From Candidatus Kuenenia stuttgartensis (GTDB taxonomy: Bacteria > Planctomycetota > Brocadiia > Brocadiales > Brocadiaceae), in assembly GCF_900232105.1 (NCBI RefSeq), contig NZ_LT934425.1, positions 780,001 through 812,000 on the forward strand: a stretch of DNA of 32,000 nucleotides. Reading direction: 5' to 3'. The position numbers were made by a program, and so were the translations under genes. The notes under the pieces were generated by a model. The model was not told the origin of the DNA. It worked only from the letters and a program-made list of their open reading frames with translations, and ran no database searches. Below, piece after piece: positions 1-32,000 of the stretch; the stretch's first letter is position 1, and every line of letters begins with the position of its first letter.

Positions 1-876
1 CCTCATTGCGGAGACGACGCTGCCGGAAACCTTTACCCGTTCCAAAACTACGGGTTCCTCTTTCTCCCTTATGTCAATACATATTACCTCCCCTGAATCT
101 GTGCCGACATAAAGATTATCCATAAAAATGTCAAGGGCAAGGGCAGTTATGGCAATCGTCCCTTCCCGCAGTGGCTGTTCCGTCTGATTATGTATAAAAG
201 GGGTAATTCTACGTAACGATTTTTTAATGAGGCGGGTAATATCCTGGCATAAATCCCTCTTTTCCCCTTCTCCAAAAAGAGAGGTCTCTATTATTGAAGA
301 AAGCAGCAACAACCGGCCATCGTCAGTATGTACCGCAGTAACACTTGTTTCTTCATCCTCCCGCGAAACAATGTGTTTCACTGCAAAAGGCAAAGAATCG
401 CCTTCTTCATTCGTATGAATCGCTTTACGCGAAGAAATTACCGGGGATATTATCCGTTTTCCGTTTTCAAACGATTGGGTAAAACCAATGGAAACCGTTA
501 AAATTCTCCCGTCATCCATTCCCATAACATGATGGTCTTTATATTTGTCAACCGATGTGATATGCGCGTTACCAATCCCGGGAAGATCGTGTTTCCTGAT
601 AATACTGCCGTCCCGCAGCGAGACAAATTCTGTTTTGCCATTATTATACACGACATACGCAATCTCCAGATGTTCATCAGCGCCAATACAAACCGCCGCC
701 TTACGAATGGCAAATGTATTTTCTTTTACAACCTTCGCTCCTTTTAAAAGGGGAAGGACTTCCATGAAGATAAAGACAAAGAGGGCAAGTATTACAAATA
801 TGGTGGCTACACCGCTGCATGTGATCATCCAGCGGGCAGTTTTGTCGGTAAGTTTTCTGCTTTTCAGGCTTTTCAT
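1..876 (-). CDS. pstC: Phosphate ABC transporter permease, long-form PstC-like (N-terminal 292 codons; gene continues beyond window start)
   Basis: Absent from the ORF track because it has no stop inside the window. Manual minus-strand translation from ATG 876..874 gives an uninterrupted 292-codon frame ending exactly at position 1. It reads MKSLKSRKLTDKTARWMITCSGVATIFVILALFVFIFMEVLPLLKGAKV... This is a basic N-terminus, one TM helix, then a long non-membrane domain, as in long PstC/PstA permeases. It lies directly downstream of porin-pstS on the same strand. The choice of pstC over pstA rests on gene order only. No clear SD. Confidence 0.6.
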   Translation of the reverse strand, partial: MKSLKSRKLTDKTARWMITCSGVATIFVILALFVFIFMEVLPLLKGAKVVKENTFAIRKAAVCIGADEHLEIAYVVYNNGKTEFVSLRDGSIIRKHDLPGIGNAHITSVDKYKDHHVMGMDDGRILTVSIGFTQSFENGKRIISPVISSRKAIHTNEEGDSLPFAVKHIVSREDEETSVTAVHTDDGRLLLLSSIIETSLFGEGEKRDLCQDITRLIKKSLRRITPFIHNQTEQPLREGTIAITALALDIFMDNLYVGTDSGEVICIDIREKEEPVVLERVKVSGSVVSAMR

Positions 877-898
877 ATGCGAACAAACAGTGCGGTCT

Positions 899-954
899 AA
901 AAGAAAACCACCCCTCTTCCCTAATTTTCAGTTTCTTAGGAATACAAAGGGGTG
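899..954 (-). terminator. Intercistronic stem-loop plus T-tract between pstS and pstC (possible partial terminator/attenuator)
   Basis: On the minus strand, CACCCCT (954..948) pairs with AGGGGTG (915..909). There is an inner imperfect TTCCTAA/TTAGGGAA pairing. GTTTTCTTTT (908..899) follows immediately. The structure sits in the 131-nt gap between the pstS stop (1008) and the pstC ATG (876). Confidence 0.35.
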
Positions 955-1007
955 ATTATTAAAACAATTTGATTGAATGCAGATATTGAGAATCGCAATG
1001 ATGGATG

Positions 1008-1982
1008 CTATTCTATTTTTTTCAGTTCTTTTTCCACAACTGACGACGGCAATGGCATATATCCATCTTTTATCACTATTTGCTGGCCCTCATTGCTCAG
1101 GATAAATCTGACAAATTCTCGAATCAGAGGGTCAAGAGGCTGCCCCGGTTTTTTGTTAATATAGATATAGAGAAATCGTGCAAGGGGATAAGAACCGTTC
1201 AGCACGTTCTCTGATTTTGCCTCTACAAAATGCCTTCCCTCTTTCAACGCAACAGGCACGGTTTTGATACCCGATGTCTGATATCCTATACCGCTATATC
1301 CGATGCTATAACGGTCTTCAGTAATCCCCTGAACCACAGAGGCAGAACCAGGCTGTTCTTTTACCGTATTTTTAAAATCTCCTTTAAAAAGTGCATGTTC
1401 CTTGAAATAACCGTAGGTGCCGGAAGCGGAATTGCGCCCATAAAGACTTATCGGTTTTGACGCCCAATCTGCCGTCAGCCCAAGTTGTCCCCAGGTCTTA
1501 ATATCTTCTTTATATCCGCCTCTTCTGGTACTTGAAAAAATCGCGTCTATCTGCGGCAGGCTCAGGCCTTTTATAGGATTATCCTTGTTTACATATACCG
1601 CCAATGCATCGAGCGCTGTTCTTATTTCTGTTGGTTTGTAACCATACTTTTTTTCAAATGCATCGATTTCCGTTGGTTTCATAGCCCTGCTCATCGGGCC
1701 AATCTGTGCTGTCCCTGAAATCAGCGCAGGAGGCGCTGTTGTAGACCCTTTGCCTTCAATCTGTACCTTCACGTTGGGGTATAACCTATTGAAACCCTCT
1801 GCCCAAAACGTCATGAGGTTATTCATGGTATCAGAACCGATGCTGTTCAGATTTCCCGAGACACCGCCTATCTTTGCATAGGATTTAATCTCCGGTTCAG
1901 CCGTTAATGGTTCTTCGGCATAGGCCGCACCTATTATTCCCCAACTTGCAATAGTTAACAATAACAATAATTTTTTCATCAT
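1008..1982 (-). CDS. pstS: Phosphate ABC transporter substrate-binding protein PstS
   Basis: Track ORF 1008..1991. PstS-family blocks are present: [57 protein letters not shown]. Signal peptide [21 protein letters not shown] moved the start to ATG 1982 (MMKKLL). The SD AAGGAGGAA (1999..1991) abuts the first ATG but lies 9 nt from this one. Confidence 0.9.
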
Positions 1983-2060
1983 TATAATCATTCCTCCTTA
2001 AATTATATGAGCGATATATTACTCGAATTTATATTGAAAATCGACTTATTTTTCTCCTTT

Positions 2061-3440
2061 TTAGAACATAATCTGGTATTGTACCCGTACCCTATTCTCC
2101 TCTTTATCCTCTTCTTCCCCCTCTGTTACAAGATGCCCGAAGTCCGCCTGAATTTTTGAGCGATGGCCGCGAAAGTAATAATTGACTCCAAAAGTATACT
2201 CTCGTTGAATATCATTTGAAATATCGTCATCGGGGTCTATCACGGAGTAACGTCCGGCAAGTTCCAGTTTTTTAGGTAATACAAAGTAACCAAGTTGCGT
2301 ATGAAAGCCTTCTGATTCCAGGGATTCCCCGCCTGATTCAGGATCTCTTGACATAAGATAATATTCATTATTCCAGGAAATCCCTTTATATACTAATCCG
2401 CAATCAACTACACCCGTAATGTTGTCATAATCTTCCTCTTTAACATCTTTTCGTTTACCATTAAAGGCAACGGATGCGCCAATGGTTGCTTTTAATGTAT
2501 CGGAATAAGCCAAATCGGTTTCATCATAATAGTTATACTTTCCAAACGGATTATACCGGGCGTTCAGAACAAACATAAGTTCATTGTCAAAATTTTCCTT
2601 GCCCTGAAACCAGTCCGCCTGATCCTCTCCCGCCCCCTGAAACACCGCTGCGTGATATTCCATATATCCGTCAAAGGGTTTTCCATACAAATCTACACCG
2701 TAATCACGGTCCTGGTCAAAGAACTCGCTGGCAATAGACCTTTCCTGAAGCAAAAGTGTTGCAGAGGATGCTAGCCGCTGCCTGTTAAACGGCACCTTAA
2801 AGTAACCAATTTTAGTGTTTAATTCTTCCAAGGGCGTCCAGTATACGTAAAAATCCCTCACCCCTACGTCGAATTTATCCCCGTCTATTTCCACATAATA
2901 ATGCAGGTCTTTGCTGTAGATATTACCACCAAAATTAAGCCTTGCACGACGGACGTCGATATTTTGTGTATCCGACTCGCCAAAATCATCGTCCTTGTCT
3001 TTATATTCATATTGCATCTGCAATCGTCCGCCAATGTTAAGGGAATAATTGCCATCGGTCGTTCTGATACTTAAGGCTGATTTTTTATCGTCCGGCGTAT
3101 ACTCAACGATCATATCGGGCATGCCAACTCCCAAAATTTCTTTGGCCTCATCTGTGGAAAAATAGTCCTGCACTGCCTGCTTTGTCTCTTCTTTCACGAC
3201 AACCTTGGTTTCCGTGCTGATTATCTCTATACGATTTTTTAAAACATCCATCTGTTCCTGTTGCCGTGCAAATGCCTCTTCCATCAGTTTTAATTGCTGC
3301 TTTAATTCTTCTACCTCACTTCTGGCATCGGTACTGGATTCTCCCTGTGCAAACACTATCGGAGATACACCGCCCATGCATAACACACAAAAAACAAAGA
3401 AATTTGGTAGCATAAAATTACGCCATTTACGGCCGATCAT
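2061..3440 (-). CDS. Phosphate-selective porin O/P family outer-membrane protein with N-terminal coiled coil
   Basis: 459-aa ORF with AAGGAG (3455..3450) 9 nt upstream of the ATG. It has a signal peptide and a coiled-coil segment (EVEELKQQLKLMEEAFARQQEQMDVLKNRIE). A beta-strand-rich body follows, including VRRARLNFGGN and a C-terminal ...RVQYQIMF ending in an aromatic residue. This fits the OprO/OprP-type family. It is the first gene of the porin-pstS-pstC row. Confidence 0.8.
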   Translation of the reverse strand: MIGRKWRNFMLPNFFVFCVLCMGGVSPIVFAQGESSTDARSEVEELKQQLKLMEEAFARQQEQMDVLKNRIEIISTETKVVVKEETKQAVQDYFSTDEAKEILGVGMPDMIVEYTPDDKKSALSIRTTDGNYSLNIGGRLQMQYEYKDKDDDFGESDTQNIDVRRARLNFGGNIYSKDLHYYVEIDGDKFDVGVRDFYVYWTPLEELNTKIGYFKVPFNRQRLASSATLLLQERSIASEFFDQDRDYGVDLYGKPFDGYMEYHAAVFQGAGEDQADWFQGKENFDNELMFVLNARYNPFGKYNYYDETDLAYSDTLKATIGASVAFNGKRKDVKEEDYDNITGVVDCGLVYKGISWNNEYYLMSRDPESGGESLESEGFHTQLGYFVLPKKLELAGRYSVIDPDDDISNDIQREYTFGVNYYFRGHRSKIQADFGHLVTEGEEEDKEENRVRVQYQIMF

Positions 3441-3593
3441 TTAAAATTTCTCCTTTTAAAAACAACACATATAAAATAAAAAAATACAAACTCTTTTCGG
3501 TTTCTCTATAGCACAATCATGCCTGCAACACGTCTTCTGTTATGTCTTTTTGTATTGTTACGATAGGCAACAGACTATAATGAAAACGCAAGG

Positions 3594-3647
3594 ATTATAA
3601 ATTACAAATATTAAGGCCATATAAAGAAATTATTAAGATTTTGTTAA
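3594..3647 (-). promoter_or_regulatory. Candidate Pho-box: four hexamers at exact 11-bp phasing, followed by a TATAAT -10
   Basis: The minus strand reads TTAACA-aaatc-TTAATA-atttc-TTTATA-tggcc-TTAATA-tttgtaatt-TATAAT. The hexamers start at 3647, 3636, 3625 and 3614, and the -10 is at 3599..3594. The direct-repeat, 11-bp-period layout and the ~10-bp distance to the -10 match the known architecture of PhoB/PhoP (OmpR-family) sites. It lies ~155-205 nt upstream of the porin start. Confidence 0.4.
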
Positions 3648-3738
3648 GATTTTCCATGTATCAGAATTGCCAGAAAAGCGGGATTAACGCGACGGCCGTA
3701 ATCCAGAGCATCAGGTTAAAGGAAAAATATTTAATGGT

Positions 3739-3859
3739 GAAATACGAAACGCGAAACAAATTCTAATTTTCAATTTTCAAATGTTCAAAACCAGGTTTTT
3801 TATTGGGATTTTGTATTTTTGAATTTGTATCGTATTTCGTACTTCGAATTTCGTATTTT
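3739..3859. repeat. AT-rich imperfect palindromic element (AAATACGAAA motif in inverted copies)
   Basis: Left arm gaaatacgaaacgcgaaacaaattc (3739..3763). Right arm gaatttgtatcgtatttcgtacttcgaatttcgtatttt (3821..3859). The interior is also roughly symmetric around ccagg (~3791). It shares the caaattc/aaattcaaaattc motif with 11912..11927 and 23074..23089. Confidence 0.5.
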
Positions 3860-3922
3860 TTCATCTTGCTTGTTTGGTTCTGGCTGCTATGCCACCTTGG
3901 GTGTAACAAGGTCAGGCAATGC

Positions 3923-3951
3923 TTGACATGACAATGAGAAAAGAATATATT
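3923..3951 (+). promoter_or_regulatory. Near-consensus sigma70-type promoter for nifU-nifS
   Basis: TTGACA (3923..3928), a 17-nt spacer, then TATATT (3946..3951). It lies ~70 nt upstream of the nifU GTG. A short inverted repeat ATACA-N8-TGTAT (~3955..3972) follows the -10. Confidence 0.5.
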
Positions 3952-4022
3952 CGAATACATGCATTAGTGTATATTGGCAGTGAAAATCTGTTTCTTATCA
4001 GTTGTAAAGAAAGGAATAAAAG

Positions 4023-4877
4023 GTGTGGGACTATTCTGAAAAGGTAAAAGACCATTTTTTGCATCCGAGAAATGTTGGCGATATCGAAAATCCGGATGCT
4101 GTGGGAGAAGTAGGCAGTTTAGCCTGCGGTGATGCGCTTAAACTGATGCTGAAAATAGATGCCGGGGGCGTTATATCGGATGTAAAATTTAAGACCTTCG
4201 GCTGCGGGAGCGCCATTGCCTCGGCAAGCGCCCTGACAGAGATGATAAAAGGGAAAACAATCGCTGAAGCAGAGAAGGTCGCTGATAGTGATATTGCAGA
4301 GTATCTTGACGGTTTGCCTGAACAAAAAATGCATTGTTCTGTTATGGGACGTGAGGCGCTGGAAGCTGCTATTGCGAATTATCGCGGGATAAAGCTGGAG
4401 AAAGCTGTTGATGAGGGAACAATTGTGTGTAAATGCTTTGGGGTAACCGACAATAAGATCGCTCATGAAGTCAGGGAGCATAAGCTGACGACTATTGACC
4501 AGGTAACAAACTATTGCAAAGCGGGAGGAGGCTGCCAGTCGTGTCATCCTCAAATCCAGGCTATTATCGATGAAATCTGGCACAAGGAAAAAGAGAAAGA
4601 AATTATTAAAAAGGTACAGAAACCCGTTAAAAAATTAACGAATATTCAAAAAATGAAGCTTGTGCAGGAGACGATAGAAAGGGAGATTCGCCCTGCCCTG
4701 CTGGCGGATGGAGGTGATATTGAATTGATTGATATCGACGGCGACCGGGTAATGGTTTCTTTCCGGGGAAGTTGTTCCGCATGCCCGAGTTCGGGAGTAA
4801 CCTTAAAATCGACGGTAGAGGCTAAATTAAGAGAATTCGTCACCGATACGCTCATTGTGGAGGAGGTAATATCATGA
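4023..4877 (+). CDS. nifU: Fe-S cluster assembly scaffold NifU (three-domain form)
   Basis: The GTG start yields MWDYSEKVKDHF..., the canonical NifU N-terminus. IscU-like module: GSLACGD, FKTFGCGSAIASASAL, MHCSV. Central Cys-rich [2Fe-2S]-type module: CKCF ... GGGCQSCHP. C-terminal Nfu module: GGDIELIDIDG ... GSCSACPSS. SD GAAAGGAA lies ~8 nt upstream. Confidence 0.92.
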   Translation: MWDYSEKVKDHFLHPRNVGDIENPDAVGEVGSLACGDALKLMLKIDAGGVISDVKFKTFGCGSAIASASALTEMIKGKTIAEAEKVADSDIAEYLDGLPEQKMHCSVMGREALEAAIANYRGIKLEKAVDEGTIVCKCFGVTDNKIAHEVREHKLTTIDQVTNYCKAGGGCQSCHPQIQAIIDEIWHKEKEKEIIKKVQKPVKKLTNIQKMKLVQETIEREIRPALLADGGDIELIDIDGDRVMVSFRGSCSACPSSGVTLKSTVEAKLREFVTDTLIVEEVIS

Positions 4878-6067
4878 AGGTTGTTTATGCGGATAACAAT
4901 GCGACTACAAAGGTTGCTCCTGAGGTTTTGGAAGAAATGCTGCCTTTTTTTTCTGAATATTACGGCAATCCTTCCAGCATGCATATTTTTGGCGGTCAGG
5001 TTGCAAAGAAAATAGACAAGGCAAGGCAGCAGGTTGCGGACCTCATTGGCGCCGGGCCGGAAGAGATATTATTTACCAGTTGCGGCACGGAGAGTGATAA
5101 TACTGCGATATTGGGCATCCTCCGGGCGAATCCGGGTAAAAAGCATATTGTGACGTCACGGGTCGAGCACCCTGCGGTTTATAACTTGTGTACATATCTC
5201 ACCCAACATGGGTATCATGTCACAGAATTGGGGGTAGATAGAAATGGAATGCTCAATGTGGATGAATTGTCTGAAGCGGTGAGAGAAGATACGGCAATTG
5301 TGTCTATTATGCATGCAAACAATGAAACCGGCGTCATTTTCCCTATTGAGGAAGTTGCCGGCATTGTAAAACAAAAGGGGTCTTTTTTGCATACCGACGC
5401 GGTGCAGGCAGTAGGTAAAATACCGATAAATCTCGCTGATAGTGCAATTGATTTATTGACGCTTTCAGGGCATAAATTACATGCACCAAAAGGGGTTGGT
5501 GCCTTGTACATAAGGAAAGGCACATCCATCGCACCCTTTATTATCGGAGGGCATCAGGAGAAAAACCGCAGAGGAGGTACGGAGAATGTGCCTTCTATTA
5601 TTGGACTTGGCAAGGCATGTGAACTGGCAAAAAAATTTATGCAGGAGGAACAGACAAGGGTAAAACAATTGTGCGACAGATTAGAGAGTGAAATTGTGGC
5701 AAAGGCCCCTGATGCGATAATAAACGGTTATAAATCTCCCAGGTTACCCAATACTACAAATATAAGTTTTGAATATGTTGAAGGCGAAGCTATTTTGTTG
5801 CTGCTTAATGAGAAGGGAATTTGTGCTTCTTCCGGTTCCGCCTGTACTTCTGGTTCACTGGAACCTTCGCATGTATTAAGGGCAATGGGCATTCCTTTTA
5901 CCGCAGTACACGGTTCCATCCGGTTGAGCCTGAGCAGATATACGACAACAGACGATGTAGAATATATAATTGAACACCTTCCACCCGTTGTGAGGAGACT
6001 CAGGGAAATATCACCATACAACAGGGATTCTAAATTTCAGGGACACGTTTCTGCGGGTTATTGCTAG
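4874..6067 (+). CDS. nifS: Cysteine desulfurase NifS
   Basis: ATGA overlap with the nifU stop. Class-I desulfurase. PLP-lysine context SGHKLHAPKGVG and active-site loop SSGSACTSG are present. 397 aa. Confidence 0.92.
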   Translation: MKVVYADNNATTKVAPEVLEEMLPFFSEYYGNPSSMHIFGGQVAKKIDKARQQVADLIGAGPEEILFTSCGTESDNTAILGILRANPGKKHIVTSRVEHPAVYNLCTYLTQHGYHVTELGVDRNGMLNVDELSEAVREDTAIVSIMHANNETGVIFPIEEVAGIVKQKGSFLHTDAVQAVGKIPINLADSAIDLLTLSGHKLHAPKGVGALYIRKGTSIAPFIIGGHQEKNRRGGTENVPSIIGLGKACELAKKFMQEEQTRVKQLCDRLESEIVAKAPDAIINGYKSPRLPNTTNISFEYVEGEAILLLLNEKGICASSGSACTSGSLEPSHVLRAMGIPFTAVHGSIRLSLSRYTTTDDVEYIIEHLPPVVRRLREISPYNRDSKFQGHVSAGYC

Positions 6068-6094
6068 CGTAATCTATTAGACTACCGAGCGCGA

Positions 6095-6218
6095 CTCGTT
6101 CCCAAACCTTGTGCTGAACATAGTGAAGTATCTGTTTGGGAACGTAATGGTGCTGGAAACTATGTGCGCGCAACCGAACGGTTGCAAACATGAACCCGCC
6201 TGGCCCGGGAACGAGATC
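6095..6218. repeat. Nested inverted-repeat element (GTTCCCAAAC / GTTTGGGAAC family)
   Basis: 11-bp perfect stem: cgttcccaaac (6097..6107) with gtttgggaacg (6134..6144). Second hairpin: gcaacc-gaac-ggttgc (6170..6185). Outer pairing: ctcgttccc (6095..6103) with gggaacgag (6207..6215). The 12-mer gggaacgagatc (6207..6218) recurs as its exact reverse complement at 23030..23041. Confidence 0.6.
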
Positions 6219-6238
6219 TAAAAAACCAAAGTGTTAAC

Positions 6239-6280
6239 AAAAATGGCAATCGTAACGATTGCCATTTTTGTTTTGTTTTT
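6239..6280. terminator. Bidirectional intrinsic terminator between convergent nifS and htrA
   Basis: AAAAATGGCAATCG-TAA-CGATTGCCATTTTT. The GC-containing stem is 6244..6252 with 6256..6264. An A-run precedes it and TTTTTGTTTTGTTTTT follows it, so a U-tract is provided on both strands. It lies 18 nt beyond the htrA stop. Confidence 0.75.
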
Positions 6281-6298
6281 GTACTGGGAGAAGTTTTC

Positions 6299-7837
6299 TT
6301 ACTCTTTATCTGATTTTACAATAATATATTGAGCGTATTCGCCGCGTTTCACAAGCAACAAAATGCCCTTTTTCTTGTCACCCTTCTGCACGGCGCTGTT
6401 AAATTCTTCCACGGTAGTTATTTTTTTACGGTTAACTTCCCTGATAATGTCTCCTTCTCTTATGCCTACCATTGCGGCAGGGCCTCCGGGCTGTACCGCG
6501 GAGACGATAATGCCTGTTTCATTTTCCAACCCCAGATTTTTTGCAATTTCACTTGTAATATTTTGCACCGTCATACCAAGTTCTTTTTCCGGCAATGTCC
6601 CGGCCGGCGCTGAAGCAAACAAATCGGAAGGTTGTTCGCCTATTTTTACTGTTAGTGTTTTTTCATTCCCTTCTCTCAGGACGGTTATCTTCACTTTTTT
6701 GCCTGCTTCCGTTTGCGCAACCGTATTGCGCAGGTGATTAACATCCCGTATTGGCTTGTCGTTAAACTTGATTATAATATCACCACGTTCAAGACCTGCT
6801 TCTTTTGCCGGGGAATTTTCCTGCACATCGCTGATGATAACGCCTTCTGCGATGGCTACCTCAAATGATTTTGCCAGATCCGGGCTGATATCCTGTATCG
6901 CAACACCGAGCCAACCACGCGTGACCTTCCCTTTCTCAATGAGGTCTTTCATGACGATTTTTACCATATTAACGGGTATGGCAAACCCAATACCCTGATA
7001 ACCGCCGCTTCTGGTAAAAATTGCGGTGTTTATGCCAATCACTTCCCCGCTTAAATTGACCAGCGGCCCTCCGCTATTACCGGGGTTTATCGCTGCATCT
7101 GTCTGGATCATATCTTCGTACTGCGCAACACCAACATTAGCCCTTCCCATGGCGCTAATAACGCCCACGGAAACGGTCTGTGATAAACCAAAGGGATTTC
7201 CTATTGCAATAGCCCACTGCCCTACTTTAATGGAATCCGAATTCCCTAGCTTTGCAAAAGGCAAATCCTTTCCTTCGATCTTTACAATTGCTATATCCGT
7301 TTGCGGATCGGTGCCAACGATTGTGCCTTTAAATTCACGCCTATCTCCGAGGGCAACCGTTAGTTCGTCAGCATTTTCAACAACATGGTTATTGGTGACG
7401 ATATACCCGTTTTCGCTGTCAACAATTACACCGGAACCTAGTCCCTGAACCTTGAAATCTTCTTCAGGATACCGGGGTTTTAAGTACTTGTCAAAAAAGT
7501 CATCTCCAAAAAAATCCCAAAAATCGCGAAATTGCTCCTGTTCCTGTCTCGGTTGAGGTTGGGGATGGTTACGGTCTCTCGGCATTTCACGCTGACGTTC
7601 TCTTTTGTGTTTAAAGCTTTTTACTGAAGTTATTGACACAACTGCAGGCTTTACCTGTTCCACCACTTGTGCGAAAATCTTCTCAAAGCTTTGTGCGGCT
7701 TCAACTACCGAAGTGTCGCTATTTGTCTTATTTGAAGCGAAGATGATTGATTTTTGGGGCAAACATAAATTTATGCCTGCAAATATCCCCAGAATGCATA
7801 GTATGCGTATACAGTTGCTTCGTGCTTTGTTCAACAT
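6299..7837 (-). CDS. htrA: Periplasmic serine endoprotease, HtrA/DegP/DegQ (Do) family, two PDZ domains
   Basis: 512 aa with an N-terminal signal/anchor. Trypsin-like core with TNNHVV (His) and GNSGGPLVN (Ser). Two C-terminal PDZ-like regions. SD AAGGGAG lies 7 nt upstream of the ATG. Confidence 0.92.
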
Positions 7838-7887
7838 TTATATGCTCCCTTTTTTTAAATGACTAACGTATAAAATACTGAGCTTCA

Positions 7888-7916
7888 ATTCTATTTTAGG
7901 CAGTGTTTTTTGTCAA
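7888..7916 (-). promoter_or_regulatory. Near-consensus sigma70-type promoter for htrA
   Basis: Minus strand: TTGACA (7916..7911), a 17-nt spacer, then TAGAAT (7893..7888). It lies ~45 nt upstream of the htrA ATG. Confidence 0.5.
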
Positions 7917-7970
7917 TATAATTCAAAATACCTTGCAGGGCAAAAAGATGCGGACAGCCTTCCTAATTTC

Positions 7971-7999
7971 TTGCATTATTCTGTTTTCGCTGATATTAT
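7971..7999 (+). promoter_or_regulatory. Possible promoter for the PLD-fold gene (long 5' UTR)
   Basis: TTGCAT (7971..7976), a 17-nt spacer, then TATTAT (7994..7999). It would give a ~265-nt leader. The region is AT-rich, so a chance match is plausible. Confidence 0.3.
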
Positions 8000-8268
8000 C
8001 TAAACAGTCATAATTTTCCATTCCGATAACATGCGCCGATATTATTCTCAATTATTTACAAACATCATCTCGCTACTATTGTTACCATCAATTTTTAAAG
8101 CAGCGCGTATGGCTTTTTTATGTAAGCACAGGTCGCCTCGTTCTTTCCGGGGAAATCTGAATAATCAATCCTTTCGGGTGTTTTATTTTAAAACTACCGG
8201 ATACGCTGAATTCAACAATAAACAATGTGCATTTGTTCCTTAATAAAAAATTAAGAAAGGGTGTGGGT

Positions 8269-9684
8269 ATGAAAAAGATTCATGCGGTTATTATTACAGG
8301 GATTGTAATCCTTATGTGTATTCAGGTGAAGGCATTTTCATCTGAAGTCTATTTTACTCCTGATGAAATTAAAGAGAAAATCCTTAGCGAGATAGACGCT
8401 TGCCGCGAATCTATTGATATTGCCACGAGAAACATCACTTCAGTCGATATAGTAAATGCACTTGCGAAGGCAAAGGAGAGAGGGGTAGAGATAAGGATTG
8501 TTATTGACAGAAAACGTTTTCTCTCGAAGGGGATACTATCACAATATTGCGGGGAAAACGGGTTTGCCGTGAAGATATTGATCCAGAAAGGTATTATGAA
8601 CAATAACTATGCCATCTTTGATTCCAAACTGCTTGCAACAGGGTCTTATCTTTGGCATGAAAAAACAAGCAGGTTTAATTGCGAAAATGTCATTTTTATG
8701 GACAAAACTCCTGTATTGGTAAAATATCAAAGAGAATTTGACAGGTTATTTCATAAGGGTAAAGCCTCTCCTCTTAAAAAACAGACGTATATTGCGGAAG
8801 AAGCAGAGAAAAAGAGACCTGTAAAAGCGGTATCTGAAAACAGTGAAAAAAAGGCAGTTGAAGGAAAGGTGATAGCTTCAGGGTATGGCATAACAATTAC
8901 AGAAAATGCGGATGGCTTTATTGATATGAATTTTGAGGAGTTTGATAAAATATTTGGGGTGATAAGCGATTTGTCGGATAATCAAAAGGAAAATTTGTGG
9001 CGGAAATGTGAGGGCAGAAAGGTTAAGTGGCGCGGAAGGGTCAAATATATTGGATGGACGATTATTAACGGATGGCTAATGAATACTACTCACGGACATA
9101 CGAGTGTGGAAACAGACCTGAACCCTGAGCATAAGAAAAACTTTGCCGATGTTAAATATGGCAGTCTGGTAACGTACACAGGAGAACTTGCTTCGCTGGT
9201 AACAAAGGTATATCCTTATAAACTGAAAAACGGCAATGTAATCCGAATTGAAGACGATACTTCCAAACCATTAACAAAAGAGGAACTAACCGCTGACCCT
9301 TATACGACAGTTTTGTGTCAGGGACCCGGAAAAGAATATATAATAGAAACGCTTGCAGATTTGGAAAGTATGTTTGGCGAAGAGAGCGGTTTTTCCGCAG
9401 ATCAAAAAAGGGACAAATGGGACAAATTTGAGGGCAAATACCTGAGCTGGATGGGGAAGATCATATACAAGCATCTGGCGGCAGAAAACGATTTGCGCAT
9501 AGGGTTTGAACAACAGGAGGGCGGCCTGTGCAAATTAGAACTCAAGGTGAAAAAATCAAGAATAGATAATGTATCGGGATTTAATGAGGGTGATACAGTA
9601 ATCTATCAGGGGATGCTAACCAAAAGGTGGGGATTAGATATCCCTTATATCATAGAAGATGGAGATATATTGACCTTCAAGTAA
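8269..9684 (+). CDS. Secreted PLD-fold (Nuc/NucT-like) protein with degenerate HKD motif, fused to two copies of an unassigned ~110-aa module
   Basis: Track ORF 8227..9684. I set the start to ATG 8269 (AAGGG SD 7 nt upstream, then signal peptide MKKIHAVIITGIVILMCIQVKA). The Nuc-like layout includes VDIVNALAKAKERGVEIRIVID and ATGSYLW...NCENVIF. The HKD position reads IMNNNYAIFD (8593..8622). Internal repeats are at 8923..9252 and 9340..9681. Confidence 0.8.
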   Translation: MKKIHAVIITGIVILMCIQVKAFSSEVYFTPDEIKEKILSEIDACRESIDIATRNITSVDIVNALAKAKERGVEIRIVIDRKRFLSKGILSQYCGENGFAVKILIQKGIMNNNYAIFDSKLLATGSYLWHEKTSRFNCENVIFMDKTPVLVKYQREFDRLFHKGKASPLKKQTYIAEEAEKKRPVKAVSENSEKKAVEGKVIASGYGITITENADGFIDMNFEEFDKIFGVISDLSDNQKENLWRKCEGRKVKWRGRVKYIGWTIINGWLMNTTHGHTSVETDLNPEHKKNFADVKYGSLVTYTGELASLVTKVYPYKLKNGNVIRIEDDTSKPLTKEELTADPYTTVLCQGPGKEYIIETLADLESMFGEESGFSADQKRDKWDKFEGKYLSWMGKIIYKHLAAENDLRIGFEQQEGGLCKLELKVKKSRIDNVSGFNEGDTVIYQGMLTKRWGLDIPYIIEDGDILTFK

Positions 9685-9828
9685 CATGGTATGCGGGCAG
9701 GAGCACCATAAGCACTAAGTTGTTTTTGATATTTTTCAGATGGAGTCCAATACGAAAGTCGGCAGTCGGCAATCGAATATTGAACAATTAAACTGGATTT
9801 ATTTAACAGGGTGAAATATTCGTTATTC

Positions 9829-9896
9829 ATTCGCGTCTATTAGCGTGTATTCGCGGTTAATAAAGTAACCGCGAATACACGCTAATAAACGCGAAT
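9829..9896. repeat. Long palindrome: 31-bp arms, 6-nt loop
   Basis: attcgcgtctattagcgtgtattcgcggtta (9829..9859), loop ataaag, taaccgcgaatacacgctaataaacgcgaat (9866..9896). There is one mismatch. No U-tract on either side. A tandem gtcggca-gtcggca lies at 9758..9771 just upstream. Confidence 0.7.
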
Positions 9897-9973
9897 ATGG
9901 AAATTTCATTACACGGTTAAATTAATCCGTGGTTTAGTTGCTTTCTGTTTTTTGCAATGAGGAGATGGTAGTT

Positions 9974-11806
9974 ATGGCAAAAAATGTATTCATAATAAAA
10001 AGTCTTCTTTTTTTCATGCTTGCCGTGCTAAACACAGTAGCGTTTGGGGAAGAAAATTATGAAGAGTGTATCAATAAGGGGAATATCCTTATACATAAAC
10101 AGAACTATCAGGATGCGCTTCACGAGTACGAACGCGCCATTTCCCTGAAACCCGATGCGCCGGAGGCATGGTATAACAAAGCAGCCGTACTTGATTATAT
10201 GGGTGATTTTGAAAGAGCCATAGAAGCCGCTGATATGGCAGTTCAATCGAAACCTGATTACTGGGAAGCGTGGTATATGAAAGGAAGGGCTTCAGACCAC
10301 ACAGGAAAATATTATGAGGCAATTAAGGCATTCGACAAGGCATTAGAAATAAAACCGGATGCTTTGATGGTTTTATATAACAAGGGAAACGTACATGACC
10401 ACATAGGCGATATCGAAGCATCGGTAAAGACGTATGACTCTATCCTGAAATTAAAACCTGATGAATATGAAGCATGGAATAATAAAGGATTGGCATTGGC
10501 GAGAATTCCGGAAAAAAGGGGCATAGCGCTGGAAGCTTATGATCAGGCAATAAGAATAAATCCGGTATATTATGAAGCCTGGATTAATAAGGGAAACTGT
10601 TTCGTTAGGTTGCGCAGGTATGGCGAAGCGATTGATGCATACGATACCGCAATAAAAATAAGGCCTAAGGAACATGCGGCATGGGCGAATAAAGGCTTTA
10701 CACTCGCTGACATGGGAAAACATGAAGAGGCCGTAGACGCTTTTAATAAAGCAATTGAGCTGAGCCCGGGTTCGTATGCAGCATGGAATGGCAAAGGACT
10801 CGCATTGGACTCACTGTCCAGATACGAGGATGCCCTGAAAGCATATGAGAAGACCATTGAGATACAACCGGATTCTTATGGGGCATGGACAAATATGGGG
10901 TTGACCTTGTCCCGTTTAAAAAGACATGATGAAGCCGTTGCTGCATATGAAAAGGCATTGATAATACAGCCTGATTCGTATGAAACAATGACGAATAAAG
11001 GCTGCGAATTGTTTCACCTCGGAAACTATGTTGAAGCAATAAAGGCATTTGACCGGGCAATAGAATTGCAGCCGGATTACGCGGAGGCTTGGAAAAACAA
11101 GGGAAATGCCCTGGCCAGGATGGGGTGGCTTGAAGAGGCGACAGAATCATTTGCAAAGGTAGGACAAATTATTACTGATGAAGAAGCTGTGAACGTTCCC
11201 CGTTTATCAAAAATCAAACTGGAAGCGTTACAAAACAACGGCATTGCACTTATCCGTCTCAACAAGTATGCTGACGCCGTAAACGTTTACAATAATGCGT
11301 TACGGATTAAAAATGATGATTTTGATGTATGGATGAATAAAGGGATTTCCCATTCATTTTTAAATGAATACGAAGAGGCGTTAACCGCCTTTGATAAAGC
11401 GGCGTTATTAGAAAGCAATGCATATGAAGCATTTAATTACAAAGGGTACGTATTGGAAGAAATGGGAAAATATCAGGAGGCGCTTGATGCTTATGACAAT
11501 GCGCTCCGGTTAAAACCAGACTTTCCTGAAGCAATGAACAATAAGGGACTTTTGCTGGATAACATTGGCAATCACGAAGATGCTGTAAAAATGTATAACA
11601 ACGCACTACGTATCAACCCCGATTTTGACGCAGTATTATTTAATAAGGCCTGCGCACTTTCATTGCTATCAAGAAAAGAAGAAGCCCTTGATTCATTAGA
11701 GAAAGCGGTGCAATTAAATCCCCTGCATAAGAATGCCGCCCGCAACAGCCCTGATTTTATAAAATATAAGGGAGATGCCGGCTTCGGGAAGATTGTAAGT
11801 GAATAG
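9974..11806 (+). CDS. Secreted tetratricopeptide-repeat (TPR) protein, ~17 units
   Basis: Track ORF 9938..11806 (TTG start). I set the start to ATG 9974, with GAGGAG (9959..9964) 9 nt upstream. Signal peptide MAKNVFIIKSLLFFMLAVLNTVAF. Then come consecutive 34-aa units of the form AW.NKG.AL..LG.Y.EA..AYD.AI...P. Confidence 0.88.
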   Translation: MAKNVFIIKSLLFFMLAVLNTVAFGEENYEECINKGNILIHKQNYQDALHEYERAISLKPDAPEAWYNKAAVLDYMGDFERAIEAADMAVQSKPDYWEAWYMKGRASDHTGKYYEAIKAFDKALEIKPDALMVLYNKGNVHDHIGDIEASVKTYDSILKLKPDEYEAWNNKGLALARIPEKRGIALEAYDQAIRINPVYYEAWINKGNCFVRLRRYGEAIDAYDTAIKIRPKEHAAWANKGFTLADMGKHEEAVDAFNKAIELSPGSYAAWNGKGLALDSLSRYEDALKAYEKTIEIQPDSYGAWTNMGLTLSRLKRHDEAVAAYEKALIIQPDSYETMTNKGCELFHLGNYVEAIKAFDRAIELQPDYAEAWKNKGNALARMGWLEEATESFAKVGQIITDEEAVNVPRLSKIKLEALQNNGIALIRLNKYADAVNVYNNALRIKNDDFDVWMNKGISHSFLNEYEEALTAFDKAALLESNAYEAFNYKGYVLEEMGKYQEALDAYDNALRLKPDFPEAMNNKGLLLDNIGNHEDAVKMYNNALRINPDFDAVLFNKACALSLLSRKEEALDSLEKAVQLNPLHKNAARNSPDFIKYKGDAGFGKIVSE

Positions 11807-11935
11807 TATGGTCAAATAATATAATAATGGTTTTTTGTAACCCTTCGGCTAAGCTCACTACGAAGCCTGAACCACACGTTTTATACTTTCAAACCAGCCT
11901 TCGATTAGCACTACAAATTCAAAATTCGCAACACT

Positions 11936-13384
11936 TTAGCTTCCGGATGGTTGAAAGGTTAATTTGAGTATTTTTTTTGTATTGCCAGTAACCTTAACGC
12001 TGTTATCCAGACATATTCCGACGATCCATACCGGTTTATTATTCATAGCAATTATAGGTATGAGGCTGCGTTTTCCCTGGGGTATTTTTTTATCGATAAA
12101 TAGTTTTTTCACTTTCTTACTGCCCCGAGTTCCCAATGGAGAAATGGTATCTCCGCTATTTCTCTTTCTTAAGAGAAGTGGTTCTTTAACGCTTTCGAAA
12201 TCCAGTATCTCTTCATATCTTGTTTTCGTTAATATAAATTTTTCGAGCGACACATCCTTACTCTCCGGAAGCTCTGCGGTTAAACTGCCAAGACCCACAA
12301 TTTGGGTTGTCCCGGGTATTTTCAAGGGAATCTCCGGTAATTCTGTAAATGTTTCCCGGGAAAACCCCTTTTCTAAAAAAAGCCTTCCCCGCTCATACCG
12401 TAAGGTAATTTTACCCGGTAATTGGAATTTCCTGGCATTCCCTTTTTGCGCCAGACCTTCGAGTATCATGGAATAATGTCCATAATGTATGGCTTTCAGA
12501 GGGATATGCATTACGTGCAACAATTTCTGCAGCAGCAGGAATTGCAGAATTTTTGGTTGTTTCAGGAGAAACCCGGCGTTAAGAACATATGCATTGTCTG
12601 GTTCTTTCACAATGGCGTTTTCAAATACTGATTCGCATGCTGCAAGGAGGTATTCATTGTTTATCGTAAGTATCTGCGATAATCGGGACAGGGCGTTTTT
12701 TATATTAGGATTGTATTTATGTTCCAATAAAGGAATGAGTTCATGACGTATCCTGTTCCTCGTGTATTCCTTTTCATAATTAGATGCGTCGACCCGGTAT
12801 TTCGTCTTATCTTTATTGAGATATTCGAGAATCTCTTTTTTCCATGCAAATAACAGAGGCCGAATGATCAACTGCGGCGTACCCGGAGATAACAGACGTT
12901 TAATGGGTATTCCTCCAAGACCGGGAGCGCCGGTTCCCCTGATTATTCTGTGGAGAATGGTTTCTGCATTGTCATCGGCATTGTGTCCGGTTGCTACATG
13001 AGAAACATTGTAGTTTTGCGATGCCTCGGAATAAAATGTATATCTCTCTTTGCGTGCCATTTCTTCCAGCGAAAGTTTGGTTTCTGAAGCGATCTTTCCG
13101 ATATTTACCCTTTTTGAAATAAATGGCAGTGAGAGTTTGTTTGCTAAATCCTGGACGAATTGTTCATCTTCTTCTGAAAAATCACCACGAAGCTGATGAT
13201 TAAGGTGCGCCACATATAATCGCAAACGCAGGTTTTTTGCAGCATTAAGAAAATGAAGGGTTTTCAGTAGAGCGACAGAATCAGGCCCGCCGGAAACACC
13301 GACAATGACTGAATCATCTGGTTGAATAAGCTGGTATTTACAGATAATTTTGAATATGTTTTCGACAAATGGATACAGTTTCAT
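11936..13384 (-). CDS. tilS: tRNA(Ile)-lysidine synthase
   Basis: 482 aa. N-terminal PP-loop SGGPDS. ATP-pyrophosphatase core with GHNADD. TilS-type C-terminal domain (GSKKVKKLFIDKKIP). Confidence 0.9.
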   Translation of the reverse strand: MKLYPFVENIFKIICKYQLIQPDDSVIVGVSGGPDSVALLKTLHFLNAAKNLRLRLYVAHLNHQLRGDFSEEDEQFVQDLANKLSLPFISKRVNIGKIASETKLSLEEMARKERYTFYSEASQNYNVSHVATGHNADDNAETILHRIIRGTGAPGLGGIPIKRLLSPGTPQLIIRPLLFAWKKEILEYLNKDKTKYRVDASNYEKEYTRNRIRHELIPLLEHKYNPNIKNALSRLSQILTINNEYLLAACESVFENAIVKEPDNAYVLNAGFLLKQPKILQFLLLQKLLHVMHIPLKAIHYGHYSMILEGLAQKGNARKFQLPGKITLRYERGRLFLEKGFSRETFTELPEIPLKIPGTTQIVGLGSLTAELPESKDVSLEKFILTKTRYEEILDFESVKEPLLLRKRNSGDTISPLGTRGSKKVKKLFIDKKIPQGKRSLIPIIAMNNKPVWIVGICLDNSVKVTGNTKKILKLTFQPSGS

Positions 13385-13495
13385 AATTAATGGGAAGAAG
13401 ACACTATTCTACTGTTTTTGGTTAAAATAGGATATAAGCATCATTTGATGAGAACTATATCCCTTCCTCCCTAATAAATCAAGCAGAGAAATGGA

Positions 13496-13523
13496 TTGAC
13501 TTTGCAGGTGAGGTGCGTAAAAT
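13496..13523 (+). promoter_or_regulatory. Sigma70-type promoter candidate for the DUF192 gene
   Basis: TTGACT (13496..13501), a 16-nt spacer, then TAAAAT (13518..13523). Confidence 0.4.
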
Positions 13524-13638
13524 ATTCATACATAGTGAAATTGTTGATTTTAGTAATTTTCTAATTAAACAAATGTATTACATCCATCTCCGTGTATTGA
13601 CGTTTTTTTGCTTCTTCATTACAGGTTTAGAAAAAGAT

Positions 13639-14139
13639 ATGCGTATGAACAGGACATTAAAATATTTTTTTCCTGCTGTACTTTCCCTTTGCATTATAGT
13701 ATACCATTGCATAAAAAATGATTGCTACGGGAACCATGAAAAGAAAACAGAGCAAATAACGGTATCCGGAACAGACATAGAGGTAGAGTTGGCGATTACC
13801 CCTGAAGAACACATGGCAGGGCTAATGTATCGTAATACCTTAGAAGATAATAAAGGCATGCTCTTTGTCTTTCCGGATGAAAAGAGGCTTTCATTCTGGA
13901 TGAAGAATACCTATGTGCCTCTTTCTGTTGCATTTATAGATGAGAATGGACGGATTACCCAGATAGAAACAATGAAACCCAGGAGCCTCGATCTTCATGA
14001 CTCACGCGAAAAGGTTCGCTACGCCCTGGAAATGAAATCTAATTGGTTTGAAATACATAATGTGCGGGAAGGAGATGTAGTGAAAATGCCACCGCGCATT
14101 ATCGCAAATGGAGAATCTCGTAATGGTAAGAATTGGTAA
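13639..14139 (+). CDS. DUF192 domain-containing protein (secreted/anchored)
   Basis: Track ORF 13513..14139 (GTG start). The DUF192 core is recognisable: GMLFVFPDEKRLSFWMKNTYVPLSVAFIDENGRI. I set the start to ATG 13639 (MRMNRTLKYFFPAVLSLCIIVY...). This gives the usual ~165-aa size with one N-terminal hydrophobic segment. The start is uncertain. Confidence 0.8.
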   Translation: MRMNRTLKYFFPAVLSLCIIVYHCIKNDCYGNHEKKTEQITVSGTDIEVELAITPEEHMAGLMYRNTLEDNKGMLFVFPDEKRLSFWMKNTYVPLSVAFIDENGRITQIETMKPRSLDLHDSREKVRYALEMKSNWFEIHNVREGDVVKMPPRIIANGESRNGKNW

Positions 14140-14333
14140 CACTTTAGTTCTTTGAAAAATTCCAATAATCCCGAAGGGATGAAATGATTATAGAAATTAT
14201 ACAAAAAACCCATAATTAACCCCGAAGGGGTGATATAATTTTATCTTTCATGAAACACCGAACATTCTATAATCATATTACCCCTTCGGGGTTATTCTTT
14301 TTTCCCGGAATTTTTCAAAAAGCTAAAGTGTTA
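14137..14333. repeat. MITE-like nested inverted-repeat element (~197 bp)
   Basis: The terminal inverted repeats are taacactttagttctttgaaaaattcc (14137..14163) and ggaatttttcaaaaagctaaagtgtta (14307..14333). They match at 25 of 27 positions. Inside are three CCC(C)-GAA/TTC-GGG(G) mini-hairpins (14168..14180, 14219..14231, 14280..14292). There is also an internal inverted repeat, ggggtgatataatt (14227..14240) with aatcatattacccc (14271..14284). The terminal block recurs at 22962..22985. The left end overlaps the DUF192 stop codon. Confidence 0.65.
14280..14303 (+). terminator. Short intrinsic-terminator-like hairpin inside the repeat element
   Basis: ACCCC-TTC-GGGGT (14280..14292) followed by TATTCTTTTTT (14293..14303). 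The stem is only 5 bp. Confidence 0.35.
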
Positions 14334-14405
14334 CAAGAATTGAAATTTTAAGCAACAATGTAGTTTTTGAAAAATCTCCATTTTAACTATTTTTACAGAA
14401 AATAT

Positions 14406-15050
14406 ATGCATATGACACAGCAAAGTATTATTAACGAAAAAGATGGCTCTGAAATGGTGTATGTGTCTGCCGGTAATTTTGTTATGGGAGAGGACAGGAA
14501 GGTTGTGTATGTCGATGCATTTTATATTGATAAGTTTCCCATAACGAATTCCCAATATAAGAAGTTTATTGATGAAGCTGGCGCGAAACACCCTTCTTTC
14601 TGGAATAATGAACGATTTAACAAACCACTGCAACCAGTGGTAGGGGTAAGCTGGAGTGATGCGGTTGCATATGCGAAATGGGCGGGAAAACGACTCCCTA
14701 AAGAAAAAGAGTGGGGCAAGGCTGCCCGGGGGATTGACGGAAGGGAATACCCGTGGGGAAACATGCAGCCTGACCATACGCTGGCCGTATTTAATCTCGA
14801 CCCTAATACTGGCGCCCCGGCGGCGGTAGGAGCCAGAAAGGAAGGCGCAAGTCCTTATGGGTGCTATGATATGTCGGGGAATGTTTGGGAATGGTGCGAG
14901 GATTGGTATGAAGAAGGAAAATACCGTGTAGTGAGAGGAGGCTCATGGTTGAATCATCATTATATTCTCAGGAGCGCTTATCGTAGTTGCAGTTATCCCG
15001 AAGGACGGGATAACAACGTAGGTTTTCGTTGCGTAAAAGACGCTGAATAA
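14406..15050 (+). CDS. Formylglycine-generating enzyme (SUMF1/FGE-sulfatase) family protein
   Basis: Track ORF 14367..15050 (TTG start). The first ATG is at 14406 (MHMTQQ...). Family blocks: MVYVSAGNFVMGED, VVGVSWSDAVAYAKWAGKRLPKEKEWGKAARG, YPWGN, GNVWEWCEDWY, RVVRGGSW, NNVGFRCVKD. No signal peptide is evident. Confidence 0.85.
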   Translation: MHMTQQSIINEKDGSEMVYVSAGNFVMGEDRKVVYVDAFYIDKFPITNSQYKKFIDEAGAKHPSFWNNERFNKPLQPVVGVSWSDAVAYAKWAGKRLPKEKEWGKAARGIDGREYPWGNMQPDHTLAVFNLDPNTGAPAAVGARKEGASPYGCYDMSGNVWEWCEDWYEEGKYRVVRGGSWLNHHYILRSAYRSCSYPEGRDNNVGFRCVKDAE

Positions 15051-15079
15051 AATACCAAGTATATATTGGGATGAGATAT

Positions 15080-15517
15080 TTAACTTTTTTTGATACCAAG
15101 CGCACTTAATGACATCCGGATATCATAGTTGCCTTTAAATTCGTACTCTTCATCAAAGACCTTTTTAAAGTTATAAATATTTTTAAAATCATCTTTCGAA
15201 TCCGTTTCTGTTTTCCCCATCAAACCGCTTTCAACAAGATTGAAGACGATATTCCCAAAATCAATATCCTCCTTTATACCCCATTGTTCAAATACAGTTA
15301 AGGCCATAAAACCAAATTGCTTCAAAGCATAACGTTTAATCCCCTCCAAAAGTTCTTTTCCCGTCACATGACGGCCTGAATCAGCGGCCTTATATTGAGT
15401 TTTGCCTAGCATGTTTGTGGTAAATTCCAGTGCCTCGAATACAAATTGATAAGCCATCGGGGAATAGCGCGGGTCTTTTTTTTCTATTTCCTTTATTTTG
15501 TTCCAGGGGTTTTTCAT
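15080..15517 (-). CDS. Hypothetical protein (145 aa, cytoplasmic, helical)
   Basis: Clean ORF with coding-like composition (MKNPWNKIKEIEKKDPRYSPMAYQFVFEALEFT...GRHVTGKELLEGIKRYALKQFG...DFGNIVFNLVESGLMGK). I have only a vague memory of a small PVC-restricted conserved family with this look, and I cannot verify it. SD is weak. Confidence 0.6.
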   Translation of the reverse strand: MKNPWNKIKEIEKKDPRYSPMAYQFVFEALEFTTNMLGKTQYKAADSGRHVTGKELLEGIKRYALKQFGFMALTVFEQWGIKEDIDFGNIVFNLVESGLMGKTETDSKDDFKNIYNFKKVFDEEYEFKGNYDIRMSLSALGIKKS

Positions 15518-15590
15518 TTTCGTTTCTCTAAGAAAAAGCTTACCGTATTTCCGGGGAAAAGTATTAATTATTGGTAATTTTTCAGCATTG

Positions 15591-15637
15591 TAAAACTAAG
15601 CGATTGCTTAGTTAAGAGCGAAGTGACACTTCGCTCT
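15591..15637 (-). terminator. Tandem-hairpin intrinsic terminator after hisC
   Basis: On the minus strand, the first hairpin is AGAGCGAAGTG-T-CACTTCGCTCT (15637..15615). The second is CTAAGC-AATC-GCTTAG (15611..15596), followed by TTTT (15595..15592). It lies ~80 nt downstream of the hisC stop. Confidence 0.55.
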
Positions 15638-15715
15638 GCATTTCAGCCACAGAGCCGCAAAGTTTTTTAGAAAACATCACCTCTGTAGCTACATAGTTAC
15701 AATTATTGTAACAAT

Positions 15716-16783
15716 TTAATGTATGTTTCCTGCTCCGGCAATTAGCAGGTCTTTTAGATTTTTTATTAAGAGGTCAATTTCTTCCTGCGTTCCTATCGTA
15801 ATGCGCAGGCAATCATCAAGCCGTCTTATGTTAAAGTATCTTACCAAAATCTTCCGTTTTTTTAATTCATTATATAAATTCTGTGCAGAAACCCCCTTCA
15901 TACATCTGGCTAAAACAAAATTGGCATGAGATGGATAAATGAAAAAACCCATTCCCTGCAATGCCTTTGTAAGGTACTCTCTTGTTTTTATGATTTTCTC
16001 GACATGCTCCATCATGGTCTTTTGATCTTCCATAGCTGCCACTGCGGCTACTATGCCTAACCGGTCAACATTATATGAATCTTTTACCTTCATCATCCCT
16101 TGTATAAGAGATTCTTGCGCTACGCAAAAACCAAACCGAATGCCTGCAAGTGAATACGATTTTGAGAGTGTACGCAAAAGGAGTACATTATCATGCCTTT
16201 CTACCAATGGCAAGCAGTTCTCGTCGGAGAAATCCGCATATGCTTCATCAATAACAAGCACTCCATCAATTTCAGACGCCAGTCTTGATATTTCCCGGGG
16301 AGAAATCATTGTGCCCGAAGGCGAATTGGGATTTGCGATAAAAGAAACTTTTGCCCCTTTTACGATGAAATCTTCAGGGAGGATATAATCTTCCGTAAAA
16401 TCAATCATACATGCAGCGCCGTTTTGTAATTCAGAAAGGGTTTTATAGAGCATATAGGAAGGGTAGGGAAAAACTATTTTATCACCAGGCCCTGCAAAAC
16501 TGCGAACTATTATAGAAAGAAGATCGTCCGACCCATTCCCGGCCATGACACGTTCCGGTTTTGTTTTAAGTACTTCCGCAATTTTTAATCGTGCCGCCAT
16601 TGCGACCGGGTCAGGATACAAACGAAGCGTTTCGTTTAATGAATTACGTATTGCTTCCAAAACATGCTGTGACGGCGGATAGGGATTTTCATTTGTATTT
16701 AGCTTTGTGTAAACACCATCCCTTGGTTGTTCACCCGGTATATAACCGGTCATTTTTTCAATATGTTCTTTAAAATAACTCAA
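15716..16783 (-). CDS. hisC: Histidinol-phosphate aminotransferase
   Basis: The track ORF extends to 16825 (TTG, no SD). I prefer TTG 16783, with GGAG (16794..16791) 7 nt upstream. This gives (M)SYFKEHIEKMTGYIPGEQP, the usual short HisC N-terminus. Other blocks: NENPYPPS and the PLP-Lys context LRTLSKSYSLAGIRFG. Confidence 0.88.
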   Translation of the reverse strand: MSYFKEHIEKMTGYIPGEQPRDGVYTKLNTNENPYPPSQHVLEAIRNSLNETLRLYPDPVAMAARLKIAEVLKTKPERVMAGNGSDDLLSIIVRSFAGPGDKIVFPYPSYMLYKTLSELQNGAACMIDFTEDYILPEDFIVKGAKVSFIANPNSPSGTMISPREISRLASEIDGVLVIDEAYADFSDENCLPLVERHDNVLLLRTLSKSYSLAGIRFGFCVAQESLIQGMMKVKDSYNVDRLGIVAAVAAMEDQKTMMEHVEKIIKTREYLTKALQGMGFFIYPSHANFVLARCMKGVSAQNLYNELKKRKILVRYFNIRRLDDCLRITIGTQEEIDLLIKNLKDLLIAGAGNIH

Positions 16784-16839
16784 GAGAATGCTCCAATGAA
16801 TAAAACAGTAGTGATAGTGAGCCAAGAACTACGTTACTT

Positions 16840-18162
16840 TCAACGCACGGACGGCTTTTTCCTGCCTGAATCCAATCTGATTTTAACCGATTTTGCATGC
16901 GCATCAAGTCCCTCAGATGCTGAAATTTCAGACACATCCTGCTGTACGCTCCTCAGCGCTGATTGTGAATAGGTGATAACACTTGTCCTCTTAATGAAAT
17001 CATTTACCGATAAACCGGATGAAAAACGCGCAGTGCCTCCGGTAGGGAGCACATGGGATGGTCCGGCGATATAATCTCCCAGAGCCACAGGGGTGTAATC
17101 TCCCACAAATACCGCGCCGGCGTGTTTAATGCCTGATAACACGGCTTTTGGATTCTGCGTCATAATCTGCAAATGCTCTGGAGCAATGGCATTGGAGAGC
17201 GCTATGCATTCGTTCATATTTTTTGTGATAAAAATTACTCCATATTTGCTGAGGCATTCATTTGTGCCGGCGGAACGGCTGAGTGTTTTTATCTGCAGGG
17301 TTATTTCTGCTAAAACTTGCTTTGCCAACAATTTTGAAGAAGTGACTAAAAGAGAAATACCCGGAGTATGTTCCGCCTGAGAAAGCAAATCAGAAGCGAT
17401 ATATGATGGGTTTGCATGGTTATCGGCAATAATTAACACCTCGCTCGGGCCGGCAAGCATGTCTATTCCCGCATATCCGAAAATTTCTTTTTTGGCAAGC
17501 GTCACAAACACATTTCCAGGGCCTACGATTTTGTCCACACTTGGAATGGTTTTCGTTCCAAAAGCGAGCGCAGCAATTGCCTGAACACCGCCGATTTTGT
17601 ATATCTCACTAACGCCTGCCTCTTTTGCCGCCACCAATCTCTCCGGAGGAATGTTTCCGTCTTCCTTTGGGGGAGAGACCATGACTATTTTCTCCACTCC
17701 GGCAACCTGGGCGGGAATAGCGTTCATCAATACGGTAGAGGGGTACGAAGCCGCCCCCCCGGGGACATATATCCCTGCGCTGTCTATTGGGGTATAGATT
17801 GTGTCAAGAATCACCCCTTTAGACCTTAGCGGTTTTACGTTTTGAATGCGAATATGGTTCTGATATGTTTGAATATTTTTTATTGCAAGGCGTATTGCCT
17901 TTATAAATTTACCGGTTACATATTTATAAGCGTCTTCAATTTCCTCTTCTTTTACCCTGAATTGTTCCGGCGAAAGAGGTGCCTTGTCAAAACGTTTGCC
18001 ATATGCGGCAATGGCCTTGTCGCCATTTTTTTTTACATCCTGAATGATTTTGAGTACGGTTGTTCTGATGTCTGAAGAACTGTTTAAAGGGTCTAAGCCT
18101 TGTTTGATTTTTTCAATCTCCAGGCTTGCATCGCATTCCCATGTTTTAAGTATCCGCATCAT
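16840..18162 (-). CDS. hisD: Histidinol dehydrogenase
   Basis: 440 aa. Blocks: GIDMLAGPSEVLIIAD, SQAEHTP, APEHL, GDYIAGPSHVLPTGGTARF. In-frame TGA TGA lies just upstream of the ATG ATG start. Confidence 0.92.
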   Translation of the reverse strand: MMRILKTWECDASLEIEKIKQGLDPLNSSSDIRTTVLKIIQDVKKNGDKAIAAYGKRFDKAPLSPEQFRVKEEEIEDAYKYVTGKFIKAIRLAIKNIQTYQNHIRIQNVKPLRSKGVILDTIYTPIDSAGIYVPGGAASYPSTVLMNAIPAQVAGVEKIVMVSPPKEDGNIPPERLVAAKEAGVSEIYKIGGVQAIAALAFGTKTIPSVDKIVGPGNVFVTLAKKEIFGYAGIDMLAGPSEVLIIADNHANPSYIASDLLSQAEHTPGISLLVTSSKLLAKQVLAEITLQIKTLSRSAGTNECLSKYGVIFITKNMNECIALSNAIAPEHLQIMTQNPKAVLSGIKHAGAVFVGDYTPVALGDYIAGPSHVLPTGGTARFSSGLSVNDFIKRTSVITYSQSALRSVQQDVSEISASEGLDAHAKSVKIRLDSGRKKPSVR

Positions 18163-18170
18163 TCATCATC

Positions 18171-18199
18171 CAAAAAATTAACGAGGCCGTTGGCCTCGT
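18171..18199 (-). terminator. Terminator-like hairpin inside the predicted hisD 5' leader
   Basis: Minus strand: ACGAGGCC-AAC-GGCCTCGT (18199..18181) followed by TAATTTTTTG (18180..18171). It ends 9 nt before the hisD start codon. No U-tract on the plus-strand side. Confidence 0.45.
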
Positions 18200-18233
18200 G
18201 TTATAAAGACGTAGAAAGAAATTATTGAAAAAA

Positions 18234-18262
18234 ATTATATTTACTATGGTAAATGTTGTCAA
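18234..18262 (-). promoter_or_regulatory. Consensus sigma70-type promoter for hisD-hisC
   Basis: Minus strand: TTGACA (18262..18257), exactly 17 nt, then TATAAT (18239..18234). Both hexamers are perfect consensus. Confidence 0.55.
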
Positions 18263-18381
18263 GGAAAATGAAAAGACGTTCATCAACAACAAGGACTGGT
18301 AGTTCATGGATATTGTCTGATGCCGGATTATTGTCATCTTGAAGTGAGAAGTCCGGCCATTACTACACGAAACAAATAAGC

Positions 18382-18410
18382 TTGCAAATCAGAAATAGGG
18401 TTTCTATAAT
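18382..18410 (+). promoter_or_regulatory. Near-consensus sigma70-type promoter for udp (divergent from the hisD promoter)
   Basis: TTGCAA (18382..18387), a 17-nt spacer, then TATAAT (18405..18410). It lies ~145 nt upstream of the udp ATG. Confidence 0.5.
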
Positions 18411-18556
18411 GCAAACATGCCACTGGTAAAATGATCAATCCCGGCAAAATTGTACAAACATCTCAACAAGTTAAATCGGGCATTTTCAGCTATTTTCCTC
18501 TCCCACGTTTAAATAATTCCGCTTGTATAAAGGCTAATAGCATATAAACAAGTACC

Positions 18557-19336
18557 ATGGATAATGTATACCACTTAGACCTGAATAGCAAAAACATACA
18601 AGGGGCGAAGATCGCTTTATTGCCAGGCGACCCCTTTCGATCCCAAATTATTGCAGAGAGCATTTCGAAGACATACGGAACCGGCAACGAGAGACTCGCC
18701 TGGAAACGCGAGTATTGCTCATATCTTACTGAGGTGAGTGGACAAAAAATCCTCATTACCTCAACGGGAATCGGGGGTCCCTCCGCATCAATCGCCGTAG
18801 ACGAGTTGGCACAATTGGGGATACAAACTTTTATCAGAGTGGGGACATCAGGTGCAATACAGGAATATATCGATATTGGAGACGTTATTATCACTACCGG
18901 AGCGGTTAGGCTTGATGGCGCATCGACGCATTATGCCCCCATTGAATACCCCGCAGTTGCCAACCATGAAATTATTTATTCCCTGATAGAAGGCGCAAAA
19001 TATTCCCGGATAAAATATCATGTCGGTATCACCGCATCATCGGATACTTTTTATCAGGGCGAAGAAAGAAGCGATTCGTTTAGAAAATATACCTTAAGAA
19101 AATTTCAGGGAATAACAAAGGAATTGCAGTCCCTTAATGTACTCAATTACGAAATGGAGGCGTCCACGGTATTAACCCTGACCGCATCCATGGGGTTGAA
19201 AGGGGGATGTATTACCGGGGTGGTAAATAAAAGAGGCATGGAGAAGATAACGGAACAATGTCTTAAAACAGGGGAAACTCATTTAATTAAGGCGGCAATC
19301 GCATCCCTGAAATATCTGACAGATCTCTCCGGTTAA
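18557..19336 (+). CDS. udp: Uridine phosphorylase (PNP/UDP-1 family)
   Basis: 259 aa. Colinear with E. coli Udp as I remember it. Blocks: VYHLDL...GAKIALLPGDPFR, STGIGGPSASIAVDELAQLGIQTFIRVGTSGAIQ, VRLDGASTHYAP, NYEMEAST. Confidence 0.88.
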   Translation: MDNVYHLDLNSKNIQGAKIALLPGDPFRSQIIAESISKTYGTGNERLAWKREYCSYLTEVSGQKILITSTGIGGPSASIAVDELAQLGIQTFIRVGTSGAIQEYIDIGDVIITTGAVRLDGASTHYAPIEYPAVANHEIIYSLIEGAKYSRIKYHVGITASSDTFYQGEERSDSFRKYTLRKFQGITKELQSLNVLNYEMEASTVLTLTASMGLKGGCITGVVNKRGMEKITEQCLKTGETHLIKAAIASLKYLTDLSG

Positions 19337-19425
19337 TTGCAGACAGAGACGCATTGTCCTGCGTTGGTACTATTTTCCGAAACATCTTATTATAAACATT
19401 TAGAAAAAAGAGAAGATTGCTATTT

Positions 19426-20322
19426 ATGCAAAACAAAAAAGATTTCAGATCAGGATATGTTGCGGTAATAGGGGAGCCAAATGTAGGCAAATCCACCCTC
19501 ATTAACAATTATATGGGGTGTAAATTATCCATCGTTACTCATAAACCCCAAACGACAAGAAAAAAAATTATGGGTATATTAACGAAGGAAGATTACCAGA
19601 TTATCTTTTTTGATACGCCGGGCATTATAGAACCAACATACGAACTACAAAAATACATGGTGAAAACCGCTTACAGTGTTATTAAAGAAGCGGATATACT
19701 CCTTATGATGGTGGAACCTTTTAAACAACCTGCAAAAATACACAGAGATGTAGTGAAGAAACTCGCCACCTTTAACAAGCCGATACTGCTGGTAATCAAT
19801 AAAGTGGATATGGTAGAAAAGGATAAACTCCTTCCCATTATCGCTTCATATAATACGTTAATGAAGTTTTCCGAAATTATTCCCATTTCCGCAAAGGAAG
19901 GAACTAATCTTGAACGCCTGCTTTCTCTTATTGTGCAGTATTTGCCAGAAGGCGAGCCGCTGTATCCGGAGGATTCTATTACCGATTACAATGAGAGATT
20001 CCTTGCCGCCGAAATTATCAGGGAAAAGGTCTTTGAGTTTTATGGAGAAGAAATTCCTTATTCTTCAACGGTGGAAATTGAAGAATTCAAGGAGAGGGAA
20101 AAAGGCAGGGACTATATCAAGGCGATTATTTATGTTGAACGGAAATCGCAGAAGGGAATTATTATCGGCGAAGAGGGCAAGGCAATCAAGCACGTGGGCG
20201 TCATTGCACGAAAAGATATCGAGGATCAACTGGGAAGGGAAGTATTTCTTGAACTGCACGTTAAGGTCATGGAGAAATGGCGAAAAGATACACATAAGTT
20301 AAAAAGGTTGGGTTATCAATAA
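19426..20322 (+). CDS. era: GTPase Era
   Basis: Track ORF starts at TTG 19417. The first ATG, at 19426, gives MQNKKDFRSGYVAVIGEPNVGKSTL (G1). DTPG (G3), NKVD (G4) and a C-terminal KH domain are present. Confidence 0.92.
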   Translation: MQNKKDFRSGYVAVIGEPNVGKSTLINNYMGCKLSIVTHKPQTTRKKIMGILTKEDYQIIFFDTPGIIEPTYELQKYMVKTAYSVIKEADILLMMVEPFKQPAKIHRDVVKKLATFNKPILLVINKVDMVEKDKLLPIIASYNTLMKFSEIIPISAKEGTNLERLLSLIVQYLPEGEPLYPEDSITDYNERFLAAEIIREKVFEFYGEEIPYSSTVEIEEFKEREKGRDYIKAIIYVERKSQKGIIIGEEGKAIKHVGVIARKDIEDQLGREVFLELHVKVMEKWRKDTHKLKRLGYQ

Positions 20323-20324
20323 CA

Positions 20325-21890
20325 ATGTTGGATATTGAATCGTTTTCCACAGAAAATTTTTCGACGGCTTACCGTAATATAGTTGCCATGTGCAGCGCTG
20401 CCGCACGTCATGAAAACATCTCTTTCATACTGGAAGGCACAGAAAAATTAATAAAGGAAGAACTTGTCCGGTGTATCTGGTTCGGACAGCACATTGAAAA
20501 GAAAAATTTGCGCACGGACGATGGCCTCCGCCTGGAAATCCTTTCTCCGGGATGGTGGAACAATGAAGAAGGGCCTGATTTCAAGCACGCGGAGTTTTTT
20601 CTGGAGGGAAAGGGGTTAATAAGAGGCAGTGTCGAAATCCATGTATTTGCCTCCGACTGGATACATCACAAACATGAAAACCAAAAAACCTACGATGCCG
20701 TATGCCTGCACGTGGTTATGTGGAATGATCTGAAGGGGAGATGCGTCAAAAACTTCTCCGGAAAAGTAATCCCACAAATAACATTATCACTCTATCTGGA
20801 GGCAGAACTTGATGAGATAATCGAAACCATTGATGTTGGCTCTTACATCGGCAACAAACAGGTTATCCCGGGATATTGCAATCTGGAGATGCGAAAACAA
20901 AAAATAACACAACAATGGATCGGGGGTTTTCTTGATTACGCAGGAGATGAACGCATCCTTCAAAAGGCAAAAAAATATGAAAAATGGATTGAAAACAAAC
21001 CTTTCGAACGGGTTCTTTATGAAGCAATAATGGAATCGCTGGGATACAAAAACAATAAAAAACCTTTTCTGATGCTGGCCTCACTCGTTACCGCAGAAAC
21101 GATTCAATCTTTTGTGCCGGAATATACTCCTGCTCAGGAGAAAAAAATCATAGCCCAGTCCCTGTTGCTGGGTATGGCAGGATTATTACCCCTGAATGAG
21201 GAGGAGACAAAAAGATTTGATGATGAAACCATACAGTATTTTGACCGTATTTTCTCAACATGGCAGGGCATAAAACCAAAGATACATCAGACGCCCCTGA
21301 CCAGGGAAAGCTGGTCGTATACAGGGATCAGGCCTGCAAATTTTCCCGACAGGAGAATTGTTGCCATTGCCAACATCCTATCAGAACACCTTGACAATGG
21401 CCTCTTCCGGTATATATTGCGTATCTTCCAAAAAAGAGATGATACGAAAAAAAACACGCGGGGATTTAAATCATTCGTCAATGAATTCCTCTCTCCCTTT
21501 CTGGAAACCCATGACGCATATTGGTCGTATCGTTACACCCCCGGTGGCAAGAAGCTGAACAAACCGCAAAAACTCCTTGGAAAAGAAAGGACATCAAACA
21601 TTTTTGTTAATGTGATCATCCCGGTCATGCTCGTATACGCAAGAAAGCATAACGACAAGGCATTAGAAGAAAGATTGCACTACATTTACAGAAACTACAC
21701 ACCTCATCCTTCCACCAGCGTTACAAAATTTATGGGTACTCGTATATTTGGAACATCAATGGTTTCAAATAAAGTGATACATTCCGCAAGAAGACAGCAA
21801 GGGCTTTATCAGCTATTTAAGGACTTTTGTGAAAACGATACGATCAGTTGTAACAAATGCGCCTTATATGCAGCCATGAACAAAGAATAA
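20325..21890 (+). CDS. DUF2851 family protein
   Basis: The ATG lies 2 nt after the era stop. The N-terminal region matches my memory of DUF2851: CIWFGQH...L.TDDG..LEILSPGWWNNEEGPDFKHAEF...G.VEIHVFASDWIHHKH...YDAVCLHVVMWND. 521 aa. C-terminal Cys pair (CENDTISCNKC). Confidence 0.75.
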   Translation: MLDIESFSTENFSTAYRNIVAMCSAAARHENISFILEGTEKLIKEELVRCIWFGQHIEKKNLRTDDGLRLEILSPGWWNNEEGPDFKHAEFFLEGKGLIRGSVEIHVFASDWIHHKHENQKTYDAVCLHVVMWNDLKGRCVKNFSGKVIPQITLSLYLEAELDEIIETIDVGSYIGNKQVIPGYCNLEMRKQKITQQWIGGFLDYAGDERILQKAKKYEKWIENKPFERVLYEAIMESLGYKNNKKPFLMLASLVTAETIQSFVPEYTPAQEKKIIAQSLLLGMAGLLPLNEEETKRFDDETIQYFDRIFSTWQGIKPKIHQTPLTRESWSYTGIRPANFPDRRIVAIANILSEHLDNGLFRYILRIFQKRDDTKKNTRGFKSFVNEFLSPFLETHDAYWSYRYTPGGKKLNKPQKLLGKERTSNIFVNVIIPVMLVYARKHNDKALEERLHYIYRNYTPHPSTSVTKFMGTRIFGTSMVSNKVIHSARRQQGLYQLFKDFCENDTISCNKCALYAAMNKE

Positions 21891-21914
21891 CGTATTAAAA
21901 AACAGAGTACCAAA

Positions 21915-22559
21915 ATGAAAAATCTAAAGTTCTACATTACAGGGATACTTGGCTGTTTTTTAGTCAGGATATTGCTGTTTACCCTGCGAATAGAACACGA
22001 ACCAGGGGGAAGTCTGGAAAAGGTAAAAAAGTCATTAAATATTTATGCTATATGGCACTGTACGCTGCTTTGCCTTGCCTATATTGGCCGCAATGCAAAT
22101 ATACAAGTACTTGTCAGCCAGCATTCTGATGGTGAATACATTGCAGGGGTAATTAAACGGCTTGGTTTCGGCGTTATCAGAGGCTCTACCACCCGTGGAG
22201 GCGCCAGGGCGGTAAAGGCGTTAGTGGATAAAACAAAGGCAGGGTATTCAATTGCAATTACACCTGACGGGCCCAGAGGGCCGCGATGCGTGGTGCAATC
22301 AGGGTGTATATACCTTGGCAAAAAAACAGGCGTACCCATTCTCCCTGTTACAGTCGGAATGTCAAATTACTGGAAACTTCCAAGTTGGGACGAATTTCGC
22401 ATACCAAAGCCGTTTTCCCGTGTGTTAATACTCTATGGCAAACCCTTGTTTATCCCCCCACAACTTAACGATGAAGAAATGGAAGCATACCGTCTATTGC
22501 TGGAAAGAACCATGTGCGAAATGATGAAAAAAGCAGATTTACTGGCACAACAAAAATAA
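21915..22559 (+). CDS. DUF374 domain protein (lysophospholipid-acyltransferase-like superfamily)
   Basis: 214 aa. N-terminal TM helix. Blocks: VLVSQHSDGEYIAGVIKRLGFGVIRGSTTRGGARA and AITPDGPRGPR, typical of DUF374. Confidence 0.78.
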   Translation: MKNLKFYITGILGCFLVRILLFTLRIEHEPGGSLEKVKKSLNIYAIWHCTLLCLAYIGRNANIQVLVSQHSDGEYIAGVIKRLGFGVIRGSTTRGGARAVKALVDKTKAGYSIAITPDGPRGPRCVVQSGCIYLGKKTGVPILPVTVGMSNYWKLPSWDEFRIPKPFSRVLILYGKPLFIPPQLNDEEMEAYRLLLERTMCEMMKKADLLAQQK

Positions 22560-22682
22560 CCCGTGTTTAGCACCTTCTCAATAGTTTCTTTGTATTTTTT
22601 GTAACTATTCAGCGTAAACATTACACGACTCCCGGCGGGTTCCGGTTTGCAAGCCTGAACTCTCGAAGGTAATGGGTAATTG

Positions 22683-22738
22683 GGGCCACTTCCCATATTT
22701 TCAAATCAAATCAAGTTGGAAAATATGGGAAGTGGCCC
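22683..22738. terminator. Perfect 20-bp-stem hairpin between convergent genes
   Basis: gggccacttcccatattttc (22683..22702), a 16-nt loop, then gaaaatatgggaagtggccc (22719..22738). There are no mismatches. It ends 5 nt before the stop of the Cys-rich micro-ORF and lies 124 nt after the DUF374 stop. There is no classical external U-tract, so a terminator role is uncertain. It may be a repeat element. Confidence 0.4.
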
Positions 22739-22743
22739 TACAT

Positions 22744-22905
22744 TTACTTTTTATTTAGCTCATCGTAAAGGGCTATTTGTTCTTCCACGCTAAGCTGTCT
22801 TGGTTTTTTCTTGTTGCACAAGCACATGGAACAGCGTTCATCGCTGCAAAACTGACAACTAAAGCAGTCGTCGCACGGATATTTTTTGTCTTTACAATTT
22901 CCCAT
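22744..22905 (-). CDS. Tentative 53-aa cysteine-rich small protein
   Basis: Below the track's size cutoff. I translated it codon by codon: MGNCKDKKYPCDDCFSCQFCSDERCSMCLCNKKKPRQLSVEEQIALYDELNKK*. It has 8 Cys in the first 30 residues (C-x6-C-x2-C-x2-C-x2-C-x4-C-x2-C-x-C), then a charged helical tail. It looks far more protein-like than the 67-aa plus-strand ORF 22777..22980 that covers it. I found no convincing SD or promoter. Confidence 0.35.
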   Translation of the reverse strand: MGNCKDKKYPCDDCFSCQFCSDERCSMCLCNKKKPRQLSVEEQIALYDELNKK

Positions 22906-22961
22906 TATCGTATAACCATGCCTGCCAAGAAAATCTTACGGGCACAAATATTTAATTTTTT

Positions 22962-23059
22962 TAACACTTTAGTCTTTTGAAAAATCTGACCACGCATTAA
23001 CTCCCATGCTTCAGCATGGAAAATAGCTCGATCTCGTTCCCCAAGCCGGAGCTTGGGAA
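22962..23059. repeat. Composite intergenic repeat downstream of the bcs operon
   Basis: taacactttagtcttttgaaaaat (22962..22985) matches the terminal inverted repeat of the 14137..14333 element at 22 of 24 positions. Hairpin ccatgc-ttca-gcatgg at 23004..23019. gatctcgttccc (23030..23041) is the exact reverse complement of 6207..6218. Hairpin ttcc(c)caagc-cgga-gcttgggaa at 23037..23059. Confidence 0.55.
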
Positions 23060-23125
23060 TGAGCATTTTTAATTTAAAATTCAAAATTCCTAATCTAACA
23101 TTTCAAAGAAATACCTTTTAAACTA

Positions 23126-26100
23126 CTATCCTTCACCTAGCAAGCTGCTCAGGAAAATTCTCCCTAGCACTGCTGAAATATTCTTCAGTTCACCGGGGGG
23201 CAGCGCATAAAAACCTTTCCGCATCCCTTCTTTATCACACCGCAATGATACGTCAAAAATATCATTTATTCCGCCATCTCGGATAATCTCAAATCTCTCC
23301 CCTTTTTTATCTTCTCCCTGATACGGCACTATTTTCCCCATGACATAATTCTGCAGACTCTCTTTAAAATCTTTATGTGACGTCGCCATTAAACGATCCG
23401 TTGTCGCTCTGCCAAATTTTCTAAAATACATTACTTTGTCTTCAACACTAAGCGCATGGTCCATTGACGCCGGCAAATCCATCGCAAGATACCTGTTCAC
23501 CCTTCCTGACAACGGGAGCAAAAAATCTCCATTTCCGCTGCCGCCTTTTGCACCGTTACACCCCTGAAAAACAATCGATGTCCCCTGTTTCCACTTCCCC
23601 GTTGTTTGATCAAAGGAATAGCCCATTGCGCCAGCATCCTGTTCAGGCATTTCATGGCGAAGGCCTTCCCTTCCACCGCCGGATTCACCATAAAAGGCAA
23701 CCGGTTCCAAATAGGGAAAGAAATGACTCTTTCCCCTGTAATTCATAGTAAATGCATCCTGCAGAAACATTGACTCTTGTGTTTCGTTTATCTCAGACCT
23801 CTTTGCCTCCCACTCCCAACAACCGCTGTAATCCCCCGGCATACGCTGGCTAACCATCGCAAACACCATGTCGGATTGTTTTTTGCGCAGCGCACAATGA
23901 TTAATGAATTCTCTTTCCCGGCGGGCAATGGCGTCTGACGGCCTTGTTTTTAAATAGAGACCATACCATTTCTGCGATTCCTCAAATTCATGCATCTGCC
24001 TGTTCAGTTTCCCCATCCATATCATAGCGCGGGTATCTCTGGAATTTGATTCCCACATTGCCAAAAATTGTTTCTTTGCCATTTCATACTCTTCGTGCAA
24101 AGCCAGGAACCTTGCATACTGATACTGAATGCCGGTATTTTCAGGATATAATTCCACGGCATCGTTCAGCCAGTTTTTTGCAAACTGATAGTGTTTCCCC
24201 TCCCGCCCTTTGTCAAAATCTCCCGCCTTATCCATGATTAACTGAAAGAGGGAGAGAGAGATCTGATTATTTAAGAGATATTCCGTTACTATATTATTTG
24301 CAAGAAAGTAGTCGCCGTAATGAATATTTGCCATTGCTATCGCTGTTATGACACGCGTGTTTTTTGTCAAATCCTCCGGCAATTCCATGATTATCCTGTA
24401 AAACGCCTCTCTTTCAATGCCACATTTCACCACATTTTCCAAATAACGGGGCATTTCCTGGCGAGGCAGATTCGATAATTGTATTTCATCACATACTTCC
24501 TTCGCCTTCTTTTTATTGTTCATTGCCATGAAACATTCCATCATGCCCAGTTTATATGATGCATCTTCACGCATACAATAGAGTTGTTCATAAACCTCCA
24601 GCGCCTCCTGAAAATTCCCTGCTCTATATTCAGCCATTGCCAACTGCTCCGTTATGTCTGCATTATTATGCCCGGACAGTTCATCCGCAATTTTCCAGGC
24701 ATGAAGCATGCGGAGGGCAGTCACCTTTGATGCATCAAAGAATAATTCATCCTCAAAAAATTGCTGCGGCATCGTATCAAACCAAGAAGAAGATTCTGCC
24801 AGTGATGCTCCAAGCGCCTGAATGGATTGGTAATGTTCTTCCATTTGTCCGCTTGAAGCGAACAACGATATTGAAAAAACCGCCGAACCATAATCGGCAT
24901 TCTCCAGCGCTGCTAGCAATTCAACACCTTTGTATGCATAGAGCAAAACGGAAAGCATTGCGGCTGTATATTTTTCTTTCTGCGTTTCTAAAAGCACCCC
25001 AATCTCTCTTTCCGCTTCCCTATGCAAGCCCACTTTGATTTGCGAAAGTATCCGCAATGCCGACACCCTTGATTTAGGAAAAGATTCATCCGCGCCCCAT
25101 TTTTGCAATAATGAAGCGGATTTTTTGATAAGTGCCTCGTAATCTTCCAGGCCATAATAACATTCCAGTTCAATAAGCTGCGCCTTGTAATCATTGCCGG
25201 TATTTTGTTCAAAAGCTTGTAACATTGACAATGCTGTTTCATAATTTTTTACAATAGAGAAAAGCCCTGCCTTTGCAATATTCAGTGCGCTACTGGTCTC
25301 CGGCGTGTTTTCAAATTGACGCAAAATTTCCATACCGTTCTCCGGCATATCCATGGAAGCGTATTGAAGAGACAACTCCCCGGCGATAAGGCTATTCGCA
25401 CCGTCCATTTCCAATGCCTGCTTCAGAACCTGAACAGCCGCTTCCCGTTTCTTATTGGCAGTTAATGTGTTCACTATGGCGAAAAGAGTCTTCCTCCATC
25501 GTTCCGAAGCAACCTCCATACCTCTCCATAAACATAGCGCTTTCTCTGTCTCCTCCAAAGACAAATACATCTCCACCAGGAAATCCCGCCTGTCATCGGA
25601 CATTTCTATTTTGTCTATTCCTTCTTTTATCGCCTTTGACAGCAGCGACCATTCCTGCGCTGATGAAAGTGCTTTAAAATACCCAAACCAGATATCGCCA
25701 TTTTCCGGCCATCTACTGATCAAATCCTGATAGAGGACAATAGCGCTCCCATAATTCCCCAGCCAAAACTCAAGGTCGGCGCGAAGTTGCAACATCTTCA
25801 ATGTGTCGCTTTCCTTTGGCATATGGGCAAGTATCATCCTCGCCTCCCTAAATTGCCGGGTTTGCACGAGCATATTCAATTTCAAACATAAGACCTCCCT
25901 GTTGGAAGGATCAAAAAATAACATCGTGTCGCACAATTCAAGGGCTTCATCAAATTGTCCTGTTCTAAAAAAAGCGTCTGCAAGTTTTTCTAACGCATAA
26001 TTCTTTTCCTTTAGCTCATTTAATAAGGGAACAGCCTTTGTGGAGTCATTTTGCATCACGAAACAACATGCCTTGCCCAGTTTTGCCTCTAACACCGTTT

Positions 26101-27070
26101 CAGAGTAAGAAAGAACCCTGTGAAAAAGTTCCAAGGCCTGCGCATAATCACCAGACCGATAATAGTCCCATGCCCGCACGATATCCTCATTTTCCCTGCC
26201 ATTTCCGCCTTCGGCAGAAATCCCCATCCCTTCCATTGAATGAGGCGGATCGTCCATTCCGTCAAACGCACCATAATCGTCCTGCCCATAATGAGTTTTC
26301 CGTACAATCGATAACAGGTTCGACAGTCTTTCCTTCGTTACCGCGATATGAGGTGAATTTTCCAGAGCTTCCTGCGGCTCCGCACGATGATTGTTGATAA
26401 TAGTCGCCTGGGGATATCCGTTTTTCCGCAGCATATCAATATCTCCATGCAAATCCGACCGTTTCCCTGCCCCGCCTGCAAGAAGAAGGTAATAGTGACC
26501 ATCTTCCTTTATCCGCATGCGAAGACCGGTGGCATGGGAAATGTGTTTCGCGCGTTTTTCCGCTTCTTCCCGATTGGTGATATAGGCAACCCGGATGGTA
26601 TAGAAAGCGGCGTAATCATCCGCTCTTTCCCGCTTATTCTTTACTACTGGTGGCCTGGCGTTTGTTTGGTCCGGCAATATTTCCATAATAACAGGAATCG
26701 CTCTGTATGGGTCATTCACCACGGACGCCTGTGGATATCCATTCGCCCTGATAATGCTTTCAGACTCCGACAGATCAGAACGTCTCTCCGCTTTCCCCGC
26801 AAGGATGACATAATAATTTTGAGCGGTTCTTTTTATACAAACTGGAAGAAATATGTGTTGCGACAACTTCTTCACGCGCTTCTTTGCTTCTTCCAGATCA
26901 GTGACATAAGCAACTTGAATGGTGTACAAACGGGACGCCGGCGTTTGCGCTGATGTATCGGGGTTATTGAAAGAAGCGTATCCATCCTGCAACCCCAAAG
27001 AATATGCAATGGTTCTCTGTACCGCAAAAAAGATACAGCATAAAACCAGAAAACAGATATTTACTTTCAT
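23126..27070 (-). CDS. Giant bcs-operon protein: signal peptide + 2 SPOR-like modules + TPR-like helical array + unassigned C-terminal domain (BcsC/BcsK-like role, non-canonical)
   Basis: Track ORF 23126..27100. I prefer ATG 27070 (MKVNICFLVLCCIFFAV..., signal-like), 2 nt after the bcsZ stop TGA (27075..27073). The SPOR-like repeats are at 26714..26929 and 26396..26605. They read YTIQVAYVTDLEEAKKRVKKLS...YYVILAGKAERRSDL...ANGYPQASVVN and YTIRVAYITNREEAEKRAKHIS...YYLLLAGGAGKRSDL...KNGYPQATIIN. Helical TPR-like repeats cover residues ~300-1055. The last ~265 aa (23129..23923) are unassigned. Confidence 0.85.
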   Translation of the reverse strand: MKVNICFLVLCCIFFAVQRTIAYSLGLQDGYASFNNPDTSAQTPASRLYTIQVAYVTDLEEAKKRVKKLSQHIFLPVCIKRTAQNYYVILAGKAERRSDLSESESIIRANGYPQASVVNDPYRAIPVIMEILPDQTNARPPVVKNKRERADDYAAFYTIRVAYITNREEAEKRAKHISHATGLRMRIKEDGHYYLLLAGGAGKRSDLHGDIDMLRKNGYPQATIINNHRAEPQEALENSPHIAVTKERLSNLLSIVRKTHYGQDDYGAFDGMDDPPHSMEGMGISAEGGNGRENEDIVRAWDYYRSGDYAQALELFHRVLSYSETVLEAKLGKACCFVMQNDSTKAVPLLNELKEKNYALEKLADAFFRTGQFDEALELCDTMLFFDPSNREVLCLKLNMLVQTRQFREARMILAHMPKESDTLKMLQLRADLEFWLGNYGSAIVLYQDLISRWPENGDIWFGYFKALSSAQEWSLLSKAIKEGIDKIEMSDDRRDFLVEMYLSLEETEKALCLWRGMEVASERWRKTLFAIVNTLTANKKREAAVQVLKQALEMDGANSLIAGELSLQYASMDMPENGMEILRQFENTPETSSALNIAKAGLFSIVKNYETALSMLQAFEQNTGNDYKAQLIELECYYGLEDYEALIKKSASLLQKWGADESFPKSRVSALRILSQIKVGLHREAEREIGVLLETQKEKYTAAMLSVLLYAYKGVELLAALENADYGSAVFSISLFASSGQMEEHYQSIQALGASLAESSSWFDTMPQQFFEDELFFDASKVTALRMLHAWKIADELSGHNNADITEQLAMAEYRAGNFQEALEVYEQLYCMREDASYKLGMMECFMAMNNKKKAKEVCDEIQLSNLPRQEMPRYLENVVKCGIEREAFYRIIMELPEDLTKNTRVITAIAMANIHYGDYFLANNIVTEYLLNNQISLSLFQLIMDKAGDFDKGREGKHYQFAKNWLNDAVELYPENTGIQYQYARFLALHEEYEMAKKQFLAMWESNSRDTRAMIWMGKLNRQMHEFEESQKWYGLYLKTRPSDAIARREREFINHCALRKKQSDMVFAMVSQRMPGDYSGCWEWEAKRSEINETQESMFLQDAFTMNYRGKSHFFPYLEPVAFYGESGGGREGLRHEMPEQDAGAMGYSFDQTTGKWKQGTSIVFQGCNGAKGGSGNGDFLLPLSGRVNRYLAMDLPASMDHALSVEDKVMYFRKFGRATTDRLMATSHKDFKESLQNYVMGKIVPYQGEDKKGERFEIIRDGGINDIFDVSLRCDKEGMRKGFYALPPGELKNISAVLGRIFLSSLLGEG

Positions 27071-27072
27071 TT

Positions 27073-28107
27073 TCACTCTTCCGCCAGGAGGTACAGACAA
27101 TACGAATAATAATCTTTTTTATCATACACCAACCTTTCACTTGCTTCTTTGAACAATTTCTTGCTCAACGTTTTTTCACCCATCTTCTCCGCCGCCCTGG
27201 CAAATACGGCGTAAAAACCTGGCGGGGCATTTTGCAGTGAAATGCTGTCGTTTGCAACATCTACCCAAAGTGGAATAAAGCCCAGCTTATTATAAATATC
27301 CAGCATCTTCGCCAAACCTTCCGGAAACGGGGGATTTTCTTCCCACGAGAGATAGAGGAATACACGGATTGCCTCATAACCGAAATACGGTTTTCTTTCA
27401 TTACAAACAGCTATGTCCCTGCCCTCCAGCATTACCCAGTCTGCAGGCATTTTCAGCGACCCAAAACAAGATTTTGCAACGAGCAGCATGCTGTCTTTGT
27501 AAACCTTTTGCCAGAATGCTTCGGCGTCAACCTTTGCAAACGCACGATACGCTGAAAAAATAACATAGGAAGGGTTTACGATAAAACGATTATTCTCCCT
27601 TATAAATCCGTGATAACCGGGTAAAAGAAACTGGTGTCCGTTCCACTCCACCGCAAGATTCTCCCGCACACTTCTGATAATTTTCAAGGCGTTATTTTTA
27701 TAATTATTGTTGGGCCATTCTTCATCGGCTTTGATCAGTGCGTATGCGATGAGAATATCGCCGTCGGTGGCATTATTATAATCGACTACCCCCCAGACGC
27801 CGCTCGTTCTCTCTCCCCATTTCCACGCAAACAGATGATCGTTCCTTACCGCAATGTTATCCTGCGTCCACTGCCAAAGCTTATCAAACACGGCCTTATC
27901 ATTATACTTTACCGCCAGCAACATTCCGTATCCCTGCCCTTCGGAATGACTGATATGCCCATTGTAATAATCGACCACCCTGCCGTCCTGTCCGACAAAA
28001 TTCGACTTAAATGCTTCCCAAACAACCGGCTGCCGCCCGTATGTCATATTGCATATACCCAGCATAAAAAACACACCTATAATAATGCAACTTAATTTCT
28101 TATGCAC
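27073..28107 (-). CDS. bcsZ: Glycoside hydrolase family 8 endoglucanase (BcsZ)
   Basis: 344 aa with a signal peptide. GH8 catalytic block HSEGQGYGMLLAV and upstream W..FK..FV..DGRVVDY are present. It overlaps the bcsB stop by 8 nt. Confidence 0.88.
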   Translation of the reverse strand: MHKKLSCIIIGVFFMLGICNMTYGRQPVVWEAFKSNFVGQDGRVVDYYNGHISHSEGQGYGMLLAVKYNDKAVFDKLWQWTQDNIAVRNDHLFAWKWGERTSGVWGVVDYNNATDGDILIAYALIKADEEWPNNNYKNNALKIIRSVRENLAVEWNGHQFLLPGYHGFIRENNRFIVNPSYVIFSAYRAFAKVDAEAFWQKVYKDSMLLVAKSCFGSLKMPADWVMLEGRDIAVCNERKPYFGYEAIRVFLYLSWEENPPFPEGLAKMLDIYNKLGFIPLWVDVANDSISLQNAPPGFYAVFARAAEKMGEKTLSKKLFKEASERLVYDKKDYYSYCLYLLAEE

Positions 28108-30244
28108 TTTTCAACCTCCTCTTTCTAAAGCGATATAACAAATAGAAAACGGTTATTCCCAAAAACAGAAAAACAAAAACTAACAGATAAGCATAATACT
28201 TACTCATGGAATATATATACGCCTTTACCCGGGATATTTTACCGCCTTTACCGCTGAAATATTTTTTCCCTATATCAAAAGAATAGACCTTGTAATGAGG
28301 GGCGGAAGCAAGGTCAACCAATGTAAGATCGCCCTTGCACGCGCCTTCTACCGCAGGTTCTGTCAGCATCTTGCTAAAGGCATACAGCTCTTTCGGAGAA
28401 AACGCCGTGACCATCAATATCGTGCGTCCAACCCTGTAGGGGGATTTGAATTGCATTACGGCGCCTTTCGCCTTTCCAAAATCGCTTATTTGCCCACTGA
28501 AAGCAAGGGTTTTTTCATCCCGCCAGCTCTTCACCACCGGGTACGGGACGGAAGTATTTTTTGTAAGTTTCAAAGGGGCAAGTTCCTTTAAATCGTCCGG
28601 AATGCTTTCGGCGCTTCCCAAAATAATAATCTCACCGTCCCATGCGTCTGGTTTGCGAAAACCCATTTTAATTTCCAGGAGAGGAAATCCGTTTTTTTGA
28701 GTGATAGAACCAATGATGTTGAAGGCGGAAGCTATCACGCTGGACGTTGGCTGCGTCATAAAAAGAAACGTTTCGTGTCCGTCAGGCCAGCGGGTAAAAG
28801 GAAACCCGTTCAAAAAAAACAGCTCCAGCCTGGGCAATTCAACAAGATGCGGCATTGGCGGAAAAATAAATGTTGAATTATCGAATATGGTGAAGAAGAG
28901 ATTGTCTATGGGCTTCGGTTCACAATTGCTACTCATTGACGGGGCGAGCATCGGCGCAAAGGAAATAACGTTCGTTCCCGCCCGGAACAAATAGGTAGGG
29001 ATAGTGAGGTTGTATCCTGCCACAATAGCCCCCAATTCGTTATCAAGGCGAATAGCCCGTATATGTATTCCATTCAACAATACATTCAGAACGGAAAAAT
29101 TCCTCATGCCGGCGCCATATGCAAAGTGCAGGGAAAGATTTGCATATTGATTTTGCTTCACCAAAAAATCGGGCGGCAGGCGAAAGATGATTTCTTTCGG
29201 ATTAGGGGATAATCCTTTAAAAGTATACGTTTCAAGGTTAAGGGTTTTAAGGGTATATTTTTTATCGGGAACCAGCATGTGTTTGCCGCTGTACTGTGCA
29301 ACATCAGGGAGTTCAAACTTCACCGGCGTCATTTCGTCGGTGTCAGGAAAGGGAAAAGACATAATGGCGAACGTTTCCGCGGCCAGTTTCACCTGCTCGG
29401 TATGTTCTCCGGTAATTATAATTAAGGCGTGATGAGGGTCGCGTACGAATTTTTCCAGCGGAAGGTGTGTTATTTTCAAAAGGGCGCCGGCACCTTCATT
29501 GATTTCAACGCCCTTTTTTCTTAAAAAATCGTAGATAAAATCCTTTTTCCCCAAAAGGATATTGTCCACGTTGGGCTTGATATCTTTACTCACACTGAAA
29601 AATACCTGCCGGTAATCATATCGCAGCGCAATTCCGGAAGCCACGATGCCCGCATAATTGATCAACTCCTCGGAAGTAAGTCCCTCAGCAATGAAATTCA
29701 CCCTGCCGCGAGGAAAGATTTTCGGGTCAAATATAAATTCAGAAATCGCAGATAACCGCAAAGGAACCGGTTTTAAGCGGTATTCCACGCGTAAAATGGA
29801 TTCGTCAACCTTAATGGTTGTCCAGAGACCGGGAGCGCACGGGTCTTCACATTCATCGGTATAATGCTGCGTAACGGCAAAGCTGATGTTGTTGTAGCCG
29901 GTATCCAGTAAAATAGCAGGAATTGCCACCTTTACCTCCCCCTCAGGAACAATGGGGCTTAGCTTGATTTGCGCAATCGGATATCCATTCACTTTCACTA
30001 CCAGGGTAGACTTGTTTTCCAGCAGAGAAGATGAATTTACATATTGAAAACGCATGACTGCCTTTTCAATTTCCCATCGTTCAGGAACACTGACCGGGAT
30101 TGTGTATTCAGCGCTAATACATTTTAAATCGATGCTTTTAACAAGGGTATTGGTAAATTTATATAAGGGCACTTCTACTACTGCCGCATGCGCCAGATGT
30201 GCCAGGCAGAAGATGGTTGCTATACAGAGAAATAATTGTTTCAT
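28100..30244 (-). CDS. bcsB: Cellulose synthase regulatory (periplasmic) subunit BcsB
   Basis: 714 aa. Signal peptide (…LAHLAHA). Large periplasmic body. Single C-terminal TM anchor YAYLLVFVFLFLGITVFYLLY followed by RFRKRR, which is the BcsB topology. ATGA overlap with bcsA. Confidence 0.85.
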   Translation of the reverse strand: MKQLFLCIATIFCLAHLAHAAVVEVPLYKFTNTLVKSIDLKCISAEYTIPVSVPERWEIEKAVMRFQYVNSSSLLENKSTLVVKVNGYPIAQIKLSPIVPEGEVKVAIPAILLDTGYNNISFAVTQHYTDECEDPCAPGLWTTIKVDESILRVEYRLKPVPLRLSAISEFIFDPKIFPRGRVNFIAEGLTSEELINYAGIVASGIALRYDYRQVFFSVSKDIKPNVDNILLGKKDFIYDFLRKKGVEINEGAGALLKITHLPLEKFVRDPHHALIIITGEHTEQVKLAAETFAIMSFPFPDTDEMTPVKFELPDVAQYSGKHMLVPDKKYTLKTLNLETYTFKGLSPNPKEIIFRLPPDFLVKQNQYANLSLHFAYGAGMRNFSVLNVLLNGIHIRAIRLDNELGAIVAGYNLTIPTYLFRAGTNVISFAPMLAPSMSSNCEPKPIDNLFFTIFDNSTFIFPPMPHLVELPRLELFFLNGFPFTRWPDGHETFLFMTQPTSSVIASAFNIIGSITQKNGFPLLEIKMGFRKPDAWDGEIIILGSAESIPDDLKELAPLKLTKNTSVPYPVVKSWRDEKTLAFSGQISDFGKAKGAVMQFKSPYRVGRTILMVTAFSPKELYAFSKMLTEPAVEGACKGDLTLVDLASAPHYKVYSFDIGKKYFSGKGGKISRVKAYIYSMSKYYAYLLVFVFLFLGITVFYLLYRFRKRRLKSA

Positions 30245-32000
30245 TTTGTATGCAATCCCTCAAGCTTCATCTTTTTCAGCCACAATGACTGCATTTTCCC
30301 ATATATTACAAAAAAACTTTTTTTCAGTACGCTATACAATAATTTCGACGAAAGTGTAACGCAGTCCCTGCTCCCCTTTATACCCATACGCACAATAAAA
30401 TAGAAGATCCCCCACGGACTTACACGCTTAAACCGCTTCTGCAAAAAATCTTCCCATCTTTGACTGTCGCCATACACATATTTAATCAAACGCAATTGCG
30501 CCGCTTTTCCTTTTGCAACAAAATCACATCCGCAGAAAACATACTCTTTCTTTTTTATCTTACGGAATATTCTTGCATCAAATGCATATTTTTCCCCATA
30601 AATATCTCTGACGTTTAATACAACATCCTCTTCCGGTTTTATAGGAAACGGCGTTTTCAACTGCACCCCCATCCCTGAATACGAGATATCCTTTATTTCA
30701 CCCTGCACAATATACTTCATGCGCGGAAAATACACATTGACCTCGCCCCGCGCCCACATGCGATGATGACGGCGTATCTGCCTTCTCTCTACAAACGCAC
30801 CCAGCGACGCCACAGCGATAAAAAGATTAAACATCGTCCATGACAGGGTAATAAGGATAATATCCCGGTATAATGGGAATTGTATCCACTTTACTATCCC
30901 CACAGGAACACACACGGCAATTACCAGTACCATGAGAAGGAATGGAATTGCCTGCCTGGTGAGAACCGTTTCGTCCAGACTCTGTCCTTTCGGGGTAACC
31001 TTAAAGGTGGGATGCCGTGGATTTCTGATAACGGAAAATATCACGGGTATAAGGAATATAGACAGCACGCTTTCATATATTTCCGAAAAAAACGGCCATC
31101 TGAATTTGCCGTGGAGAAAGTCCGTCACAACAATACACCCAATAACGTGGGGCAATGCATATGCCACTATCTCTGCAAAAGATGCATGGTATACCTTCAA
31201 TCCGAATAATAAAAATGCCGCAGGGACAATATAAAAAATAAACCTCGAAAACCCAAAAAACCAGAATAGGGAAGCGCTCATATAACAGAGACGCTGATAC
31301 CATTTCATTCCTTTTGCGAATAAGGGATTCTTCAGTATGAAAATTTGTATCATACCCTGCGCCCAGCGGCTCCTTTGTACAAGCATATCATCAAAGTTCT
31401 CAGGCGACAATCCGCATACCATTGGCCTGTCGATATACACGCTATTATAGCCCTTGCTATGTAAAGCAACGGTTGTTTCCGCGTCTTCAGTTATCGTTTC
31501 GCCGGCAATTCCCCCAACCTCCATTAAATATTTTCTACGCAAAAGGGCGGCGGAACCGCAGAAATACGAAGCATTCCAGGAATCAAGGCCATGATGGATA
31601 CCGTGATAAAACATCTCATTCTCGCCGGGGGCTTCGCCAAATATCGCAAGATTTTTTTCAAACGGGTCAGGATTTATGAAAAAATGAGGTGTTTGCACAA
31701 GAAAAAGCATTTCATCTTTCAGAAACCATCCTGCCGTATTCCGTAAAATATCCCTTGTGGGTACATGGTCGCAATCCAATATGAGTACAAGCTCAGCGCT
31801 TGTGTGCTGCAGGGCATGGTTCAGATTCCCCGCCTTGGCATGCACATTTTGCTGCCGCGTAATATAACTGATACCCAGTTCCTTCGCCATCCTCTTCAGG
31901 GAATAATGCCTTTTCCACGCATCCATTCCCTTTTCGGGATGATTCCTTTTGGCGACAGTGCCGCCGTCATCCAGTATATAAACATTAAACTTGTCCTTTG
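30241..32000 (-). CDS. bcsA: Cellulose synthase catalytic subunit BcsA with C-terminal PilZ domain (5' end beyond window)
   Basis: The track starts at internal Met 31926. The frame stays open to the window edge (…KDKFNVYILDDGGTVAKRNHPEKGMDAW…). GT2 motifs: VYILDDG, HAKAGNLN, DCDH, TEDAET, QRSRW, FKVTPKG. PilZ: RRQIRRHHR ... DISYSGMG (~30502..30786). Multiple TM helices. Confidence 0.93.
   Translation of the reverse strand, partial: KDKFNVYILDDGGTVAKRNHPEKGMDAWKRHYSLKRMAKELGISYITRQQNVHAKAGNLNHALQHTSAELVLILDCDHVPTRDILRNTAGWFLKDEMLFLVQTPHFFINPDPFEKNLAIFGEAPGENEMFYHGIHHGLDSWNASYFCGSAALLRRKYLMEVGGIAGETITEDAETTVALHSKGYNSVYIDRPMVCGLSPENFDDMLVQRSRWAQGMIQIFILKNPLFAKGMKWYQRLCYMSASLFWFFGFSRFIFYIVPAAFLLFGLKVYHASFAEIVAYALPHVIGCIVVTDFLHGKFRWPFFSEIYESVLSIFLIPVIFSVIRNPRHPTFKVTPKGQSLDETVLTRQAIPFLLMVLVIAVCVPVGIVKWIQFPLYRDIILITLSWTMFNLFIAVASLGAFVERRQIRRHHRMWARGEVNVYFPRMKYIVQGEIKDISYSGMGVQLKTPFPIKPEEDVVLNVRDIYGEKYAFDARIFRKIKKKEYVFCGCDFVAKGKAAQLRLIKYVYGDSQRWEDFLQKRFKRVSPWGIFYFIVRMGIKGSRDCVTLSSKLLYSVLKKSFFVIYGKMQSLWLKKMKLEGLHTK

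Follow-up and report, generated by a model that had tools for sequence, protein, structure and literature searches.

Organization of the locus

The window analyzed here is a 32,000-nucleotide stretch from Candidatus Kuenenia stuttgartiensis strain MBR1, an anammox planctomycete, which fits the unusual cell envelope surmised in an initial annotation. Four minus-strand open reading frames at one end of the window comprise bcsA, bcsB, bcsZ and a large gene encoding a protein of 1,314 residues, hereafter copy 1 (Table 1); profile matches bear out this assignment. BcsA, whose N-terminal ~170 codons lie outside the window (the orthologue at locus L001 has 757 residues), matches TIGR03030 at 690.8 bits as well as PF13632, PF03552 and the PilZ profile PF07238, and the two motifs on which its PilZ domain had originally been recognized, RRQIRRHHR and DISYSGMG, are both present in the translation. 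BcsB also matches NF008329 at 9.5e-80, which is under the equivalog cut-off. In related genomes, bcsB carries an IS interruption in one MAG and an apparent frameshift in another. The compact junctions described earlier are reproduced by coordinates and sequence: bcsA shares 4 nt with bcsB, bcsB shares 8 nt with bcsZ, and the ATG of copy 1 at 27070 sits 2 nt (AA) beyond the TGA stop of bcsZ. Copy 1 is exactly SOH03252.1 / WP_099324117.1 and is the orthologue of kuste3392. No bcsD-, bcsE- or bcsG-type genes were found within 10 kb on either side of the orthologous locus L001.

Table 1. Genes of the bcs operon in the window and features of copy 1 (residue numbers refer to copy 1).
Feature	Position	Strand	Assignment and basis
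bcsA	30241..32000, cut by window end	minus	Catalytic cellulose synthase with C-terminal PilZ domain
bcsB	28100..30244	minus	Periplasmic co-polymerase, C-terminal membrane anchor; PF03170 1.3e-106
bcsZ	27073..28107	minus	GH8 endoglucanase, GTG start; PF01270 2e-60; NF008305 1.4e-62
1,314-aa gene (copy 1)	23126..27070	minus	BcsC-like paralogue, fourth gene of the operon
Signal peptide MKVNICFLVLCCIFFAVQRTIA	27005..27070	minus	Predicted from the sequence pattern of the translation, with a hydrophobic N-terminus; no lipobox
SPOR module 1 (residues ~46–125)	26696..26935	minus	Pfam SPOR; aligns with the one SPOR-like module that copy 2 has
SPOR module 2 (residues ~153–228)	26387..26614	minus	Best Pfam SPOR stretch, 155–225
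TPR superhelix (residues ~293–1045, ~750 aa)	23936..26194	minus	TPR_19 2.4e-28, TPR_14, TPR_16, others
Degenerate segment (residues ~1046–1150)	23621..23935	minus	Counterpart of the final copy-2 TPR pair; TPR no longer recognizable
Remnant, front ~45% of BcsC-like C-terminal domain (residues ~1151–1290)	23201..23620	minus	BLASTP and profile match
Copy-1-specific 24-residue end ...LGRIFLSSLLGEG and stop codon	23126..23200	minus	End conserved in P0002, P0003 and P0004

Domain architecture of copy 1

N-terminal modules and TPR array: The two SPOR-like modules and the TPR-like middle noticed in the initial annotation were both recovered by profile searches. Against Pfam SPOR (PF05036), the whole protein scores 39.6 bits in two stretches, with a gathering cut-off of 21, and the two modules share 48% identity with each other (E 2e-24). 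A PDB search with the SPOR region gave no match; by family membership, the modules would be expected to bind peptidoglycan. Matches to TPR families extend over residues ~297–1042. The TPR region is collinear with that of a paralogous protein, copy 2, described below, and the copy-2 counterpart of the degenerate segment that follows it matches consensus TPR structures.

C-terminal tail: The last ~265 residues had been taken for an unknown domain, a description that the comparison with copy 2 overturns. Searched alone by BLASTP, the tail is collinear with positions 4–144 of the 307-position copy-2 C-terminal domain (E 1e-8), and the copy-2 C-terminal profile (307 positions) matches copy-1 residues 1155–1289 at profile positions 7–143, within the first ~45% of the domain. 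These alignments show that the last ~140 residues to be aligned share ancestry with the leading portion of a related C-terminal domain. In the multiple alignment, the last ~165 residues of the copy-2-type domain are missing from copy 1; the downstream window DNA holds no trace of them, and the idea that remains of a barrel persist in the intergenic DNA behind the gene was dropped.

That the C-terminus is not a complete barrel, as the initial annotation had held, stands. BCSC_C (PF05420, ~336 positions) matches neither the whole of copy 1 nor its last 174 residues at E <= 10, the remnant has no period-2 amphipathicity (z 0.6, against 2.3–3.5 in full domains), and the protein ends in ...RIFLSSLLGEG, without the C-terminal aromatic residue or β-signal of outer-membrane barrels. 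An ordinary BcsC was rejected on the lack of these barrel features, namely the BCSC_C match and the terminal aromatic. Copy 1, P0002 and P0003 share the conserved end motif LGRIFLxSxLxEG; P0004, the K_DeepCast orthologue, has it in substituted form and also has a ~60-residue internal deletion within the tail. At L001 (kuste3392), a 335-nt segment stands in place of the last 43 nt. AlphaFold2 on the copy-1 tail, run with an 8-sequence alignment, was uninformative (pLDDT 35).

A full-length paralogue

Copy 1 aligns with full-length copy 2 at 32% identity over 1,147 residues (616 bits). Copy 2 consists of one SPOR-like module that falls under the Pfam threshold, a TPR array and a ~300-residue C-terminal domain ending in ...FNVRF, with ...FFFNVRF or ...FYFNVRL as the ends seen. 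Its family, for which there is no public profile model, comprises KsCSTR_34110, P0006, P0009 and homologues from Brocadia and Scalinduaceae. The nearest relatives of copy 1 are proteins with the full C-terminal domain.

The genomic placement of copy 2 varies. In K. hertensis and in the K_DeepCast MAG it adjoins copy 1 directly downstream, and in the K. stuttgartiensis genomes it is unlinked to the operon (KsCSTR_34110, SOH03027.1). In strain MBR1, copy 2 is itself truncated, and no intact barrel-bearing paralogue was found in this strain. In the Brocadiaceae MAG GCA_031316145, copy 2 is the only such gene after bcsABZ. The initial annotation had also presented the gene as an undescribed envelope-spanning module standing "instead of canonical BcsC". 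The comparison does not support this claim: copy 1 is a paralogue of a protein whose C-terminal family is remotely related to BCSC_C, and the full-length paralogue is present, directly downstream in two relatives and elsewhere in the K. stuttgartiensis genomes.

Relationship of the copy-2 C-terminal domain to BCSC_C

An iterated profile of the copy-2 C-terminal domain was compared by hhalign with an 8-sequence BCSC_C alignment, the only comparison, profile against profile, in which significance was seen (90% probability, E 1.7e-6; 0.7% for the reversed control). The match covers the C-terminal half of the domain, exactly the part that copy 1 lacks. Direct hmmsearch of the same profile against P0005 gave no match, and hhalign against P0005 as a single sequence gave 4% probability. 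Relatives of copy 2 show collinear, sub-threshold matches to BCSC_C, PgaA_barrel and PelB_C. AlphaFold2 places 12 long strands in the copy-2 domain at low confidence, and charged residues make up 25% of it, which is high for a barrel, against 15% in a BCSC_C domain. A PDB sequence-profile search with the copy-2 C-terminus returned TPR matches only and no BcsC structure; a Pfam scan of 46 full-length relatives was swamped by TPR families and did not inform on the C-terminal domain. Taken from these comparisons, the copy-2 C-terminal family is remotely related to BCSC_C, and its putative barrel nature rests on the remote homology of its C-terminal half.

Selection on copy 1

The dN/dS ratios, which are approximate because dS is near saturation (0.7–1.2), are ~0.25 for copy 1 (0.15–0.23 in its TPR region, 0.3–0.5 in the degenerate segment and 0.28–0.50 in the tail), 0.12–0.14 for copy 2, about half of copy 1, and 0.06–0.10 for bcsABZ, so that copy 1 has the highest value in the operon. 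Its ratio stands above those of copy 2 and bcsABZ yet is well below 1, in every domain; copy 1 is therefore constrained, more loosely than its neighbours. The open reading frame is uninterrupted over 1,171–1,330 codons in at least four lineages that are dS ~0.7–0.9 apart.

Origin and function of copy 1

We favor, with a probability of roughly 0.6, the explanation that copy 1 is a lineage-specific duplicate of an anammox BcsC-like exporter, now a BcsC-derived, peptidoglycan-tethered periplasmic scaffold. Sequence comparison shows an ancestor in which a SPOR-like module preceded a long array of TPRs and a ~300-residue C-terminal domain, a form that survives as the sole such gene after bcsA-bcsB-bcsZ in the Brocadiaceae MAG. 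Tandem duplication of this gene in the Kuenenia lineage then produced two copies, with the gene in the window as the upstream one. Copy 1 doubled its SPOR module, let its last TPR pair decay and retained no more of the C-terminal domain than the front ~45%; the BCSC_C-resembling half and the terminal ...FNVRF were lost. Because its C-terminus is a truncated, fast-evolving remnant of the copy-2 domain, copy 1 looks like a duplicated, degraded BcsC-like gene and not like a new export device.

As for function, the predicted signal peptide would export copy 1, the two SPOR modules would bind it to peptidoglycan, and the ~750-residue TPR superhelix would serve in the periplasm to scaffold or guide the glucan made by BcsAB, and perhaps BcsZ. 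Alone, copy 1 would be unable to form an outer-membrane pore, and this role would pass to full-length copy 2, encoded away from the operon in K. stuttgartiensis and itself cut short in MBR1. We infer both the scaffold function and any partnership of copy 1 with copy 2. Because the tail has a dN/dS below 1 and a conserved end motif, it may have a function that the scaffold model leaves unexplained. The interruption and apparent frameshift of bcsB, together with the truncation of copy 2 in MBR1, are signs of decay in the system, and reactor strains may be able to do without the entire pathway.

Alternative explanations

Copy 1 could instead be a decaying relic, made redundant by the duplication and drifting towards a pseudogene with no role in glucan export. 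The operon-topping dN/dS, the degenerate last TPR pair, the ~60 residues deleted inside the tail of P0004, the different sequence that other K. stuttgartiensis strains carry in place of the last 43 nt and the damaged bcsB genes of related genomes would all be expected of such a gene. Against this, no fewer than four lineages have maintained a long open frame whose every domain has a dN/dS well below 1, a SPOR module was gained by duplication rather than lost, the 2-nt junction with bcsZ is preserved, and the end motif is conserved, with substitutions in P0004. We consider a relic unlikely.

A second alternative retains the initial idea of a new envelope-spanning module, in which the ~265-residue C-terminus would anchor the protein non-canonically in the outer membrane or S-layer, for instance as an oligomeric composite pore, and the protein would replace BcsC. 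Some purifying selection on the tail, its conserved C-terminal motif and the failure to find an intact barrel-bearing paralogue in MBR1 speak for it, and oligomeric pore formation has been raised as possible for BcsK in a review (PMC8892547). However, the tail is a mere part of a related C-terminal domain, lacks period-2 amphipathicity and the terminal aromatic signal, tolerates a ~60-residue deletion in a relative and yields nothing in AlphaFold2, and the full-length paralogue adjoins copy 1 in both relatives that keep tandem copies. This makes a new module highly improbable. An equally faint chance attaches to a split BcsC, whose retained front part would dock on or complete the copy-2 domain, or homo-oligomerize, so that a composite pore would form in the outer membrane with two SPOR modules tying it to peptidoglycan; if true, the two paralogues would share scaffold and porin functions in the anammox envelope.

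Membership of copy 1 in the BcsK family known from type III bcs operons, which its TPR-rich, periplasmic, porin-less character and a cluster without bcsD, bcsE and bcsG (10 kb seen) would fit in words, was rejected and has next to no probability, since BLASTP found no significant similarity to the two TPR proteins of the Azospirillum lipoferum 4B type III cluster (E 0.39 and 0.14), either of which may be the published BcsK, these proteins have 558–592 residues and no SPOR match, and the closest relatives of copy 1 carry a complete C-terminal domain.

Implications for glucan export

The locus bears on two questions that reviews of cellulose secretion leave open (PMC8892547): the passage of newly made glucan through the peptidoglycan, and the means by which BcsK-type systems do without a porin. 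SPOR modules can occur on BcsC-like exporters, with two on copy 1, one on anammox copy 2 and one on a metagenomic BCSC_C protein, and their presence on these three proteins makes them a concrete, testable peptidoglycan tether. Once a BcsC-like gene is duplicated and one copy loses the rear half of the C-terminal domain, a porin-less TPR scaffold can result, and BcsK-like proteins could plausibly have evolved in this way. In anammox bacteria, the locus reveals a cellulose-type synthase, c-di-GMP-gated as judged from its sequence, with a likely exporter. Reactor-derived genomes with broken parts (a truncated copy 2 in MBR1, an IS in bcsB in one MAG, an apparent bcsB frameshift in a third genome) may bear on aggregation versus planktonic growth.

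Comparison with known systems

A search of the accessible literature for kuste3389–3392, or for anammox together with cellulose synthase, found nothing specific, and no paper there combined SPOR domain and BcsC as terms. BcsC consists of a TPR array and a C-terminal 16-strand barrel (Pfam BCSC_C PF05420, NCBIfam NF008520). Copy 1 resembles it in its position as the last gene after bcsZ, its predicted signal peptide and its long periplasmic TPR array, but differs by two N-terminal SPOR modules, a feature not reported for BcsC in the accessible literature, and by having no BCSC_C match, the front ~45% of a related domain only and no terminal aromatic motif. Gene order is shared by L002, a metagenomic operon that encodes a SPOR-like module, TPRs and a true BCSC_C domain (8.6e-48). 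Copy 2 is homologous to copy 1 over nearly its full length, and the two lie in one operon in both K. hertensis and the K_DeepCast MAG; unlike copy 1, copy 2 has one SPOR-like module, keeps its last TPR pair intact and has the whole ~300-residue C-terminal domain.

The PgaA, PelB and AlgK-AlgE systems are built on the same principle, pairing a TPR scaffold with a porin of 16–18 strands, and copy 1 has no significant sequence match to them outside the TPR region. In AlgK-AlgE, scaffold and porin are separate proteins. BcsK is the TPR scaffold of type III bcs operons in α-proteobacteria and cyanobacteria. It is defined as a TPR-rich periplasmic protein with no porin domain, in a cluster without bcsD, bcsE or bcsG (PMC8892547, PMC11470070), and neither Pfam nor NCBIfam, as searched, holds a curated model for it. 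Copy 1 is likewise TPR-rich and porin-less, follows bcsA, bcsB and bcsZ in a cluster without bcsD, bcsE or bcsG, and has the same proposed role of peptidoglycan contact and scaffolding. It is, however, twice as long as the A. lipoferum 4B proteins, carries SPOR modules, and derives from a BcsC-like exporter gene through loss of the rear half of the C-terminal domain. On our best reading of the sequences, copy 1 resembles BcsK in function and is not homologous to it.

Copy 1 and its operon

Sequence comparison identifies copy 1, the gene after bcsA-bcsB-bcsZ, as a BcsC-like paralogue with a duplicated SPOR module and a truncated, fast-evolving C-terminal domain. ORF calling and translation of the window recovered four ORFs between 23126 and 32000, all in the same direction: bcsA and bcsB overlap by 4 nt, bcsB and bcsZ by 8 nt, and bcsZ meets copy 1 as TGA-AA-ATG. 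The BcsA translation contains both RRQIRRHHR and DISYSGMG; ORFs, domain matches and junctions all agree with the operon described in the initial annotation. The copy 1 product is an exact match to SOH03252.1 / WP_099324117.1 of Candidatus Kuenenia stuttgartiensis, is orthologous to kuste3392, and is named in databases as ‘tetratricopeptide repeat protein’ or ‘SPOR domain-containing protein’; apart from one related lake MAG, only Kuenenia yielded close homologues.

Located features of the operon and of comparison loci
Feature	Position	Strand	Matches or content
bcsA	extends past window end	minus	TIGR03030 (690.8 bits), GT2 families, PilZ domain
bcsB	second ORF	minus	PF03170 (1.3e-106)
bcsZ	third ORF	minus	GH8 (2e-60)
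copy 1	fourth ORF, ATG at 27070	minus	1,314 aa
copy 1 end	23125-23167		final 43 nt including stop
copy 2, strain MBR1	L011:10001-15417		SOH03027.1
bcsB, Kuenenia MAG GCA_027493735	L001:4710-8919		two pieces
bcsB, K_DeepCast Planctomycetota MAG	L004/L014:5981-8115		two overlapping matches
end of bcs locus, Logan SRR22388350 contig	L002:5361-8396		1,011-aa protein after bcsA-bcsB-bcsZ
GH44 gene, K. hertensis	L003:1-2160		
GH44 gene, K_DeepCast	L004:1-2213		
bcsZ to copy 1 gap, K. hertensis	L003:9232-10001		
bcsZ to copy 1 gap, K_DeepCast	L004:9142-10001		
exporter cluster, Brocadiales MAG	L010:7340-17976		

The N-terminus of copy 1 is hydrophobic, Pfam SPOR matches two stretches above threshold (39.6 bits), and TPR families span residues ~297-1042; both domain types had been read from the sequence beforehand. 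The two SPOR modules share 48% identity, which points to an internal duplication. Pfam and NCBIfam profile searches matched no family in the last ~265 aa, including BCSC_C, the model of the BcsC C-terminal barrel, consistent with the non-barrel C-terminus first proposed. Elsewhere, the gap between bcsZ and copy 1, 2 nt in the window, is ~770-860 nt in K. hertensis and K_DeepCast. Upstream of bcsA, the same two genomes encode a large GH44 protein that is secreted and carries CarboxypepD_reg domains, absent there from the K. stuttgartiensis-like L001.

A full-length paralogue

Directly after the copy 1 orthologue, both K. hertensis (L003/L015) and the K_DeepCast MAG (L004/L014) have a further gene of ~1,360 aa, copy 2, which is 32% identical to window copy 1 across 1,147 aa. 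Copy 2 has one SPOR-like module, a TPR array as in copy 1, and a longer, outer-membrane-protein-like C-terminus ending in ...RIHFFFNVRF. In another Brocadiaceae MAG (L008), bcsA-bcsB-bcsZ precedes a single gene of copy-2 type. Brocadia and Scalinduaceae genomes hold copy-2-type genes only, the Brocadia pituitae protein being without a SPOR module. A GH8 gene lies 3' of the copy-2-type gene in all ten loci that reach past its 3' end, five of them also have, upstream, a GT2 distantly related to BcsA (about 30-39% identity), and none of the ten has a BcsB match. The simplest history would start from one ancestral exporter, made of TPRs and a C-terminal domain, that was duplicated in tandem in the Kuenenia lineage.

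In other Brocadiales MAGs (L010, L017, L021, L022), a copy-2-type exporter lies between a GH8 gene and one, or in some cases two, distant BcsA-like GT2 genes, again with no BcsB match; in L010 these are followed by genes for a Porin_O_P and a PilZ protein. This may represent a second, BcsB-less glucan system of anammox bacteria.

The tail of copy 1 and its constraint

In a multiple alignment, the copy 1 tail runs collinearly with the first part of the C-terminal domain of copy 2 and ends ~165 residues sooner. Aligned by itself, the tail matched copy-2 domain positions 4-144 (of 307 aa; E 1e-8), so that part of the C-terminal domain initially called unknown has a counterpart, and positions 7-143 of the copy-2 domain profile match copy 1 residues 1155-1289. 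Residues ~1046-1150 of copy 1 are degenerate where copy 2 has a clean TPR pair. No trace of the remaining domain was detected in the window DNA downstream of copy 1, and the tail of the orthologue in one relative carries a ~60-aa deletion. In L001 and kuste3392, a 335-nt segment stands in place of the gene's closing 43 nt, and the final ~20 aa of their copy 1 differ accordingly from the window.

Nei-Gojobori dN/dS ratios, approximate since dS is near saturation, were 0.06-0.10 for bcsA, bcsB and bcsZ, 0.12-0.14 for whole copy 2 and 0.10-0.12 for its C-terminal domain, as against ~0.25 for whole copy 1, 0.15-0.23 for its TPR region and 0.28-0.50 for its tail. By these ratios, copy 1 is clearly constrained, less tightly than its operon neighbours and most loosely in the tail. 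At least four lineages, which stand at a dS of about 0.7-0.9, keep its ORF intact; that copy 1 is a drifting relic appears unlikely.

A candidate barrel in copy 2

Period-2 amphipathicity is absent from the copy 1 tail (z 0.6), as compared with z of 2.3-2.8 in copy-2 domains and 3.5 in a true BCSC_C domain, and it is quite improbable that this tail builds a novel membrane module. An AF2 prediction for the copy-2 C-terminus, made with five sequences, gives 12 long strands at a pLDDT of just 20-47, and PDB profile and fold searches with copy 2 returned the TPR region only. Among 1.84 billion proteins, the copy-2 domain profile found 198 representatives at E < 1e-3; in nearly all of the 150 listed, the match extends as far as the protein's C-terminus, and each of the 46 full-length representatives scanned is a TPR protein. 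Their C-termini give collinear sub-threshold matches to BCSC_C, PgaA_barrel (26.8 bits, cut-off 27) and PelB_C. Comparison by hhalign of the iterated copy-2 profile with an 8-sequence BCSC_C alignment reached 90% probability across the final 132 columns (E 1.7e-6), with 0.7% for the reversed control, and this BCSC_C-like half is exactly the half missing from copy 1. For a putative BcsC-type barrel in copy 2, the direct evidence is weak and the indirect evidence better.

The bcs locus of L002 has the gene order of the window. Its 1,011-aa protein combines an N-terminal SPOR-like module (19.2 bits, slightly under cut-off), TPRs and a true BCSC_C domain (8.6e-48); SPOR-tagged BcsC proteins therefore exist, and those of this type form a small family (P0197-P0201).

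State of the system across strains

Synteny past the copy 1 stop codon varies between strains, and the 90%-identical L012 departs just after it. In K. stuttgartiensis, a convergent DUF374 gene lies downstream of copy 1, and copy 2 is not adjacent to the operon. Strain CSTR1 has an intact copy 2 (KsCSTR_34110, 1,377 aa). The unlinked copy 2 of MBR1, the strain of the window, is truncated: homology to L007/KsCSTR_34110 stops at nt 13821, ~codon 1274, and the final ~103 codons were not found within the next 7.7 kb downstream. The 518-aa ORF that adjoins it in the opposite orientation has no match in Pfam or NCBIfam. Since neither paralogue was found with a complete C-terminal domain in MBR1, this route of outer-membrane glucan export may be defective in that strain.

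In GCA_027493735, bcsB lies in pieces of 409 and 326 aa with a 627-aa DDE_Tnp_1 transposase gene between them, and this inactivates the operon of that genome. The K_DeepCast BcsB matches as residues 1-600 and 577-714 (gene calls of 567 and 105 aa), a break due to either a frameshift or a sequencing error.

A proposed role and its relation to known systems

The variant system proposed initially is a real feature, rightly described, that does not hold as a BcsC replacement built on an unknown domain; by its sequence, copy 1 is a BcsC-like duplicate, enriched in SPOR, whose C-terminal domain has lost its rear half. Copy 1 would act in the periplasm as a TPR scaffold, tethered to peptidoglycan, for the BcsAB/BcsZ machinery, would be unable to form a pore, and would leave that role to copy 2. 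Neither the SPOR-BcsC combination nor the descent of a scaffold lacking a porin from an exporter gene was found in the searchable literature. Copy 1 shows no significant similarity to either of the TPR proteins that the type III cluster of A. lipoferum 4B encodes. On this comparison it is not a homologue of BcsK, the TPR protein of type III bcs operons, and membership of that family is very improbable. The likeness of copy 1 to BcsK is close in proposed function, not in homology.
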